Program-made: the position numbers and the translations under genes
The notes under the pieces: generated by a model
What the model saw: the letters and a program-made list of their open reading frames with translations, nothing else
Told to the model about the DNA's origin: nothing
Databases searched by the model: none
Source: Cellulomonadaceae bacterium
GTDB taxonomy: Bacteria > Actinomycetota > Actinomycetes > Actinomycetales > Cellulomonadaceae
Direction: 5' to 3'
NCBI GenBank assembly: GCA_031552185.1
Contig: JAVBMU010000024.1
Location: 185 to 64,184 of the forward strand
DNA: 64,000 nucleotides
In this document: in pieces, positions 1 through 64,000 of the stretch
Layout of the letters: the number at the start of each line of letters is the position of its first letter
How positions within the stretch are numbered: the first letter of the stretch is position 1

Positions 1-125
1 CGATGACACCGCGGGCACCAGGTGGCTTCCTGCTCAGATGCAGGTCTTGACAATCCACATCGAACCGGGCACCTGGTGCCCGCGCCGTCACACCCACCGA
101 ACCACCGATCCGCGCGATCTCTCTC

Positions 126-250
126 AGGCAGGGCAGCTCAGGCCCGGGCAGCTCAGGCCCGGGCAGCTCAGGCAGGGCAGCTCAGGCCCGGGCAACTCAG
201 GCCCGGACGGCCCGGGCCCGGGCAGCTCAGGCCCGGACGGCCCGGGCCAG
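126..250. repeat. Tandem array of a 15-bp unit GGGCAGCTCAGGCCC (about 6 copies) followed by GGACGGCCCGGGCCC-type variants
   Basis: Read directly at 126-250. Each junction creates the palindrome GCCCGGGC. The stop codon of the kinase gene (227-229) lies inside the last full unit. Confidence 0.8.
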
Positions 251-1180
251 GGCGCCGACGGCGGGGCCGGCGGGCAGTCGCAACCGCACGCTGGTCCCCT
301 CCCCCTGCCGGGATCGCAGCGCAACGGATCCGCCGTGCCGCTCGACGACGGCCCGGACCAGGGCGAGCCCCAGCCCCGACCCGGGGATTCCCCGCGCCGC
401 ACTCCCCCGCGAAAGCTCGTCGAAGACCGTGGCCTGCTCCGCCTCGGGGATGCCCATGCCGCAGTCCGCGATCTCGAGGGCCACCCAGCCGTCGTCGTCC
501 GAGCCGCGGAGCTCAAGCGGGGAACCGGCGGGCGAGTACTTCACCGCATTGGTGAGGACGTTATGCACCGCGAGGAACAGTAAATCCGGGTCGCCCGATA
601 CATGCGGCAACGGCCACGGGGCCTGCGGGAACGCGAACGTGACCGGCCGGTGATCGCCCTGCGCCGCCCGGTGCTGGACGACGTCGACCGCCGCCTCGCG
701 GCAGATCTGGGCGAGGTCGACGTCCTCCGCGTCGAGCGGGCGGGTTTCGAGTTCGGCGAGCTTGCGCAGTTCCCCCACAAGCGTGGCCAGACGCTGGGCC
801 TGGTTGTCGACGGCGGCCAGGTGCGGCGATCGCGCCGGGTCGCCCTCGGCCGCGATCGCCGCCCGGATCGCGGTCACCGGGTTCTTGAGTTCGTGGTCCA
901 GTCGGGCGAGAAAGCGGCGGTGCGTGGCGCGCTCCTGCGCTTGCCCCTCGGCAAGCGCGGCGCGCCGGGCGCCGGCCACCGACGCCGACCACAGGCCGGC
1001 CACAAGGAACGTCAGACCGACGACGCAGCCGGTGACCGCCGCGACGGCCGCAGGCGTGGTCGTCACGAGGAGCAAGAGGTCGGACTGAGTGACCGCGAGC
1101 AGGGCGCCGGCGAGGATACCGGCCCCCGCGCCGGCCGCGGCCGCGACCACCCACCGACGACGAATGTCGGCCGGCCTCAC
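227..1180 (-). CDS. Small sensor histidine kinase with two N-terminal TM helices and no obvious extracytoplasmic domain
   Basis: C-terminal 317 aa of ORF 227..1675. H-box 'FLARLDHELKNPVTAI', N-box 'HNVLTNAVKYSP', G-boxes 'IADCGMGIP' and 'GSGLGLALV'. Start set at GTG 1180, overlapping the regulator stop (GTGA). The rest of the ORF is Arg/Pro-rich read-through. Confidence 0.85.
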   Translation of the reverse strand: MRPADIRRRWVVAAAAGAGAGILAGALLAVTQSDLLLLVTTTPAAVAAVTGCVVGLTFLVAGLWSASVAGARRAALAEGQAQERATHRRFLARLDHELKNPVTAIRAAIAAEGDPARSPHLAAVDNQAQRLATLVGELRKLAELETRPLDAEDVDLAQICREAAVDVVQHRAAQGDHRPVTFAFPQAPWPLPHVSGDPDLLFLAVHNVLTNAVKYSPAGSPLELRGSDDDGWVALEIADCGMGIPEAEQATVFDELSRGSAARGIPGSGLGLALVRAVVERHGGSVALRSRQGEGTSVRLRLPAGPAVGALARAVRA

Positions 1181-1920
1181 CCCACGCCGCCGCGGTCGAC
1201 CTCGCCGCGGAACCGGTACCCCACTCCGGCCACGGTCTCGACGAATCGCGGCGCCGCGGCGTCGTCGGCGAGCACCCGGCGGATTTCGGCGACGCGATGG
1301 TCGACCGCGCGGGTCGTGACGGCGAAATCGAACCCCCACAGCGCGGTCAGCAGGTGCTCGCGCGTGTGCGCCTCGCCGGGGTGTGTCATCAGGTAGTCCA
1401 GCAGCATCGACGCCTTCGGGGTCAAGGTGACTTCCCGGCCGTCGAGCCAGGTGCGCCGCGCCGCCCGATCCAGGATGAGCGGGCCGCACCGCAGCCGGTC
1501 CGCCGCGGAGAGCGGCGGCCGGCCGGGCTCGGACCGTCGCAGCACCGCCCGCACCCGGGCCAGGAGCTCGGCCGGGTCGAAGGGCTTGCTGAGGTAGTCG
1601 TCCGCACCCTCGTTCAGCGCGGCGGATCGCTCGTGCGATTCGCCGATCTGGGTGAGCAGAATGACCGGCGTCCAATTCCGGGCGGCGCGCATTCGCCGGA
1701 CCAGTTCCCGACCGTCCACCCCGGGCATCAGCACGTCGGAGACGACGATGTCGATCCGTGTAGTGTCCAGGACCCGCAGCGCCGCCATGCCGTCCGCCGC
1801 GGTCACGACCGCGTAGCCGGAGCGAGCCAGAAAAGGCTCGAGCCCGGTCCGGATCGCCTCTTCATCGTCGACGAGGAGAAGCCGCGGGCGCGATGCGCAC
1901 GGCTCCGGATTCGGTGCCAT
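1177..1920 (-). CDS. OmpR/PhoB-family response regulator
   Basis: Last 247 aa of ORF 1177..2778. Receiver motifs 'LLLVDDEEAIR', 'VVSDVLMPGVDG', 'SKPFDP'. Winged-helix end 'TLTPKASMLLDYL...GVGYRF'. ATG at 1920. Confidence 0.9.
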   Translation of the reverse strand: MAPNPEPCASRPRLLLVDDEEAIRTGLEPFLARSGYAVVTAADGMAALRVLDTTRIDIVVSDVLMPGVDGRELVRRMRAARNWTPVILLTQIGESHERSAALNEGADDYLSKPFDPAELLARVRAVLRRSEPGRPPLSAADRLRCGPLILDRAARRTWLDGREVTLTPKASMLLDYLMTHPGEAHTREHLLTALWGFDFAVTTRAVDHRVAEIRRVLADDAAAPRFVETVAGVGYRFRGEVDRGGVG

Positions 1921-1940
1921 GGTCGCTCCCCTCCGTGGTG

Positions 1941-2573
1941 TCAGCGCGAGTGCAGTTCGTTGTTGACGCCCTGGTTCTGGACGACACTGGGCCGGCCAGT
2001 TCTCCAGGTGACCTTGTTGTTGGCGCCCGAGACCGAGACCGACGAGACGGACCGCGCATGAACCTCGTTGTTGGTGCCGGTTACGGTGAGGGTGCCGATC
2101 ACACCGGCGGTGACCTGCGCGTTGGCGGCCGAGACCTTGACCACGGCGCAGTCGGGCAAGTCCACCTCGGCGTTCACCTGGGTGATGAGCGCCGCACCGT
2201 CGGAACAGGACAGTTCGACCGCAGACCGGGGGCGGGGGCCGGAAGCAACGGAGTCGGCGCCGTCGCCCACTTTGACGCCGTCCGGGCCGATGGACACGTC
2301 GGCGCCGGCCCCCTCGCCGTCGCCCACTTTGACGCCGTCCGGGCCGAGCGACGCGCCATTGCCCTCGCCGTCGCCCACCTTGACGCCGTCCGGGCCGAGC
2401 GACGCGCCATTGCCCTCGCCGTCGCCCACCTTGACGCCGTCGGCTCCCAGCGAAACCGATGCGTCCTTCTTTGCCTCGCCCGCGTCGCCCCGCAGGGTAT
2501 CCAGCGAGCAACCGCTGACGGCCAGGACGACGCTGACGGCAAGTGCGCTCAGACTCGCAGTACGAATGTGCAT
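1941..2573 (-). CDS. Lipoprotein with Gly/Asp-rich 17-aa repeats and a DUF3060-like C-terminal domain
   Basis: ORF 1941..2630 trimmed to ATG 2573, preceded by GGAGG. Signal plus lipobox 'LAVSGC'. Repeats 'GPDGVKVGDGEGNGASL' x4. C-terminal 'C..G....V.G.NN.V' periodic pattern typical of DUF3060. Confidence 0.75.
   Translation of the reverse strand: MHIRTASLSALAVSVVLAVSGCSLDTLRGDAGEAKKDASVSLGADGVKVGDGEGNGASLGPDGVKVGDGEGNGASLGPDGVKVGDGEGAGADVSIGPDGVKVGDGADSVASGPRPRSAVELSCSDGAALITQVNAEVDLPDCAVVKVSAANAQVTAGVIGTLTVTGTNNEVHARSVSSVSVSGANNKVTWRTGRPSVVQNQGVNNELHSR
2255..2450 (-). repeat. In-frame 51-57 bp tandem repeats (4 copies) inside the DUF3060-like lipoprotein gene
   Basis: The motif GTCGCCCAC(C/T)TTGACGCCGTC recurs at 2262, 2319, 2370 and 2421. 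Confidence 0.85.
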
Positions 2574-2644
2574 GATTCCTCCGGTTGTCATGATGTCGGA
2601 TCGCCGGCCCGGCGGGATGAGACGTCCCACGACGGGCAGGCGGG

Positions 2645-3901
2645 TCAGAACGTGGGAACGAAGATCTCGACCCGGCGATTGAGCGCGCGTCCGGCCGGGT
2701 TGTCCTTGCCGTCCGCCTCGTTCGGGGCGACCGGTTTGGTCTCGCCGTAGCCGGTCGACTGGATGGTGGCCCGCACACCCTGGCTGCGCAATGCGCTCGC
2801 GACCGCCGCGGCTCGGCGTTCGGACAGGTCCAGATTAAAGCTGTCCGTGCCGATGGAGTCGGTGTGTCCGCCGATGAGCGCCTTGGGTGCTTCGAGGTCC
2901 GTGAGGGCCTGGGCGACCGAGCCCAGCACCTTGCCGGCCTCGGGCCGGATGTCGGCCTTGCCGAAGTCGAACAGGACGCCGTCGGATAACGTGATCGTCA
3001 CGCCGCACGACTTGACCGGCTGAAGCGTACCCATCGACGGGAATTTTCCGGCGTCGGGAACCGGAGCCAATGGCTCTGCCCGGACCGGATCGCCGTTGAC
3101 CAGGGCGGTTCCCTTGCCGTCATTCTTGATCGTGAGGGTGGGGTCGCTGTAACGACCCGACCCGTCGCCGTTGTTGACGATCGTGACGGTGGGGTCGCTG
3201 AACCGGCCCGAGCCGTCCCCGTTGATCACGATCGTGGTGGTCGGGTCGCTGTACCGGCCGGCGCCCTTGCCGTCGATCTGGACGGTGACGGTCGGGTCGC
3301 TGAACCGGCCCGAGCCGTCCCCGTTGACCAGGACCGTGGTGGTCGGGTCGCTGTACCGGCCCGAGCCGTCCCCGTTGACGACGACTGTGGTGGTCGGGTC
3401 GCTGTACCGGCCGGCGCCCTTGCCATCGTTCTCGATGGTCGTCGTCGGGTCGCGGAAGGTCGCCGCGCCATCCCCGACGACGACGGTCCCGCCGCCATTG
3501 CTGATGACCCGGCCTTCCCCGTCACACTTGGCCGCGGTGACCTGGAGCCCTTCGTAGCTGCCGATTTTGCGCTTGGTGTCGATGGCGAAGCCGGCCAGAG
3601 ACTCGTTCAACATGGACAGGTCAGGGATCACGAAGAGCGGGATCGGCGGAATCTCCCCGGGCCGGTATCCGCGCACGGTCGGCAGGTCGCTGGCCGGGTC
3701 CTCAGCGATCGGCGTCGACCCGCCCGCACCGGCTCCCGAACCCGTTGCAGAGTCGGCGCCCGGGCCGGATGCGGAGTCGGCCTGGTTCGCTTCTTTGTTG
3801 TTCGTTTCGCCGCCGATGCCGAGCGAACAAGCGCCGGTCATGGCGATGGCCACAAAGACGGCGGCGGCGCCGAACGGACGATGAGTGGAAGAAATCTGCA
3901 T
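2645..3901 (-). CDS. OmpA/MotB-domain lipoprotein with seven 17-aa repeats
   Basis: ORF 2645..3901. Lipobox 'MTGACS'. Repeats 'NGDGSGRYSDPTTTVxV'. C-terminal OmpA_C motifs 'GHTDSIGTDSFNLDLSERRA' and 'NRRVEI'. Confidence 0.85.
   Translation of the reverse strand: MQISSTHRPFGAAAVFVAIAMTGACSLGIGGETNNKEANQADSASGPGADSATGSGAGAGGSTPIAEDPASDLPTVRGYRPGEIPPIPLFVIPDLSMLNESLAGFAIDTKRKIGSYEGLQVTAAKCDGEGRVISNGGGTVVVGDGAATFRDPTTTIENDGKGAGRYSDPTTTVVVNGDGSGRYSDPTTTVLVNGDGSGRFSDPTVTVQIDGKGAGRYSDPTTTIVINGDGSGRFSDPTVTIVNNGDGSGRYSDPTLTIKNDGKGTALVNGDPVRAEPLAPVPDAGKFPSMGTLQPVKSCGVTITLSDGVLFDFGKADIRPEAGKVLGSVAQALTDLEAPKALIGGHTDSIGTDSFNLDLSERRAAAVASALRSQGVRATIQSTGYGETKPVAPNEADGKDNPAGRALNRRVEIFVPTF
3125..3480 (-). 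repeat. Seven in-frame copies of a 51-bp tandem repeat inside the OmpA-family gene
   Basis: GGGTCGCTG recurs at 3141, 3192, 3243, 3294, 3345, 3396 and 3447, an exact 51-bp period. Confidence 0.9.
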
Positions 3902-4016
3902 GCTCCGACCATAGGGCGCTGTTGATGCCCAAAGGCCTCAGAACCGACCCAAACCTGTCGCAGACCTGCGACAGTCGGGACCGGCCTGGCGACGGCCGTC
4001 TCAGAGGGTCGGCACG

Positions 4017-4165
4017 TTAGATCTCGACGCGGTCGGTTGAGCGCCCGCCCGGCCGGATTGTCCTTGCCGTTCGCCTTGGGCGTGACGGGTTCAACTCAGT
4101 GCGGGTGCGTTCGATATCTGCGCGGATCTCCTCCGGTTCGGTACTCGACCCCGAAGCGCGAGCAC
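4017..4165 (-). pseudogene. Chimeric gene remnant: a DUF3618-like N-terminus fused to a frameshifted 3' end of an OmpA-family gene
   Basis: 4018-4100 aligns by eye at about 75% with the 3' end of the OmpA gene (2655-2740), encoding '..KANGKDNPAGRALN' then, after a 1-nt shift, 'DRVEI*'. Upstream, 'STEPEEIRADIERTRTEL' resembles DUF3618 N-termini. No start codon is present. Confidence 0.45.
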
Positions 4166-4210
4166 CACCGCGATCAGCAACCAGACGGCCGGCCCGATGA
4201 GGGCGGACGG

Positions 4211-5764
4211 CTAGCGCCGCCGGAGCAGCGTCAGATGCATCGCGTCGGTGCCATGGACGTCCGGCCACAATTGCACGTCCATCCGCTCGCCCAGCGGCAT
4301 CTCGGCGCCGTCGCGAACGACCGCCCGGACGGCGGCCGGCGCGTCGAGGAGTTCGACGTCGTCGCGCCGCTTGAGGACGTCGGCGACCACGAGGCGAGTC
4401 TCGGCCAGGTGGGGCGAGCAGGTCACGTAACCCACCACGCCGCCGGGCCGGACGGCGTCGAGCGCCGAGGCCAGCAGCTCCCGCTGCAGGCCGGACAGCA
4501 CCGCGAGGTCGGCCGGGGTCCGCCGCCACCGGGACTCCGGCCGCCGGCGCAGGGCGCCGAGGCCCGTGCAGGGTGCGTCGAGCAGGACCCGGTCGTAGCC
4601 GGCCGGCTCGTCCATCCCGACGGCGCGGCCGTCGCCGACCCGGACCTCCGCCGCCGCCGGGAGGGCGGCCAGCGCGTTGCGGACCAGGTCCGCCCGGTGC
4701 GGTTGGACCTCGTTCGCCACCAGGCGGGCACCCCGTCCGACGGCGAGCGCGGCGAGCAGGGCGGCCTTGCCGCCCGGGCCTGCGCACAGGTCGAGCCACC
4801 GGTGGTCCGTGCCCTCAACCGGAACCGCCGCGAAGGCCAGCGTGACGAGTTGGCTGCCCTCGTCCTGGACCCCCGCCCGGCCGTCCCGAACGGACGCGAA
4901 CCAGCCCGGGTCGCCCGACTCCAGGACGTGCGCCGTCGGCGCCCACCGCCCCGGCGCAAGCGACGCGTCCCCGGCGAGCTCGGCCGGATCGACCAGGCCC
5001 GGGCGCGCGACCAGCGTGACCCGGGGCGCGGCATTGTCGGCGGCGAGCAGGGCGGGCAGGTCCGCCGCCTCGCGGCCCCCGGCGACGAGCGCGGCGCGCA
5101 GTGCGCGCACGATCCAGGCCGGGTGGCTCTCGACGGCGGCCAGCCGGGCGACCTCGTCCGGCGTCTCGGCGCCGATCACCGCGAGCCACTCATCCAGTGA
5201 CCGCTCGCTGACCCGGCGTAGGACGGCGTTGACGAACTGACCCGAACCGATGCCGGTCCGCGCCCGGGCCAGGCCCACCGTCTCCGAGAGCGCGGCGTGG
5301 GGCGGGACCCGCATGCCGAGGAGTTGGTGGGCGCCGAGTCGCATGATGTCGAGGACCGGCGCCTCGATCTGGTCCAGGGGGCGGTCCGCGCACCGGCTCA
5401 GCACGGCGTCGTATCGTCCGCGCAGGCGCAAGGTGCCGTAGGCGAGTTCGGTGGCGAAGCCGGCGTCCCGGCCGCGGACCCGGCGCTCGCGCAGCATCTG
5501 GGGCAGCACCAAGTTGGCGTACGCATCGGATGCGTCGACGGCGCGCAGGGTGTCGAAGGCCGCCATCCGGGCCGGGTCGGTCGCCCGCCGCCGCTCCCCC
5601 GGCGCCACGGCGGTGTGGTGGGCATCGCCGCGGGTGCGGGCGGCGCCGCGCTGGCGCCCGGACGCGTCGCGGCGGTCGCCGCCGCGGGGACCGTCAGCGC
5701 GGTCGCGGCGCGGGCCGTCGCCGCGACGGTCGCCGCGCCGCTCGCCGTCCCGTTGCCCGGTCAT
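4211..5764 (-). CDS. rsmB: 16S rRNA (cytosine967-C5)-methyltransferase RsmB/Sun
   Basis: Last 517 aa of ORF 4211..7489. NusB-like N-domain, SAM motif 'DLCAGPGGK', catalytic 'DAPCTGLG' and 'TCS'. The ATG at 5764 overlaps the fmt stop (ATGA). Confidence 0.9.
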
Positions 5765-6801
5765 GCGCCGGCCCCGCTCGGCGCCACTCCGCTCGACGCA
5801 ACATTTCCGGAAGCACCACCGCCGCAAGCACCCCGAACGGACGCACCACCAGCGGGCGTCGCCGCGCCGTTGATCGCGCCCAGCACGGCGTCGTCGGCCA
5901 AGCGCGCGCCGCGCGCCCAGTCCGCCGCCGCCATGTGCTTGCGGCCGGCCGCAGCCACGAGCCCCAGTTCGACGGCGTGCGACGCGGTACCGACGAGGAC
6001 GTCGCGCCTGCCCGCGCGAACCCGGCCGGGCGGGAGGTCGACGACGTCGGGCCGGGGCCGGACCGGGCCGAGGCCCAGCCGGGCGCCGTCGGGCAGGGTG
6101 GTCCACGCCCCGGGCACCGGGGTGCACCCGCGGATCAATCGATCCACCGCAAGCGCCGGGTGCTGCCAAACGACGCGGGCGTCGGCGTCCGTGAGCTTGG
6201 CGGCCGCGCTGACGCCGTCGCCCGGCTGCGGGATCGGCTGGGCGGAGCCGTCGGCGATCGCGTCGAGGGTGGCGAGCAGCAGGCCGGTGCCGCTGGTGGT
6301 CAGTCGATCCAGCAGGTCGCCCGCGGTGTCCCGCGGGCGGACCGTCTCGGTGGTGGCGCCGTAGACCGGCCCCTCGTCGAGTCCGGGGGTGATCCGGAAG
6401 GTCGTCGCCCCGGTGACCTGGTCCCCCGCGATGATGGCTCGCTGGACCGGGGCGGCGCCGCGCCATGCCGGCAGTACGGAGAAGTGCAGGTTGACCCAGC
6501 CGTGGGCGGGGATCGCGAGGACCTCCGGCCGCAGGATCTCGCCGTAGGCGACGGCGACGGCGCAGTCGGGCGCGAGGTCGCGCAGCCAGGCCTCGAAGTC
6601 CGTGCCGCGTGGGCGGTCGGTCCACACGGGCAGGCCGGCCGCCTCGGCGCGGGCCCGCACGGGGCTCGGGGCGAGCGTCCGGCCCCGGCCGGTGCGGGCA
6701 TCGGCCCTCGTCAGGGCGGCCACCACCGTGTGGTCGGAGTCGAGGAGGGCAGCCAGCACGCGGACCGAAACCTCGGGCGTGCCGGCGAAGAGCAGGCGCA
6801 T
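5761..6801 (-). CDS. fmt: Methionyl-tRNA formyltransferase
   Basis: ORF 5761..6801. '[10 protein letters not shown]', '[24 protein letters not shown]'. Confidence 0.95.
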
Positions 6802-6828
6802 GGTCGCGAGTGTAGCCGCGGGCGGGTG

Positions 6829-8055
6829 TCAGTCCCCGGCGAGCGCGGCCAGGAGGGCCGCGCGCGCATCGTCGAGCGGGATCCGCTCCTGCTCGATCCG
6901 CCGAAAGGCCGCCGGGCCGGCGGTCGCGACCGCCGCGTACGCCTCGGCCTCGGCCGCCGTGAGCCGGGTCAGGCGCGTGGCGGCCGGCCCGAGGCGGCGC
7001 CCATGGCGGTCGTGATCGACGCCGAACGCGGCGTAGCGCTGCAAATCCGCCACGTCCATCAGGATCGAGCGGACGGCCGCACCGGCGGCGCCGGGTGTCA
7101 CGGCGGCGAGGGCGCCGCGGAGCCCGTCGAGGATCGCATATCCGTCGCCATCCATGTCGCCCCAGTAGAACACCCGCGCGCCGCGCAGCCACGGCACCTC
7201 GGCGAGCAGGGCGGCGGCCGCTTTGCCCCCGCCCTCGACCACGATCGTCCCGGGCGCCGGCGGAAACCACAGTCGGCTGTCCCGGTTCTCGACCACCAGG
7301 ACGGCGTGCGGCCGGTACGCGATCTCGTGCCGGTCGCCGGTGGTCCAGGCGTCGTGCCGACGCCGGCCCGTCGCCAGGTAGTCCGGATCGACATAGGTGA
7401 GGTGGACGACGGCGGGTCGGGCCCGCAGCTCGGCCCGCAGATCCCGCCCGACGACGACGCGGAGCAGCCCGCCGTGGGCTTCGACCCACTTGGAGTCCAT
7501 CCCGGGCACCGGCAGTTGCCGAGCGGTCCAGCCGCCGAGGTCGGCGTGCTCAGCCAGCCAGGTCGCGGCGCGAATCAGGACGTCGACGTCGCGGTCGGCT
7601 TGCCGGTACGCCGCAGTGAGGACCGCCGGGGTGAGCGCGACCCGCGCCGCACGCAGCCGGGCGGCAACCGAGCGGGCCCGGTCGACGTCGACGGCCGGCC
7701 TCGGCCCACCGAGCCGATCGAGCAGCGCGACGGCTGCATCCAGGCCCTCGACGTGCAGCGCGAAAGGGACCGCCACCGGCACCCGGGCGAGGTTCACCGC
7801 TCGGTGCTCGAGCCGGACCCCGGGCAGATCGGCGCCGTCCAAGGCCCGCCAGGCGGCGCGCCAGGTGTTCCAGGCATCCAGCCCGACGCCGAGCACGGCG
7901 GTCTCGCCCGTGACGCCGGGCCGCAGCGGACAGGCGATCGGACGGTCCGGTTCGGCGCCGCCGAACACGGCGCAGATCAGTTCCGCCCAGCGCCGATCGA
8001 CGGCGGCCGCCACGCGCTCGGCGGCCTCCGCAGGCAGGACGAGTCGGGGACTCAT
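6829..8055 (-). CDS. jetD: Wadjet JetD-like protein (DUF3322/DUF2220-type, Toprim nuclease domain)
   Basis: Last 408 aa of ORF 6829..9234. Toprim-like 'LVVENRDS' and 'YWGDMDGDGYAIL'. The ATG at 8055 overlaps the jetC stop (ATGA). Last gene of the four-gene set. Confidence 0.85.
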   Translation of the reverse strand: MSPRLVLPAEAAERVAAAVDRRWAELICAVFGGAEPDRPIACPLRPGVTGETAVLGVGLDAWNTWRAAWRALDGADLPGVRLEHRAVNLARVPVAVPFALHVEGLDAAVALLDRLGGPRPAVDVDRARSVAARLRAARVALTPAVLTAAYRQADRDVDVLIRAATWLAEHADLGGWTARQLPVPGMDSKWVEAHGGLLRVVVGRDLRAELRARPAVVHLTYVDPDYLATGRRRHDAWTTGDRHEIAYRPHAVLVVENRDSRLWFPPAPGTIVVEGGGKAAAALLAEVPWLRGARVFYWGDMDGDGYAILDGLRGALAAVTPGAAGAAVRSILMDVADLQRYAAFGVDHDRHGRRLGPAATRLTRLTAAEAEAYAAVATAGPAAFRRIEQERIPLDDARAALLAALAGD

Positions 8056-11000
8056 CCGCCGGGCCGGGCCGAACGAGCGGCATCCGCCGACCGGGCGGGC
8101 TCCGCCGGAAAGCCGACCTTCAGCTTGGGCCGGGAGTGGCCGCGGGTGTCCTTGAGGATGTCGTACTCCACATCCACGTGCGGCTCGATGGCGCTGTACT
8201 TGTCGTTCGGGGCACCGATCACCAGTTGGAAGCCCAGCCCGCGCCAGGCCCCAATGGCCCGGCCGGTGAAGTGCGCGTCCGCCTTGATCAAGGCCTCGTC
8301 GAGGAAGACCGGCGCGTACCGGGGCCGCGCGGCCCCGGCGTCGCCCAATTGATACCGCAGCGCGGCCCCCACGATGAACGCGACGAGTTCCTGCGACTCG
8401 CCACCGGATTTCTCTCCGATGTGGTCGTACAGCGCGACGTGTGCCATGGTCTCGGCCTGCACCTTCTCGGCGCTCACCCGCACGTGATTGCGCACGTCCA
8501 CCAGGTCCGCGAAGTCGGGCGCGGTGCGGCGCAGCCGGCCGATCACGTCGACCATCCGGGCATAGGCCGCCTGCCGATCGGCGTCGGTCGAGGCCCGATC
8601 GATGTAGGCGCGCACCTGCCGCAGGTCCCGGCGGAATCGTTGCCGCACCGCGCTGTGGTTCTCCTGGGTGTCGATCCGCAGCCGGTGCCGGTCGTCGGCG
8701 AAGGGCAGGTCCGCGAGGATGGCATTGATCGGCTCGATCCGGTCCTTGATCTCCCGGATGGCGCGGACCAGCGTGCCGTCCAGGTTCGTCAGGTCGTTGC
8801 CGGAGAGGGTCAGCAGGCTGTCGCGCCATTCCAGTTTCAGCTCGTGCAGCCCGTGGGTCTCCAGGTCGCTCAGGATCGTTTCGAAATCCCCGTACGCACC
8901 GTCCGGGTCGGCCATCAGGTTGGGATTGGGCCAGCGATCGAGGAAGGTCTCGAAGGTCTGCCCCAGGGCGCCGCGCGCCGCCTCGATCGCGGCCGACGCC
9001 GCGGCCTGCTCGGCGCGGAGCCGCTCGGCCGCGCGGCGCAGCGCGCTGTCGAAGTCGGCCAGGGCGAGGGCGGGTTCGGTCAGCTCCGCGCCGGCCGGGG
9101 CCTCGAACAAATCCTCCAGGTACGCCCGCTGCACCGGATCGACGCCGGCGCCGACCCCATCCACACCATCGCCCGCGCCGACGACGTCGAGCAGCCCCTG
9201 GGCGATGTCGACCTCGTCCGTGGTCCTGGACCACTTGGCGGCCAGAGCGTCCCGGTCGCCCTTGGCCTTCCCGAGGGCCTCGCGCAGGACGTCGGCCTTC
9301 TGCTTGGCCTCATTGTGGCGGCGCTGCAGATCGCCGAGTTCGGGATTGCCGCCGGTGATCTTCTCGATGACGCTCAGCCAATGATCCCGGTCCCCCTCGG
9401 CGGCGACGACGTCGACCTCATCCCAGGCGAGGTCGAGGACGGTGGCCAGGGCGGCGCGGCGCTCGTCGACGGCGTTGAGGTTCTTGACGGCCCGTTCGAC
9501 CGCCGCATCGCACGTGGCCAACGCCGCGCGGGCCTCGTCGATCTGCTCGCCCAGGCGCGCGATCAGCCGGGAGTTCGTGAAGCCCAACACGTTGAGCCGC
9601 CCGTGCCCGCCGTGGGCGCCGCGGCTGCCGCGGGAGAGCTGACCGGTCCGGGTCAGCGCCTTGCGATGCTGCCCGAGTTGGCCGGGTGTCTCCACGCAGA
9701 CGTAGTCGAATCGGCTCGTCAGGACGTCCTGCAGCCAGCCGGTGAACGGCGTCCGGCGGTAGTCGAGCCGGCCGGGCAGCGTCCGGTCGTCGAGGGCGGG
9801 GCCACGCAGGCCGGTGTGCACGCCCTCGTAGCGGATCCGCGTCCCGGTCCGCACCGCGTCGATCGCCGTGCGGAACGAGGACAGGTGGGCGGCGTCGATC
9901 AGCATCGTCGTGGCGAACGAGCCGAGGGCGAGGTTGATCGCCTCCCGCCAGACTTCGTACTCGGTGCGGACCTCCACCAGTTCGCCGACGAACGGCAGGT
10001 CCTCCGGCGTGAGCCGCGCGGCCGCGGCCAGCGCGGCCCGCGCCTCGTGCAGCGGCTGCGGAATATTGTCCCGACGCCGTTGAGCGCCCGAGCGCTCGGC
10101 CTCGAGTCCGGTCAGCGTCCCCCGGGCGTCCCGCTGCTGCGCCATGGCCTCGGCGAACTCGGTGCGGGCCGCCTCGCGGGCCGCCTCGCCGACCGCCTCG
10201 GCCCGGGCGCGGGCCGTCAACTCCGCGAACTCCGCCGCCGTCGCGACCGGCCCGCCCAGGACGGTGAGGGCGTCGTCGAGCCGCTGCCGCTGCTTGCCGA
10301 CGCTCAGCAGGCGCTCCTCGGCGCCCCGGCATTCGTGTCGCGCTCGCTCGAGTCGGTCGCCGCCCGAGGCGCTCAGGGTCTGCGCCAGCCCGTCGCGCTC
10401 CAATTCGGCGGACGCCAGGCGCGACTCCTGCTCCTGGACGACCGCGACGGCCTCGCCGTGGCGCTGCCGCACCTCCTGCTCCACCGCCCGCAGCAGGCTC
10501 AGCCGGCGTTCGGCCCGCCACCGGGCCGCGGGCGAGGACTCGTCGTCGAACGAGCCGATGTGTTCGATCGTGTCCCGCCGCTCGGTCGCCGCGCGCAGCG
10601 CCTTCCGGTGCTCGCGGATCGGGGTGAGCACGCGCACCTGCTGCGCCGCGACGCGCATCCGTTCATGGGTCGCGGCGAGTTGGTCGAAATGCGCGACGAC
10701 GGCGTCGGCGGCGGCGAGCGTCTCCGGCTCCTCCAGGACCATCCGCTTGTAGAGGTCGTCGACCGTCGTGATCTGTTGCCCGGCCTGGATGCGGCCCAGC
10801 AGGCTCACGGCCTTATGCCCGCCGCCGGCCGCCCCGATGCCCAGGGTGGAGTGCAGTCGCGCGGTGAAATCCCGGTCGGTGTCGAACGGGGTCAGGCCGG
10901 TGGCCGCGACCGCCGGCTTGCCGAACCGCGCGGCGGCCGCCGCGGCGAGGTCCATGAGGTCGAAGGCGTCGTCGCGGGTCGCCCGGACTGCGGTGACGTC

Positions 11001-11468
11001 CTCGAGGGTTCGGGCCGCCACCGGCACGTACCAGGCCCGCACGGCGGAGAACAGGGCCCCGGTCGGGTCGACCCAGGTCATCGCGATCCCGGTCCAAATG
11101 TCCCGGTCCTCGCCCCGCAGCACGCGCACTTTCGTGCCCTCGTCCGTGCGCGACTCGTCGAGTTTTCCGCGGGCGTAGGAAAGGATGTTGCGCTGGTCCT
11201 TGCCGCGCGGGCGCCCGACGACGCCGCCGTTGGACGCCCCGTTGAACGGTGTGGTGTGGGGCATGAGCAGCGCGATGTAGGCGTCCATCAGGGTGGACTT
11301 GCCCGAGCCCGAGCCGCCGCACAGCAGCGTCGCCGTCGGCGAGAACCGGACCCGGTGCGGGCCGCCGTCGTACCCGCCCCAGTTCACGAGCTGAAGATCC
11401 CGGGCGATCCATTGCTGCCCGCGCGAGGCAGCGGGAATGAGCCCGAACAGGGTGTCGATCATGCTCAT
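8052..11468 (-). CDS. jetC: Wadjet JetC-like SMC/MukB-type ATPase
   Basis: ORF 8052..11468 (1138 aa). Walker A '[15 protein letters not shown]', signature '[11 protein letters not shown]', Walker B '[12 protein letters not shown]'. Long Ala/Arg/Glu/Leu-rich central region consistent with a coiled coil. ATGA overlaps on both sides. Confidence 0.85.
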
Positions 11469-12139
11469 CGCGCCGGCTCCGCGCTGGTGCCCTCGGCCCG
11501 GTCCCCGGCCGCAGGCTCGGTTCGGGCCCGCAACCAGCGCTTCAACTCGGCCAGGCGCTCGGTGCTCAGCACGATCTCAACGAGCGGGGTGATCCGGAAT
11601 CGCCCCACGGACTCCTCCTGAATGATTCCCTCCCGCTCGAGACGTTCGATCGCCCGGCGGATTTCCGCCTGCGGGCCGGCGATCCGGCCGTCCGCCGCAT
11701 CGTAGTAGGTGAGAACGGTCTGTTCGATCTCCTCGACGTCGACCCGGGCGGAGGCCTCCCCCGCGGTGCGCTCCCGCTGGAGCACCGTGCGCAGATGGAC
11801 CAGGACGAGCGTCTCCGCCCGGCTGTACGGGTCGTCCTTGAGCAGGATGGGCACGTCGAGGTCGGCGGAACGCACCTGCCGCTTGTAGGCGATGCCCCGT
11901 TCGTGGTCCACCACCAGCCGGACGAACAGATCGTGCAGCCGCGACTCGATGGTCGGCTGGTGGGTCAGGAGGGTCTGCCACAGCCGCGGGCTTTGCTCCG
12001 CCTGCAGGAACCGGCGCTGCAGCAGCCGCACGAGCACCCGCCGCACCTCGGGGTCGAGGACGCCTCGGTCGCCGGCGAAGCATTCGGCCGGGTCCTCCTC
12101 CATCGACACGGGCTCGATGAACCCCGCGGCGTCACTCAT
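11465..12139 (-). CDS. jetB: Wadjet JetB-like protein (DUF4194-like, MukE/MksE analogue)
   Basis: ORF 11465..12139 (224 aa). Acidic helical protein with '[13 protein letters not shown]...[26 protein letters not shown]', recognised as DUF4194-like. Lies between the jetA-like and jetC-like genes with overlapping stops and starts. Confidence 0.8.
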
Positions 12140-13715
12140 CGTCGGTCTCCGTCCGTCCCGGGGCTGTGGTCGGGGCTGTGGTCGGGGCCGTGGTCACCGC
12201 GCCGAACGCGAACCGCCGCGTCGTCCCGTCGGCCCGGCGGGCGTCAACGGCGGATACCTGGCCCGTCTCGGTCAGGCCGTAACTATGCGCCACCTCGAGC
12301 AGACCGAGCAGGTCCACCGGGCGGCGAAGGGCCGGGGGCGCGGCGTCGAACACGGCCGCGATGTCCACCGGGCCGCCGTCGGCCGCGACGGCGTGCAGGT
12401 GCTCCTCGAGGAGCGCGTACTGCGGGCCACCCCACGCCCGCAGGTCCTCCTCCGCAAACTCGGCCTCGTCGGTCCAGTCCGACAGGTCGGCCGGGAGCCG
12501 GGGCGGGTGGAGGTCGCCGAGCGACTGGCGCAGGCGCGCCACCTCGGCCACCGGCAGCCGGCGCAGCGGTTCGATCGGATCCGCCCGGCGCGAGCCCGGC
12601 AACCACGCCTGGAGCCCGGACATCACATCCCGCAGCAGATCGTCCACCTGGCGGTCACGGGCCGGATCGTGCGTGCGAACCTGGGTGGTGATGACGTGCG
12701 ACGCCTGCCGCTGCGCCGCCAATACCTCGTCCACGCCCTGCTGGATCCGGCGGCCGACGGCGCCCAACTCGGTCTGTTGCACGGCGTCGAGCCGGCGCGC
12801 GAACTGGTGCCGGAGCACCGTCCGCAGGTGCGTCGACAGGGCGTCGATCCGCCCCGCATCGCCGATCAGGTGCATCGCCCCGTCGAAGGCGCGGCCCTCC
12901 GGCGTCGACTCCAGCACGTGCCGCCCGCGCTGCAGATACTCGCGCAGCACCTCGCCGCTCGGGCGCACGTCCTGGCGCAGGTCCGTGACCGTGTCGCGCT
13001 GCATCGCCTTGATCGACTCCGCCACCCGGGCGAAGTCGGCCGGCAGTTCCCGGACCAGGTGCAGGACGTTCTCCGCCTCCTCCAGGAGCCGCTCGTCGGC
13101 GACGGCCTCGATCGCGCCGCCCCGTTCCAGGCGGGCGAGTTCCGCCTGGCGGTCGCTGATCTCATCCGCGAGCCGCGCGATCCGGACCGCGACGTCCGGA
13201 TCAGTGTCCTGCGCCAGCCGTTCCACCGCTTCGAGCAGCGTCCGCACCCGCGATTCGGAGACCCGCGCCCGCTTGCTGCCCGCCCGACCCGCGATCTCCA
13301 GGGCGCCCACCGCGTGCGCGGACAGCCGATAGACCTCCGTGTCGCCCTCGATCTGCGGCAACAGCCAGCCGACCTTCGCCCAGTGCCGGCACAGGTCCCG
13401 GCCGGTCCCCGCCGGAATCGGCGGGTCGCCGTCGTCGACCTCGCCGTAGCCCGCTGCCCGCAGTTCGGCCAGCATGTCGCCGACGTGGAGATGCGCGTCG
13501 GCCACGCTCACCGTGGGCCGATCCGCGGTGAAGACCACCGACAGCGCCGCCACCACAAACGGGGCGTACCGGCCGTGCAGCAGGCCGAGCATCGGGCTCC
13601 GGAAGGCGGCGACAGCGCCACGGAAAGCGCCCTCCGCACGTGTGTTCAGCATCGATACCAGCGTATCCAACGCCCGGACGGGCGATCGGGCCGCCCGCCC
13701 GCGCCGTCCGACCAC
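12132..13715 (-). CDS. jetA: Wadjet JetA-like protein (DUF3375-like, kleisin-type MksF analogue)
   Basis: ORF 12132..13715. All-helical protein of about 500 aa without catalytic motifs, resembling DUF3375 and sitting first in the set. The 13715 start is a GTG directly abutting the HAD stop. An alternative ATG at 13652 gives 'MLNTRAEG'. Confidence 0.8.
12160..12195 (-). repeat. 12-bp x3 in-frame tandem repeat encoding '[12 protein letters not shown]' at the JetA C-terminus
   Basis: GGGGCTGTGGTC x2 plus GGGGCCGTGGTC, read at 12160-12195. Confidence 0.85.
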
Positions 13716-14351
13716 TCAACTCGGCGCGACCGCGACCCCGAGCCCGATCAGCGCCGCCCGCAGGCCGCGCACGCCGTCGAACAGGTGCGTCCGCAAGCCG
13801 CAGGCCTCGGCCGCGAGCAGATTCGCGGGCGAATCGTCGACGAACAGCGTCCGCCCCGGGGCCAGGCCGAAACGCCGGATGGTCACGTCGAAGATCAGCG
13901 GGTCGGGTTTGGCGAGCCCCACCCGGCCGGAGACGAGGACGTCGTCGAGCAATGTGGTGGCCGGCGCCGCGCCCGCCGCGTGGTGGAAGGTCTCGGCCGA
14001 CCAGTTGGTCAGCCCGTACAGCCGCAGCCCGAGGCCACGCAGCTCGCCCACCAGTTCCGCCGAACCCGGGATCGGACCGACGAGCGAGGCGGCAAAGTTC
14101 GCCACATACAGGTCGAGGTTCGGCCCGTGCTCCGGGTGCGTCGCGACGACGGCGCGGCGGGCGTCGGCCCAACTGCGCCCGCCGTCCTGCAGGTGGTTGA
14201 GCGCGGGAAAGTCGATCTCGGCGAAGAACCGCTCCACCTCCGCCCGGGACAGGTGCCCCTCGTAGGCGAGGTAAGGATCCCAATGCACCAGGACGCCGCC
14301 GAAGTCCAACAGGACGGCGTCGATCAGGCGGGGCGTCGGCCGTGGCGTCAC
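13716..14351 (-). CDS. HAD-superfamily hydrolase (subfamily IA-like)
   Basis: Last 211 aa of ORF 13716..16937. Motif I 'LLDFGGVLV', motif II 'LTNWS', motif III/IV 'KPDP...FVDDS'. The GTG at 14351 overlaps the priA stop (GTGA). Confidence 0.8.
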   Translation of the reverse strand: MTPRPTPRLIDAVLLDFGGVLVHWDPYLAYEGHLSRAEVERFFAEIDFPALNHLQDGGRSWADARRAVVATHPEHGPNLDLYVANFAASLVGPIPGSAELVGELRGLGLRLYGLTNWSAETFHHAAGAAPATTLLDDVLVSGRVGLAKPDPLIFDVTIRRFGLAPGRTLFVDDSPANLLAAEACGLRTHLFDGVRGLRAALIGLGVAVAPS

Positions 14352-16621
14352 ACCAGCTCCCTGGGGTCGAGTTGGGCGCGGACGGTCCCACCTTCCCGCC
14401 GGGCGGAGCGGACCGCCATCGACGCCGCGACCTGCGCGGCCAACGCCGCGCCCGCGGCGGCCGGGACGCGAATCGCGACCCGCACCTTCGGGTCCAGGGT
14501 GGGTTCGGCGGTGTGGACCTCGGTGGGTCCCAGGACGGCCTGCGGCGTGGCGAGTTCGATCCGGCCGACGACGGCGGCGACGGCCGCGCGGTCCCCCGTC
14601 ACCGCCGCCACCCGAACGGCCGGCGGCAGGCCGAGTTCGAGCCGGTCGGCGAATTCCCGGGCGGCCAGCCCGCCGGGATCCCACCGCACCAGGGCGCCGG
14701 TCGGCGCCGGGGCAGCGTCCCCGACCAACAGCACTTGGCCGCCGGCTGCCGCCGGCCGGACCAGGCTCGCCGCAGCGAGCCACCGGTGCAGTGCCCGGGT
14801 CGCCACGTCGAGCCCGACGGGCGTCGTGCTCGCCGCGGCGTCGAGCAGCAACGCGGCCGCGTAGCCCCCGGGTGCGGCGGGTTCGGCGCCCGGCGTCGCC
14901 ACCACCAGCGCGGGGCCGGCCGGTACCTCCGACAGCACGCCGCCGGGCGCGCTCGCGGCCGAGACCCGCACCGGCACGCCCGGGAAGGCACGGCCGAGTT
15001 CCTCGGCCGTGCGGGCCGAGCCGACCCGGATCGAGCGCAGGGCCGTCCCGCCGCAGGCCGGGCAGCTCCAGCCGCCGGGCAGCGCGCCGCACCAGGTGCA
15101 CTGCGGCCCGGCGCCGGCCGCGGGTACCGCGAGCGGGCCGTGGCAAACGGAGCACCGCGCCGGCTCCCGACAGCGGGCACAGGCCACCACGGGCAGGTAG
15201 CCGGCCCGCGGCACCTGCACCAGGACGGGCCCGGCGGCGAGGGCCGCCTTGGCCGCGCGCCAGGCCGCCGACGGGATCCGCGCGGCGGCGCCGGGACCCT
15301 CGTTGGCGAGTTCGGCTGAGGTCAGCGCCCGCACCCGCGGGCCGCGGGCGCGCAGAACGGCCCGGGGCGCGGCCAGTTCGCGCGCCCACCCGGATTCGAG
15401 CCGGGCCTGGGCCTCGACCGTGCGGCCGAGCGAACCGATCAGCATGGCGCACGTCTCCAGGCCGGCCCGAATCGCGAGCACATCCAGCGCCTGGGGGTAG
15501 GGCGCGCGCGGCTCGGTGAGCGTCTCCTCGCCGTCGTCCCACGTCACGATCAGGCCGAGGTCCCGGACGGGGGCGAAGGCGGCAGCCCGGGTGCCGACGA
15601 CGACGCGGGCGGAACCGCGCAGGGCGGCCAGGAAGGCCCGGTAGCGGGCCGCGGGACCCTGATCCGCGGTCAGCCTGACCACCGGCGCCGCTGTGTTCGA
15701 GCGGTCCGGCTCGGGCAGGCCGGCCGCGGCCAGGGCCGCGCAGACCCGCGCCACGTCGCGGGCATCCGGCACGACGACGAGCGCACCCCGGCCGCTGCGC
15801 ACCGCCACCGCGGCGGTTCCCGCGATCGCCGCTGCCCAATGCGGGCCGGCCGCGCCGGCCGCGCCCGGCAGGGCGGTCCACACCGCCCGCGGGGCGTGCC
15901 CGGCAGCGAGATGGGAAAGGAAGGCCGCCCCGCCCCGGTAGTCCGCCCACGCCGCGCCCGGCGTCGGCCCGGACCGGTCGCCGAACCCGGGAACGGATGC
16001 CGAATCGGGGCCGATCCGGGGCTCGGTCCCGGGCTCGGTCCCGGGCTCGACGGCCGGCGCCGCGGTCCCGGCCGCCTCGACCCGGGCATGCCGCGGCGGG
16101 ATTGCCAGCCGGAGCACGTCCGCGAGGGTGCCCGCGTACCGGTCCGCCACGGCCCGGGCCAGCCGCGCCACCTCGGGGGTCAGCACCGGTTCCGCCGAGA
16201 CGACCCGCCGCAGCGGCAGCAACCGACCCGGGTGCTCGCTCGCCGCCACCCGGGCCAGCAGGTAGCCGCCGACATCCTGCCCGCCGAACCGGGCCCGGAT
16301 CCGCACGCCGGGCTGCGCATCGGCGTCCATCGCGGCCGGAACGAGGTAATCGAAGACGCGGTCCAGGTGGGCAGGCTGCAGTTCGAGCGCGACCCGGGCG
16401 ATCGGGCGCTCGCCGGCGAGGGCCGGCTCGGCGCGGGACCGGGCGCCGGCCGCCCGGGCCTTCGCGGGCGGCGTCAATCCCGGCAACGCGCCCTGCGCCC
16501 CGATTTCGGTCGACGGCGGCCGCGCGGTGGTCGTTGCCGACGGCCCGGGCAACGTGCCCCGGCCGGCCTCGGTCGACGGCGCCGAGCCGGGCCGGGCGCC
16601 CGGGCCCGAACCGTCGCCCAT
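14348..16621 (-). CDS. priA: Primosomal protein N' (PriA)-like
   Basis: ORF 14348..16621. 'LDRVFDYLVP' 3'-DNA-binding-domain signature. Cys-rich zinc region 'CARCREPARCSVCHGPL...CTWCG...CPACGG'. Lies downstream of metK, as in other actinobacteria. Confidence 0.85.
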   Translation of the reverse strand: MGDGSGPGARPGSAPSTEAGRGTLPGPSATTTARPPSTEIGAQGALPGLTPPAKARAAGARSRAEPALAGERPIARVALELQPAHLDRVFDYLVPAAMDADAQPGVRIRARFGGQDVGGYLLARVAASEHPGRLLPLRRVVSAEPVLTPEVARLARAVADRYAGTLADVLRLAIPPRHARVEAAGTAAPAVEPGTEPGTEPRIGPDSASVPGFGDRSGPTPGAAWADYRGGAAFLSHLAAGHAPRAVWTALPGAAGAAGPHWAAAIAGTAAVAVRSGRGALVVVPDARDVARVCAALAAAGLPEPDRSNTAAPVVRLTADQGPAARYRAFLAALRGSARVVVGTRAAAFAPVRDLGLIVTWDDGEETLTEPRAPYPQALDVLAIRAGLETCAMLIGSLGRTVEAQARLESGWARELAAPRAVLRARGPRVRALTSAELANEGPGAAARIPSAAWRAAKAALAAGPVLVQVPRAGYLPVVACARCREPARCSVCHGPLAVPAAGAGPQCTWCGALPGGWSCPACGGTALRSIRVGSARTAEELGRAFPGVPVRVSAASAPGGVLSEVPAGPALVVATPGAEPAAPGGYAAALLLDAAASTTPVGLDVATRALHRWLAAASLVRPAAAGGQVLLVGDAAPAPTGALVRWDPGGLAAREFADRLELGLPPAVRVAAVTGDRAAVAAVVGRIELATPQAVLGPTEVHTAEPTLDPKVRVAIRVPAAAGAALAAQVAASMAVRSARREGGTVRAQLDPRELV

Positions 16622-16624
16622 GGC

Positions 16625-17833
16625 TCAGATCGCGGCGAGCAGGTCGGCGACCCGGTCGGTGCGCTCCCAGGTGAAGTCGGGCAGATCGCGGCCGAAGTGC
16701 CCGTACGCGGCGGTCGCGCCGTAGATCGGCCGCAGCAGATCCAGGTCGCGGATGATCGCGGCCGGCCGCAGGTCGAACACGGCGCGGATCGCCGCCGCGA
16801 GCCGCTCGACCGGCACGGCCTCGGTGCCGAACGTCTCGACGTACAGCCCCACCGGGTGCGCGACGCCGATCGCGTACGCCACCTGCACCTCGCACCGGCG
16901 CGCCAGCCCCGCCGCGACCACGTTCTTGGCCACCCACCGGGTCGCGTACGACGCCGACCGGTCCACCTTCGAGGGGTCCTTGCCGGAGAAGGCGCCGCCG
17001 CCGTGCCGGGCGCTGCCGCCGTACGTGTCGACGATGATCTTGCGCCCGGTCAGCCCGGCGTCCCCGCGCGGGCCGCCGACCACGAACAATCCGGTCGGGT
17101 TCACGAACAGCCGAAAGTCGCGCGGGTCGAAGCCCGAGGCGTTCCCGGCAGCCTCGAGCACCGGCAGCACCACCGCCTCCTGCACCTGCCGGTGCAGTTT
17201 CTCCTGAACGACGTCCGGATCGTGCTGGGTGGCCACGACGACGGTGTCCAGCCGGACCGGCCGGTCGCCGTCGTACTCGATGGTGACCTGAGTCTTGCCG
17301 TCCGGGCGCAGGCCGGGCACGCTGCCGTCCCGGCGCACGGCGGCGAGCCGCTCGGCGAGCCGGTGCGCCAGCCAGATCGGCAGCGGCATCAGGGCCGGCG
17401 TCTCATCGCAGGCGTAGCCAAACATCAGGCCCTGGTCGCCCGCGCCCTGGGCGTCGATGGGATCGTGCCGGGCGCCGGACTCGTCGACCCGCTCCTCCAG
17501 CGACTTGTCCACGCCCTGCGCGATGTCGGGCGACTGCTGGCCGATCGAGACGGAGACCCCGCACGAATCGGCGTCGAACCCGATGGCCGAGGAGGTGTAG
17601 CCGATCCGCCGCACGACCTCCCGGATCACCTGCGGGATCTCGACGTACGCCTCGGTGGTCACCTCGCCGGCCACGTGCACGAGGCCGGTCGTCACCAGGG
17701 TCTCGACGGCCACCCGCGAACCGGGATCCTGGCGCAGCATGGCGTCGAGGATCGCGTCGGAGATCTGGTCGCAGACCTTGTCGGGGTGACCCTCGGTGAC
17801 GGATTCTGAGGTGAACAGGCGCTGGTTGGACAT
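16625..17833 (-). CDS. metK: S-adenosylmethionine synthase
   Basis: ORF 16625..17833. '[24 protein letters not shown]', '[12 protein letters not shown]', '[16 protein letters not shown]'. Confidence 0.97.
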
Positions 17834-17843
17834 GACGCTCAGC

Positions 17844-19133
17844 CTACGTGCCGACCGGCATGTCCGGGCGCATCGGCCGATCGTCGAGAATCGCCGCCAC
17901 GGCGTCCCAGATCGCGTCCGCCACGGTCGCCTTGGTGCCCTCGGCCACGGCGACCACCTCTCCGGTTCGGTCGAGGATCGTCACCGCGTTGTCCGGCGTG
18001 CCGAACCCGCGCCCGGCGCCGACGGCGTTGACCACCAGCAGGTCGGCGCCCTTGCGGCGGGCCTTCGCCCGGCCGTGATCGAGCACCGTTCCGGTGTCGT
18101 CGCCCGTCTCCGCCGCGAATCCGATCACGACCTGCCCCGGCTGCAGCCGGTCGGCCGCGAGTTCGGCCAGGATGTCCGGGTTCTCGATCAGCTCGATCGG
18201 GGTCGGCGCCCGGCCGGCCACCTTCTTGGTCTTGGCCTCGCCCACTGCGGCCGGGCGGAAGTCCGCCACCGCGGCGGCCATGACGACGACGTCGGCATCC
18301 TTTCCCGCGGCCCGCACGGCAGCCCGCAGCTCGGCTGTGTTCTCCACCGGCACGACGGCGACCGAGCGGGGGTCCGCCCGGGTCCCGGAACCGTCGAGCG
18401 CGGCGTCGAGCACGTCGTTTGCGAGGTTGGCGGCGACCAGCGTCACCCGCGCGCCGCGGCGGGCCGCGGTTGCGGCCAGGGCCGCGCCCTGCCGGCCGCT
18501 GGACCGGTTGCCGATGAACCGCACCGGGTCGATCGGCTCGCGGGTGCCGCCGGCCGAGACGACCACGTGCCGGCCGGACAGGTCCGCACCCGGTCCGGGC
18601 GCGCCCCGGGGCGCGACCAGGGCCAGCGCGGCGGCGGCGATCTGCGCCGGATCGGGCAACCGCCCCGGCCCCGAGTCGGCGCCGGTCAGCCGGCCGTCGG
18701 CCGGATCGAGCACGGTGATCCCCCGGGCGCGCAGCGTCGCCACGTTGGCGACGGTCGCGGGGTGCTGCCACATCTCCGTGTGCATCGCGGGCGCCATGAG
18801 CACCGGGCAACGGGCGGTCAGCAGGGTGGTGGTGAGCAGGTCGTCGGCCCGCCCGCCGGCCGCCCGGGCGAGCAGGTCGGCCGTGGCGGGCGCGACGACG
18901 ATCAGCTCGGCTTGCCGCCCGAGGGCGACGTGGGCGACGCCGGCGGCGTCGTCGAACACGTCCGCCGTGGCGGGCTCACCGGACAACGATTCCCAGGTGG
19001 GAGCGCCGACGAACCGCAGGGCGGCGCGGGTGGGCACCACCCGCACGGCGTGTCCCGCCTCCCGCAGGAGCCGGAGCAGCAGGACGGCCTTGTAGGCCGC
19101 CACGCCGCCCGCCACGCCCAGGACGATCCTCAT
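17844..19133 (-). CDS. coaBC: Bifunctional phosphopantothenoylcysteine decarboxylase / phosphopantothenate-cysteine ligase
   Basis: Last 429 aa of ORF 17844..19361. '[15 protein letters not shown]', '[23 protein letters not shown]'. The ATG at 19133 is preceded by GGGGAG. Confidence 0.92.
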
Positions 19134-19167
19134 CCGCCGGATCTCCCCAGGTCGCGGCGCGCCGTGC

Positions 19168-19455
19168 TCACTGCGCCGATTCGTCCGCGGGACCGGGGTC
19201 CGTGGCGCGCACCGACAGCAGGCCGGAGTTGATCTCCCGCATCGCGATGGACAGCGGCTTCTCCTGGTTGCGGGTCTCGACGAGCGGGCCGACGTTCTCG
19301 AGCAGGCCCTCGGAGAGCTGCGAGTAGTAGGCATTGATCTGGCGGGCCCGCTTGGCCGCATAGATCACGAGCGCGTACTTGGAGTCGGCGCGCTCGAGCA
19401 GGTCGTCGATCGGCGGGTCGGTGATGCCCTCGGGGGCGGCAACAGTTCCGGACAC
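19168..19455 (-). CDS. rpoZ: DNA-directed RNA polymerase subunit omega
   Basis: Last 95 aa of ORF 19168..19857. '[31 protein letters not shown]'. GTG at 19455 with GGAG upstream. Confidence 0.9.
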
Positions 19456-19498
19456 GAATGAACTCCAGTGGGTGGGCAACAGCGGACGGCCTTCCAGC

Positions 19499-20128
19499 CT
19501 ACCGTGTCGGATCGGACACCGCGTCAGGATCGATCGCCATGATGGCCACCAACTCGTCCGCGGCGCGATGGGCGTCGTCGTTGACGACGACGTAGTCGAA
19601 TTCCGATTCGGCGGCCAATTCGACCCGGGCCGTGGCAAGGCGACGCTCCCGCTCCACCTCGTCCTCGGTCCCCCGGCCGACGAGGCGCCGGACCAACTCG
19701 TCCCAGGACGGCGGGGTGAGGAAGACGAACCGCGCATCCGGCATCGTCTCCTTGACCTGGCGGGCGCCCTGCAGATCGATCTCCAGCAAGGCCGGCACAC
19801 CCGCGGCGAGGCGATCCTCGACCGGGCGACGCGGCGTCCCGTAGCGGTGCCGGCCATGCACGACCGCCCATTCGAGCAACTCGCCGGCCGCGACCATCCG
19901 GTCGAATTCGGCGCCGCCGACGAAGAGGTAGTGCACGCCGTCGATCTCGCCCGGGCGGGGGGCGCGGGTCGTGGCCGACACCGAGAGCCACACCTGCGGG
20001 TACCGGGCGCGGATGTCCGCGGACACCGTGCCTTTGCCGACGGCGGTCGGTCCGGCCAGCACCGTCAGGCGGGCAGGCATTCGGGTGTCCCCGGCCGGGG
20101 CCGGGGACACCCGGTCATTCGAGCCCAT
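19499..20128 (-). CDS. gmk: Guanylate kinase
   Basis: ORF 19499..20185 trimmed to ATG 20128, 8 nt after the mihF stop. P-loop 'GPTAVGKGT', '[20 protein letters not shown]'. An alternative ATG lies at 20080. Confidence 0.92.
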
Positions 20129-20135
20129 CGTGTGG

Positions 20136-20447
20136 TCAGCCGAACCTCTCCACGAGCGCGGCGGTCTGGTGCGGGCCGAGGCCACGCACGCGCCGGGTTT
20201 CCGCGATTCCGATTTCCTCCATGATCGCGCGTGCCTTGACCTTCCCGACGCCGGGCAGGGACTCGAGCAACGACACGACCTTGAGCTTGCCGATCACTTC
20301 GTCCGTGCGACCGCGCTCAATGACTTCCTTGAGCGAGCCGCGTGAGTTCTTCAGGCGGTTCTTCACTTCCGCACGGGCGCGGCGCGCCTCCGCGGCTTTC
20401 TCGAGCGCTGCCGCTCGCTGTTCGGGGGTCAGGTGTGGGAGTGCCAC
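20136..20447 (-). CDS. mihF: Integration host factor MihF (actinobacterial type)
   Basis: Last 103 aa of ORF 20136..20510. '[28 protein letters not shown]', '[19 protein letters not shown]'. GTG start at 20447. Confidence 0.85.
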
Positions 20448-20597
20448 GCTGTCACCTACTTCTGTCCTCGGAGGGATGGGCAGACGTCGTGCCGGCGCCC
20501 GCAGGGGCACCGGCCGGGGCGACCTGCACCAACGCGAGTGTCCGACTCCTCGACGGTAGCGACGCGCATCCCCACAGGCAACGTTTCAGCCGGCGCG

Positions 20598-21431
20598 TCA
20601 TGCCACCAACCGGGAAACCAGAGCAGCTCGGGTCACCTCACCCACCCCGCAGACTGCAAGATATTCGTCGATACCGCCGTATTCGCGCTCCGCCAGGTCC
20701 CACGCGCCGGCCAAGTACTCCGGCGCCACGCCCGTCAGCGGGGCGAGGGCTTCGACGGGGAAATCGGGCAGCTCCGGCAGCACTGCGGCGAGTTCCGCCG
20801 CGCCGCCGCGCGAGGCCAGGTACTCGTCGAGGCGGGTCTGCTCGTCCACGCCGCACAGGTATTGCACGAGTGCGACGATCCAGCCGGTGCGGTCCTTGCC
20901 GGCGGTGCAGTGCACCACGCAGGCGCCCGGCGCGGCCGCGATGTCCGTGACGGCCGCCCCGACGGCGCGGCGCACGCTGGCGTCGAGCACGAAGGTCTCG
21001 TAGACGCGGGCCATCATTGCGCGCATCACCCGTTGCGGGTCCGCACTGCCGGCCAGGGCCGCCATCAGGCTCCGCACGTCCGCAGAGGCCCCGCGGCCGC
21101 GGGTGTCATCGGCGGAGACGGGCGGTTCCATCGCCCGGACGATCACCTCGACCGACGGCGGCACCCGGTCCACGCCGTCGCGCGCGCGCTCGTCCGCCCC
21201 GCGCAAGTCCACCACAGTCGATACGCCCAACGTCGCGAGGCTGCGCACGCCGTCGTCCGTCAACCCGGCCAGGCCCGCGGTGCGCAGCACGACGCCCGTG
21301 CGCATCCGGCGGCCGTCCCCGGTCGACACCCCGCCGATGTCGCGGGCGTTCCAGGTTCCGGGGATGTTCAGGCCGGCCAGGGCCTCGGTGGAGCGGGCGG
21401 ACGAGTCGGATACGGATTCGCGCAGGGTCAT
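20598..21431 (-). CDS. Protein-tyrosine phosphatase (Y_phosphatase3-like)
   Basis: Last 277 aa of ORF 20598..21653. CX5R P-loop 'VVHCTAGKDRTGW'. ATG at 21431. Confidence 0.8.
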   Translation of the reverse strand: MTLRESVSDSSARSTEALAGLNIPGTWNARDIGGVSTGDGRRMRTGVVLRTAGLAGLTDDGVRSLATLGVSTVVDLRGADERARDGVDRVPPSVEVIVRAMEPPVSADDTRGRGASADVRSLMAALAGSADPQRVMRAMMARVYETFVLDASVRRAVGAAVTDIAAAPGACVVHCTAGKDRTGWIVALVQYLCGVDEQTRLDEYLASRGGAAELAAVLPELPDFPVEALAPLTGVAPEYLAGAWDLAEREYGGIDEYLAVCGVGEVTRAALVSRLVA

Positions 21432-21495
21432 ACGTCGTATTCTTGCAGCCGGCACCGCGTGCTCGGGCCCCAGCGGCACTGCGTCCCCGGGTCCG

Positions 21496-22362
21496 TCAGC
21501 GCAGCGCGGCGGCCGTCTCGGCCGCGGCGGCCAGGGCCGCCGCGCGCAGCGCGGCACGGTCCGGGCCGGCGGCGAGCACCGCCCGGGAGGACGCGGCGAG
21601 CACGGACCGGCGCGCGGGGCCGAAGACGCGGGCCAACTCGGCCCCGCCCGCACCCTGCGCGCCCACGCCGGGCGCGAGCAGCGGACCGTTCACGGCCGCC
21701 AGATCGACCCCGGCGGCCGCCGCGCCGGTTCCGATCGTCGCCCCGACGACGAGCCCGATCGACCCGAACGGATCCGCCCCGGCGTTGTGCCGCGCCGCCT
21801 GGGCGGCGACGCCGGCCGCGACGCTGAGCCCGTCGGCCGAGCGGGCGTGCTGCACCTCGGCGCCCTCCGGGTTGGACGTCAGGCACAGCACGAACAGACC
21901 CCGCCCCGTAGACGCCGCGGCGGTCACCGCCGGCGCCAGCGATCCGAACCCGAGGTACGGGGAGACCGTCAGCGCGTCGCCGGCCAACGGCGACCCGTCG
22001 CGCAGGTAGGCATCGGCGTAGCCGGCCATGGTCGAGCCGATGTCGCCCCGCTTGGCGTCGACGATGACCGCCGTACCCGCCCCCCGGCCGGCCGCGATCA
22101 CCTCCTCCAGGGCGGCCACGCCGCGCGAGCCGTGCCGCTCGAAGAGGGCAGACTGCGGCTTGACCGCCGCCACCCGGCCGCCGACGGCGTCGACCACCCG
22201 CAAGCCGAATTCCCGGAGGCCGCCCGCGTCGTCGGGCAGGCCCCAGGCCGCCAGCAGGGCCGGGTGCGGGTCAATGCCCACGCACAGCGGCCCGTGGTCG
22301 GCCATCGCCGCCGCCAGTCTTGCCCCGAACGGCACGGCCCCCAACGGCACGCCCCCGCTCAC
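21496..22362 (-). CDS. pyrF: Orotidine 5'-phosphate decarboxylase (type 2)
   Basis: ORF 21496..22362. 'LCVGIDPHP', 'VKPQSALFE', '[12 protein letters not shown]'. The GTG start overlaps the carB stop. Confidence 0.9.
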
Positions 22363-25300
22363 CGGGTCACCTCCCCGCCGGCGTCCGGCTCGGCCGCAGG
22401 CCGGGGACCGCGGGTCGTGGCGGGCCTGGCGGGAGCAGCCGACCCCGGCACCAACTCCTGGAGCGACGCCACCGCGAACGGCCCGGCGAGCACCGCCTCG
22501 ATGCCCTGAATCGCCGCCGCCAGCTCCTGCGTCGTGGTGACGATCGGCTTGTCGGCCGCCGTCGTCGCGGCCCGGATCTCGTAGCCGTCCGCGCGGGCGC
22601 CCGCCCCGGAGGGGGTGTTCACCACCATGTCCACCTCGCCGGCGACGATCAGATCCACAATGGTTGGCTCGTCGTCGGGGCCGCGCCCATCGGAGAACTT
22701 GCGCACCAGCCGCGACGGAATGCCGCTGCGACGCAGGACGGAGGCGGTGCCCGCCGTGGCGAGGATCTCGAAACCCAGGTCGGCCAGCCGGCGCGCGGGC
22801 AGCACGATCTCCCGCTTGTCCTGGTCGGCCACGGACAGAAAGACCCGGCCCGACGTCGGCAGCCCGCCGTACGCGGCCGCCTGGGACTTGGCGAAGGCGA
22901 GCGGGAAGTCCTGGTCGATGCCCATCACCTCGCCGGTGGAGCGCATCTCCGGGCCGAGGATGGTCTCCACGACGGCCCCGGCCGTGGTCCGGAACCGCCG
23001 GAACGGCAGCACCGCCTCCTTGACGGCGATCGGCGCGTCCAGCGGCAGGTCGCCGCCGTCGCCGCCGGCCGGCAGCAGGCCGCCGGCCCGCAGTTGCGCG
23101 ATCGACTCGCCCGCCATCAGCCGGGCGGCGGCCTTGGCCAGCGGCACCCCGGTCGCCTTGGAGACGAACGGGACGGTGCGGCTCGCCCGCGGGTTGGCCT
23201 CCAGCACATACAGCACGTCCGAGGCGACGGCGTACTGCACGTTCAGCAGCCCTCGCACCCCGACTCCCTGCGCGATGGCCTGCGTGGATCGGCGGATCCG
23301 GTCGATCTGCCGGTCGGAGAGCGAGACCGCCGGCAGCACGCAGGCCGAGTCCCCCGAGTGGATCCCGGCCTCCTCAATGTGTTCCATCACGCCGCCGAGG
23401 AACAGTTCCGTGCCGTCGTACAGCGCATCGACGTCGATCTCCATCGCGTCGTCCAGGAACCGGTCGATCAACAGCGGCGACGGCAGCGCGCCCGCGGTGC
23501 GCTCGTCCGCGGCCGCGGCCGCCAACGCCCGCTCGACGTAGCCGGTCAGGTCCTGCGTCGAGTAGACGATCTCCATCCCCCGCCCGCCCAGGACATAGGA
23601 CGGCCGGACCAGCACCGGGTAACCGATCCGGTCCGCGACGGCGCGGGCCTCGGCGAGCGTCGTCGCCGTGCCGAAGGCCGGCGCGGGCAGCCCCGCGGCG
23701 GCCAGCACCCGGCCGAAGGCGCCGCGGTCCTCGGCGGCGTCGATCGAGGCCGGCGGCGTGCCGAGGATCGGCACGCCGGCGTCGGCGAGGCGCTGGGCCA
23801 GGGCGAGCGGCGTCTGCCCGCCGAGTTGCACGATGACGCCGACCACCGGCCCGGCGGCGAGTTCGGCCCGGTACACCTCGAGCACGTCCTCGAAGGTCAG
23901 CGGCTCGAAGTACAACCGGTCCGAGGTGTCGTAGTCGGTGGAAACGGTCTCCGGATTGCAGTTGACCATGACCGTTTCGTAGCGGTCCCGCAGCGCGAGG
24001 GCGGCGTGCACGCAGGAATAGTCGAACTCGATCCCCTGCCCGATCCGGTTCGGCCCCGAGCCGAGCACGATGACGGCCGGCCGGACCCGCGCGGCGACCT
24101 CGGTCTCGTCGTCGTAGGCGGAGTAGTGGTACGGGGTGCGGGCGGCGAACTCGGCCGCACAGGTGTCCACGGTCTTGAAGACCGGGCGGATGCCGTGGGC
24201 GTAGCGGACCTCGCGCACGGCGGCCTCGCCCGCCGGGCCGAGGCCGCGCAGCGCGGCGATCTGGGCGTCGGACAGCCCGTGCCGTTTGGCCCGGTGCAAC
24301 ACGTCGGCCGTGAGCGCCGACGCGCCGGCCACCTCGGCGGCCACCTCATTGATGAGCTGAATCTGGTCCACGAACCACGGGTCGATGCCGGTCGCGGCGG
24401 CCAGGGTCTCGACGTCGGCGCCGCCCCGCAGCGCCTGCTGGACGGCAATCAGCCGGTTCTCGGTGGGCATGGCGGCGGCGGCGAGCGTCGCGTCGAGGTC
24501 CGCGCCGGCGGGCGGCGACCCGTCCCAATGGAAGACGGCGCCGGCCTTGTCGATCGAGCGCATCGCCTTGCCGAGCGCCTCGGTGAAGCAGCGGCCGAAG
24601 GCCATCGCCTCGCCGACCGACTTCATGGTGGTGGTCAGCCCGGCGTCCGCCGTCGGGAACTTCTCGAACGCGAACCGCGGCACCTTGACCACCACGTAGT
24701 CCAGGGCGGGCTCGAACGAGGCCGGGGTGACGCGGGTGATGTCGTTCGGAATCTCGTCCAGGGTGTAGCCGACGGCGAGCTTGGCCGCGATCTTGGCGAT
24801 CGGGAACCCGGTCGCCTTGGAGGCCAGCGCGGAGGACCGGGACACCCGCGGGTTCATCTCGATCACCACGACCCGCCCGGTGCTGGGGTGGACCGCGAAC
24901 TGGATGTTGCAGCCGCCGGTGTCCACGCCAACCTCGCGGATGATCGCGATCGCCACGTTGCGCAGGTGCTGGTATTCACGGTCGGTCAGGGTCATGGCGG
25001 GCGCCACCGTGATCGAGTCGCCGGTGTGCACGCCGACCGGGTCGACGTTCTCGATGGAACAGACCACCACGACGTTGTCGTGCCGATCGCGCATCAGCTC
25101 GAGCTCGAATTCCTTCCAGCCGAGGATCGACTCCTCCAGCAGGACCTCCGAGGTCGGCGAGTAAGCCAGGCCCTGGCCAACGATGCGACGCAATTCGGTC
25201 TCGTCGTGGGCGAATCCCGAGCCGAGCCCGCCCATGGTGAACGACGGCCGGACCACCACGGGGTAGCCGAGGTCGGCCGCGGCGGCCACCGCGTCGGGCA

Positions 25301-25754
25301 GCGTGTGGGCGACCAGCGACCGGGCCGATTCGGCGCCGCAGGCGGCCACCACCTTCTTGAAGGCCTCCCGGTCCTCGCCCTTGCCGATGGCCTCGACGGA
25401 GGCGCCGATCAGTTCGACGCCGTACTCGGCGAGCACCCCCGCCTCGTGCAGCGCGACGGCCGCGTTCAGCGCGGTCTGCCCGCCGAGAGTCGGCAGCAGG
25501 GCGTCGGGGCGTTCCTTGGCGATGATCGACGTGAGCACCTCGGTGGTGATGGGCTCGATGTAGGTCGCGTCGGCGAATTCCGGGTCCGTCATGATCGTCG
25601 CCGGGTTGGAATTGACCAGGATGACCCGCAGGCCCTCCTCCTTCAGCACCCGGCAGGCCTGCGTGCCGGAGTAGTCGAATTCGCAGGCCTGGCCGATGAC
25701 GATCGGCCCCGAGCCGATGACCAGAACCGAGCCGAGGTCGGTGCGCCGCGGCAT
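22359..25754 (-). CDS. carB: Carbamoyl-phosphate synthase large subunit
   Basis: ORF 22359..25754 (1131 aa). Duplicated ATP-grasp halves, '[24 protein letters not shown]', and a C-terminal MGS-like domain. Confidence 0.97.
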
Positions 25755-27007
25755 CAGGCCACCTCCCCCCCGGTGCGGGCCGTTCGGATCAGCGTGATGA
25801 ACCGGTCGAAGAGGTGCGCCGCGTCGTGCGGGCCGGCTGCGGCCTCGGGGTGGTACTGGACCGAGAAGGCGGGCAGGTCCAGGCAGGCCAGCCCCTCCAC
25901 GACGTCGTCGTTCAGCCCGAGGTGGGACACGACGACGCGGCCGTACCGGCCGCCGTCGTGCGGGGCGACGGTCTCCCCCTCGCGAGGGGCGTCGACGGCG
26001 AATCCGTGGTTGTGGGCGGTCACCTCGACCCGACCCGTGGTCCGGTCGAGCACCGGCTGGTTGATGCCGCGGTGGCCGTAGCCCAGCTTGTACGTGCCGA
26101 AGCCGAGCGCCCGGCCGAGGATCTGGTTGCCGTAGCAGATGCCGAAGAACGGAATCCGGCGGTCCAGGACAGCTCGGAGCAACTCCACCTCGTGGCCGGC
26201 GGCCCCCGGATCCCCCGGTCCGTTCGAGAAGAAGACCCCGTCCGGCTCGAGGGCCAGGATCTCGTCGATTCCGATGTCGGCCGGGACCACGTGCACGCGG
26301 ACCCCGCGCTCGGCGAGCAGCCGGGGCGTGGCAGCCTTGATGCCGAGGTCGACGGCGACGACGGTCGCCACCGGCGGTCGGCCGACGTGCTCGCCGGCGG
26401 GCTCGACGACGTAGACCTGCGGCGTGCTGACCTGGGCGGCCAGCGCCGCGCCGGTCATCTGAGGGGCCGAGCGCACCCGCGCGATCAGCCGCTCCACCGG
26501 CATCGGCAGGGGCCCGTCCTCGAGTGCGGCGCCGGAGAAGATGCCCGCCCGCATGGCCCCCTGCTCACGCAACCGGCGGGTCAGCGCCCGGGTGTCCACC
26601 CCGCTGATCCCGACGACGTCGTCCGCCGCCAGCGCCTCGTCCAGCGTGCCCTCGGCCCGCCAGGACGAGGCCCGCCGGGCCGGGTCGCGGACCACAAAGC
26701 CGGCCACGTGGATCCGGCCCGACTCCTCGTCCGTGCCGTTCACGCCGGTGTTTCCGATGTGGGGCGCCGTCATCACGACGATCTGTCGGTGGTAGGACGG
26801 GTCGGTCAGCGTCTCCTGGTAGCCGGTCATTCCGGTGGCGAAGACGATCTCGCCGAGGGTCGCGCCGACGGCGCCGTACGAGCGACCCGGGTAGGTGCTG
26901 CCGTCCTCCAGGACGAGCAGCGCCGGGCGGCTCGGCCGGGTTGGCGCGGGCCGGGAGGGCGCGAACGGGGTCGGCTGGGCGGGCGCGCTCGGGGTCGGGG
27001 CGGTCAT
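25754..27007 (-). CDS. carA: Carbamoyl-phosphate synthase small (glutaminase) subunit
   Basis: ORF 25754..27007. '[16 protein letters not shown]', GATase '[11 protein letters not shown]', 'HNHGFAV'. Confidence 0.95.
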
Positions 27008-27708
27008 CCGTCGGTCCTCTGCTGGGTCGGCCGCTCGGTGGGCTGCTCGGTGGGCTGCTCGGTGGGCTGCTCAGTGGGCTGCCGGCCGAGCTGCTCCGTC
27101 GGCCCTCTATCGTGGTCCCCGCCGGGGCCGACGGCGAGTCGACCGATCGCCGCGAGCAGTTCCGTGCCGTCCGCCGCGCGCCGCGGCAGCAGTCCCGTGT
27201 CCAGCCGAGCCGAGGCCACCGAATCCGCCGGCACGTCCCAGGTGACGACCACGATCGGGGCATTGTGCCGGCCGAACGCCTTGCCGCCGATGCCGCGGTC
27301 GAACCCGACCGCCGCGATGGTGGCTGCCGGGATAAACAGGTCCGCCGCGCCGGTTCGCTCGATCGCGACGCCGGCGTCCGGTCCGGCCGGGCGCACGGTC
27401 ACCCGGGCGGCCGCCCGGTCCCCGAGGCCATGGACGGGCACGCGGGCGAGCCAGTCGCCCGCCCGCGTGCTCGCGACGTAGGTCGCCTCGATCGGGCCGA
27501 GGTCGGCCGGGGCGAGGTCGGCCGGGGCGGGGTCGGCCGGGGCGCTCGCCGCCGAATCTGTCCGCAGGCCCGCCGGGATCGGCGGCGGGACGGGCACCGT
27601 CCCCGCCGCGCGGCGCTCGGCTCGTCGGCGGCCGCCGACGATGACGACCATCAACGCGAGGCCGATGACAACGAAAATGCCGATCGCGACGGGCATGGGC
27701 AGGTTCAT
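27004..27708 (-). CDS. Single-pass membrane protein of unknown function encoded within the pyr operon
   Basis: ORF 27004..27885 trimmed to ATG 27708 (GGAGG upstream). TM segment '[18 protein letters not shown]'. It occupies the position of the membrane-protein gene found between pyrC and carA in mycobacteria. The C-terminal tail is '(PTEQ)x4'. Confidence 0.7.
27034..27081 (-). repeat. 12-bp x4 in-frame tandem repeat encoding [16 protein letters not shown]
   Basis: CTCGGTGGGCTG x3 plus CTCAGTGGGCTG, read at 27034-27081. Confidence 0.9.
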
Positions 27709-27787
27709 GCGACAGGTGCCTCCAAACGGCGGGTACGCGGTACTGCAGCGGCCATCAGGTGGTGCCGGAGCGGCACGGCCGGCGAGC

Positions 27788-29116
27788 TCAGCCGGCGGCG
27801 CGGGCGCCGTCGAGCACCAGGGCGCCGTCGAGCACGGTGGCCCGTCCCCGCAGGAACGTCGCCACCACCCGGCCGGGCACCTCACGGTCCTGGAACGGGG
27901 TGTTGGCCGCCGCCGTGGCCTGCGCGGCGCCGTCGACCACCCGACGGGCGGCCGGGTCCACGAGCACGACGTTCGCCGGCTCGCCGATCTCCAGCGGCCG
28001 GCCCTGAGCCACCGGGCCGGAATCGATCCGGCCGATCCGCGCCGGGGCGGCGGACATGACCCGCGCGACGTCGGCCCAGGTCATCCGGCCGGAGTCGACC
28101 ATCGTGGCCTGCACCACGGAGAGCGCCGTCTCCAGGCCGGTCATGCCGAACGCGGCGGTGGCCCACTCGCAGTCCTTGTCCTCACGGGTGTGCGGGGCGT
28201 GGTCGGTCGCCACGATGTCGATCGTCCCGTCGGCGAGGCCGGCTCGCAGCGCCTCGACGTCGGCGGCCGTGCGCAGCGGCGGGTTGACCTTGTACCGCGA
28301 GTCGTAGCCGACGGCCTCGGCGTCGGTCAGGGCGAGGTGATGCGGGGTGACCTCGGCCGTCACCTGCACTCCCCGAGCCTTGGCGGCGCGGACGATGGCG
28401 ACGGACCCCGCCGTCGAGACGTGGCACACGTGCAGCCGCGACCCGACGTGCTCGGCGAGCAGCGTGTCGCGGGCAATGACCGCCTCCTCGGCCACGGCCG
28501 GCCAGCCGGCCAGGCCGATCTCCGCCGAGACCACGCCCTCGTTCATCTGCGCGTTCTCGGTCAGCCGCGGCTCCTGGGCGTGCTGGGCGATCACGCCGTC
28601 GAAGGCCTTCACGTACTCCAGCGCGCGGCGCATCAGGATCGGGTCGTCCACGCAGTGCCCGTCGTCGGAGAAGACGCGCACCGCGGCCGCTGAGTCCGCC
28701 ATCGAACTCAGCTCGGCCAGCCGCTCCCCCCGCAGGCCGACCGAGACCGCGCCGATCGGGTGCACGTCCACCCAGCCGGCGGCGCGGCCCAGCCGCCAGA
28801 CCTGCTCGACCACCCCGGCCGTGTCCGCGACCGGCGTCGTGTTCGCCATCGCGTGCACCGAGGTGAAGCCGCCGAGCGCGGCCGCACGGGTGCCGGACTC
28901 GACCGTCTCGGCGTCCTCGCGGCCGGGCTCACGCAGGTGGGTGTGCAGGTCGACCAGCCCGGGCAGGGCGACCAGGTCCGTCGCGTCGATGACCTCGGCG
29001 TCGGGCCGCTGGGCCGTGCCCGCGGGCTCGATGGCCGCGATCGTGCCGTCCGCGAGAACCAGGTCGACGGCGTCACCGCCGAGCGGCCGGGCGCCGCGCA
29101 GAATGTACGTGGTCAT
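27788..29116 (-). CDS. pyrC: Dihydroorotase
   Basis: ORF 27788..29116. '[13 protein letters not shown]', 'VSTAGSV', 'ATDHAPH'. Confidence 0.95.
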
Positions 29117-30156
29117 GCGATCACCGCCTTGACGTCGGGCCGGGGCTGGGCGTCGTCGCGTTCGCCCGCGAGGAGTAGGTACAGCGCGGCCATCCGGATG
29201 GCCACCCCGTTGGCGACCTGCTCGACGATCACGGAGCGGGCCGAGTCCGCCGCCTCGGCGGAGATCTCCAGGCCGCGGTTCATCGGCCCGGGGTGCATCA
29301 CGATCGCGTGCTCCGCCAGCAGGCTCAGCCGGCGCGCGTCGAGCCCGTACTTGCGGGTGTACTCCAGCGGCGTCGGGAAGAAGGCGCCGCCGCCCGAACC
29401 GGCCCCGCTCATCCGCTCGCGCTGGACGCGCAGCATCATCACGGCGTCGGGCTGCCAGTCGGCCAACGTCTCGTCCAGGCTGTACGAGACCCGGCCGGGC
29501 CAGGACTCGACGCCGACCGGCAGCAGCGTCGGCGGGGCCACCAGGGTCACCTCGGCGCCGAGCGTGTGCAGCAGGTGGACGTTCGAGCGCGCGACCCGCG
29601 AGTGCAGGACGTCGCCGACGATCGCGATCCGGCGGCCGTCCAGGCCGGCGCCCAGCGCCGCGACGTCGTCGGGGTCGGCCGCGCCCGGCGATTCTACGGC
29701 GAAGCCGCTCAGGTGCCGGCGCAAGGTGTAGGCGTCGAGCAGCGCCTGGGTCGGGTGCTGGTGCGTCCCGTCCCCCGCGTTCAGCACGGCGGCGTCGACC
29801 CAGCCGGCGTGGGCCAGCAGGTGCGGCGCCCCCGAGGCGGAGTGTCGGATCACGACGGCGTCGGCGCCCATCGCGGCCAGGGTGAGCGCGGTGTCCTTCA
29901 GGGATTCGCCCTTGGAGACGCTCGATCCCTTCGCGGAGAAGTTGATCACGTCCGCGGAGAGCCGCTTGGCCGCCGTCTCGAACGAGATCCGGGTCCGGGT
30001 GGAGTCCTCGAAGAACAGGTTCACCACAGTGCGCCCGCGCAGCGTCGGGAGCTTCTTGATTTCGCGGGACTGGGTGGCCGCCATCTGCGCGGCGGTGTCG
30101 AGAATGCGGATCGCGTCCTCGCGGGGCAGGTCCTGGGTCGAGAGCAGGTGCTTCAT
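29113..30156 (-). CDS. pyrB: Aspartate carbamoyltransferase catalytic subunit
   Basis: ORF 29113..30156. '[15 protein letters not shown]', '[10 protein letters not shown]', 'HPGPMNRG'. Confidence 0.95.
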
Positions 30157-30785
30157 CGGGCGCCCCCCTCGGTCCGGGCGGACTGCTGGATCACGACGGC
30201 GTCGCCGCCGGCCTCGGGGTCGGTCTCCGCGAGCCGCACCCGCACCCGCTCGGACTGGGCGGTCGGCAGGTTCTTGCCGACGTAGTCCGGCCGGATCGGC
30301 AGTTCGCGGTGGCCGCGGTCGACCAGCGCGGCGAGTTGGACCGCGCGCGGCCGGCCGAGGTCATTGATCGCGTCCAGCGCGGCGCGGATGGTCCGGCCGG
30401 AGTACAGCACGTCATCGACCAGGATGACGACGGCGCCGTCGATCCCCCGGGTCGGCACCCGGGTGGCACCGATCGCCCGCGGCGGCTGGCTGCGCAGGTC
30501 GTCCCGGTACATCGTGACGTCGAGTTCGCCGACCGACGCCGCGGCGTCGAAGCCCGGGTCGATCTCCGCGAGCCGCTGGGCGAGCCGGGCCGCCAGCGGG
30601 ACCCCGCGGGTTGGGATGCCCAGCAGCACCACGTCCGCGGCGCCGCGGTTGCGCTCGACGATCTCGTGCGCGATCCGGGTCAGGGCGCGGGCAATGTCAT
30701 CGCCCGTCAGAACCGTGTTTTTGGTGGGGTGCTCCGGCGTCGCGCCGCCGGCTGCGTTCGTGGGTACGGCAGGGCCAGATGACAT
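30153..30785 (-). CDS. pyrR: Bifunctional pyr operon regulator / uracil phosphoribosyltransferase PyrR
   Basis: ORF 30153..30785. PRPP motif '[19 protein letters not shown]'. First gene of the pyr operon. Confidence 0.93.
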
Positions 30786-30790
30786 CTGGC

Positions 30791-30830
30791 GACCTCCTTC
30801 TCCGCCTCGCGGGACGGTCCTTAAAGGATG
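30791..30830 (-). promoter_or_regulatory. Candidate PyrR-binding RNA hairpin overlapping the pyrR Shine-Dalgarno sequence
   Basis: The leader RNA reads CAUCCUUUAAGGACCGUCCCGCGAGGCGGAGAAGGAGGUCGCCAG-AUG. CCUU...AAGG forms the lower stem, CC..GG the upper stem, and the loop GUCCCGCGAGGC resembles the PyrR binding-loop core GUCCAGAGAGGC. The 3' arm contains the SD GAAGGAGG. Confidence 0.55.
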
Positions 30831-30878
30831 TCTGACGGGGTCAGCCTACCGGACGCCCGAACCGCCCCGGGCGCACCC

Positions 30879-32897
30879 TCACGGCCGCCGGCGGGCCGCG
30901 GCGACCAACGCCCGCAATCCCAGCAGGACGCCGATCAGCAGCGCCCCGGACCCGACGGCCTGGGTAAGCCGGACGTTCGGAGTCAACCTGATGCCCGTAT
31001 CGGCGGCCAGCAACACCACCCCGGCCACGATCGCGGCCACCGCCAGAAGGGTCACGATCGCGCGGGACACGAGTTCCTCGATGAAGGACCGATCCCCGGG
31101 ATCGGCCAGCAGCCGCACGTTCAGGCTGATCCGGCCCTGTTCGAGATCCCGGACCAGCCGGTCCACCCGGCGCGGCAGCCGGGCGAGCAGCGGCGTCAAC
31201 TCCACCAATTCCGCCACCGCGGCGTCCTTCAGTGCGGCCGGTTCGAGCGCGCGGCGCAGAATCGGGCGCGCCTCGCGCTGGGCGCCGGCGACGAGGTCGA
31301 ACGTCGGGTCGAGCAATCCGAGCGTGCCGTCGAGCGCTGCGATCGCGCGAAACGCGGCGGCGAGCTGGGCCGGCACCGCGAATTCGTGTCGCCGGAGCAA
31401 GCCGAGTACCGACCCCAACACCGCGGCGCCCCCCGCCGCTCCGGTGCCCGCCCCGAACCGGGCGACGATCTCGGCCACCGAACGGTTGAACTCCGCCTCC
31501 TCGAACCGCACCGGCCGATCGACCAGTTCCAGCAGCGCGTCGCCGACGACGGCGGCGTCCTGGCGTTGGAGCCCGTGCAGCAGCACCCCGAGCCATTGGC
31601 GCGACCCCGCGTCGAGCCGACCGACCGACCCGAAGTCGAGCAATGCCAACGTGTTCGAATCCACCAGCAGCACGTTCCCCGGATGCAGGTCCGCGTGGAA
31701 GGTGCCGGTCAGCAGGATCTGGGTCAGGCACTCATGCAGGAGCGCCGCGGCCAGCTCGGCCCGGTCCGTCACGCTCAGGGTGGCGATCCGGTCCGCGGCG
31801 CCACCGAGGGCCGGCCCCCGCACGCGTTCCATCACCAGCACCGTGGCGGAACTCAACTCGTCGATCACGGCCGGGATCTTGACCTGCGCCGTACCACCCA
31901 CGGCCACGTCCAGTCGGAGCGGGCCGAGGTCGAGCCGCCGGTGCTGAGCCGCCGCCTGGCCGGCCGCAACCACGCGCTGGTTCTGCGCCTCGACGCGATA
32001 GTCCAGTTCCTCGTGCAGCGAGGCCGCGAATCCCTCGGCGAGGTGGGCAATGCGGATCTCGCGCCCCCAGTTGGTGGCGCGCTGCGCCCAGCGGGCCATC
32101 CGAAGCAGGATCTGCATGTCCACCCGCACCTGTTCGGCGGCGCCCGGGCGCTGCACCTTGACCACGACGTCGCGCCCATCGTGCAGCCGCGCGGCATACA
32201 CCTGAGCGACCGATGCGGCCGCGATCGGCTCGGGGTCGAACGTCGCGAAGACGGCGTCGACCGGTCGCCCGAGGCCCGCCTCCACCGCCGGGGCGATCTC
32301 CGCCCAGCCCACGACGTCGACGGCGGTCTGCAGCGTCGACAACTCGCGGACGAATTCCGCCGGCAGCAGATCCGGGCGGGTGGACGCCAACTGCCCGATC
32401 TTGACGAACGTCACCCCGGCATCGACCAGCGCGCCGCGCAGCGCGACGGCGACTTCTGCCGTCGCCGAGTGCCGGCGGGCGCGCAGCCCGCCCAGCCCGT
32501 GGCGAATAAAGATGCCGGCGATCTGCGCATACCGTCGTGAATGTCGACGGTTGGCCCGCCGGCGGCGAAGCCAATCGGCCGGCGTCGGGACGGTCCCGGT
32601 CGGCACGACGATCTCGGCCAGGACCAGGAGCGCGACCCCGCCGACAAAGATCCAACCGAAGGTCAGCGCGACGATGACCAGGCTCGGCGCGGGATCGGCC
32701 AGGACCTCGGCCTCGTCGGTCGGCAACTCCGTGCTGCGCGCGACCCCATTGACGACCGGCGACGTAATACCCAACAGGATCAGGCCGACGACGAGTGATC
32801 GGATCCAGCCGATCGGCGCGGCCAGCATCCGGCGGGCCACCGCAGCCGCGGCCCATGCGGTCGCCAACGTGGTCACTGCGACGAGAATCACCGTCAT
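30879..32897 (-). CDS. ABC1/UbiB-family atypical kinase with N- and C-terminal TM segments
   Basis: Last 672 aa of ORF 30879..33503. 'FVKIGQLASTRPDLLP', 'IAAASVAQVYAARL', 'VVVKVQRPG', 'FHADLHPGNVLL'. ATG at 32897 with GGAGGG upstream. Confidence 0.85.
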   Translation of the reverse strand: MTVILVAVTTLATAWAAAAVARRMLAAPIGWIRSLVVGLILLGITSPVVNGVARSTELPTDEAEVLADPAPSLVIVALTFGWIFVGGVALLVLAEIVVPTGTVPTPADWLRRRRANRRHSRRYAQIAGIFIRHGLGGLRARRHSATAEVAVALRGALVDAGVTFVKIGQLASTRPDLLPAEFVRELSTLQTAVDVVGWAEIAPAVEAGLGRPVDAVFATFDPEPIAAASVAQVYAARLHDGRDVVVKVQRPGAAEQVRVDMQILLRMARWAQRATNWGREIRIAHLAEGFAASLHEELDYRVEAQNQRVVAAGQAAAQHRRLDLGPLRLDVAVGGTAQVKIPAVIDELSSATVLVMERVRGPALGGAADRIATLSVTDRAELAAALLHECLTQILLTGTFHADLHPGNVLLVDSNTLALLDFGSVGRLDAGSRQWLGVLLHGLQRQDAAVVGDALLELVDRPVRFEEAEFNRSVAEIVARFGAGTGAAGGAAVLGSVLGLLRRHEFAVPAQLAAAFRAIAALDGTLGLLDPTFDLVAGAQREARPILRRALEPAALKDAAVAELVELTPLLARLPRRVDRLVRDLEQGRISLNVRLLADPGDRSFIEELVSRAIVTLLAVAAIVAGVVLLAADTGIRLTPNVRLTQAVGSGALLIGVLLGLRALVAAARRRP

Positions 32898-33075
32898 GAA
32901 CCCTCCGCCCTCCTGAATCACGTCTTGCCCGACGCTTTGCTCACCCCCTGCCCTCTCCCTGCCGACACCGTACCCGCGCCGGGTCCGTGGCTCGGCCCGA
33001 CGACGGCCGGCGATCGGCGCGTGGGTCGCCGATCGCCGGCCGAAGAGCCGATTGGTTGTGGTCCGCCGGGCTCGG

Positions 33076-33645
33076 TCAGTCGTGATCGTCGTCGAGCTTC
33101 CAGCGTTCCTTGGCCAGGACCTTGAAGCTCGCGTCGAGGTAGACGTCCACCTCGTAGCGGCCGTTGCGGATCTCGACCTCCCAGGCGTGGGTCGGGTCAT
33201 CGGAGCGTTCGACCTCCGTGACGGCGCCGACGCCGCCGACCGCGGCGAGTGCCGCCGCCGCCGCGCGCCCGGCATCGGAGGTCGCGTCGATCTGCGTGCC
33301 GCCCGTAGTCGCGGGTCCCGTCGTCGGGTCCGGTGCGACCGGCGACGTCGGGTCGGCCGGGGCCTGGCTGGTCGGGGCCTGGCTGGTCGGGGCCTGGCTG
33401 GTCGGGGCCTTCCCGTTCGGGGCAGGATTGTCATGGGCCAGGTGGTCACCGGCCAGGTTGTCGACGACGACCGTCCGGTCGTCGTCGCGCGACGCACTCG
33501 CAACGGCGGCCGCGCCGAGGCCGCCGATCACGAGGAGGCCGACCACACCGGCGAGGGCGATCGATCGCCGCGGGCGACGCGTGGTCGGGGCAGGAGGGAT
33601 CGGGGTCTGCTGGGAACCGGGGGTGCCGGTCGGGTTCGTGGTCAT
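33076..33645 (-). CDS. Membrane-anchored PepSY-domain protein
   Basis: ORF 33076..33663 trimmed to ATG 33645. TM 'IALAGVVGLLVIGGLGAAAV', linker '(APTSQ)x3', C-terminal PepSY-like 'AWEVEIRNGRYEVDVYLDASFKVL'. Confidence 0.7.
   Translation of the reverse strand: MTTNPTGTPGSQQTPIPPAPTTRRPRRSIALAGVVGLLVIGGLGAAAVASASRDDDRTVVVDNLAGDHLAHDNPAPNGKAPTSQAPTSQAPTSQAPADPTSPVAPDPTTGPATTGGTQIDATSDAGRAAAAALAAVGGVGAVTEVERSDDPTHAWEVEIRNGRYEVDVYLDASFKVLAKERWKLDDDHD
33359..33410 (-). repeat. 15-bp x3.5 in-frame tandem repeat encoding APTSQAPTSQAPTSQ
   Basis: GGGGCCTGGCTGGTC repeated from 33359. Confidence 0.9.
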
Positions 33646-33701
33646 GTCCCGATCGTGGCGCATTGTCGCTGAAAGGAACCTGGAGCCCGCTGAACGCGTC
33701 T

Positions 33702-35255
33702 TCAGCCGGCCGGCAGGTCGATCTCGACCCGGGCGCCGCCGGCCGCCGCCGCGCCGATTGTGACCTCGCCGCCGTGCGCGCGGGCGATCTCGCGGACGAT
33801 CGCGAGACCGAGGCCCGAACCGCCCTCGTCGCGGGCCCGCGCCTCGTCCAGGCGGACGAATCGCTCGAAGACCCGCTCGCGCTCCGCCGCCGCGATCCCG
33901 GCGCCGTCGTCCGACACGGCCACAACCACCCGGCGACCGCGGCCCGCGGCGGCGCGGGCCGCACCGATGTCGCGGGCCGCATCGGTGTCGCCGGCCGCAC
34001 CGCCGTCGGCGTGGGGATCGAGGCGGAGGTCGACGTCGACTCGGGACCGGGCGTGGCGAGCGGCATTGTCGATCACGTTGCCGAAGAGCCGGGCCAACAA
34101 CTGCGCGTCGCCGCGGACCCGGGCCGCGGGCGCGGCCGCCCCCTTGCGGCCGCCGTGCGTCCCGCCGGCGCTGCCCTCGGCGGGCGCACCACCGGCACCA
34201 TCGGCGGGCGGGCCCCCGACGCCGACGCCGTCGAGGCGGACCGTCGGCCCGTCCGGACCGATCCGGGCCGCCGCCACGACCAGCAGGTCCCGCAGGTCGA
34301 CGACGGCGGCCCGCGCCTGCCGCGCCGGCGTCCGGTCGGCCTCGTCCCAGCGCGACAGGAACAACAGATCCTCGACCAGCCGCTGCAGCCGCAACGCCTC
34401 CGCGTGCGTCTGCTCGGCCAGTTCCCGCGGATCCACGGCGTCGGGATAGCTGAGTTCGAGTTCGGCGTTCTGCCGGATGACCGCGATCGGGGAGCGCAAT
34501 TCGTGCGAGGCGTCCGAGACGAACCGGCGCTGGCGCAGTTCAGCGGATTCGAGCCGGTCCAGCATCGCGTTCATGGTCCGGGCGAGGCGGGCGATCTCGT
34601 CCTCGCCGCCCGGGTCGACAATCCGGCGATGCAGGGTCCGGCTCGACAGGTCCTCGACCTGGCGCCGCATCCGCTCCACCGGCCGCAGCGAGCGGCCGAC
34701 CAGCACCCAGGTCAGCGCCGCGACGAGCAGGGTCAGCGCCGGCACGGCGACCCGCACGATCGCACCGAAGGCGGCGGTCGACTCCTGGCGGGGCGCCGCA
34801 CTGCGGCCGACCACCACCGTGCCGCCGGTCAGGTTCAGGGCGCTGCGCACGATCGGCTCGCGGTGGACCAGGTAGCGCGTGCCGTTGCTGGTCAGCCGCA
34901 CCGTGGTGGCGCCGGGGTCGAGCGGCCCGGCCCGCTCGAGCAGTGTGCTGGCCGTGACGACGTCGCCGTCCGGGCCGAGGACCTGGACGAACTCCGACTC
35001 GTCGCCGGAACCCACCAGCAGGGCGGGAGTCGCGCCGTCGGCGAGTGCGGCCGTGATCGCGCCGGCCCGGCTCCGGGCGGCGTCGAGGATCGACCGGGTC
35101 AATGCCTGGTCGAGATGCCGCATCGCCACGAAGGCGCCCGCGCTGAGCACGATCGCCACGGCCAGCCCGGCCGCCAACGCCGCGCCCCACCGCACCGAAG
35201 GCAGCCACCGCCGCCCCGGGTCGCGCCGGGCCGCCTCGGCGGCTCGCTCAGCCAT
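33702..35255 (-). CDS. Sensor histidine kinase (two TM helices, periplasmic loop, HAMP, HisKA, HATPase)
   Basis: ORF 33702..35255. HAMP 'LRPVERMRRQVEDL...ARTMNAMLDRL', H-box 'FVSDASHELRSPIAVI', N-box 'NVIDNAARHA', G-boxes 'VSDDGAGI' and 'GSGLGLAIV'. Its start overlaps the regulator stop by 8 nt. Confidence 0.88.
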   Translation of the reverse strand: MAERAAEAARRDPGRRWLPSVRWGAALAAGLAVAIVLSAGAFVAMRHLDQALTRSILDAARSRAGAITAALADGATPALLVGSGDESEFVQVLGPDGDVVTASTLLERAGPLDPGATTVRLTSNGTRYLVHREPIVRSALNLTGGTVVVGRSAAPRQESTAAFGAIVRVAVPALTLLVAALTWVLVGRSLRPVERMRRQVEDLSSRTLHRRIVDPGGEDEIARLARTMNAMLDRLESAELRQRRFVSDASHELRSPIAVIRQNAELELSYPDAVDPRELAEQTHAEALRLQRLVEDLLFLSRWDEADRTPARQARAAVVDLRDLLVVAAARIGPDGPTVRLDGVGVGGPPADGAGGAPAEGSAGGTHGGRKGAAAPAARVRGDAQLLARLFGNVIDNAARHARSRVDVDLRLDPHADGGAAGDTDAARDIGAARAAAGRGRRVVVAVSDDGAGIAAAERERVFERFVRLDEARARDEGGSGLGLAIVREIARAHGGEVTIGAAAAGGARVEIDLPAG

Positions 35256-35922
35256 CGTCGACCATCCGGTAGCCCGCCCCGCGCACCGTGACGATCGACT
35301 CCCGGCCGAACGGCCGGTCGATCTTGTTCCGCAGGTGCCGGACGTAGACCTCGACGATGTTCGCCCCGCCCTCGAAGTCGTCGTTCCACACGTGGTCGAG
35401 GATCTGCTGCTTCGTCACGATCGAGTCCCCCGCCCGCAGCAGGCATTCGAGCACGGCCGCCTCCCGGCTGGTGAGTTCGATGTCGACGTCGCCGCGCGCC
35501 GTCGCGCGGGTCGCCGGGTCGTAGCTGAGGTCGCCCAGGCTCAGCTGCGCCGGGCGCTCCACCGCACCGCGGCGGATCGCCGCCCGGAGCCGGGCGACCA
35601 GGACCGCAAACGAGAAGGGCTTGGTGATGTAGTCGTCCGCGCCGCAGTCCAGGCCGCGGATCTGGTCCCGGGCGCCGTCGCGGGCGGTCAGCATGACGAC
35701 GGGCGTCCAGTTCCCTTCGCGGCGCAGCGTGGCGCACAGCTCCATGCCGTTCAGGCCGGGCAGCATGACGTCGAGCAGGATGACGTCATAGGGCTTCTCC
35801 CGCGCGAGCCACAACCCGTCGGTGCCGTCGGGCGCGACGTCGACGGCGAACCCCTCGGCCTGCAGCCCGGCCCGCAACCCGGCGGCCAGCCGCCGCTCGT
35901 CCTCGACCACGAGCACGCGCAT
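35248..35922 (-). CDS. OmpR/PhoB-family response regulator
   Basis: ORF 35248..35946 trimmed to ATG 35922 (GGGGAG upstream). 'MRVLVVEDERRLA', 'ILLDVMLPGLNG', 'TKPFSF', 'TVRGAGYRM'. Confidence 0.92.
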   Translation of the reverse strand: MRVLVVEDERRLAAGLRAGLQAEGFAVDVAPDGTDGLWLAREKPYDVILLDVMLPGLNGMELCATLRREGNWTPVVMLTARDGARDQIRGLDCGADDYITKPFSFAVLVARLRAAIRRGAVERPAQLSLGDLSYDPATRATARGDVDIELTSREAAVLECLLRAGDSIVTKQQILDHVWNDDFEGGANIVEVYVRHLRNKIDRPFGRESIVTVRGAGYRMVDDG

Positions 35923-36055
35923 GGTGACTCCCCTGTCGACCGGCATTCACTCGATGCCCAGGACGATACGGGGAAAACGGTCCGGATGCTGCGACGCCGG
36001 GCGGGCCGGCGACCGATTCCGCCCGCCGGCCCGCCCGCGACGCTTCGCGCCGGGC

Positions 36056-37714
36056 CTACACCAACGTCTTGGCCGCGTGCCGCGCCGCGACGTGGGCGTA
36101 GACCAGTCCCTGCCCGATGGTCGCCCCCGGCCCGGGGTAGCAGCGGCCGAAGGCGTTGCCCGCTGCGTTGCCGGACGCGTACAGCCCTTCGATCACGGTC
36201 CCGTCGGCCCGCAGCGCCCGGGCGAAGTGGTCGGCCCGGACCCCGCCGCAGGTGCCGAGGTCGCCGGGCACCATCCGCACCGCGTAGAACGGGCCGGTGC
36301 GCACCGGCCCCAGGCAGGGGTTCGGCGTGACGCTCGGGTCGCCGTAGTACCGGTCGTACGCGCTGTCGCCGCGGTGGAAATCGTCGTCCCGCCCGGCCGC
36401 GGCGAGCACGTTGAAGCGGGCGACCGTGGCGGGCAGGTCCGGCAGCCCGACGGCGTCGGCCAGATCCTCGACGGTCTTGGCCTTGTGCGCGAGCCCAGCG
36501 TCGTACCAGGCCTTGGGCAGCGGCCGGCGCGGCATGACGACGGTGCCGAACATGTATCGGTTCTTGAAGGTCTGGTCGAAGATCATCCAGGCGGGCACGT
36601 GCGGGTCCTCGGGGGTGTCCTTGGACCAGATGATCTGCCCGGCGCTCATGTAGTTGACGGCCTCGTTCATGAACCGCCGCCCGCGCCCGTTCACGATGAT
36701 CTGCCCCGGCAGCGACCGCTCTGCGAGCAGCGCCCCGGGCGTGCCGTCCGGCGTCATGATCGCCGGGAACCACCACGACTCGCTCATGAACGCCAGGTCC
36801 GCGCCGATCGCCGCCGCGGCGGCGATGGCGTCCCCGGTGTTGTCGGGGTTGCCGAAGCTCCAGTCGGTGTCGATGCCCTCGGCCTGGTAGCGATGCCGCA
36901 TCTCGGCGTTGCGGTCGAAGCCGCCCGCGGACAGGAGCACACCGCGGGTCGCGTGCACGACGACGTCCACGCCGCCGCGCTGCACGACGACGCCGGTGAC
37001 CTGCCCACCCTCGCCGACCACCAGTTCGCGCAGCGGTGAGTTGAGCCAGACCGGGATCTTGGCCCTGAGCACGCCGGCGTACAACCCGGCCGCCAGGGCC
37101 TGGCCGCCCGCGACGTACTCGCGCCGCACCACCTTGCCGCCCAGGCCCAGCCCGAGCGCGCTACCCGCGACGACCACGCCCCGCGGGTTGCGCGTCATCA
37201 GGTTCATCCAACGGTAGGCGCGCGAGGTGATCGGCATCGGGAACGGCGGTTCGAGCACCGGGCCGCGCAATTCGGTGCGGTGCTCGCCGAGGGTGCGGGC
37301 ATCGAATGGGCGTGGCTCCACCGCCCGGCCCTTCGCCGAGCCCCCGGGCAACTCCGGGAAGTAGTCGGCGTACTCGCGCATCCACTGGTATTTCAGCGGT
37401 GTGTTCCGCCGCAGGGACTCCACGGCGTCCGGGCCGTGCAGCACATGTGTCAGCCAGCGCTCCTCGGGCACCTCGCCCTTGGTCGCGGCGCGCAGGTAGG
37501 TCCGGAGTCGCTCGGCGTCGTCGACCACCCCCTCCTCGCGCAGGATCGAGTTTCCCGGGATCCAGAAGCCCCCGCCGGACAACGAGGTCGATCCGCCCAC
37601 GACGGCGGACTTCTCCACGACCAGGACGGACAGCCCCTCCTCGGCCGCGGTGAGCGCGCCGAGCAGTCCGGTCCCGGAGCCCACGACTATGAGGTCGTAC
37701 CTGAGTTCATCCAC
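36056..37714 (-). CDS. FAD-dependent oxidoreductase of the 3-ketosteroid-delta1-dehydrogenase / fumarate-reductase flavoprotein type
   Basis: ORF 36056..37816 trimmed to GTG 37714. Dinucleotide fold 'YDLIVVGSGTGLLGAL...VVEK', 'GGSTSLSGGGFWIP', C-terminal 'GLYASGNAAG'. Substrate unknown. Confidence 0.8.
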   Translation of the reverse strand: MDELRYDLIVVGSGTGLLGALTAAEEGLSVLVVEKSAVVGGSTSLSGGGFWIPGNSILREEGVVDDAERLRTYLRAATKGEVPEERWLTHVLHGPDAVESLRRNTPLKYQWMREYADYFPELPGGSAKGRAVEPRPFDARTLGEHRTELRGPVLEPPFPMPITSRAYRWMNLMTRNPRGVVVAGSALGLGLGGKVVRREYVAGGQALAAGLYAGVLRAKIPVWLNSPLRELVVGEGGQVTGVVVQRGGVDVVVHATRGVLLSAGGFDRNAEMRHRYQAEGIDTDWSFGNPDNTGDAIAAAAAIGADLAFMSESWWFPAIMTPDGTPGALLAERSLPGQIIVNGRGRRFMNEAVNYMSAGQIIWSKDTPEDPHVPAWMIFDQTFKNRYMFGTVVMPRRPLPKAWYDAGLAHKAKTVEDLADAVGLPDLPATVARFNVLAAAGRDDDFHRGDSAYDRYYGDPSVTPNPCLGPVRTGPFYAVRMVPGDLGTCGGVRADHFARALRADGTVIEGLYASGNAAGNAFGRCYPGPGATIGQGLVYAHVAARHAAKTLV

Positions 37715-38066
37715 GCCGACGCACCCCTTTCGCCATGCCGTGGCGCCGCGCGTGCCGCACCGCGCCCTTTCAGCCGTTCTACCACGGATGGGGTCGTTGC
37801 GGAGCCCCACGCGCACATGTGTGCACGAGGTCGTGACCTGTGCATGGCTGAGGGCGACGTTTAGTCTCTACCTCGTTCGCGATACCTCGATCTCGCGCGC
37901 ACTACCTCCGCCTCTCGCACGGCGGCCACCGTCATCCGCGCCCCCCGACAGCACCCTCGCCGGCCGCCCGGAATCCACCCCCGCAGCCTCACCGCCCACG
38001 ACCACGACCCACCCGAACCACCCACCCGGGCCACCTACCCGCGCGACCTCTTGCTCGGTTGCGGCC

Positions 38067-38492
38067 TCAGGCGAGGATCGTCGGCTTCATCTCGCCGATC
38101 CGGGCGAGGAGGCCGTTGACGAACGCGGGCGATTCGTCCGTGGACAGCGCCGAGGCCTGCCCGACTGCCTCGTCGATGGCCACGACGTCCGGCACGTCGT
38201 CGTTGAACAACAATTCCCAGGTGCCGATCCGCAGCAGGGCGCGGTCGACCGCGGGCATCCGGTCCAGCGTCCAGCCGTGGGAGTACGTCTGCAGGACCTC
38301 GTCGATGTGCTCGGCGTGCGCCAGCACGCCCGTCACGATCTCGACCGAATACTGGGGTAGCGCGCCGGCGTCGGCGCTCGGCGCGGCGACTCGCTCGGCG
38401 AGCAGCTCGACCGCGTCAACGCCGCGCTGTTCGGCCTCGAAAAGCAGGTCCAGCGCGCGCTTGCGCGCCTCGGACCGCGGGGTCCCGGACAC
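38067..38492 (-). CDS. nusB: Transcription antitermination factor NusB
   Basis: ORF 38067..38492. 'ARKRALDLLFEAEQRG', 'DRMPAVDRALLRIGTWELLF'. Confidence 0.93.
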   Translation of the reverse strand: MSGTPRSEARKRALDLLFEAEQRGVDAVELLAERVAAPSADAGALPQYSVEIVTGVLAHAEHIDEVLQTYSHGWTLDRMPAVDRALLRIGTWELLFNDDVPDVVAIDEAVGQASALSTDESPAFVNGLLARIGEMKPTILA

Positions 38493-38493
38493 G

Positions 38494-39057
38494 TCAGTCG
38501 TTCACCCGGCCGAGGTACGAGCCGTCGCGGGTGTCGACCTTGACCTTGGTGCCCTGCTCCAGGAAGAGCGGAACCTGGATCTGCGCGCCGGTCTCCAGCG
38601 TGGCGGGCTTGGTGCCGCCCGTCGACCGGTCGCCCTGCAAGCCCGGCTCGGTGAAGGTGATCTCCAGCGTGACGGCGGCCGGCAGCTCGATGTACAGCGG
38701 GTTGCCGTCGTTGGACGCGACCAGCACGGAGATGCCCTCGAGCATGTAGTCCTTGGCGTCGCCGACGACGGCGGCCGAGACCGTGAGCTGGTCGTAGGAG
38801 GACATGTCCATGAAGACGTAGTCCTCGCCGTCCTGGTACAGGTACTGCATGTCCCGCCGGTCGACGTTGGCGGTCTCGATCTTGATCCCCGCGTTGAACG
38901 TCCGGTCGACGGTCTTGCCCGTGAGGACGTTCTTGATCTTTGTGCGCACGAACGCGCCACCCTTGCCGGGCTTGACGTGCTGGAACTCGACGACCGTCCA
39001 CAATTGGCCGTCGATGCGAAGCACGGTGCCGTTTTTGATGTCGTTGGTGGTTGCCAC
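38494..39057 (-). CDS. efp: Elongation factor P
   Basis: ORF 38494..39057. '[10 protein letters not shown]', '[22 protein letters not shown]'. GTG start preceded by AGGAAG. Confidence 0.96.
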
Positions 39058-39095
39058 GTTCGTCTTCCTGTTCGAGTGGAGGTCCTGGGCGTCGG

Positions 39096-39131
39096 CTTCG
39101 GGCAGTACTTCGGGCAGTACTTCGGGCAGTA
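39096..39131. repeat. 12-bp x3 perfect tandem repeat (CTTCGGGCAGTA) in the efp upstream region
   Basis: Read at 39096-39131, 39-74 nt upstream of the efp start codon. Non-coding. Confidence 0.9.
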
Positions 39132-39239
39132 CGGCACGGTGCGGTGCGGCCGGGCGGCACGGACCTGCGAAAAGCCCCTACGAAAAGCCCAATACATGGT
39201 AGCGGAGGAGCGCAGCCGCGCCCGGACGGCGGTCCGGAC

Positions 39240-39635
39240 TCAGCCGGAGGCGAGCAGGGCGGCGCCCCCGGCGGCGACCGCCGTCGCCCAGATCATCGAC
39301 GCGAAGGTGCCGATCACGAATCGTTCGGCCGCGCCGGGCTGCTGCCGCAACTCCGGGTACCGCCCCAGCCCCTTGATCGCAATCAGGTAGGCGATGCCCT
39401 GCGGCTGCCCGGCGAGCACCGCCACGGCGACGCCCAGCCGTTCGAGGTAACCGATCCACGGCCCGCCGCGCAGCACCACCGGCGGGGCCGCGAGGTTCGC
39501 ACCGTCCTCGGCCGTCGCCGCCTCGAGTCGGTCCCGATTCGTCGCCAACCGCAGCACGATCCGCACGAGCGAGCCCCCCACCGGCACGGCGAGGACGAGC
39601 ACGCCGACCCAGACGATCCAGTCCGTAGCGGTCAT
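39240..39635 (-). CDS. Small integral membrane protein (about 3 TM), family not recognised
   Basis: Last 131 aa of ORF 39240..40295. ATG at 39635 with GGGAGG upstream, overlapping the preceding stop (ATGA). Hydrophobic segments 'WIVWVGVLVLAVPV', 'LGVAVAVLAG', 'IGTFASMIWATAVAAGGAALLA'. Confidence 0.6.
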   Translation of the reverse strand: MTATDWIVWVGVLVLAVPVGGSLVRIVLRLATNRDRLEAATAEDGANLAAPPVVLRGGPWIGYLERLGVAVAVLAGQPQGIAYLIAIKGLGRYPELRQQPGAAERFVIGTFASMIWATAVAAGGAALLASG

Positions 39636-40288
39636 CGATCCACCTCCCTGTTCGTCGACCCGGCCGCGCCGGGCGGGGGCCGACCGTCGCGATCGGCGTC
39701 CGCGAGCAACCGGATCGCCACGGGTCGCACCCGGGCTTCCTCCGACCAGAGCGCGGCTCGCAGCCGCTGGCTGACCGCTTGCTCGCTGATCCCGAGTTCC
39801 TGCGCCACATCCTTCTGCCTGCCACCCACACGGTCGAGCGCGTCGACCGCGGCCCAGCCGCGGTCGGTGCGGCGGGCGATCACCGCGCCGAGCAGACTGA
39901 GCAGCGCCTCGACCTCCCCGCTGCGGTCCGGGTCCGCGCCGACGACGGCGATCGGCACCGCCCGGGTGCGGTTCTTGGCCCGCTCCACGGCCTCGCGCGC
40001 GAACACAAATGCCGCGCCGGACGCCTCCCGGGACGTCGGCGGCAGGGGCCGGTCGACGTCGCCGATGCCCAGGCCCACGCTCCAACCGCCCCGCCGCAGC
40101 AGGCCGAGGACCACCTCGACGACCGTCCCCGCGTCGTCGAACACGCCCTGGACCTCGTCCCCCACCGTGCGATCGAACGGAATGACGACGCCGGTTCCCT
40201 CTAGCCCCGGGGCGATGTCGGCCAGCAGCCCGGGCACCAGGTCGGCGCCCCGCCGGCTGTTCTGCTGGTCGACCGTCAGGACGAACAT
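39632..40288 (-). CDS. SatD-like putative regulator with a C-terminal sigma-70 region-4-like helix-turn-helix
   Basis: ORF 39632..40288. The N-terminal 'MFVLTVDQQNSRR' and 'TVGDEVQGVF' resemble the SatD-family pattern (..GD..SR.., ..GDEFQG..). C-terminal HTH 'QKDVAQELGISEQAVSQRL'. Confidence 0.6.
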   Translation of the reverse strand: MFVLTVDQQNSRRGADLVPGLLADIAPGLEGTGVVIPFDRTVGDEVQGVFDDAGTVVEVVLGLLRRGGWSVGLGIGDVDRPLPPTSREASGAAFVFAREAVERAKNRTRAVPIAVVGADPDRSGEVEALLSLLGAVIARRTDRGWAAVDALDRVGGRQKDVAQELGISEQAVSQRLRAALWSEEARVRPVAIRLLADADRDGRPPPGAAGSTNREVDR

Positions 40289-40347
40289 GAAACAAGGCTA
40301 CAGCCTGTAGATGCTGCTATCAAGCCAGAGAGCTTGATCCATCCGAA

Positions 40348-40800
40348 TCAAGCCTGGGTCGCCCGCCGGCCGGCGACGGCGATCAGCCCGAGCCGGTAGG
40401 ACTCCATCCCGAACCCGGCGATGGTGCCGGTCGCCACCGGCCCGATCACCGACGTGTGCCGGAACTCCTCGCGGGCCAGGGGGTTCGAGATGTGCACCTC
40501 GACCAGAACCAGCCCGGCGTCCGTCACCTGCGCCGCGGCGTCGCGCAGCGCGTAGGAGTAGTGCGTGAAGGCCGCGGGATTCAGCACCACGTGCGCGCCG
40601 TCGTCGACCGCCTCGTGCAGCCAGCCGACCAACTCCGCCTCGTCGTCGGTCTGCCGGACGACGACCTCCAGGCCGAGTTCGCCGCCCCACCTACCCGCCG
40701 CGGCCACGAGCGCCGGGTACGACGTCGACCCGTAGATTTCCGGTTCGCGCACGCCGAGCCGGCCGAGGTTGGGTCCATTGAGCAGCAGCACGCGCGTCAT
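40348..40800 (-). CDS. aroQ: Type II 3-dehydroquinate dehydratase
   Basis: Last 150 aa of ORF 40348..42474. 'VLLLNGPNLGRLGVREPEIYG', 'VLNPAAFTHYSYALRDA', 'EVHISNPLAREEFR'. Confidence 0.93.
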   Translation of the reverse strand: MTRVLLLNGPNLGRLGVREPEIYGSTSYPALVAAAGRWGGELGLEVVVRQTDDEAELVGWLHEAVDDGAHVVLNPAAFTHYSYALRDAAAQVTDAGLVLVEVHISNPLAREEFRHTSVIGPVATGTIAGFGMESYRLGLIAVAGRRATQA

Positions 40801-40863
40801 GGCGATCGAGCCTACCGGCCCACCATCGCCCCTGGTGCCGCGAACTGCACCTAGCATTGCGGC

Positions 40864-42261
40864 GTGACTGCAAACGCCCCCGCCGGCGCCGCGCCCCGCC
40901 GCCGGGCCCAGGTCCTGTCCTGGTCGCTGTGGGACTGGGGCGGGGCGGCGTTCAACGCGGTCGTCACCACCTTCGTCTTCACCCGGTGGATCACCAGCGA
41001 CGCCTTCGTCGAGGCGGGCCAGGACACCGACGCGGTGATTGCCGACCACACCGCCTGGGTGGGCTGGGGCCTGACGGCGGCCGGCGTCCTGATCGCCGTC
41101 CTCGCGCCGGCGCTCGGTGCCCTCGCGGACGCCTCCGGCCGGCGCAAGGGCTGGCTGGGCGCCAACACCGCGGCCTGCGTCGCGGCGATGGTCGCGATGT
41201 TCTTCGTCCAGCCGCGACCGGGTTCGATGTCGGACGCGGTGATCCTCGGCGTCGTGCTGTTGAGCTTGGGCAACGTGTTCTTCGAATTGGCGAGCGTCGC
41301 CTACAACGCGATGCTGCTGGACATCTCCACCCCGACCACCATCGGTCGGATCTCCGGCCTGGGCTGGGGCGCGGGCTACGTCGGCGGCATCGTGCTGTTG
41401 CTGACGCTGTTCGTCGGCTTCATCGACCCGGAGGTCGGCTGGTTCGGGGTGACCGCGGTGGACGGGATGAACATCCGGGTGTCGGTGCTCCTGTCCGCGG
41501 TGTGGTTCGCCGTCTTCGCGATTCCGGTGCTGACCGCCGTCGCCGAGCGGCCCCGACCGGCGCGGCCGGCGCGGATCGCCGGCGCGTACCGCACGCTCGC
41601 GCGCGACGTCGCCGCGCTCTGGCGCACCCGCCGGCCGGTCCTGTGGTACCTCGTCGCGAGCGCGGTGTACCGCGACGGGCTGGCGGGCGTGTTCACCTTC
41701 GGCGCGGTGATCGCCTCCGGCACGTTCGACTTCTCGGCGAGCGAAGTCATGATGTTCGCCGTCGCCGCCAACGTGATCGCGGGTGCGTGCACCATGGCGG
41801 CCGGTTGGCTCGACGACCGGATCGGCCCGCGCCGGGTGGTGATCGGCTCGCTGATCGGTCTGGTCGTCAGCGGCGGGGCGGTCTTCGCCCTGCACGACGC
41901 CGGCAAGACGGCCTTCTGGGGCTTCGGCCTGGCCTTGACGATGTTCGTCGGCCCGGCCCAGGCGGCGAGTCGCGCGCTGCTCGTGCGGCTCAGCGATGCG
42001 GATGCCCAGACCGAGGCGTTCGGCCTGTACGCGACGACGGGGCGGGCCGCGTCCTTCCTCGCGCCGCTCGCCTTCGCGACGCTCGTGACGGTGGCCGGGG
42101 CCCAGTACTGGGGCATCCTCGGCATTGTGTTCGTGCTCGCTCTGGGCCTGGGCCTGCTGCTGCTCGTCCGGTTCCCGACGGGGCGCGGGGTCGACGGCCG
42201 GCGCGACGTCGCAACGGCAGCGGGCGCCGACGTCGGCGCGGTCGCCGGGGCGGCGGCGTAG
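40864..42261 (+). CDS. MFS transporter (UMF1/Atg22-like family)
   Basis: ORF 40864..42261 (GTG start). About 12 hydrophobic segments. N-terminal 'LSWSLWDWGGAAFNAVVTTFVF' is typical of the UMF1 family. Confidence 0.8.
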   Translation: MTANAPAGAAPRRRAQVLSWSLWDWGGAAFNAVVTTFVFTRWITSDAFVEAGQDTDAVIADHTAWVGWGLTAAGVLIAVLAPALGALADASGRRKGWLGANTAACVAAMVAMFFVQPRPGSMSDAVILGVVLLSLGNVFFELASVAYNAMLLDISTPTTIGRISGLGWGAGYVGGIVLLLTLFVGFIDPEVGWFGVTAVDGMNIRVSVLLSAVWFAVFAIPVLTAVAERPRPARPARIAGAYRTLARDVAALWRTRRPVLWYLVASAVYRDGLAGVFTFGAVIASGTFDFSASEVMMFAVAANVIAGACTMAAGWLDDRIGPRRVVIGSLIGLVVSGGAVFALHDAGKTAFWGFGLALTMFVGPAQAASRALLVRLSDADAQTEAFGLYATTGRAASFLAPLAFATLVTVAGAQYWGILGIVFVLALGLGLLLLVRFPTGRGVDGRRDVATAAGADVGAVAGAAA

Positions 42262-42263
42262 CC

Positions 42264-43076
42264 GTGGCCGGGTCAGTCGGCGGGTTCCTCGCGGCGCCCT
42301 TCGCTGCGATGGCGCATCGCGGCTTCTCGCCGGAGGGGTTCGAGAACTCCGCGGCCGCGTTCGACGCGGCCCACCGGCTCGGTTACCACTACGTCGAGAC
42401 GGACGCCCACGCGACGGCCGACGGCGTCGCGGTGGCGTTGCACGACGCGAGCCTCGACCGGACCACGACCGCACGCGGCGCCGTCGGCGACCTGCCCTGG
42501 CAACGGGTCCGGGCGGCCCTGATCGGCGGCCGGGAGCCGGTGCCGGCGCTGGAGGACCTGTTGGGCGCGTGGCCCGACCTGCGCTGGAACATCGACGTCA
42601 AGGATCTCCGCGCGGCCGGTCCCGTCGCGGCCGCGATCGAGCGGACCGGCGCCCACGACCGGGTCTGCATCGCCTCGTTCGCGGCCGCCCGCCGGCGGGC
42701 CACGCTTGCCCGCCTGACCCGACCCGTGGTTTCCTCCGCCGCGCCCGCGGCCGTGGCGGCGGTCGTCGCGGCAACCGCCGGCCGGGCGGGCGCCGCGGAT
42801 CCCTCGATCCGTCCCGACTCGCCGGCGGTGCGGGCAGTACGCCGAGCGCTGCGCGAGGTGGACTGCCTGCAAATCCCCGAACGCTACGGCGTCGTGCCGG
42901 TCATCACGCGCCGCTTCGTCGCGGCCGTCCACGCCGCGGGCCGCAAGGTGCACGTGTGGACGATCAACGATGCCGGCGCCATGCGGCGGCTGATCGACGC
43001 GGGTGTGGACGGCATCGTCACCGACCGCGCGGACGTGCTGCGCGACGTCCTGCGGGAGCGCGGACGCTGGGACTGA
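42264..43076 (+). CDS. Glycerophosphodiester phosphodiesterase family protein
   Basis: Last 270 aa of ORF 40857..43076. 'MAHRGF', 'VETDAHATADGVAVALHD', 'VHVWTIND', 'GVDGIVTD'. Start at GTG 42264, 2 nt after the MFS stop. An alternative ATG lies at 42309. Confidence 0.8.
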   Translation: MAGSVGGFLAAPFAAMAHRGFSPEGFENSAAAFDAAHRLGYHYVETDAHATADGVAVALHDASLDRTTTARGAVGDLPWQRVRAALIGGREPVPALEDLLGAWPDLRWNIDVKDLRAAGPVAAAIERTGAHDRVCIASFAAARRRATLARLTRPVVSSAAPAAVAAVVAATAGRAGAADPSIRPDSPAVRAVRRALREVDCLQIPERYGVVPVITRRFVAAVHAAGRKVHVWTINDAGAMRRLIDAGVDGIVTDRADVLRDVLRERGRWD

Positions 43077-43104
43077 GCCGCGAGGGCTGCATCGACCTCG
43101 CGCG

Positions 43105-44238
43105 TTACGCCTCCGGGTCCGTTGCGATCTGACCATACGCGGCGACCAGCAGGGTCGGGTCGGGCCCCTCCAGCCGCGACGGCCTGCCGATGCCATCCAG
43201 GACGACGAACCGCAGCAGGTCGCCCCGGGTCTTCTTGTCCCGGCGCATCCCGGTCAGAAGCTGGTCCCATCGGTCGCCGCGGTAGCTCGTCGGCAGCCCG
43301 ACGGCGCCCAGGATGGCCCGGTGCCGCGCGACGGCGTCGTCGTCCAGCTTGCCGGCCAGCCGGGCGAGCTCGGCGGCGAACACCATGCCGACCGACACCG
43401 CCGCGCCGTGCCGCCAGCGATACCGCTCCGCGAGTTCGACGGCATGTCCGAAAGTGTGACCGTAGTTGAGGATCTCCCGTGGGCCGGACTCCCTCAGGTC
43501 CGCGGACACGACCCGGGCCTTGACCGCGACCGATCGCTCGATCAGCTCGGCGACGACGGCCCACGTCTGCGGGGCCACCGGCTCGGTGCCCCACGCGCCG
43601 AGCCGGGCGGCGTCGGCCTCGACCAGGTCGAGGATGGCGGGGTCGGCGATGAACCCGGTCTTGATCACCTCGCCCAACCCGGCGACGAAATCCCAGCGCG
43701 GCAACGACTCCAGGGCGGCGACGTCACACACCACCCCAGCCGGCGGGTAGAACGCGCCGACCAGGTTCTTGCCCTCGGCCGTGTTGATCCCGGTCTTACC
43801 GCCGACGGCGGCGTCGACCATTCCCACCAGGCTCGTCGCCACCTGGACCACCCGGATGCCCCGGAGCCACGTGGCGGCGACGAAGCCGCCGAGATCGGTC
43901 GTCGCCCCGCCCCCGACGGCGACGATCGCGTCAGTGCGGGTGAAGCCGGCCTGGCCGAGGACGCCCCACAGAAACGCGGTGACCTGGGCGGTCTTCTGGT
44001 CCTCGGCGTCGGGGACCTCCGCGAGGTAGGTGTCGTAGCCGGCCTCGGCCAGGTCCGCGCGGATCGCCTCGGCGGTCGCGCCGAGGGTCGCCGGGTGGAT
44101 GAGCAGCACCCGGCGGGCCCGCTCCCCCACCATCGGCGCGATCTCGCCCAGCAGCCCGCGCCCAACGACGACGTCGTACGGCTGATCGCCGTGCACGGTG
44201 ATTCGAACGGGGTCGGCGGCGGGGTGCGACTGCGTCAT
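43105..44238 (-). CDS. aroB: 3-dehydroquinate synthase
   Basis: ORF 43105..44238. 'AVGGGATTDLGGFVAATWLRGI', 'DAAVGGKTGIN', 'LNYGHTFGHA'. Confidence 0.95.
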   Translation of the reverse strand: MTQSHPAADPVRITVHGDQPYDVVVGRGLLGEIAPMVGERARRVLLIHPATLGATAEAIRADLAEAGYDTYLAEVPDAEDQKTAQVTAFLWGVLGQAGFTRTDAIVAVGGGATTDLGGFVAATWLRGIRVVQVATSLVGMVDAAVGGKTGINTAEGKNLVGAFYPPAGVVCDVAALESLPRWDFVAGLGEVIKTGFIADPAILDLVEADAARLGAWGTEPVAPQTWAVVAELIERSVAVKARVVSADLRESGPREILNYGHTFGHAVELAERYRWRHGAAVSVGMVFAAELARLAGKLDDDAVARHRAILGAVGLPTSYRGDRWDQLLTGMRRDKKTRGDLLRFVVLDGIGRPSRLEGPDPTLLVAAYGQIATDPEA

Positions 44239-44843
44239 CAGGCGTCCTGGGGGTTGGTCCGAGCGGCGGCTTCGTGGGGTTGGGCCGGCTCCTGCGGTGG
44301 GGCCGGCTCCTGCGGTGGGGCAGCGCCAAGTGCGCTCGCGATGGCCTCGGCGACTTCGGCCGGGGCGCGATCGTCGGTGCCGACCCGCACCGTCGCAACG
44401 CGCTCATAGATCGGCCGCCGCGCCTCCATCAGCGCCTGCCAGCGGGCCCGCGGGTTGCCGAGGAGCAGCGGGCGAGCCTGGTTGAAGCCGACCCGCGGGG
44501 CGGCCGCCGCGAGGCTCACGTCGAGGAAGACTACTTGGCCGCCGCCGGCGGCGTAGGCAGCCAACGCCTGCTGCGTGGCGGGATCGAGCACCGCCCCGCC
44601 GCCGAGGGCGAGCACGCCGCCGTGCGAGCCGAGCGCGCCCGCGACCGCGGCCCGCTCCAGCGCCCGGAAGGCGTCCTCGCCGTCGTCGATGAAGATGTCG
44701 GAGATCGGCTTCCCGACCCGGGCCTCGACGTCGTCGTCCGTGTCGCGGGCGGTCACGCCCAGCCGGGCCGCGAGCAACGTGGCGACGGTCGACTTGCCCG
44801 CGCCGGGCGGACCGATCAGGACCGCCACGGGCTGTGCGGTCAT
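44238..44843 (-). CDS. aroK: Shikimate kinase
   Basis: ORF 44238..44843. P-loop '[12 protein letters not shown]', 'DTDDDVE', 'ALGGGAV'. The C-terminal tail contains '[13 protein letters not shown]'. Confidence 0.92.
44283..44318 (-). repeat. 18-bp x2 in-frame tandem repeat (PPQEPA x2) in the aroK 3' tail
   Basis: GGCCGGCTCCTGCGGTGG x2, read at 44283-44318. Confidence 0.85.
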
Positions 44844-46054
44844 TGCAGCAGCTCCGGCACGGCCGCGGCAGCGGCCTGCGCATTGCGCCGCACCTCGCCG
44901 ACGGAGTCGCCGCCGAACTTCTCCAGTGCCGCCTCGGCCAGGATGAGGGCGACCATCGCCTCCGCGACCACCGCGGCAGGCGGCACGGCGCAGACGTCCG
45001 AGCGCTGATGCTGGGCGAGGGCCGGCTCGCCCGTCGCGACGTCCACCGTGGCGAGCGCCCGCGGGACAGTCGAGATCGGCTTCATCGCGGCTCTGACTCG
45101 CAGCACCTCACCGTTCGACATGCCGCCTTCGACGCCGCCGGCCCGGTTCGTGCGGCGGACCAGTTTGCCATCGACCCGCTCGATCTCGTCGTGGGCCTGC
45201 GAGCCGCGGCGCCGGGCCGTGCGGAAGCCGTCGCCCACCTCGACGCCCTTGATCGCCTGGATGCCCATCAGCGCACCGGCGAGGCGGGCATCGAGCCGGC
45301 GGTCGGACTGGGCGTAGGTGCCTAGCCCGGCGGGCACCCCGTAGGCCAGCACCTCGACGACGCCGCCGAGGGTGTCGCCGTCCTTGTGGCAGCGATCGAT
45401 CTCGGCGACCATCTGCTGCCCCGCGACCGGATCGAAACACCGCACGGGGTCGGCGTCCAGCGCGGCGACATCGTCCGGGCCCGGCACCGGGCCGCCGTCG
45501 GGCACCTCGACCGGCCCGATCGCGACCACGTGGGACACGAGCCGAACGCCGAGCGCCTGGCCGAGGAACGCCTCCGCGGCGGCGCCGAGCGCGACCCGGG
45601 CCGCGGTCTCGCGGGCCGAGGCCCGTTCCAGGACCGGCCGGGTTTCCTCGAAGCCGTACTTGCGCATCCCGACCAGGTCCGCGTGCCCCGGCCGTGGGCG
45701 GGTCAGCGGCCGATTGCGGGCGATCTCGCGGGCGTCACCGGTGCCTGCGTCGGTCTCCAGCGCCGCCGGCGGAACGGGGTCGGCCGCCATCACATCGACC
45801 CATTTGGGCCATTCGCTGTTCGCGATCTCGATTGCCAGCGGCCCGCCCTGTGTCACGCCGTGCCGCAGCCCGCCGAGCACCCGGACCTCGTCCTGCTCGA
45901 AGCCCATCCGCGCGCCTCTGCCGTAGCCCAACCGACGGCGGGCCAGGGCCGCGCGCACATCGTCCGTGACGAGGTGGACGCCGGCCGGCAGCCCGTCCAG
46001 GATGCCGACCAGCGCCGGACCATGGGACTCCCCGGAGGTCAACCAGCGCAACAT
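44840..46054 (-). CDS. aroC: Chorismate synthase
   Basis: ORF 44840..46063. Start set at the second ATG (46054, '[12 protein letters not shown]') because GAGGA lies at a suitable distance. 'GGMSNGE'. Confidence 0.95.
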
Positions 46055-46262
46055 GGCGCCCATCCTCGCACGCCGGCCGCCCGTCGCACCGGCGCGTCCC
46101 CGCGACGAGCAAGTACCAGGCGCGCCGAGGAAAGACCAGCGCGCCGAGGAAGTAGAGATTCGCGGCGCCTACACCTTGCACATCGGGCGAGCCCGGACCA
46201 GAACACGCGCCGGCTGTGGATGACGACCTCGCCCCGCCGGCCCGCGGACCTACCGTCGCGCC

Positions 46263-46907
46263 ATGACCTCTCGCGCCATGACGCCCGCGACTCGCTTCCG
46301 CACCGACCTCGCGGCCGAACTGGCGGCCACCTCCCGCCCGGCGCGCGCCGCCGCGATGGTCGCCGCCCTGCTCGTGGCCTGGGTTCGCCGGGACCGGCCC
46401 GACGCCGCCGCGTTCGCCCTGGTGGTCGCAGGGGTCGGGACACTTGCCGCCTGGATCGACGCCCGCAGCTTTCGGCTGCCCGACGTCCTGGTGGTCCCGA
46501 CCATCCCCGCCGCGCTGGGCCTGCTCGGGGTCGCCGCCTGGGCGACCTCGGACTGGCCCGCGCTGGGCCGGGCGGCGGCAGGGGCGGCGGGTGCCGCGGC
46601 GGTCCTCCTCGCCCTGGTGGTGGCCCGGCCCGGCGCCCTCGGGTGGGGCGACGTGAAATTCGTCGCGCTCCTCGGCGTGCCGGGCGCCTGGGTCGGCGCC
46701 GCGGTACCTGCCGCCGGCGCCCTCCTCGCCATGGCCCTCGCCGCCGCGGGCGCTCTCACGTGGCAGGTCGCAGCCGGCTGGAACCGCGGGCGGCCGGCCC
46801 GGGCGGGACCCGGCGGATGCCTGCTGCGCTCGACCGCGATCCCGCTGGGGCCATTCCTCCTGCTCGGGTGGGTGGCGACGGCCGTGCCGAGCACAGCTAC
46901 GCCGTAG
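46263..46907 (+). CDS. A24-family prepilin (type IV leader) peptidase-like membrane protein
   Basis: ORF 46263..46907. The two catalytic-Asp contexts 'IDARSFRLPD' and 'GWGDVKF', plus multiple TM segments. Confidence 0.7.
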   Translation: MTSRAMTPATRFRTDLAAELAATSRPARAAAMVAALLVAWVRRDRPDAAAFALVVAGVGTLAAWIDARSFRLPDVLVVPTIPAALGLLGVAAWATSDWPALGRAAAGAAGAAAVLLALVVARPGALGWGDVKFVALLGVPGAWVGAAVPAAGALLAMALAAAGALTWQVAAGWNRGRPARAGPGGCLLRSTAIPLGPFLLLGWVATAVPSTATP

Positions 46908-46976
46908 GCACCCCGGTGAACGCCGGGCACCGGCACCGAGATCGAAGCGCCCGGGCGACCGGCGAAGCGAGGAAGG

Positions 46977-47834
46977 TCAGGCGGCGGCCGCGCCCAAGGC
47001 CTCTTCGAGGGCGGCGTCCATCTCGGGCACCGGCGCCGGCAGGCCGGTCATCAGGCGAACCTGCTCGGCGGCTTGATGCAGCAGCATTCGCTCCCCGCCC
47101 ACCACGGCTCCCCCGGCGCGCGCCCAGGCCGCCGACAGCGCAGTCGGCCGGGGGTCGTAGGCAACGTCGAGCAGCACCCCCGCGGGCCGCCGACCGACCA
47201 ACTCGGCCGCCAGCGCGTCGGCGGCGTGGGCCGGCAGCGCGCACACCACCACCTCGACCGAACACATCGCGTCCGCCGTCTGGTCGAGCCGTTCCATCGG
47301 CCGGAAGACAGGCGCCACCCCCATCTGGTGCGCCGCCCGCCGGAACCGGGCGGTCCGCCCGATGTCCCGGGCGAGCACGGTCGGCGTCGAGCATCCCAGT
47401 TGGGCGAGCCCGGCCAGCGCCGATGCGGCCGTGGCCCCCGCGCCGACGATCGCCGCCGTCGCCACGGAGTGCTCGGCGGGCACGACCTCCCGCAGCGCGG
47501 CGACCAGCCCGTACACGTCCGTATTCGCCCCGACCAAGGTCCGGTGGGCACCGGCGACGGCGTTGACCAGCACTGTGTTGACCGCGCCGACCACGTCGGC
47601 CAGCGGCTCGACGTGGTCCAGCAGCGGGATCACGTCCTGCTTGAGCGGCATCGTGAGGCTGAGGCCCGCCCAGGACTCATCCAGCGCCGCGATGAACGCG
47701 GGCAGCTCCGGCACCGTCAGGTCGATCGCCGTGTACTCCCAGTCGAGCCCGAGCCCGCGGTAAGCAGCGCGGTGCAACACGGGCGACAACGAGTGGGCGA
47801 TGGGATGCCCGAGAACCGCTGCCCGACGCTCCAT
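46977..47834 (-). CDS. aroE: Shikimate dehydrogenase
   Basis: ORF 46977..47834. 'VLGHPIAHSLSPVLH', 'LSLTMPLK', 'NTD', 'VGAGATA'. Confidence 0.9.
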   Translation of the reverse strand: MERRAAVLGHPIAHSLSPVLHRAAYRGLGLDWEYTAIDLTVPELPAFIAALDESWAGLSLTMPLKQDVIPLLDHVEPLADVVGAVNTVLVNAVAGAHRTLVGANTDVYGLVAALREVVPAEHSVATAAIVGAGATAASALAGLAQLGCSTPTVLARDIGRTARFRRAAHQMGVAPVFRPMERLDQTADAMCSVEVVVCALPAHAADALAAELVGRRPAGVLLDVAYDPRPTALSAAWARAGGAVVGGERMLLHQAAEQVRLMTGLPAPVPEMDAALEEALGAAAA

Positions 47835-47835
47835 T

Positions 47836-48987
47836 TCAGCCTCCGTGAGCCGCCCGCCAATCCTTCAGCAGTGCTTCGTTCTGGCGCCGCTCGGCGTCAT
47901 CGACCGCGAACCGGGTTTCCTTGGTCTCCAGGTTGACGGTGGTCCAGAACATCCATTCGCCCTCGGCCGGGCGCATGACCGCGTCGATCGACGCCTTGGA
48001 CGGCGAGGCGATCGGCGTCGGCGGCAGTCCCTTGCGCTCGTACAGCGAGTACGGGTTCGCCAGATCGTGGTTCTCCGCGATCGTCAGCTTTCCGGTGGTC
48101 CCAGTGACCTTGCGCCCGTACAGCGTCGACGCATCGATCCCCAGCGGCCAGTCCCGCTCCATCCGGTTGGCAATCACCCGGGCCATCTTCGGCCGGTCCG
48201 CGGGCCGCCCCGCCTCGCGCTCGATCAGCGACGCGATCTTCAGGACCTCCTGCCGCTTGGCGGGCGGGACGCCGGCGGCGTCCAGGACGTTGATCGTCTG
48301 GCCGATCATCGCCGACAACATGCTCGTCGCGGTCTCGTCCGGCTCAAAGACGTAGGTCGTCGCGTACAGCCAACCCTCGGCCTGTCCGCCGGCCTCGGCC
48401 GGCAGCCCGATCGAGGCCGGCGTCGCCAACGCCTGCTCGAACTCGGCCACGGGAGTGCCCACGATCGAGGAGGTCTTCTCCAGGATCTGGGCGACGGTTT
48501 GCCCCTCGACAATGGTGACCTTGTATTCGACTCGACCCGTGTTGGCCGCCAGCCGGGCGACGGCGTCGGCGGCCTTCATCTCGGTGAGCATCTGGTACGT
48601 GCCGGGCTGGATCCGGCTCGCGCTCGGGTTCGCCTTGAAGGCGTCGACGAAGGCGCGCACGCTCGCCACCACATTCGCCTTGACCAGCTCCTGCCCCATG
48701 GTTTGCCCGGACGCGCCCTCTTCGACGGTCACCTCGACCTCGGTGCGGCCGGGGCCCGGATAGTCCTTCGCCGCGAACCCCGGGTTGTCGATGCCGAAGA
48801 GCGTCTCCGCCTTCATGACGCCCCACGTCCCCACCCCGCCGAGCACCAGGAAGGCGACGACGACGACGGCTGTGGTCCGCCGCCGACGGCGGCGCCGTTT
48901 CGCGGCGGCGCGGCGCTCACGCTGCGCCGCCCGCGACTGACGGGCGGGGCCGGCCACGAGGGCCGGCCGGTCGAAGAGGTCGGTCAC
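47836..48987 (-). CDS. mltG: Endolytic murein transglycosylase MltG (YceG-like)
   Basis: ORF 47836..48987. N-terminal TM, 'LKIASLIEREA', 'VIANRM', 'NPYSLYERKGLPPTPIASP'. The GTG start overlaps the ruvX stop. Confidence 0.88.
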   Translation of the reverse strand: MTDLFDRPALVAGPARQSRAAQRERRAAAKRRRRRRRTTAVVVVAFLVLGGVGTWGVMKAETLFGIDNPGFAAKDYPGPGRTEVEVTVEEGASGQTMGQELVKANVVASVRAFVDAFKANPSASRIQPGTYQMLTEMKAADAVARLAANTGRVEYKVTIVEGQTVAQILEKTSSIVGTPVAEFEQALATPASIGLPAEAGGQAEGWLYATTYVFEPDETATSMLSAMIGQTINVLDAAGVPPAKRQEVLKIASLIEREAGRPADRPKMARVIANRMERDWPLGIDASTLYGRKVTGTTGKLTIAENHDLANPYSLYERKGLPPTPIASPSKASIDAVMRPAEGEWMFWTTVNLETKETRFAVDDAERRQNEALLKDWRAAHGG

Positions 48988-49633
48988 GAGACTCCCGGGT
49001 GATCCAATCGGTCGTGCTCTGGGTCAGCTCCCAACCGTTCCTTCGGTCGGTAGCGAGGTACCGCAACGGGCGCACCCACCCGCGCGTCCGCGGCCCGCTC
49101 CGCGTCGAGTGCGCCCTGCAGCACGATGACCGCCGCGACCTGGTCGACCACGGGCCGATGCTTGCGTCCCGCCCGCCCCGCGTCGCGCAGCGCGCGATGG
49201 GCGGCGACGGAGGTCATCCGCTCGTCCACGAGTCGAACATCGACAGGCGCGATCACGCGTGCCACTGTCCCAGCGTACGCGCGCGCGTCACGTGCTGCCG
49301 AGCCCTCGGCGCCCGACAAGTGCCGGGGCAACCCGATGTACACGACCTTTGCACCACGCTCACGCACTTCCGCCGCGATTCGCCGGATATCTGCTGGCGC
49401 ATCGGACAGGATTTCACCCTCCGCCAGATTGGGCGTGTCGGGCTGATTCTGGAGTTTTGGGGACATTCGGGGTCGTCGACCGAGGTCCCGGGCGAGCGTC
49501 TCGACCGGGGTGGCGATCAGCCCGTCCGGGTCGCTGGCCGCCAGACCGACCCGGGCCAGGCCGACGTCCACGCCCAGCCGCGGCCCGCGCGGCAGGCCGG
49601 ACCCGGCGGGCGCCCCGCCCGCGTCGGAGTCGG

Positions 49634-49637
<4 letters not shown>
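48984..49637 (-). CDS. ruvX: Holliday-junction resolvase-like RuvX/YqgF
   Basis: Last 217 aa of ORF 48984..50282. '[17 protein letters not shown]', '[11 protein letters not shown]', 'VDERMTS', '[11 protein letters not shown]'. The GTG at 49637 overlaps the alaS stop. Confidence 0.85.
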
Positions 49638-52327
<2,690 letters not shown>

Positions 52328-52456
52328 GGTGTCCTTCGCAGCAGTGACGTCGGGTGCCGGGCCGGGCCCGGCCGAAAAGTGCGGTGCGCCGAGTCGGCGC
52401 GAGGGCGCCGTCGGCCCGTCCGGCGCCCGGGGACGCCGAGGGACCCGAGCGCGTCC

Positions 52457-52816
52457 CTAGAAGGAATAACCGAGAAGCTCCTCGTCTTCGTCCCAATCCT
52501 CGGCTGCCCCCGCGGAATGCCGTCCCGCCGGCCGGGTCTCGGCCGCGGCGCGCCGGGCGCGCACGACGGCGGGGTCCTCCTGGCCCTCGGCGAGCAGCGC
52601 GTCGTAGAGCTCGCGTTCGCGGTCCGCGCGGGCGACGGTGAATTCGGCCCGGGCTTCGCGGGCCCGGTCGGCCAGCACCTGCGCGAACGAGCCGGCGCGC
52701 GCCTGGAGTTGCCCGGCGAGCGCGTCGGGCGCAAGCCGCGCCATCGCCCGCCTTCCACGCACCATCGCGTAGCCCGCGGCGGCCGCGCCGACCCCCACCC
52801 AGAACAGCCGGCGCAT
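52457..52816 (-). CDS. Small N-terminally anchored hypothetical protein
   Basis: Last 119 aa of ORF 52457..53272. 'MRRLFWVGVGAAAAGYAMV' anchor followed by a charged helical region. Its start overlaps the preceding stop by 1 nt. Confidence 0.55.
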   Translation of the reverse strand: MRRLFWVGVGAAAAGYAMVRGRRAMARLAPDALAGQLQARAGSFAQVLADRAREARAEFTVARADRERELYDALLAEGQEDPAVVRARRAAAETRPAGRHSAGAAEDWDEDEELLGYSF

Positions 52817-53190
52817 CAGCCCGCGACCTTCCGGCCGTCCCGGCCGATGACCCGGCCGAGCGCGCGCCGCACGCCGTAGCTGAACGCCGCGATCTTGACC
52901 AGCGGCTGACCGAGCGTCGCGGCGTACAGCCCAGTCAGGGCCGACGCGTTCTGACTGATCTGGACGGCCGACGTCGTGATCTCGCCCACCTTGACCAGCT
53001 CCGCGTTCGCCGTCGCCACCGTCGTGGCCGTCTCCTCGACGGCCTGGACCGTGGGGACCGTCACTTCCTTGATGGAGTCCCGCAGTTGGTCGAGCACGTG
53101 GCCCGCTTTGACCAGCACGCGGGCGAGGAACGCCACCAGGACGGCGAAGACGACGACGGCGGCGAGCCCGACCCAGTCGCTTGCGGACAC
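52816..53190 (-). CDS. DUF948-like membrane-anchored protein
   Basis: ORF 52816..53280 trimmed to GTG 53190 (GGAGG 6 nt upstream). 'WVGLAAVVVFAVLVAFLARVL' anchor, 'LTGLYAATLGQPLVKIAAFSYGVRRAL'. Confidence 0.7.
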   Translation of the reverse strand: MSASDWVGLAAVVVFAVLVAFLARVLVKAGHVLDQLRDSIKEVTVPTVQAVEETATTVATANAELVKVGEITTSAVQISQNASALTGLYAATLGQPLVKIAAFSYGVRRALGRVIGRDGRKVAG

Positions 53191-53382
53191 TGTGACCTCC
53201 GGAGGATGGTCGCGGACGGTGGCGGCGGACCGCCGGCACCGGGGAGCAGGGGCGACGGCCGACGGCCGCCACCCGGACACATTAGCCGCCCGATCGGCCC
53301 GGATGCGCGCCCGCCCCGCGCGCCCGATGGGCTGCGGGGCGGGTCGACCGGGAATCCGGCCGGCGAACGGTCGAAACCGCCG

Positions 53383-54009
53383 TCAGCGGGCGTAGTACTC
53401 GACCACGAGCTGGACCTCGCAGGTGACGGGCACCTCGGCCCGCTTGGGCCGGCGGGTCAGCAGCGCGGTCAGCTTCTCGATCTGGACGTCCAGGTAACCC
53501 GGGACGGGCGGCAGCACGTCGCGGTGGGCGCCGGCGGCGGCGACCTGGAACGGCGTCATCGTCTGGCTCTTCGGCTTGACCTGGATGGTCTGACCCGGCT
53601 TCACGCGGAAGGAGGGCCGGTCCACGATCCGGCCGTCGACCAGGATGTGCCGGTGGGTCACGGACTGGCGGGCCTGCAGGATCGTGCGGGCGAAGCCGGC
53701 GCGCAGCACCAGCGCGTCCAGGCGGGTCTCGAGGATCTCGACCAGCGCCTCACCGGTCAGGCCCTGGTCCTTGCGAGCCTCCTCGTAGGCGCGGGCGAGC
53801 TGCTTCTCGCGGAGCATGTACTGCGCCCGCAGACGCTGCTTCTCGCGCAGCCGCACGGCGTAGTCGGACTCGGTGCGCCGGCGAGCCCGGCCGTGCTCGC
53901 CGGGCGGGTAGGGGCGCTTCTCGAAATGCTTGACGGCCTTCGGGGTCAGCGGCAGGCCGAGGGCGCGGCTCAGGCGAACCTGGCGGCGCGAACGCGTCAC
54001 GGAAGTCAC
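53383..54009 (-). CDS. rpsD: 30S ribosomal protein S4
   Basis: ORF 53383..54171 trimmed to GTG 54009 (AGGAG upstream). '[13 protein letters not shown]', '[11 protein letters not shown]', '[19 protein letters not shown]', '[12 protein letters not shown]'. It stands alone near alaS, as in Streptomyces. Confidence 0.9.
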
Positions 54010-54239
54010 TGCGGTGGTACTCCTGTCGTCGATGGCACACCCGGGACGCGGATGCTGCGCCGGGTGCGGGACCAGCCGATGGACGGGCGCGGCGCGAGCC
54101 GTGCCGTCGCGGGGCCGAGGTCCCAGGGGTTGCCCGGCATCCGAACACACCGGTCCGGCCGACTGGGGCAACCGCGCAAGTCTAGCGCATCGGGCGGCGG
54201 AGCCACCCGTCGGCGCCGCCGGGGCGGCACGCCCGGCGC

Positions 54240-55688
54240 CTACCCGTCGGCGCCGCCGAGGATCCGGCGGACCCGGTCCAGTCGTTCGGCGACCTGCCGC
54301 TCATAACCGCGGTCGCTGGGCTCGTAGTAGCGGGCGCCGCGCAGCGTGTCCGGCAGGTACTGCTGGGCGGCGACGGCGTGTGGCTCGTCGTGGGCGTAGA
54401 CGTACCCCTGCCCGTGGCCGAGCCGCTGCGCCCCGGCGTAACTCGAATCGCGCAGGTGGGCGGGCACGACGCCGGCCCGGCCCGCCCGGACATCGGCCAG
54501 AGCCGCGTCGATCCCTCGGTAGGCCGCGTTGGACTTGGGCGCTGTCGCGACGTGCACCACCGCCTCGGCGAGGACGATCCGCCCCTCCGGCATCCCGATC
54601 AGCGCGACCGCCTGGGCCGCCGCCACCGCGGTCTGCAGCGCCGACGGATCCGCCAGCCCGACCTCCTCAGCGGCGGCGATGACGATCCGCCGGGCGATGA
54701 ACCGGGGGTCCTCCCCCGCCGCCACCATCCGGGCGAGGTAATGCAGGGCGGCGTCGACGTCGGAGCCGCGCATCGACTTGATGAAGGCGGAGACGACGTC
54801 GTAATGCTGGTCCCCGTCCCGGTCGTAGCGCAGCGCGGTCACGTCCGCGGCGCGCGCGACCGCTTCGACATCGATCACCGGCCCCACGGCATCCGCGGGC
54901 TCGGCTGCATCCGCGGGCTCGGCGGCATCCGCGCCGCTCGCGGGCTTCGCGGGCTTCGCGCGTGCTTCCGAGAGCACTGCGCCGGCGGCCGCCTCCAACA
55001 CCGTCAGCGCCTTGCGGGCGTCCCCGCCCGCCACGCGGACCACCTGATCCTCGGCCTCCGCGGTGAGCCGGACCGTGCCCGCGAGGCCGCGCGGGTCCGC
55101 CGCGGCCCGGCGCACCAGTTCGCGCACATGCTCGGGCTCGAGCGGGCGCAGGGTGAGCAGCAGCGATCGGGACAGCAGCGGCGCGATCACCGCGAAGCTC
55201 GGGTTCTCCGTGGTGGCCGCGACGAGCGTCACCCACCGGTTCTCGACCGAGGGCAGCAACGCGTCCTGCTGCGTCTTGGAGAACCGGTGCACCTCGTCGA
55301 TGAACAACACGGTCTCCGGTCCACCGGTCGCCAGCCGGCGGCGGGCGTCGTCGATGACGGCCCGCACCTCCTTCACGCCGGCGGTCACCGCGGACAACTC
55401 GACGAAGCGCCGGCCCGAGGTCGCGGCGATCAGGTAGGCGAGCGTCGTCTTGCCCGTGCCGGGCGGACCCCAGAGCAACACCGAACCGGGCGCGGCCCGC
55501 TCCGCGCCGTCGTCGGCGGGCTCGACCAACCGCCGCAGGGGCGCGCCCGGTGCCAGCAGATGCTCCTGCCCCGCGACTTCGGCCGGGCTCGCCGGGCGCA
55601 TGCGCACGGCGAGCGGGGCCGCCGCCCGCGCCGCCGGCGGACCGAGCGGATCGGTCAGGGCGGCGTCGAACAGATCACCGACGGTCAT
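54240..55688 (-). CDS. rarA: Replication-associated recombination protein A (AAA+ ATPase)
   Basis: ORF 54240..55688. '[13 protein letters not shown]', '[19 protein letters not shown]', '[26 protein letters not shown]'. Confidence 0.92.
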
Positions 55689-55770
55689 GGATCGAGCCTA
55701 CGCACCGCCGCCGCCGGTCGGGGCCGAAGGGGTCCTGACAACGGCCATTCGGTGGTGCCATGCTTTTCCC

Positions 55771-58014
55771 GTGTTCAACAGCCTCGGCCGCGGCGTCGCG
55801 CGCCACCCCTGGATCACCGTTGCCGCGTGGCTCGTGCTGACGATCGTCGGCTTCTCCTTTGCGGTGCTCGGCCTTCGCGGGGACGGGCTTTTCGACCGGG
55901 TCACCACCGGCGCACCGCTGGTCCCCGGCTCGGACAGCAAGCGCGCCGCCGACATTCTGTCCGACGAGCGCATCCTCGGGCCGCGGATCACCCTCCTGGT
56001 GGAAGGGGTCGACGCGCGGGACCCCGATCTGGTGGCGGCCATGGCCGACATCAACCGGGACCTCGAGGCGATCCCCGACGCCCAGCCGCCGGTCGACCCG
56101 TACGTTATCCCCGAGGGCCTCGACGACCCGCGGGCGGCGGCCATGATCGCCGCGGACGGGCGTGGTTTCGTCGCGTACGTGGACGTCGACGCCGGCCTCG
56201 GCGACCAGGAGGGCGCAACGGCGCACACCGTCGCCGAGCGACTGCGCGATGTCCCAAGCGAGTTGCGGGCCGAGGTGCCCTCTGCCGCCCGGGCGGAGGG
56301 GATCGTCAGTTCGAATGCGCTGATCGTCTCCGAGATCACCGACCAGGTGCGGGCCGATCTGGAGACGGGCGAGGTCTTCTCGTTGCCGGTCGCGCTGCTC
56401 GTGATGGTGATCGTATTCGGTGGGTTCCTCGCCGCCGGGATGCCGATGTTCGGGGCGTTCGCGTCGATCGGCGCGGGGCTCGGCGCGCTGCTCGGCATCA
56501 CCTATGTGATGGATGTCGACGCGTCCGTGGTCAACGTGGTGACCGTGCTCGGCCTCGGGCTGTCGATCGACTACGGCCTGCTCGTCGTCTCCCGCTATCG
56601 GGAGGAGTTACACCGCCTGGTCGCCGCGGGCGCGGACCCGCCGGCGGCGGTGCGAACCGGCGGCGACGGCGTCGTCGACGCCGCGTTGGTGCGCACCATG
56701 AGCACGGCGGGGCGCACGATCACCTTCTCCGCCCTGACCGTGGCCATCGCGATCTCCGGGCTGTTGGTCTTCCGGCCGCCGATCCTGCGGTCCATCGGCG
56801 CGGGCGCCCTCGCCGTCGTGCTGATCGCCTTCCTGACGGCGCTGACGCTGGTGCCCGCGGTGCTGCATCTGACGGGTCGGCGGCTCGCCCGGCCGAGCCG
56901 GCTCGCCGGGGTCCCCGGGATCCGGCGGATGCTCGCCCGGACGGCGGACGTCCAGTCCGACGACGGCGCGCTTGCCCGGCTCGCGGCCTGGGTGCAGCGG
57001 CGGCCCTGGCCGGTGCTGATCGGCACCTCGGCGATCCTGCTGGTGCTTGCCGCCCCGGTGCTCAGCCTGCAAATGCGCAACACCGGCCTCGACCTGCTGC
57101 CCCGCGACTCGGACCAGCGTGCGTTCGTGACCGCGCTCGGCGAACAGTATCCGGCCATGCGCTGGCCGCAGATCGAGATCGTGGCGAAGGCCGACCCGGC
57201 GACGGCGCAGGCGTGGTCCGCCGCCCTGAACGGGCTGGACCATGTCGAGCAGGTCGACGCTCCGCAGCAGACCGGGGAGTACGTGGCGATCGGCGTGCAC
57301 ACCGACTCGCCCGATGCAGGCGGCCCCGAGGCCGTCGCGCTGGTGCACGAGATCCGGGGTCTACAGCCCGATTTCCAGATGTGGGTCGGCGGGCAGGCGG
57401 CCGGTCAGATCGACTTCCTCGACGCCCTCGCCCAACGCGTGTGGTGGGCCGTCGCGATCGTCGTCGTCGCCGTGCTCGCGCTGCTGTTCCTGATGACCGG
57501 ATCCGTGGTGATCCCGATCAAGACGCTGCTGACGAACGCCCTGTCGCTCTGCGCCTCGCTCGGGGTTCTGGTCTGGGCCTTCCAGTTCGGGCATCTGCAG
57601 GGCGTGCTCGGCTTCACTCCGGTTGGCGGGATCGAGACCTACGTCGTCGCGCTGTTCGTCGCCTTCTCGTTCGGGCTGGCGATGGACTACGAAGTCTTCC
57701 TGCTCGCCCGGGTCAAGGAACTGCACGACAGCGGGCTGAGCAACGACGACGCCATTCGGATCGGCCTGCAACGTTCCGGCCGGATCATTACGTCCGCGGC
57801 GGCGATCATCATCGTCGTCTTCGCGGGCTTCATGCTCGGCGAGCTGCTGGTGATCAAGGAGGTCGGCTTCGCGCTCGCCGTCGCGGTGGCGATCGACGCG
57901 ACCATCGTTCGGTTGCTGCTCGTCCCGGCGACGATGACGCTGCTGGGCAACGTCAACTGGTGGGCGCCGAAGCCGCTTCGCCGCCTCTACGACCGGCTCG
58001 AGTTCAGCCATTAG
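55771..58014 (+). CDS. MMPL/RND-superfamily membrane transporter
   Basis: ORF 55450..58014 trimmed to GTG 55771 ('VFNSLGRGVARHPWITVAAWLVL'). Two blocks of about 6 TM helices, each followed by a soluble loop, with 'GLSIDYGLLVVSRYREE' and 'GLAMDYEVFLLARVKE'. Confidence 0.85.
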   Translation: MFNSLGRGVARHPWITVAAWLVLTIVGFSFAVLGLRGDGLFDRVTTGAPLVPGSDSKRAADILSDERILGPRITLLVEGVDARDPDLVAAMADINRDLEAIPDAQPPVDPYVIPEGLDDPRAAAMIAADGRGFVAYVDVDAGLGDQEGATAHTVAERLRDVPSELRAEVPSAARAEGIVSSNALIVSEITDQVRADLETGEVFSLPVALLVMVIVFGGFLAAGMPMFGAFASIGAGLGALLGITYVMDVDASVVNVVTVLGLGLSIDYGLLVVSRYREELHRLVAAGADPPAAVRTGGDGVVDAALVRTMSTAGRTITFSALTVAIAISGLLVFRPPILRSIGAGALAVVLIAFLTALTLVPAVLHLTGRRLARPSRLAGVPGIRRMLARTADVQSDDGALARLAAWVQRRPWPVLIGTSAILLVLAAPVLSLQMRNTGLDLLPRDSDQRAFVTALGEQYPAMRWPQIEIVAKADPATAQAWSAALNGLDHVEQVDAPQQTGEYVAIGVHTDSPDAGGPEAVALVHEIRGLQPDFQMWVGGQAAGQIDFLDALAQRVWWAVAIVVVAVLALLFLMTGSVVIPIKTLLTNALSLCASLGVLVWAFQFGHLQGVLGFTPVGGIETYVVALFVAFSFGLAMDYEVFLLARVKELHDSGLSNDDAIRIGLQRSGRIITSAAAIIIVVFAGFMLGELLVIKEVGFALAVAVAIDATIVRLLLVPATMTLLGNVNWWAPKPLRRLYDRLEFSH

Positions 58015-58232
58015 ATGAGTGAATCCGAATTGCTGCGGCGTCGATCGTCACAAGCTGCCCCGCCCGCCGCAGCACACCTCAGGTAAGTGCGCGCGTTGCT
58101 GCCCGATGCGAGATGAGTGGTTTGCCCGGCTCGGGGAGCAGTTTCTCTGGCGGCGGTCGCGGGCGTGCGGCGGTGGCGAGTGCTTCGAATGGCAGTGGTA
58201 CCCCACACCCGATCCCTGACCGCATACGACCA

Positions 58233-60005
58233 TTAGGAATCACTCGTCCGGGGCTTGGCGTCGACGCCGGCCTCCTTGCGCTGTTCGGGGGTGATCGGCG
58301 CGGGCGCCTGAGTGAGCGGGTCGTAGCCGCCGCCCGACTTCGGGAACGCGATCACGTCCCGGATCGACTCCGCCCCGGTGAGTAGGGCGACGATCCGGTC
58401 CCAGCCGAAGGCGATCCCGCCGTGCGGCGGCGCGCCGTACTGGAACGCGTCCAACAGGAATCCGAACTTTTCCTGCGCCTCGGCCTCGCCGATCCCCATC
58501 ACCTCGAACACGCGCCGCTGCACGTCCCTGCGGTGGATACGGATCGAACCGCCGCCGATCTCGTTGCCGTTGCAGACGATGTCGTACGCATAGGCGAGGG
58601 CCTCGCCGGGCTCGGCCTCGAACCGGTCGATCCACTGCGGCGTCGGCGCGGTGAACGCGTGGTGCACTGCGGTCCAGGCGCCGCCGCCGACGGCGACGTC
58701 ATCGTCCTCGCCGACCGGCTTGAACAGGGGGGCGTCCACGACCCAGACGAACGACCACGCGTCGTCGTCGATCTGGCCGGTGCGCCGGGCGATCTCGAGG
58801 CGCGCGGCGCCCAGCAGCGCCCGGGTCTCGGTGCTGCGGCCGGCGCCGAAGAAGACCGCGTCCCCCGGCTGGGCGCCGGTCGCCGCGGCCAGGCCGGAGC
58901 GCTCGGCGTCGGACAGGTTCTTGGCCACCGGGCCGCCGAGCTCACCGTTCTCGCCGATCGTGACGTACGCGAGACCCTTGGCCCCGCGGGACTTCGCCCA
59001 GTCCTGCCACGCGTCGAACTGGCGACGCGGCTGCGCGGCGCCGCCGGGCATGACGACAGACCCGACATGCTGCGCCTGGAAGACGCGGAACGGCGTGTCC
59101 TTGAAGTACTCGGTGAGGTCGACCAGTTCGTTGCCGAAGCGCAGGTCGGGCTTGTCCGTGCCGTAGCGGCGCATCGCCTCCGCGTACGTCATCCGCGGGA
59201 TGGGCATCTCGATCCGATGCCCGATCAGCTCCCACAGGGCGACCAGCACCTGTTCCGCAACGGCGATCACGTCGTCCTGCTCGACGAAGCTCATCTCGAT
59301 GTCGAGCTGAGTGAACTCCGGCTGGCGGTCGGCGCGGAAGTCCTCATCGCGGTAGCAGCGGGCGATCTGGTAATACCGCTCCATCCCGGCCACCATGAGC
59401 AATTGCTTGAACAGCTGCGGGGACTGCGGCAGCGCGTACCACGAGCCCGGGGCGAGGCGGGCCGGGACCAAGAAGTCGCGGGCACCCTCCGGAGTGGACC
59501 GCGTCAGCGTCGGCGTCTCGATCTCGACGAAGCCCGCCGCGTCCAGGACGCGCCGCGCCGCCTGGTTCACCTTCGCCCGCAGGCGCAGCGCCTGCGCCAT
59601 GCGCGGCCGGCGGATGTCGAGGTACCGGTGCCGCAACCGCGCCTCCTCGCCGACGGTTTCGGTCCCGTCCAGCGCGGTCGAGACCTGGAACGGCAGCGGC
59701 GCCGACTCGTTCAGCACGACGACGTCGCTTGCCACGACCTCGATCTCACCGGTCGCCAGGTGCGGGTTGGCGTTGCCCTCGGGGCGGCGCGAGATCTCGC
59801 CCGTGACCTGGAGGACGAACTCGGAGCGCAGCGGGTGCGCGATGGCCTCGTCCCGGATCACCACCTGCGCGATGCCGGAGGCGTCCCGAAGGTCGATGAA
59901 GGCCACTCCCCCGTGATCGCGACGGCGGTCCACCCAACCCGTGAGGGTGACGGTCTGACCGATGTGGTCGGCTCGCAACGAGCCGGCCGTCCGGGTGCGC
60001 AGCAC
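58233..60005 (-). CDS. aspS: Aspartate--tRNA ligase
   Basis: Last 590 aa of ORF 58233..60746. '[22 protein letters not shown]', '[14 protein letters not shown]', '[20 protein letters not shown]', 'GGGSIRIH'. Start at GTG 60005, with an alternative ATG at 60038. Confidence 0.95.
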
Positions 60006-60109
60006 GGAGGCGTCCTTTCGCAGGTGGAGGGTCCGCATGCGGATCGGACCCGGCGCGCGCCCTTGCCGACGGCGCGCCACGAGTCTAGTGGCCTTCGGCC
60101 GCGGGTCGC

Positions 60110-61432
60110 TCAGGCGAACGCTGCGACCGGCCCGGCGACCGGCGCAATCGGCGCGACGGTTGACGCAACGGTGGGCGCGACGGTTGACCCGCCCGGCGCG
60201 GTCAGCGCGGCGGTCGAGGCCGCGGCGCCCACCATGGACACCACGGTGGGCGCAGGCAGGATGGCGCAGTCGTGGCTGACGAAGCCGTTCGCAACGAAAT
60301 CCCCCGCTTGGGTTGACAGCCCGATCATCCGCCGGTCTCCGAGCGGTTCGATCCGCGCCACCCGGAATCCTGCGTTCGACCGCACGGCGCGGCCAACCGC
60401 GCGGTCTCGACCCGTGGCCGGCGCGAGCAGCGCAAGCAGACGGCTCCGATCGGCTCCGACGACCCGTACATCGTCGGCCGGACCCGCTCCCGAACCTGGT
60501 CTCAGCCCGGATCCCGGCAGGGTCCGGACACCGAGCCTGGCAAGGCTCGCCCGAACCTCTGCGGCCATGTCCTTGGTCCGGCAGCCGAACCGCACCGCGG
60601 CCCCGCCGAGGCCAGTCGCATCGAGCACTCCGGAGCAGAACCCGGCGGACCACTCCGCGCCGGGGTCGGCCGGCGTCGTGACGATCGCCCGGACGATGCC
60701 GTACTGGGAGGTGCCGCAGACCAAGCAGCCCACCGCCCGGGTGCACGGAGCACCGTCCTGACCGAACGGCCGCAACCGCGTCACGACGCCGAACTCGGCG
60801 AGGTAGTCCCGCGCCCTGGCCAGCGCCCGGAGATCCCCGTATGCGAGCCGAAGGACCGCCGGCCGGACCAGCCCGCGGCGCCGCGCACAGGCGCTCGCCC
60901 GGGGCGAGACGTGCGCCCTGATCAGCCCCGCCAGGTAGCCACTCGCGAACGCGTCCCGCCCCGACTCCGGCCTCGGGCGCAGGGGCAGCCCGCCGATGCC
61001 GCGGACCGCATTGCTCGGGGTCAGGTATGCCCGCCGCACCTCACCGGGACGGGCCGGAACGACGGCCTTCCAGCCACGGTCGGTGAGGAACCGGTGATCG
61101 GCGGCGGCCACGACGGATGTCCCGTCCGCCACGGTCAGCCGAAAGGCCGGGCACGTCCGCGTCCACCGGTCGAGGACCGTCGTCGCGACGTAGCGCCGGG
61201 TCCGACCGGCGTACTCGGTGCCCACGACGACGTCGCCCGCCTCGATCCGCGCCAGTGGCACCAATCGCCCGTCCGCGGTCAGGAGGAGAACGCCGGGATC
61301 AAGACAGGACGAGCGCGCGACCGCGCCGCCGCGCGCTTCCCCGTCGAGCCATGCCGCGCCCACTGCCCCGCTGCTTGCCGTGCCGCCGGATGATGTCGCC
61401 TCGTCCCGTCCCACCTGCATAGTCGAACACAT
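60110..61432 (-). CDS. Free-standing intein-like protein: Hint domain split by a degenerate double-LAGLIDADG homing-endonuclease-like insert
   Basis: ORF 60110..61900 trimmed to the region downstream of hisS, with ATG at 61432 or 61420. Intein block A '[21 protein letters not shown]', block B '[13 protein letters not shown]'. LAGLIDADG-like '[11 protein letters not shown]' and '[11 protein letters not shown]'. Blocks F/G '[19 protein letters not shown]|C'. The flanks of 38 and 52 aa are low complexity. Confidence 0.7.
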
Positions 61433-61438
61433 GTTCGA
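61423..61438. promoter_or_regulatory. Perfect actinobacterial LexA SOS box TCGAAC-ACAT-GTTCGA
   Basis: The palindrome is read directly. It lies 26 nt downstream of the hisS stop, overlaps the ATG at 61432 and sits 3 nt upstream of the ATG at 61420. A TTGCCA (-35-like) hexamer lies just upstream on the minus strand. Confidence 0.6.
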
Positions 61439-61463
61439 ACAATTGGCAAGGCCCTGCGATCGC

Positions 61464-62837
61464 TCACTGCTCGCTCGACGACGCGGGGACAACTCGCGGC
61501 CACAGGTCCGCCGCGGGCGGCGCCCACACCGCCGGGTCGGCGTCGACCTGCGCGCCGGACCGGATGTCCTTGACCTGGTGCGCGGCCTCGCCGGCGGACG
61601 GGAACCAGACGAATGGAATGCCCCGGCGGTCCGCGTGCCGGATCTGCTTGCCGAAGCGCGCCGCGCTCGGCGCCACCTCCACCGGCACGCCCCGCCCGCG
61701 CAACGCCGCGGCGACCGCCTCCGAGGCGGGCCGGGACCCCTCATCGGCCACCGCCACCAGCACCGCGCTCGGCACGGACCGGGTGGCCCGCACCAGGCCG
61801 GCGCCGAGCAACCGGGACACGAGCCGCGACACCCCGATCGACAGGCCGACCCCCGGATAGGTCGCGGTGCCCTCGGTGGCCAGCGTGTCGTACCGCCCAC
61901 CCGAGCAGATCGAGCCCAGCGACTCGTGGCCGACGAGCACCGTCTCGTAGACGGTCCCCGTGTAGTAGTCCAGCCCGCGGGCGATCTTGAGATCCGCGAG
62001 CACCGCGCCGGGCGCGCGCTCCCCGACCGCGGTGAGCAGCGCGGCCAGTTCCGCCAACCCCTGATCCATCAGAACCGACGCCACGCCGTGGCGCGCCGCC
62101 ACGCTGCGCACCCGATCGACGACCCGCAGGTCCGCCCCGCTGATCGACGCCAGTTCCAGGCACGCCTGCGCCTGCTGCTCGGTCGCGCCCGCGTGCGCCA
62201 CCAATGCCTCGGCGACGGCCTGCGGCCCGATCTTGTCCAACTTGTCGATCTCGCGCAGCACCGCATCGGGATCCGCCAGGCCGAGCCCGCGGTAGAACCC
62301 CTCGGCCACCCGGCGGTTATTCACCAGGATCCGAGCCTCGGGCATCCCGATCGGGCGCAGCGCAGCGAGCGCCGCGGCGATCACGAGCGCCACCTCAACC
62401 TCGACGTGATAGGGCAGCTCACCCGCGCCGACGACGTCGATATCGGCCTGGACGAATTCCCGGAACCGCCCTTCCTGGGGCCGTTCCCCGCGCCACACCT
62501 TCTGGATCTGATACCGCCGGAAGGGAAAGGTCAGGTGCCCGGCGTTCTCCAGCACGTAACGGGCGAAGGGGACCGTCAGATCGAAGTGCAGCCCGAGCGA
62601 GCGTTCGTCGCGCGCGGGGGCGGCGTCGTCGGCCTGCAACCGGTGCAGAACGTAGACCTCCTTGGACGTCTCGCCCTTGCGCAGGAGTTGGTCCAGTGGC
62701 TCCACGGCGCGCGTTTCGATCCCGGCGAATCCGTGCAACTCGAAGGTCCGTCGCAGCACATCCAGGACGTGCTGTTCCACGATCCGACCGTCGGGAAGCC
62801 ATTCGGGAAAACCGGAGAGAGGTGTCGGCCTGGCCAT
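61464..62837 (-). CDS. hisS: Histidine--tRNA ligase
   Basis: ORF 61464..62837. 'GFPEWLP', class II motif 2 'FRRYQIQKVWRGERPQEGRFREFVQADIDVVG', 'GGRYD', 'VGLSIGVSR'. Confidence 0.95.
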   Translation of the reverse strand: MARPTPLSGFPEWLPDGRIVEQHVLDVLRRTFELHGFAGIETRAVEPLDQLLRKGETSKEVYVLHRLQADDAAPARDERSLGLHFDLTVPFARYVLENAGHLTFPFRRYQIQKVWRGERPQEGRFREFVQADIDVVGAGELPYHVEVEVALVIAAALAALRPIGMPEARILVNNRRVAEGFYRGLGLADPDAVLREIDKLDKIGPQAVAEALVAHAGATEQQAQACLELASISGADLRVVDRVRSVAARHGVASVLMDQGLAELAALLTAVGERAPGAVLADLKIARGLDYYTGTVYETVLVGHESLGSICSGGRYDTLATEGTATYPGVGLSIGVSRLVSRLLGAGLVRATRSVPSAVLVAVADEGSRPASEAVAAALRGRGVPVEVAPSAARFGKQIRHADRRGIPFVWFPSAGEAAHQVKDIRSGAQVDADPAVWAPPAADLWPRVVPASSSEQ

Positions 62838-62901
62838 GGGACCCGATCCTTCCAGATCGGCCGGCGCTGGGCCGAACTGTTTGCGCGCCGGCCGGTTCGG
62901 G

Positions 62902-63615
62902 TCAGATCAGGCTCCGCAGGAAGGGGTTGACGCGGCGCTCCCGCGCCATGGTCGTCTCGGGTCCGTGCCCCGGCAGCACGCGCCATTCGTCCGGCAGGCC
63001 GCCGATGACGTCCCCCAACGTTCGGTTCATGGCGTCGCCGTCACCGCCGGGCAGGTCATAGCGACCGATGGTCCCGGCGAAAAGGACATCGCCCGTCAGG
63101 AGGGCACCGGACTCGGGCGTCCCGACGGCGTAGAGGGTCGAGCCCTCGGTGTGGCCCGGGGCGTGGATCGCGGTGAGTTCCACAGCCCCGAATCGCAGCG
63201 TTGTGGTGGCCGCCCCGGCGGCGATCGGCTGCACCACCGCGGGGGGCACGTAGGCGCCCGGGTCGATCCCCACCGCGCGCAGTTGGGCGTCCATCCCGTC
63301 GCCGCCGGGGCCGAACGCGATGGTCCCGAGCGGGTCGTCGAGCCGGTAGGCGTCGTCGGCGTGCACGACGAACGGAACCCCGGCCCGCGCACAGAGCGGT
63401 CCGGCATCCCAGGTGTGATCCGCGTGGCCGTGGGTGGCCAGCACCGCCCGGGGGGTCAGCCGCATGGCCGCGATCAGCAACTCGACCTCCGGCGCGACCC
63501 CCGCGCCGGCGTCGACGACGACGCACTCCGGTCCCACCACGACCAGATAGCAGTTGGTTCCGTAGAAGGGTGCGACGATGGCGCGGATGATCGGGGCCGG
63601 GCGTGAGGTGTCCAC
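62902..63615 (-). CDS. MBL-fold metallo-hydrolase (glyoxalase II-like)
   Basis: ORF 62902..63615. 'TNCYLV', 'ATHGHADH', 'HAPGHTEGS', 'GDVLFAGTIGR'. Confidence 0.85.
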   Translation of the reverse strand: MDTSRPAPIIRAIVAPFYGTNCYLVVVGPECVVVDAGAGVAPEVELLIAAMRLTPRAVLATHGHADHTWDAGPLCARAGVPFVVHADDAYRLDDPLGTIAFGPGGDGMDAQLRAVGIDPGAYVPPAVVQPIAAGAATTTLRFGAVELTAIHAPGHTEGSTLYAVGTPESGALLTGDVLFAGTIGRYDLPGGDGDAMNRTLGDVIGGLPDEWRVLPGHGPETTMARERRVNPFLRSLI

Positions 63616-63749
63616 ACCCGAAGGCTAGTCCGGCCGGAGGGAGCGCGAGGCGCGTCCAGATGCTGTCACGGTGCCTAGACTGTCCGTACCGACCGCGGTC
63701 GTTCCGCGGATTCCGCGCGCGCCCACGGGTGCATGAGCGAGGAGTTGCC

Positions 63750-63971
63750 ATGGTGAGGTCGAGTTGCCGGGGGCGGGCGGGCTTCGCCCTGCCGGTCGGC
63801 GCGCGACCGGCCCCGACGGCGGCCCTCCGCGGGATCCGGACCCGGCCGGGCGACGCCTGCGGCGTCGGCATCACGTTGGGCCTGGCGTCGGCCGGGCTGT
63901 CTCTGACCCGGAGCCCGGGCGGGCCTGCCGCCGCGGTCCTGGTCATCATCGAAGGAGTCAGTACCCCATGA
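63750..63971 (+). CDS. Possible small membrane protein (73 aa), uncertain
   Basis: In-frame ATG at 63750 within ORF 63603..63971, with GAGGAG 7 nt upstream. One hydrophobic segment 'GVGITLGLASAGLSL'. Its stop overlaps the next ATG (ATGA). The sequence is Arg/Gly/Pro-rich, so it may be spurious. Confidence 0.3.
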   Translation: MVRSSCRGRAGFALPVGARPAPTAALRGIRTRPGDACGVGITLGLASAGLSLTRSPGGPAAAVLVIIEGVSTP

Positions 63972-64000
63972 GCGATCCCACCGCGAACCTGGAGAACTCC
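63968..64000 (+). CDS. 5' end of an unidentified CDS running off the window
   Basis: ATG at 63968 with GAAGGAG about 10 nt upstream, translating 'MSDPTANLENS'. Too short to assign a function. Confidence 0.3.
   Translation, partial: MSDPTANLENS

Follow-up and report, generated by a model that had tools for sequence, protein, structure and literature searches.

A complete type I Wadjet system, most likely a lineage-specific insertion between two housekeeping genes of a Cellulomonadaceae bacterium

We analyzed a 64,000-nt stretch of DNA from a Cellulomonadaceae bacterium (contig JAVBMU010000024.1 of assembly GCA_031552185.1; hereafter, the window), in which four adjacent, co-oriented open reading frames on the minus strand (13652-6829) form the series jetA-jetB-jetC-jetD. 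Coordinates are collected in Table 1. The stop of each gene overlaps the start of the next, by 8 nt between jetA and jetB (ATGAGTGA) and by 4 nt, ATGA in both cases, at the jetB/jetC and jetC/jetD junctions, in agreement with the 4-8 nt overlaps described in an earlier sequence-only reading of this DNA. That reading had also let the cluster extend to 13715, where a GTG would start jetA directly against the upstream gene for a HAD-family hydrolase. We corrected this start to the ATG at 13652, where 59 related loci have their homologous start codon; in addition, position 2 of the PADLOC JetA1 profile aligns with residue 25 of the longer ORF. HAD and jetA are therefore 63 nt apart.

Table 1. Features of the jetABCD locus, in window coordinates and in the direction of transcription.
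Feature	Position	Strand	Description	Evidence
HAD-family hydrolase gene (left flank, native)	13716..14351	-	GTGA overlap with priA	Pfam Hydrolase/HAD_2
GC-rich hairpin	13675..13701	-	11-bp stem, 5-nt loop, in the 63-nt HAD-jetA spacer	
Putative -10 hexamer TACGCT of jetA	13660..13665	-	7 nt upstream of jetA ATG, leaderless-type	
jetA (kleisin-like, DUF3375)	12132..13652	-	506 aa from ATG at 13652	Pfam, PADLOC
jetB (KITE/MukE-like, DUF4194)	11465..12139	-	224 aa; 8 nt overlap with jetA	Pfam, PADLOC
jetC (SMC/MukB-like ABC ATPase)	8052..11468	-	1138 aa; 4 nt overlap with jetB	PADLOC, Pfam, motifs
jetD (DUF3322 N-terminal domain and Toprim nuclease domain)	6829..8055	-	408 aa; 4 nt overlap with jetC	Pfam, PADLOC
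Putative native fmt -10 hexamer TACACT	6809..6814	-	7 nt upstream of fmt ATG, inside the 27-nt jetD-fmt spacer	
fmt (methionyl-tRNA formyltransferase; right flank)	5761..6801	-		Pfam Formyl_trans_N and Formyl_trans_C

Profile searches bore out the claim of a complete JetABCD-type system, since all four ORFs were matched by both Pfam and PADLOC models and, within PADLOC, the type I Wadjet defence profiles gave the top score for all four proteins. JetA matched DUF3375 (PF11855) with 391 bits over profile positions 3-471 of 474, and JetA1 with 674 bits over positions 2-483 of 492. JetB matched the full DUF4194 profile (PF13835) with 140 bits and nearly the entire JetB1 profile with 355 bits, and was also hit by PF21980 (MksE); the MksE and MukB N-terminal models of Pfam gave weak matches among the Jet proteins. 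For JetC, the match to JetC1 reached 1587 bits (positions 1-1117 of 1119), accompanied by Pfam matches to AAA_29 and SbcC_Walker_B and by similarity to the solved JetC structures 8DK2 (E 1.6e-49) and 8AS8 (E 1.4e-40). JetD was matched by DUF3322 (PF11795) and JetD_C (PF09983) in Pfam, by nearly the entire JetD1 profile (257 bits), and by the Corynebacterium glutamicum nuclease MksG (8B7F; E 1.1e-14). The motifs quoted in the sequence-only reading were all found, namely Walker A GSGSGKST at residue 52, the signature SGGESQ at 1021 and Walker B VFLDEA at 1054 of JetC, and VVENRDS at 254 and WGDMDGDG at 298 of JetD. An NCBIfam search returned no match for any Jet protein or for HAD, and phmmer found no match between JetD and solved JetD chains at E <= 0.001. 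None of the four reading frames is broken by a frameshift or internal stop, and we conclude that together the genes make up an intact type I Wadjet (JetABCD) system with every component in place, equivalent to MksBEFG and EptABCD.

The system lies within a co-directional housekeeping array, pyrF...mihF-gmk-coaBC-metK-priA-HAD / jetABCD / fmt-rsmB, as had been read from the sequence. Pfam matches identified these neighbors as pyrF, Y_phosphatase3, a mihF-like H2TH_5 gene, gmk, coaBC, metK, priA and HAD upstream and fmt and rsmB downstream; the order of priA and HAD, and their overlap, are identical in loci L062-L065 of relatives. The neighbors checked within ~7 kb on either side of jetABCD were all housekeeping genes, with no integrase, transposase or other defence gene among them. 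A search for tRNA and Rfam RNAs gave no credible RNA gene by the cassette, and a repeat search, including a wider one that returned only GC-rich chance matches, gave no significant flanking repeat, so that the earlier remark on the lack of an integrase, tRNA or flanking direct repeat holds. Neither a target-site duplication nor any other insertion scar was identified for jetABCD, nor was a donor, and by its surroundings the locus classes neither as borne on a mobile element nor as part of a defence island. Two candidates were rejected along the way: a 10-nt inverted match at the two cassette junctions (CGCGGGCGGG), equalled by ~6% of random pairs of window segments, and a tRNA-Ser call at 15337-15436, 100 nt long and within priA, for which Rfam gave no support.

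Such an address could mark jetABCD as an ancient resident within the priA-fmt operon, compositionally ameliorated and carried on one long housekeeping transcript together with genes for replication restart and translation initiation. The tight co-directional packing and the lack of mobile-element marks are in line with this reading, as is an intrinsic-terminator scan of 4000-18000, which found no canonical terminator between HAD, jetABCD and fmt (and two plus-strand terminator-like sites versus 2.7 expected), so that transcription may run through to some extent from priA-HAD or into fmt. The accompanying consensus sigma-70 scan predicted no promoters, and this scanning, for promoters and terminators alike, is uninformative for this organism. 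The GC-rich hairpin between HAD and jetA was rejected as a terminator, as it lacks a U-tract, was missed by the terminator scan and is not significant (-31.6 kcal/mol for 13666-13716, z = -1.6, with 16 of 200 shuffles as stable; z = -0.4 over 101 nt), though it is a possible transcription barrier.

The putative -10 elements argue against the single transcript. The hexamer before jetA matches the mycobacterial -10 consensus TANNNT in motif and spacing (PMC3898074), and a TAnnnT hexamer precedes the homologous jetA start by 6-9 nt in 57 of 59 actinobacterial Wadjet loci, many of which are from closely related Microbacterium genomes and hence not independent; the background rate of the hexamer, measured in fmt loci only, is about 0.0005 per position. 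At the other end, among the 25 relatives whose Fmt is at least 63% identical, 22 have a TAGRMT-like hexamer at the same distance before fmt, irrespective of the upstream sequence, against a background of 0.0005 per position. Judged by motif, spacing and conservation, jetA and fmt are thus apparently each preceded by a leaderless promoter of their own. The 27 nt between jetD and fmt (6802-6828), in which the sequence-only reading saw no obvious promoter spacer, hold the conserved hexamer, and the proposed expression together with the replication-restart and translation-initiation genes is not supported, given the conserved elements before both jetA and fmt. An internal promoter had been named in the sequence-only reading as a finding at odds with its proposal, and conserved predicted -10 elements were found at both these places.

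We then compared the priA-fmt interval among relatives. None of ~85 syntenic loci contained a Wadjet system, including those of the nearest genera Oerskovia, Cellulosimicrobium and Paraoerskovia. In Oerskovia flava, Cellulosimicrobium funkei and Paraoerskovia sediminicola the order is priA-HAD-fmt, with HAD-fmt spacers of 9 nt to ~490 nt, and in one metagenomic relative HTH and BenE genes occupy the spot held here by jetABCD; the 80 further fmt loci in this count likewise lack jet genes. Homology to the relatives restarts ~5 nt past the jetD stop, where the window reads CCCGCCCGCGGC-TACACT compared with CCCGCCCGCCG-TAGACT in O. flava. Across relatives the interval ranges from 40 nt to 5.8 kb with mixed cargo. 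We considered whether it is a defence hotspot and rejected this, as ten other long intervals carry a miscellany: MFS transporters, GNAT, glyoxalase, an endo/exonuclease-phosphatase-family protein, VanY, lycopene cyclase, galactokinase, a cytidylate-kinase-like protein and def. An ancestral member of the array would be expected at the same position in related genera, and jetABCD was found there in none of them. The view of an old, ameliorated resident copy is therefore not upheld by the comparison.

The relatives of the cassette itself are scattered. Whereas the best matches of Fmt are all from Micrococcales (the best named being Oerskovia and Cellulosimicrobium, at 75% identity), the closest homologues of JetD are only 52-59% identical and spread over several actinobacterial orders, with Actinomadura, Nocardia, Promicromonospora, Brooklawnia, Agromyces and Saccharomonospora as best-match hosts. 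This taxonomic conflict also speaks against the ancient resident. For the four proteins, the identity of the closest homologue is at most 59% (JetD) to 74% (JetB); the lack of a close cassette homologue could suit long residence, and the JetD value rules out that any sampled donor passed on the cassette very recently. All eight places holding six of the closest JetD homologues, and all 60 JetC loci, have other contexts, and neither priA nor fmt lies beside a homologous Wadjet system at any of the 68 places examined. The cassettes of Promicromonospora panici (L067), Actinomadura sp. (L068) and metagenomic genomes (L069/L151) share the gene order, the 8/4/4-nt overlaps, a high GC3 and the TAnnnT hexamer, 7-9 nt before jetA, with ours, at 56-74% protein identity, but they too have other contexts, e.g., DUF4037...jetABCD...VanY, and none sits in a priA-fmt array.

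Base composition had also been read as a sign of amelioration. The GC3 of the jet genes is 0.89-0.92, compared to 0.914 ± 0.032 in 38 other genes of the window, and their codon-usage distance lies inside ±1.2 sd, i.e., both are the same as the host's, as an ancient resident would be expected to show. The G/C-saturated third positions noted by eye thus do match those of the neighbors, but they lose their value as a sign of amelioration: homologous cassettes in other actinobacteria have an equally high GC3, mostly 0.89-0.98 with one jetD at 0.80, so that a host-like GC3 is uninformative on the age of acquisition. More generally, host-like GC3 is not to be equated with amelioration where all likely donors have the same extreme composition.

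Together, these results make an ancient resident unlikely. Since jetABCD is missing in syntenic relatives, has scattered homologues and an uninformative GC3, and carries a conserved -10 element of its own, the cassette is most likely self-contained and horizontally acquired, and it most likely came to lie between these two housekeeping genes by an insertion specific to this lineage. Our preferred reading, which we consider probable from the sequence comparisons, is that of a predicted functional type I Wadjet system, whose four genes arrived together by horizontal transfer as a compact cassette and lodged between the native HAD gene and the native fmt promoter. As the closest genomes compared have only ~75% Fmt identity, the acquisition may be fairly old within the host lineage.

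Two other readings concern what the genes do. One would make them a domesticated condensin of the MksBEF/MukBEF kind, serving chromosome organization or segregation, with plasmid restriction secondary or lost, which would explain the address beside priA. JetABC does have the architecture of a MukBEF-like SMC complex, in keeping with the Pfam MksE and MukB matches, and in a large group of Microbacteriaceae the closest JetABC-type genes have no jetD nearby, indicating that nuclease-free derivatives arise. We nevertheless regard this as very improbable, given that jetD is full length, coupled to jetC and has kept its metal-binding and candidate catalytic residues, that the type I Wadjet profiles fit all four proteins best, and that the position is conserved in no relative, so that the address gives no evidence of selection. 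It is just as improbable that we are dealing with a remnant, inactive or in decay, whose position between two essential genes is simply tolerated, for, although the cassette is an orphan without close relatives, direct evidence of decay is nil, the reading frames are unbroken, each protein spans nearly its whole profile, the catalytic motifs and coupling overlaps are intact and codon usage resembles that of expressed host genes.

If jetABCD is a functional, horizontally acquired cassette, as we prefer, it would have entered a short spacer within the conserved actinobacterial array metK-priA-HAD-fmt-rsmB. Transcription would start at the TAnnnT -10 element 7 nt before the jetA ATG, as its conservation suggests, and yield a leaderless mRNA on which translation of jetB, jetC and jetD is probably coupled via the ATGA-type overlaps. 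By analogy with the characterized family, JetA (kleisin), JetB (KITE) and JetC (SMC ATPase) would assemble into a dimeric loop-extruding motor that scans DNA; on small circles, this motor would stall after complete extrusion and thereby license the JetD Toprim nuclease to cut, so that plasmids would be destroyed but not the large chromosome, a mechanism treated in the Wadjet literature by 10.1101/2022.10.04.510915, PMC10889018 and 10.1101/2023.11.03.565488. The fmt gene would retain its own conserved leaderless promoter within the 27 nt after jetD, and transcripts running on from priA-HAD, or past jetD into fmt, may contribute as well. We also entertain a more speculative extension, doubtful as it stands and drawn from the same sequence signals: that read-through from priA-HAD through jetABCD into fmt-rsmB might tie anti-plasmid immunity constitutively to the growth-linked expression of replication-restart and translation genes and, more generally, that actinobacterial type I Wadjet might be a promoter-carrying, leaderless "plug-in" cassette that needs no recombinase of its own to enter the spacers of core operons and leaves the operons undisturbed.

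The importance of the locus is modest, in that Wadjet is common in Actinobacteria, where 42% of genomes are reported to carry it (10.1101/2023.03.30.534874), and its mode of action has been established in other hosts. New is a well-preserved type I member from a poorly sampled lineage of Micrococcales, which illustrates that a large defence cassette can occupy a core housekeeping array cleanly, without a mobile-element scar; because it lies just upstream of the conserved fmt promoter, the array stays intact. Actinobacterial type I Wadjet also seems to travel with its own leaderless -10 promoter, which would explain how it functions at many unrelated addresses.

Among known systems, the MukBEF/MksBEF condensins share the SMC-kleisin-KITE architecture of JetABC but have no JetD/MksG nuclease and act on the chromosome, whereas our cassette does encode the nuclease, in a gene coupled to jetC. 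The JetABCD systems of Pseudomonas aeruginosa PA14 and Escherichia coli GF4-3 (8DK2/8DK3, 8AS8, 8BFN, 8Q72), which have been shown to extrude loops and then cleave circular DNA, are type I with the same subunits, and their JetC proteins match ours over ~700 residues; they are, however, proteobacterial, distant in sequence and have expression signals that are not leaderless. Closer in host is MksBEFG of C. glutamicum (mksFEBG, cg3106-cg3103), an actinobacterial type I Wadjet with a role in plasmid restriction (PMC10123090) and the same order of kleisin, KITE, SMC and nuclease, which adjoins adhA, while our jetABCD lies between HAD and fmt. MksG and JetD are distant, only the C-terminal ~245 residues of JetD being alignable, but they have the Mg/Mn-binding Glu and Asp and the EQE pair in common: E256, D299 and E388/E390 of JetD align with E236, D279 and E349/E351 of MksG, in which alanine mutants of E236 and D279 lost nuclease activity. 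Tyr258, the proposed catalytic residue of MksG, aligns with Gly277 of JetD, a difference that has also been reported for JetD-type proteins (PMC10123090).

The four jet genes and all other relevant genes of the priA–rsmB region lie on the minus strand of the window, which has a G+C content of 70–80%. By Pfam, the upstream genes are pyrF, a Y_phosphatase3 gene, a mihF-like H2TH_5 gene, gmk, coaBC, metK and priA, and the downstream ones are fmt and rsmB. The internal jet junctions, read directly, are ATGAGTGA (jetA/jetB), ATGA (jetB/jetC) and ATGA (jetC/jetD), in agreement with the 4–8 nt stop/start overlaps described in the sequence-only reading. Its identification of a type I Wadjet was likewise borne out: besides the Pfam matches (see table), the PADLOC type I models matched nearly end to end (JetA1, 674 bits; JetB1, 355 bits; JetC1, 1587 bits; JetD1, 257 bits); no NCBIfam model matched the Jet proteins. 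The ATPase motifs of JetC are Walker A (GSGSGKST) at residue 52, the ABC signature (SGGESQ) at 1021 and Walker B (VFLDEA) at 1054, and the protein matches JetC chains of solved structures (8DK2 and 8AS8). JetD aligns to MksG, the nuclease of the Corynebacterium glutamicum system (PMC10123090; structure 8B7F, numbered as chain position minus a 106-residue tag offset). JetD E256 and D299 correspond to MksG E236 and D279, metal-binding residues whose alanine mutants both lost nuclease activity (PMC10123090), and E388 and E390 to E349 and E351, the alternative nucleophile candidates. MksG Tyr258 aligns to Gly277 of JetD. Because these profile matches, JetC motifs and JetD metal-site residues are present, we judged the cassette to be a complete and intact type I system; it is almost certainly a real feature that deserves this name.

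Coordinates of the genes and putative promoter elements in the priA–rsmB region
Feature	Position	Strand	Remark
priA	14348-16621	-	
HAD-family hydrolase	13716-14351	-	GTGA overlap with priA; assigned by Pfam with corrected start
putative jetA -10	13660-13665	-	TACGCT, 7 nt upstream of ATG
jetA	12132-13652	-	Pfam DUF3375, 391 bits
jetB	11465-12139	-	Pfam DUF4194, 140 bits, and MksE
jetC	8052-11468	-	Pfam AAA_29 and SbcC_Walker_B
jetD	6829-8055	-	Pfam DUF3322 and JetD_C
putative fmt -10	in 27-nt jetD–fmt spacer, 6802-6828	-	TACACT, 7 nt before fmt ATG
fmt	5761-6801	-	
rsmB	4211-5764	-	

The best Fmt matches (66–75% identity) come from Oerskovia, Cellulosimicrobium, Paraoerskovia, Xylanimonas, Promicromonospora and Cellulomonas, which makes the host a member of an unsampled Micrococcales lineage. 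An exact copy of the fmt–jetD stretch was found in just one other contig, 4.8 kb long, from a single sequencing run. In Oerskovia flava the array runs ...mihF-gmk-rpoZ-coaBC-metK-priA-HAD-fmt-rsmB-rpe..., with a HAD–fmt gap of 62 nt. The same array is found in Paraoerskovia sediminicola (gap of 9 nt) and Cellulosimicrobium funkei (gap of ~490 nt, with two tiny ORFs), and a metagenomic relative with 74% Fmt identity has an HTH regulator and a BenE transporter at the site. When 80 further fmt loci from a metagenome scan were probed by tblastn with the window's proteins, those of sufficient length showed priA and metK upstream of fmt; none of the 80 had jet genes. Among all loci sampled, a Wadjet occupies the priA–fmt address in the window only, and the cassette is very probably a lineage-specific insertion.

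Across relatives, priA and fmt lie anywhere from ~40 nt to 5.8 kb apart, and the long intervals carry def, MFS transporters, GNAT, glyoxalase, VanY, lycopene cyclase, galactokinase and a cytidylate-kinase-like protein; more distant actinobacteria have def directly upstream of fmt. We considered the interval as a defence hotspot and rejected the idea: it is variable, but its cargo is miscellaneous. Variable spots between core genes are known homes of defence systems, and the address inside the core array is a curiosity that calls for no new principle. The stretch after rsmB is a second variable spot of the same array: in the window (1941–3901, minus strand) an OmpA-family gene and a DUF3060 gene stand where relatives have rpe, with G+C falling to ~0.68, and C. 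funkei has HipBA and a GNAT gene there. The window's Fmt has 346 aa where most close relatives have 311–317; the additional ~35 residues (5761–5870, minus strand) form a Gly/Ala/Ser-rich C-terminal tail that reaches the 4-nt rsmB overlap.

The description of a housekeeping setting with neither a credible tRNA nor meaningful bordering repeats stood. No Rfam RNA was found in window positions 1–24000, and the sole ARAGORN call, a 100-nt tRNA-Ser (cga) at 15337–15436 (minus strand), lies inside the priA coding sequence, has no Rfam tRNA match and is probably a false positive of GC-rich coding DNA. A search for meaningful repeats bordering the cassette returned none; a 10-nt inverted repeat at its junctions (CGCGGGCGGG / CCCGCCCGCG; 13675–13701 and 6815–6825), the left copy of which sits in an 11-bp-stem hairpin, was the best junction match, but ~6% of random segment pairs equal it and on its own it is not significant.

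Wadjet occurs in 42% of actinobacterial genomes compared to 7% of other bacteria, tending toward the chromosome arms in Streptomyces (10.1101/2023.03.30.534874). A genome scan with the window's JetC gave 60 loci, chiefly Microbacterium and Agromyces (57–63% identity), none with priA, fmt, metK or rsmB within 10 kb. For JetD the top database identity was 59%, and the 52–59% band spans Actinomadura, Nocardia, Promicromonospora, Brooklawnia, Agromyces, Saccharomonospora, Amycolatopsis and Frankia, a spread without taxonomic signal, whereas the Fmt matches are all Micrococcales. The eight places examined, which cover six of the JetD homologues nearest to the window's, all hold a cassette of the same four genes joined by the same overlaps, in unrelated contexts (identity to the window: JetA 63–66%, JetB 72–74%, JetC 62–64%, JetD 56–59%). 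Horizontal gain in the window's lineage is the most economical reading.

One context, DUF4037 ... jetABCD ... VanY, recurs, with both flanks in Promicromonospora panici (L067), DUF4037 upstream only in loci L151 and L152, and VanY downstream only in L150 and L153; it may be where this cassette subtype normally resides in Promicromonospora-like genomes. Among the Microbacteriaceae loci with the closest JetABC homologues, 47 of 53 have no jetD within 10 kb on either side. In locus L004 (13350–15300) jetC is followed by an opposite-strand DUF222 gene, and in L026 a 53-aa jetD remnant lies directly after jetC (13357–13515), which suggests that the nuclease gene was lost via deletion. Nuclease-less Wadjet may thus be carried by a whole clade.

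GC3 of the cassette (jetA 0.909, jetB 0.902, jetC 0.922, jetD 0.892) resembles that of the 38 other window genes (0.914 ± 0.032), and length-corrected codon-usage distances are within ±1.2 sd. The host-like saturation noted by eye is confirmed by measurement; the amelioration drawn from it is not, since homologous cassettes from Promicromonospora, Actinomadura and metagenomic actinobacteria, at loci of 71–75% G+C, are equally high (mostly 0.89–0.98; one jetD, 0.80) and a new arrival would look alike.

We placed the jetA start at the ATG at 13652, because in the PADLOC alignment profile position 2 falls on residue 25 of the longer ORF, and relatives' start codons coincide with the homologous codon; the HAD–jetA spacer is therefore 63 nt. 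In 57/59 actinobacterial Wadjet loci the position homologous to the jetA start is preceded, at 6–9 nt (usually 7), by a TAnnnT hexamer, with variants including TAGACT, TAATCT, TATGGT, TAAAGT, TACTCT, TATCCT and TACCCT amid diverged flanks. At fmt, a TAGRMT-type hexamer stands at the matching distance in 22 of the 25 relatives whose Fmt is at least 63% identical, regardless of what is upstream (background frequency at fmt loci, 0.0005 per position), and it is strongly conserved 6–8 nt before the start codon in the Micrococcales clade (relatives' fmt loci L062–L096); in Paraoerskovia (L064) the HAD stop codon forms part of it. Both hexamers match the TANNNT -10 of mapped Mycobacterium tuberculosis promoters, which lies near the TSS with no conserved -35 and with many leaderless mRNAs (PMC3898074). 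From this conservation we infer a leaderless promoter for each of jetA and fmt, and the cassette probably has its own. Homology to O. flava restarts ~5 nt past the jetD stop codon; the insertion site would be immediately ahead of the native fmt promoter, with the cassette importing its own. A consensus scan found no coding-strand terminators, and the GC-rich hairpin after HAD (13675–13701; -31.6 kcal/mol, z = -1.6 vs shuffles) is not significant, so transcription from priA–HAD may continue into jetA, and that of jetD may run on into fmt. Given the absence of jet genes from the 80 further fmt loci and the named relatives, the scattered homologues, the uninformative GC3 and the putative -10 elements, the earlier view of an old, co-expressed operon member is not supported.

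In characterised systems JetABC is an SMC motor that extrudes DNA loops, and on circular DNA below ~100 kb completed extrusion activates cleavage by JetD, with plasmids restricted and the chromosome spared (10.1101/2022.10.04.510915; PMC10889018; 10.1101/2023.11.03.565488; for the MksG nuclease, PMC10123090). By analogy, the window's JetABC and JetD would act in the same way. The window's cassette has all the sequence features required for these extrusion–cleavage steps, and this mode of action, assigned by homology to the characterised systems, is the most likely one. The window copy adds a new and divergent member to a well-known kind of system.

Follow-up and report, generated by a model that had tools for sequence, protein, structure and literature searches.

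A probable in-situ remnant of an SOS-regulated, intein-containing radical SAM gene between hisS and aspS in a Cellulomonadaceae genome

In the stretch of Cellulomonadaceae DNA analysed here (64,000 nucleotides, hereafter the window), an open reading frame of 436 codons between hisS and aspS is probably the in-situ remnant of an SOS-regulated, intein-containing radical SAM gene of the Rv2578c/SplB type, that is, a decayed intein/host pseudogene; we put this reading at roughly 0.68. The evidence consists of direct observations: homology to the family's inteins, synteny, an SOS box, loss of the host domain, loss of catalytic residues and a signature of drift. The original prediction had proposed, as one of two options, the husk of an intein whose host gene had eroded, and the host-domain loss, the synteny and the SOS box all support that option.

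The open reading frame, its locus and its SOS box

The ORF (60110..61420, minus strand, as are all gene features below) comprises an N-extein remnant, an intein and a C-terminal tail in 436 codons (60113-61420), followed by a stop codon at 60110-60112. In-frame ATG codons occur at 61432 and 61420, and the NCBI record carries the 436-aa form starting at 61420, which it calls a protein. In alignments, a GTG at 61412-61414 coincides with the start codon of Cellulomonas orthologues. The frame is fully open over 1308 nt, with 0 stops and 0 frameshifts, and all indels relative to an HMM of the family are in frame. An independent Logan assembly (SRR23967707, L081) is identical to the window over 60159-64000.

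As originally reported, the ORF sits between two aminoacyl-tRNA synthetase genes and has a lower third-position G/C content (0.846) than either hisS (0.899) or aspS (0.937). The upstream syntenic anchor is hisS (61464..62837, minus strand) and the downstream anchor is aspS (58233..60038, minus strand), whose likely start is GTG 60005, as in Cellulomonas; aspS begins 71-104 nt past the stop codon of the ORF. Rfam returned 0 matches across the whole window, and a scan of 59800-61700 for promoter and terminator consensus sequences, which is uninformative for high-GC actinobacteria, found none.

The SOS box that had been noted at the 5’ end of the ORF is indeed a perfect LexA box of the actinobacterial form, TCGAAC-N4-GTTCGA (61423..61438, no strand assigned), and is the sole perfect match within the window. 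It lies 24 nt upstream of the ancestral GTG start (first base to first codon base) and overlaps the upstream ATG at 61432. A second SOS-like box at 31297, with 1 mismatch, falls inside long ORFs and was set aside as a probable chance occurrence. The box is conserved at genes of the same family: with at most 1 mismatch, 44 of 119 orthologous loci have it at the 5’ end of the gene, compared with 0 control regions. Intein-less Cellulomonas genes carry a perfect copy, and in an alignment with Cellulomonas both the box and the GTG start of the window coincide with their counterparts there. ChIP-seq in M. tuberculosis places LexA in vivo at Rv2578c/Rv2579, where induction depends on RecA (PMC3381160).

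Intein identity and catalytic residues

The assignment of the ORF as an intein rests on a curated profile, its homologues, a family HMM and a match of its predicted structure to known inteins. Only the intein part of the profile NF038136 (‘intein-containing Rv2578c family radical SAM protein’) is matched, at E 1.4e-45 and over profile positions 66-335 of 574; the score is 156 bits, against a curated cut-off of 700 bits. Homologues reach E-values down to 1e-53 at 33-40% identity, and all are radical SAM proteins of 600-720 aa with an intein at ...RGCSHACxY|C...SHN|CFAR. This insertion site is the CxxxCxx|C motif of Rv2578c/SplB-type radical SAM proteins. An HMM that we built from 106 family inteins as functional comparators is matched end to end (positions 1-344) in one frame only, at about 263-264 bits (E 4e-82).

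Searching profile libraries for the Hint and LAGLIDADG domains, as the original prediction had suggested, gave a divided answer: NF038136 and the family HMM match, and the general profiles miss both domains. Pfam returned 0 matches for the ORF and for the intein alone even at E<=10, and TIGR01445 reached only 12.9 bits (E=0.17), under its 24.5-bit cut-off. In two homologues, a Promicromonospora gene (L007) and P0001, PF14890 scores 31.6 and 28.1 bits, just under its gathering cut-off of 35.8, and PF05203/PF01079 match more weakly still. PF14528 scores 28.1 bits in P0001 (cut-off 22.5) and 21.7, just under, in L007; it was undetected in the ORF. A PDB sequence search yielded only sub-threshold matches to the Mtu RecA and DnaB inteins (E about 0.08). 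Foldseek aligned an AF2 model of the ORF with PI-SceI, TliVMA and PI-PfuI at E 7e-7, with weaker matches that include BIL structures. The model, predicted from a 9-sequence alignment, is of low confidence overall (pLDDT 52.5) and was therefore used for fold class only; its Hint parts have a predicted pLDDT of 80-89.

Homology to the Rv2578c/SplB family delimits a degenerate full-length intein of 346 aa (60269..61306) with a Hint splicing domain and a LAGLIDADG endonuclease domain. Its blocks A, B, both LAGLIDADG motifs and F/G follow one another in a single frame, in the order first described. Block A (aa 39-51, 61268..61306) keeps Cys1. Block B (aa 106-117, 61070..61105) keeps its His and has Ala at a position where the original prediction expected Thr; the Ala is present, and the residue it replaces is Ser in 90% of the family. 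LAGLIDADG motifs 1 (aa 161-171, 60908..60940) and 2 (aa 260-270, 60611..60643) have His in place of the catalytic Asp and Thr in place of the catalytic Glu, respectively. Blocks F/G (60269..60325, ending at aa 384) keep the penultimate His and have Gly for Asp, Ala for Thr and Asp for the terminal Asn. Cys385, the +1 Cys, follows block G directly.

We judged these residues against 91 non-redundant family members. The terminal Asn and the block-F Asp are 100% conserved in the family, the LAGLIDADG-1 Asp 99% and the LAGLIDADG-2 Glu 97%, so the comparison upholds the earlier reading of the terminal Asn and of both endonuclease positions as altered. The block-F changes, at an Asp and a Thr that are invariant in the family, had not been listed before. 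In all, 7 of 38 invariant residues, catalytic ones included, and 13 of 72 residues that are at least 95% conserved have been lost. The class-1 catalytic set is incomplete, with terminal Asn and block-F Asp changed, and the LAGLIDADG helices stand at the family positions without either catalytic acidic residue. Retention of Cys1, the block-B His, the penultimate His and Cys+1 counts against the remnant reading. From the loss of the terminal Asn, the block-F Asp and the endonuclease acidic residues, together with the drift towards GC described below, we infer that the product would neither splice nor cut DNA and would have no function of its own.

Host gene, synteny and flanks

The hisS-aspS interval of relatives, which the original prediction had named as worth comparing, holds a radical SAM gene with or without an intein. 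In C. fimi (L162) and at a second locus (L164) the order is MBL, hisS, one gene, Radical_SAM, aspS, and the Radical_SAM gene (355 or 388 aa) has no intein. Isoptericola (L036) has an intein-bearing radical SAM gene between hisS and aspS. In Promicromonospora (L007), hisS is followed by an SOS box and an intein-bearing radical SAM gene of 718 aa, which adjoins hisS; aspS was not found in the locus examined. The hisS of the window is 74-81% identical to that of relatives. By sequence comparison, the former host appears to be a LexA-regulated, DNA-damage-induced radical SAM repair gene of the Rv2578c/SplB type at the hisS-aspS position. The earlier view that no host protein is recognisable can therefore be set aside, since NF038136, the synteny and the shared SOS box allow the host to be named.

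Little of that host remains. The would-be exteins are 38 and 52 aa long, exactly as first stated. The N-extein remnant (61307..61420, delimited by alignments with family genes) has 38 aa, or 36 aa from GTG 61412-61414, compared with about 78-93 aa in complete family genes. The remnant has neither of the two Fe-S cysteines that the N-extein contributes to the CxxxCxxC motif (family ...YRGCSHACxY), and the distance from the SOS box to Cys1 is 132 nt, versus 200-275 nt in the family. Over its last 60 nt the N-extein retains marginal nucleotide similarity to the family (0.356 vs null 0.275, p=0.04). A +1 frameshift just after the start codon, at a repeated GGGAC, was considered and rejected, because the ungapped register from the SOS box keeps both the ancestral GTG and the codon phase.

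The C-terminal tail (60113..60268) starts with the +1 Cys, a leftover of the CxxxCxxC motif, in which it was the third Cys. Its first ~20 codons are faintly extein-like (first 60 nt 0.40 vs null 0.28, p=0.01), similarity over nt 61-153 is not significant, and the rest, built from tandem repeats of 7 nt and 12 nt (60123-60225), is an Ala/Pro/Thr/Val filler. A C-extein of ~290 residues in the family is reduced to 52, with about 240 radical SAM codons missing, and the Radical_SAM Pfam domain was not found in the ORF. Extein similarity elsewhere in the window or in other frames amounted to noise, gapped DNA alignments of the C flank with homologues were inconsistent and GC-driven, and a comparison with the family HMM revealed no off-frame remnants inside the intein that would indicate paired frameshifts. 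Whether the flanks might be the two halves of a known conserved protein had been raised at the outset, and they are not, so this is not an ordinary intein either; the ORF lacks the radical SAM domain and has only one of the three cluster cysteines left.

Conservation falls off steeply at the splice junctions. Junction-proximal similarity is 0.36 in the N-extein and 0.40 in the C-extein, against 0.49 and 0.63 at the intein ends, and near-invariant residues are kept at 4 of 15 positions in the N-extein and 59 of 72 in the intein; intact family genes show extein conservation equal to or above that of the intein. That recognisable homology ends almost exactly at both intein boundaries counts against the remnant reading. 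Either it is chance that the deletions stopped at the intein, or constraint on the intein outlasted that on its host.

The following history would account for the locus. An ancestral gene lying in the hisS-aspS interval and preceded by a LexA box would have contained a class-1 intein with a LAGLIDADG endonuclease domain, placed immediately ahead of the third Cys in its CxxxCxxC Fe-S/SAM motif. The host gene would then have died in the lineage of the window. A deletion of about 42 codons may have shortened the N-extein, with loss of the remaining cluster cysteines, and the ~290-codon C-extein may have been deleted save for its first few codons and replaced by the short tandem-repeat tail, which runs into a stop just upstream of aspS. 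The intein would survive as a long ORF that is decaying and drifting to GC-rich codons. LexA probably still represses this ORF, which is probably also still transcribed, either in the SOS response or by read-through from hisS.

Divergence, rival readings and known relics

The intein is the most diverged member of its family found. It is 38-42% identical to its orthologues, which are 50-77% identical to one another. Its identity to the family consensus is 0.38, compared with 0.55-0.74 for other members, and its family HMM score is about 264 bits, compared with about 340-570. The substitutions look like drift: at columns with at least 90% conservation, the observed changes show no bias towards conservative replacements when compared with random single-nucleotide changes (p=0.57). 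Retention follows codon GC content, with G/A/R/P kept at 34 of 38 positions and F/Y/M/I/N/K at 7 of 18 (Fisher p=1.5e-4). GC at the three codon positions is.75/.61/.84, versus about.62/.50/.86 in orthologous inteins, and a simulation of 0.2-0.3 neutral GC-biased substitutions per site reproduces this composition. Such simulations leave a stop-free frame in 6-10% of runs from substitutions alone, and by a rough estimate several frameshifting indels would be expected at about that number of neutral substitutions. The intact frame despite this divergence counts against the remnant reading.

Selection may have kept the ORF open after the host was lost, a reading that we consider unlikely. The ORF might then encode an exapted protein, a non-splicing Hint/LAGLIDADG-derived SOS protein such as a DNA-binding or self-cleaving factor, by analogy with yeast HO. 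Alternatively it might be a ‘translated spacer’, in which a premature stop or frameshift would harm the essential aspS through polarity or an out-of-frame fusion. An ORF without stops or frameshifts is notable in the most divergent copy of a family whose milder relics have frameshifts, and the alternative frames on the same strand hold 8 and 2 stops, one of them being open into aspS. Homology is preserved exactly over the intein with both flanks nearly randomised, the Hint parts are still modelled at pLDDT 80-89, and the perfect LexA box and ancestral start codon remain in frame with the intein; this last feature also counts directly against the remnant reading. Against selection stand the conserved-site substitutions, which are indistinguishable from random GC-biased drift, and the loss of the catalytic residues of both activities. 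A stop-free frame also has a 6-10% chance of arising with substitutions alone, and there is an ascertainment bias, because the finding was picked for an ORF that looked intact. The polarity idea gains nothing from 59800-61700, where no promoter- or terminator-like site was found. Full-length relatives above ~40% identity were absent from metagenome contigs (single-protein query) and from 1.84 billion representatives (exhaustive HMMER), and from genome contigs (alignment query) among the matches listed, so that there is no sign of a conserved new family of this architecture. The HO-like domesticated protein offered as the other option of the original prediction thus finds no positive support, given the catalytic losses, the drift-like changes and the lack of a same-architecture relative above 40%.

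That the intein is still active, splicing or cleaving to free a ~90-aa Ala/Gly/Pro/Thr-rich peptide or the intein itself, seems very improbable. Cys1, the block-B and penultimate histidines and Cys+1 would favour it, and a few natural inteins have been reported functional with a C-terminal Asp or Gln. The changes at the terminal Asn and the block-F Asp and Thr, and the wider losses among invariant and highly conserved residues, argue against activity. The ligated exteins would be of low complexity, predicted to be disordered (pLDDT about 21) and without homologues, and the analogous Arth_1007 neither spliced nor cleaved after a two-residue reversion (PMC3196547). We give almost no credence to an assembly or sequencing artefact, in which the real genome would hold an intact intein-containing radical SAM gene and the truncations would be mis-assembly. 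The window does come from a 64.7-kb contig of a draft assembly or MAG and the tail is repetitive, but the independent assembly is identical from 60159 to the end of the window and so spans the N-extein and the entire intein, along with most of the tail. Point divergence, lost cysteines and composition drift are moreover beyond what mis-assembly can produce, and the flanking hisS and aspS are intact and syntenic.

Inteins usually reside in essential proteins, and models of the homing cycle predict their degeneration and precise loss; to our knowledge, intein ‘corpses’ are hardly ever encountered. Yeast HO endonuclease is a domesticated VMA1-intein relative whose LAGLIDADG site is still active, which has acquired a zinc-finger domain for DNA binding and which is conserved between species. 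HO and the window ORF are both free-standing Hint plus LAGLIDADG genes without a host protein to splice, but in the window ORF neither catalytic acidic residue survives, the only acquisition is repeat filler, and conserved relatives are lacking. BIL domains likewise place a Hint fold outside a classical conserved host site; unlike the window ORF, they have no endonuclease domain and form sequence families of their own in variable proteins, whereas the ORF is the orthologue of a true intein at that intein’s ancestral locus.

Read as a decayed intein/host pseudogene, the ORF is a rare, already described kind of genetic fossil, not a new protein type. It shows the features by which such pseudogenes have been recognised, namely a recognisable intein, short or unrelated exteins, catalytic loss and raised divergence (PMC3196547). 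The authors who described Arth_1007 of Arthrobacter sp. FB24 regarded it as the first case of a decayed intein pseudogene kept by a genome (Tori & Perler 2011, PLoS One 6:e26361; PMC3196547). Arth_1007 and the window ORF share a Micrococcales setting, a full-length intein that includes an endonuclease domain, the loss of conserved catalytic residues, and exteins too short for a protein (52+14 aa in Arth_1007, 38+52 aa in the window). Arth_1007, which was annotated solely by intein similarity, is a class-3 phage-derived intein in a prophage remnant whose original host protein could not be identified (PMC3196547); the window intein is class-1-like (Cys1) and chromosomal, and its host, LexA regulation and hisS-aspS position can be reconstructed from relatives, with intermediate stages of decay in other lineages. 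The inactivity of Arth_1007 was established experimentally, even after two residues were reverted (PMC3196547), whereas that of the window intein is deduced from its residues. Inteins of the ‘SplB’ COG1533 group were described by Novikova et al. 2016 (PMC4760082). The window ORF resembles the Rv2578c/SplB inteins in homology over 344 HMM positions, block order, +1 Cys, SOS box and neighbourhood, and differs in lacking the radical SAM host (156 vs 700 bits), the terminal Asn, the block-F Asp and the endonuclease acidic residues.

If the intact frame is under selection, the locus would be a rare bacterial example of intein exaptation; if selected as a protein, it would have a new role in the DNA-damage response and parallel the origin of HO. 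On the remnant reading that we prefer, it would join P0143, P0157, P0164, L018, L149 and L153/154 as a natural decay series within one intein family. This series concerns a dispensable, SOS-regulated host and would show what follows when the host gene, not the intein, is lost. It also carries a warning for annotation, as related relics might be given wrong names, as radical SAM or intein proteins, when intein similarity is the sole basis. Milder host-truncated copies are found in other lineages. P0143/L165-166 has an N-extein of 14 aa, a shortened C-extein and a perfect SOS box, and scores 444 bits; P0157/L167 has an Fe-S Cys changed to Arg and scores 395 bits; and P0164 scores 326 bits. Frameshifts occur in L018, L149 and L153/154, and these frameshifted pseudogene copies are far less diverged than the open frame in the window.

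The reading frame between hisS and aspS

The relic ORF lies on the minus strand between hisS (61464-62837, minus) and aspS (58233-60005/60038, minus), with in-frame ATGs at 61432 and 61420, a stop at 60110-60112 and its intein part at 60269-61306; the 436-aa form starting at 61420 is the protein called in NCBI, where its contig measures 64,673 bp. A perfect LexA (SOS) box, TCGAAC-N4-GTTCGA at 61423-61438, falls within the 40-bp gap after hisS and was the sole perfect actinobacterial LexA box match when the whole window was scanned. One SOS-box-like site with one mismatch (TCGAACGTCGGGTCGA, 31297-31312), within long overlapping ORFs, is probably a chance match. The window's only tRNA is a tRNA-Ser(CGA) on the minus strand (15337-15436), and an Rfam scan of all 64 kb gave no match that reached the gathering threshold.

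The observation at the core of the original prediction, an orphan intein-like ORF, was confirmed by its motifs, all found where they had been placed, and by family-level profiles. The expectation that profile searches would detect Hint and LAGLIDADG domains failed for generic models and held for family-specific ones. Pfam, even when relaxed to E<=10, matched neither the whole ORF nor its intein region by itself, the TIGR01445 match was below threshold, and a PDB sequence search yielded marginal matches at best. The NF038136 profile ('intein-containing Rv2578c family radical SAM protein') matched ORF residues 30-386 with E 1.4e-45, confined to profile positions 66-335 of 574, which are the intein part. 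Our own HMM, built from 106 family inteins taken as functional comparators, matched in one frame along positions 1-344 (263 bits, E 4e-82), with no off-frame matches in the relic. Two homologues, the Promicromonospora gene (L007) and protein P0001, gave Pfam Intein_splicing, Hom_end_hint and Hint matches all below gathering cut-offs; LAGLIDADG_3 was above cut-off in P0001 (28.1 bits vs 22.5), and Radical_SAM in both. An AlphaFold2 model from a shallow alignment (mean pLDDT 52.5) placed the Hint segments at pLDDT 80-89 and the flanks at about 21, with PI-SceI, TliVMA and PI-PfuI as top PDB matches (E down to 7e-7). The family-specific evidence for intein identity is strong.

A lost SOS-regulated radical SAM host

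The original prediction saw no recognisable host protein; synteny, the LexA box and NF038136 identify one, the LexA-regulated SplB/Rv2578c radical SAM gene. Protein-database matches were 600-700-aa radical SAM proteins of Actinoplanes, Couchioplanes and others (33-37% identity), in which the query covers exactly the intein. The family inserts in the radical SAM cluster motif, NPYRGCSHACxY|C(intein)...SHN|CFAR, so that the +1 Cys, the first C-extein residue, is the third Cys of CxxxCxxC. Among the inteins common in actinobacteria, Novikova et al. (2016, PMC4760082) list those of 'SplB' (COG1533).

By its hisS protein the organism belongs beside Cellulomonas in the Micrococcales; the best hisS matches stop at 81% identity. 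Synteny of the hisS-aspS interval, to which the original prediction had pointed, held in relatives, where a radical SAM gene, with or without intein, stands at the same place. Cellulomonas fimi (L162) and a related metagenomic contig (L164) share the order MBL-fold hydrolase, hisS, divergent gene, Radical_SAM, aspS, the Radical_SAM gene being 355 or 388 aa without an intein; in Isoptericola, hisS is followed by an intein-containing radical SAM gene and then aspS, and in Promicromonospora a 718-aa intein-containing gene directly follows hisS, as in the window. A box with at most one mismatch marks the 5' end of the radical SAM gene at 44 of 119 loci, against 0 in control regions, and is perfect in both Cellulomonas genes. 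The LexA box belongs to this radical SAM gene; at M. tuberculosis Rv2578c/Rv2579, an in-vivo LexA ChIP-seq site and RecA-dependent induction were reported (Smollett et al. 2012, PMC3381160). The window's box and GTG (61412-61414) align gaplessly with the Cellulomonas box and start codon (MRWDGQ...), and together with the synteny this indicates that the relic ORF occupies the orthologous locus of a SplB/Rv2578c gene under SOS control. The window neighbourhood as a whole is more compact than in these Cellulomonas contigs: it has neither their acetyltransferase gene, which separates aspS from the MMPL gene (58014-58233), nor their divergent gene, encoding a peptidase or TspO, which separates hisS from the radical SAM position (61421-61463).

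Both exteins are drastically shortened. The distance from the box to Cys1, the first intein residue, is 132 nt in the window vs 200-275 nt in complete genes, and the N-extein is 36-38 aa vs about 78-93 aa, its YRGCSHACxY cluster motif replaced in the alignment by different sequence. Only 52 codons follow Cys+1, vs about 290 in complete genes, and these are mostly 7-nt and 12-nt tandem repeats (60123-60225, 2.4-3.4 copies), which suggests slippage-generated filler in place of former coding sequence. Ungapped nucleotide comparison anchored at the intein junctions gave marginal residual similarity for the last 60 nt of the N-extein (0.356 vs null 0.275, p=0.04) and the first 60 nt of the C-extein (0.40 vs null 0.284, p=0.01), and zero beyond the latter; a search of the rest of the window and of the other frames turned up no extein similarity. 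The evidence supports loss of the SplB/Rv2578c host in situ, which sharpens the earlier reading of an eroded husk by naming its host.

Decay of the intein within an open frame

Orthologous inteins of Promicromonosporaceae, Microbacteriaceae and Micromonosporaceae are 50-77% identical to one another, and the query is 38-42% identical to every one. Its identity to the consensus is 0.38 vs 0.55-0.74 among 91 non-redundant members, and its score on the family HMM is 264 bits vs 340-570, median 528. Of 38 invariant residues 7 are gone, and of 72 at least 95% conserved 13 are; the losses include the terminal Asn (to Asp), the block-F Asp (to Gly) and Thr (to Ala), and the acidic residue of each LAGLIDADG motif (Asp to His, Glu to Thr). 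Replacements at columns at least 90% conserved showed no excess of conservative changes over random single-nucleotide substitution (p=0.57), and G/A/R/P were kept at 34/38 positions vs 7/18 for F/Y/M/I/N/K (Fisher p=1.5e-4); retention follows codon GC content, not function. GC at codon positions 1/2/3 is.75/.61/.84, compared with about.62-.67/.49-.53/.85-.89 for orthologous inteins of equally GC-rich genomes and.77/.49/.90 for hisS. A simulation begun from an Isoptericola-like intein arrived at the query's composition after 0.2-0.3 neutral, GC-biased substitutions per site, with 6-10% of runs still stop-free. Judged from its sequence, the intein itself appears to be decaying.

The relic frame is nevertheless fully intact: every indel relative to the family HMM is in frame, and the SOS box and an in-frame start are both kept. 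Recognisable homology stops almost exactly at the intein boundaries, and the flanks are far more scrambled than the ends of the intein, whereas exteins usually match or exceed it in conservation. Selection may keep the frame open, through a new protein function or because a stop or frameshift would upset aspS, which lies 71-104 nt downstream; the alternative frames, which hold 8 and 2 stops and one of which runs open into aspS, speak for this, but we consider it unlikely. These oddities are in part ascertainment, as the ORF was flagged for seeming intact and relic searches work via the intein, and in part reflect how seldom stops arise in DNA of 73% GC. We consider residual splicing or cleavage activity very improbable. 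From 60159 to the window end an independent Logan assembly (SRR23967707) is identical base for base, so the odd ORF structure is not a sequencing accident, and there is scarcely any chance of an assembly artefact.

Precedent and milder relics

The relic ORF falls outside the functional intein, LAGLIDADG endonuclease and radical SAM families because their defining residues or domains, when tested, were missing. It belongs to the decayed intein pseudogenes, a class already described but with very little on record. In Arthrobacter FB24 the Arth_1007 intein, with exteins of 52 and 14 aa and catalytic residues lost, was inactive even after reversion, and its authors presented it as the first case of a genome retaining a decayed intein pseudogene (Tori & Perler 2011, PMC3196547). 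The relic is the same kind of object, its inactivity being predicted from sequence.

An exhaustive search through 1.84 billion representatives brought up no relative closer than these, and full-length matches peaked at about 40% identity. The 90% cluster of the relic (P0012) has a 55-aa low-complexity protein as representative and a 45-aa 'decarboxylase gamma subunit' as other member; this clustering is an artefact that hides the ORF in representative-based searches, and the query missed itself both in the exhaustive search and in the protein-database search. The exhaustive search also turned up milder relics of this gene. P0143, a second independent 'orphan' copy of the intein, 411 aa long, occurs in two metagenome samples (L165 6001-7236; L166 1317-2552), with a 14-aa N-extein (VRWDHPRRSGGAEV) beginning VRWD, a C-extein ending after about 58 aa, a perfect SOS box 31 nt upstream and an intein HMM score of 444 bits; unrelated DUF397 and HTH genes follow, the first base 10 bp past the stop. 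P0157 (L167 1070-2326; 395 bits) is a decaying copy with a perfect SOS box, a mutated first Fe-S cysteine (NPYRGC to QPYRGR) and a C-extein that bears an internal deletion and measures about 29 aa; P0164 (326 bits) carries a frameshift seven residues into its C-extein. Further copies have a deletion and frameshift in the C-extein (Cryobacterium algoritolerans, L018 5893-7603), two frameshifts (L149 5869-7779), or, in two samples, a common frameshift within the intein and a truncated C-extein (L153 3191-4433; L154 376-1627). The radical SAM gene with its intein seems to turn into a pseudogene easily, and within this series decay has gone furthest in the window copy.

Follow-up and report, generated by a model that had tools for sequence, protein, structure and literature searches.

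A LexA-type operator ahead of an intein-only open reading frame in a Cellulomonadaceae bacterium: probable inheritance from an Rv2578c-family radical SAM gene

Why does a perfect SOS box stand directly ahead of an intein that has no host protein around it? The case is found in a 64,000-nucleotide stretch of DNA from a Cellulomonadaceae bacterium (GCA_031552185.1, JAVBMU010000024.1; the whole stretch is called the window here), in which an open reading frame (ORF) with Hint and LAGLIDADG features lies between hisS and aspS. A preliminary description, made from the sequence alone, took this arrangement to mean that an intein-derived protein is induced by DNA damage, and its authors knew of no SOS-regulated free-standing intein-like gene. 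We asked whether the box is a genuine operator, to which gene it belongs, and what the ORF behind it still is.

The operator and its putative promoter

The actinobacterial LexA consensus TCGAAC-N4-GTTCGA, which we took from PMC3381160, is matched without mismatch only once in the 64 kb, by TCGAACACATGTTCGA at 61423-61438 (12 of 12 specified positions; no strand assigned), and the preliminary description had given both the sequence and the position of this site exactly. Its argument that such a match is rarely produced by chance was likewise borne out: calculated from the base composition (73% GC), about 0.001 perfect boxes are expected per window, and none appeared in 100 dinucleotide-preserving shuffles of the window. 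With up to two mismatches allowed, 8 matches were observed versus 3.0 expected, and among these the perfect site alone is notable. A one-mismatch SOS-like site, TCGAACGTCGGGTCGA at 31297-31312, was dismissed; it lies within long ORFs on both strands and is probably a chance intragenic match.

On the minus strand, the region reads TTGCCA-ATTGT-box-CT-ATGCAG-GTG, with the GTG at 61412-61414. The -35-like hexamer TTGCCA, already pointed out in the preliminary description, occupies 61444-61449, 14 nt after the hisS stop codon and 5 nt upstream of the box. That description had also placed the box 26 nt after hisS; the two are indeed close, and the distance between the stop codon (61464-61466) and the box is 25 nt. 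An extended -10-like element, TGT-TCGACT (61421-61429, minus strand), follows, whose hexamer (61421-61426) begins within the SOS box and shares its final four bases, and relatives carry the same TCGAAT or TCGACT 17 nt after their -35 hexamers. The box is thereby placed between the TTGCCA and TCGACT hexamers of the putative promoter. A strict sigma-70 consensus scan of 59900-62000 reported no promoter, the -10-like TCGACT included; the window promoter was recognised by comparison with relatives alone, and it is from their layout that we infer TCGACT to be the -10 element.

The GTG at 61414 stands 6 nt after the -10-like hexamer and 8 nt after the box. We regard it as the probable start codon because orthologues start at the same distance of 6-8 nt, and orthologous promoters likewise speak against the two ATGs proposed earlier as starts, at 61432 (inside the box) and at 61420, the second of which was also chosen by automatic gene calling on a Logan contig. 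As the start codon follows only 6 nt downstream of the -10-like hexamer, the layout suggests a leaderless transcript, which would begin at the start codon itself, at G61414. Leaderless mRNAs are common in actinobacteria. The distance from TTGCCA to the GTG, 35 nt, is that of the M. tuberculosis Rv2578c promoter pattern, which begins 35 nt ahead of the start codon (PMC2703886).

The open reading frame behind the operator

The ORF (60110-61414, minus strand, 434 codons) derives from an intein and combines a Hint with a LAGLIDADG fold. Its central 346 codons (60269-61306) are recognisable as an intein relic by a match to NCBIfam NF038136, by alignments and by an AlphaFold model. NF038136 is the NCBIfam entry for intein-containing radical SAM proteins of the Rv2578c family. 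Of its 574 profile positions the ORF matches only 66-335, which make up the intein part, and it reaches 156 bits against a cut-off of 700; a Pfam scan of the ORF returned no match, PF04055 included, and tblastn of family proteins and exteins against the whole window recovered the intein part alone, with no significant extein match. All of the 43 protein homologues found are radical SAM proteins of 468-761 aa that contain this intein, and over the full intein the ORF is at most 39% identical to them. In the AlphaFold model (mean pLDDT 64), residues ~37-383 are predicted to form a Hint domain plus a LAGLIDADG domain, for which the best PDB matches are the homing-endonuclease inteins TliVMA, PI-SceI and PI-PfuI, and I-DmoI (TM-score 0.70, normalised to the I-DmoI chain length). 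Both flanks are predicted to be disordered, with a pLDDT of ~27 for the N-extein remnant.

Rather than lying in frame in a functional host protein, the intein has flanks of 36 and 52 residues without significant extein similarity. The N-extein remnant comprises codons 2-36 (61307-61411), versus 74 codons in C. fimi. The C-terminal tail (60110-60268) consists of the +1 Cys (60266-60268) and 51 Ala/Pro/Val/Thr-rich codons, together 52 codons in place of the ~280 codons of the radical SAM core, and of the stop codon (60110-60112). Short tandem repeats at 60123-60225 (period 7, GCGACCG; period 12, GGCGCGACGGTG and CGCGGTCAGCGC) encode STVAP/TVA-type repeats in this tail and look like slippage in non-constrained DNA, and its last ~30 nt can possibly be aligned with the 3' end of the orthologous gene (alignment A2). 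At the N terminus, an 'RWDG' match to the ancestral sequence in another frame could be taken as the trace of a 5-nt deletion, a reading on which we place no weight, since an ungapped alignment from the GTG start gives the same 13/18 identities.

In the family, the intein interrupts CxxxCxxC just before its third Cys (RGCxHACxY / C...SHN / CFARP; alignment A1). The window reads RGGAVARSS / C...SHD / CAILPAP at the same junctions, two of the three Fe-S cysteines being gone, and the ORF has neither the CxxxCxxC Fe-S/SAM motif nor the radical SAM core and curated-score match of the Rv2578c family. It does occupy the genomic slot that the family has in this clade, between hisS and aspS, behind an SOS promoter, and so is a remnant of an Rv2578c-family member and not itself a member.

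The intein part has diverged as well. It is on average 36% identical to 39 inteins of the family, which average 55% among themselves, and of the 93 positions conserved to 90% or more it is changed at 26 (family median 2, maximum 21). With residues counted from GTG 61414, these changes include G167A and D168H in the now degenerate LAGLIDADG-1 (60905-60940), L260C, A261S, D280T, D365G in block F, and N382D, by which the terminal His-Asn has become His-Asp (60269-60274); the columns of D365G and N382D are 100% conserved in the 39 relatives. A class 1 intein is still recognisable in C37 (Cys1, 61304-61306), H107 (block B), H381 (penultimate) and C383 (+1), all of which fall in invariant columns of the alignment and are retained, whereas the C-terminal Asn and the block F Asp, which the splicing steps require, are lost. 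Similarly, only one of the two LAGLIDADG motifs has kept its catalytic acidic residue, since motif 1 reads AH instead of GD and motif 2 (60611-60643) keeps D265.

Base composition points in the same direction. GC2 of the relic intein (0.61) exceeds the values of all 36 homologous inteins examined, which reach at most 0.573, and the contrast between GC3 and GC2 is ~0.2 in the relic versus 0.36-0.46 in the neighbouring genes. No relative more than 40% identical to the relic was found in the protein database, in genome_contigs or in metagenome_contigs, the best being 38-39% identical, and a C-extein directly follows the intein in all 113 comparable loci with enough flank, the window being the only extein-less case. 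Taken together, the extein loss, the divergent intein, the raised GC2 and the weak GC3-GC2 contrast indicate relaxed constraint, as in a pseudogene remnant, and the product of the ORF is probably non-functional.

Against these signs of decay have to be set the features that were kept. The open frame runs from the canonical start through the whole intein, which, unlike both exteins, is without large deletion, and long open frames are common at 73% GC. The -35 hexamer, operator, -10 hexamer and start codon are intact despite the heavily altered extein stub that adjoins them; a rough estimate of the probability that 12-18 promoter and operator positions survive unchanged under neutrality is ~0.1-0.2. 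This may be a sign that selection continues, acting in favour of an intein-derived protein made in the SOS response or on the repression of a strong promoter, or it could be due to chance.

The hisS-aspS slot in relatives and the spread of the operator

The gene upstream of the promoter, hisS (61464-62837, minus strand), is an ORF identified by its Pfam domains and is ~80% identical to Cellulomonas hisS. Through hisS we found four relatives for comparison, C. fimi CP110680 (L082) and three metagenome or Logan contigs (L084, L165 and L166), and in all four the order is MBL-hisS-(one opposite-strand gene)-radical SAM-aspS. The window has an MBL-fold gene (ORF, 62902-63615, minus strand) and aspS (ORF, 58233-60038, minus strand), the latter in the same position as aspS in the four relatives. 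Their radical SAM genes encode 355-390 aa without an intein, and the two of these proteins that were tested against the NF038135 'Rv2578c family' equivalog scored 509 and 491 against a cut-off of 430.

A perfect box, TCGAACACGTGTTCGA, stands 8 nt ahead of the radical SAM start in each of the four relatives, and a perfect box is present in all five Cellulomonas-like loci (the same four and L083). The relatives share a layout of TTGNNN, 5 nt, the box, AT or CT, 6 nt, and then GTG or ATG followed by CGN TGG GAC, so that the orthologues begin with M-R-W-D. The -10-like element in this layout, TCGAMT, overlaps the box, and the -35 hexamers, 5 nt from the box, are TTGACG in C. fimi, TTGCGC in L084 and L165, and TTGCCA in L166. 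This makes it likely, in our judgement, that the operator and promoter of the window are those of the radical SAM gene of the Rv2578c family found in the hisS-aspS slot of relatives.

The opposite-strand gene that separates hisS from the promoter of the radical SAM gene (L082, 6463-8268; L084, 6381-6998; L165, 3321-3938; L166, 5927-6451) varies, being TspO/MBR in three relatives and, in C. fimi, a 601-aa protein with a faint Peptidase_M11 match. The window has no such gene at 61439-61463, where hisS ends 14 nt before the -35 hexamer. On the far side of aspS and convergent with it, an 854-aa ORF (55450-58014, plus strand) reads like a multi-pass membrane protein, for which an MMPL type may be guessed from the sequence. 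The window has a single tRNA, tRNA-Ser(CGA) (15337-15436, minus strand), and an Rfam scan of the whole window at the gathering score found no family.

Of 79 genome loci in which homologues carry the intein, 64 have a box with up to two mismatches upstream of the intein, and 31 of these boxes are perfect. It is absent from the loci of other phyla in this set. Synteny with hisS and aspS is absent among the 80 intein-containing genome loci. Where shown, the box is found 130-290 nt before the intein, which is just ahead of the gene start, in the order TTGNNN-5 nt-box-start, and about 60 other actinobacterial loci with intein-containing versions have this same promoter layout. In the metagenome loci, a box with at most one mismatch falls in the upstream zone in 30 of 75 usable cases; the remainder of these loci holds three such matches in 322 kb.

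The layout is fixed in many genera (L001-L080, L082-L084, L165 and L166): the box overlaps a TCGAAT or TCGACT -10 element, the start codon follows 6-8 nt later, and the N terminus M-R-W-D/S/Q is strongly conserved in the Rv2578c-family genes. Such a layout, as far as it can be read from the sequences, implies leaderless, LexA-repressed transcripts across these genera. Lineages with the conserved box and layout are Lentzea, Dactylosporangium, Catellatospora, Microbacterium, Leucobacter, Amycolatopsis, Cellulomonas, Solirubrobacterales and Acidimicrobiia. In one Solirubrobacterales locus (L051), a perfect box is located downstream, 1966 nt after the start of the intein match, and may belong to a neighbouring gene; upstream, this locus has only a two-mismatch site, 737 nt away.

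These observations can be placed beside published LexA targets. In M. tuberculosis, the Rv2578c/Rv2579 site is LexA ChIP-seq peak 20 and shows RecA-dependent induction (Smollett et al. 2012, PMC3381160). Rv2578c resembles the window locus in its gene family (NF038135/NF038136), its operator consensus and its promoter-start distance of ~35 nt; however, M. tuberculosis has a one-mismatch box ahead of an intact, intein-less radical SAM gene, whereas the window has a perfect box and a destroyed host protein. Rv2578c also lies in the neighbourhood of hisS and aspS (Rv2580c and Rv2572c).

In S. venezuelae, LexA ChIP marks vnz_31145, a radical SAM gene, as a target, and mitomycin C induces it 20-fold (Stratton et al. 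2022, PMC9380542); SOS control of such radical SAM genes therefore extends across Actinomycetota. This spore-photoproduct lyase-like gene is a presumed member of the Rv2578c family; unlike the window locus, it is intact and has a degenerate box 61 nt upstream of its start. Rv2578c-family radical SAM proteins are themselves distant relatives of spore-photoproduct lyase and are annotated as 'DNA repair photolyase'. The NF038136 proteins share with the window ORF the intein insertion point, the Hint plus LAGLIDADG domains and, in actinobacterial members, the upstream SOS box, but they are 590-760 aa long with complete exteins, whereas the window ORF is without a radical SAM domain.

With the family already published as a LexA target, control of this locus by LexA is to be expected and does not constitute a new connection. 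Nor is an SOS-controlled intein new in itself, since the M. tuberculosis recA intein is LexA/SOS-controlled through its host gene (PMC11377839; PMC5238726). That intein is splicing-competent within a host protein of essential function, whereas the host protein in the window is gone.

Origin and fate of the locus

We consider it likely that the window holds an inherited operator, probably still bound by LexA, before a decaying intein-only pseudogene of an Rv2578c-family gene, LexA binding and induction being extrapolated from the orthologues. In this scenario, the 16-bp palindrome would be a LexA operator embedded in the promoter of the radical SAM gene; bound LexA would block RNA polymerase, and the RecA-stimulated cleavage of LexA after DNA damage would release transcription. 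In a Cellulomonadaceae-like Micrococcales lineage, the intein is likely to have homed into this resident gene, which then carried it before the third Cys of CxxxCxxC, and subsequently either splicing failed or the gene became dispensable. A failure of splicing would inactivate the enzyme, as the intein interrupts the Fe-S motif. The exteins would then have been deleted down to short disordered stubs, and the intein itself would be drifting, its terminal Asn having turned into Asp and the Asp residues of LAGLIDADG-1 and block F having been lost. What would be left is an intact SOS promoter/operator that drives a 434-codon ORF encoding an orphan, probably non-functional intein.

On this account, DNA damage is likely to induce transcription of the ORF behind the operator. 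The preliminary view of a DNA-damage-inducible, intein-derived ORF holds as regards the genuine LexA-type operator in the promoter and the Hint/LAGLIDADG nature of the ORF, and its inducibility is carried over from the orthologues. The proposed novelty of a link between the SOS response and a free-standing intein finds no support, as the operator appears to be inherited from the Rv2578c-family gene in the same slot, a published member of the LexA regulon.

A different scenario would be domestication: stripped of its exteins, the Hint-LAGLIDADG protein would be functional on its own and induced in the SOS response, perhaps as a factor that binds or nicks DNA, and selection for it would have retained the promoter and operator. 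Such a protein could be encoded here: with promoter, operator and start codon intact, the frame stays open and in frame from the conserved start to the end of the intein; folding is still predicted for both the Hint and the LAGLIDADG domain; and Cys1, the His of block B, the penultimate His and the Asp of LAGLIDADG-2 are kept. That both exteins were trimmed and the intein was not could also hint at selection. However, at 73% GC frames as long as this one can be open by chance, and the changes at 26 of 93 family-conserved positions (among them the Gly-Asp of LAGLIDADG-1, the Asp of block F and the terminal Asn), the raised GC2 and the weakened codon-position signal all count against a maintained protein. 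The ORF is, moreover, unrecognised by any Pfam model and has no second example among the 113 comparable loci or in the protein search, and we regard its domestication as improbable.

A precedent for such a fate is yeast HO, a regulated, free-standing protein that derives from a VMA1-type LAGLIDADG intein. Like the window ORF, HO and the bacterial intein-like (BIL) domains are Hint-domain proteins outside the classical extein context, and BIL structures are among the weak fold matches of the AlphaFold model. In contrast to the window ORF, which is without relatives of the same architecture and has lost key catalytic residues, HO and BIL are conserved functional families. A literature search on orphan or extein-less inteins found nothing.

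Still less probable, in our estimation, is that the operator and promoter were kept for the sake of the neighbours, either as an SOS-inducible boost to aspS or as a LexA roadblock to read-through from hisS. The geometry would permit this, in that the three genes lie on the same strand, the hisS stop is 14 nt from the -35 hexamer, the relic stop is 71 nt from the aspS start, and no terminator-like sites occur in 59900-62000, so that none separates hisS, the relic and aspS. However, aspS keeps a conserved -10-like element of its own downstream of the relic, TAGACT at 60082-60087 (minus strand) in the 71-nt spacer (60039-60109), for which L084 has TAGACT and C. fimi has TAGGAT at the equivalent place, ~43 nt before the ATG (alignment A2). 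This element is probably the aspS promoter, and aspS would thus not need the SOS promoter. In the relatives, furthermore, the opposite-strand gene parts hisS from this promoter, which argues that a hisS-aspS coupling is not ancestral, and we know of no SOS control of aspS.

That the palindrome is a chance occurrence, or that an assembly artefact has produced a falsely truncated gene, is hardly credible, given the empty shuffles and the same position and layout of the box in orthologues on the one hand and, on the other, a second assembly (Logan contig L081) that is identical over 60159-64000 and across both extein-intein junctions, although it may share the same or related reads. Nothing specific speaks for either idea beyond the fact that the window seems to be a metagenome-type contig of ~64.7 kb.

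The SOS control of this locus, in the inherited-operator reading, comes from a known LexA regulon gene, and reporting it as a new SOS-intein connection would be unwarranted. For the family as a whole, the conservation of the box and of a leaderless-type promoter across actinobacterial lineages supports a conserved role in the response to DNA damage for the uncharacterised Rv2578c enzymes. Were the intein domesticated after all, it would be a bacterial counterpart of HO-type domestication that is switched by DNA damage, with an intein outliving its host gene. As a decaying relic, the locus would offer a rare snapshot of an unusual end to the intein life cycle, in which the host gene is lost around the intein rather than the intein from its host, possibly because the intein ceased to splice within the Fe-S motif and so inactivated the enzyme. 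Given close relatives, this locus could show how long a LexA operator lasts without a useful gene behind it.
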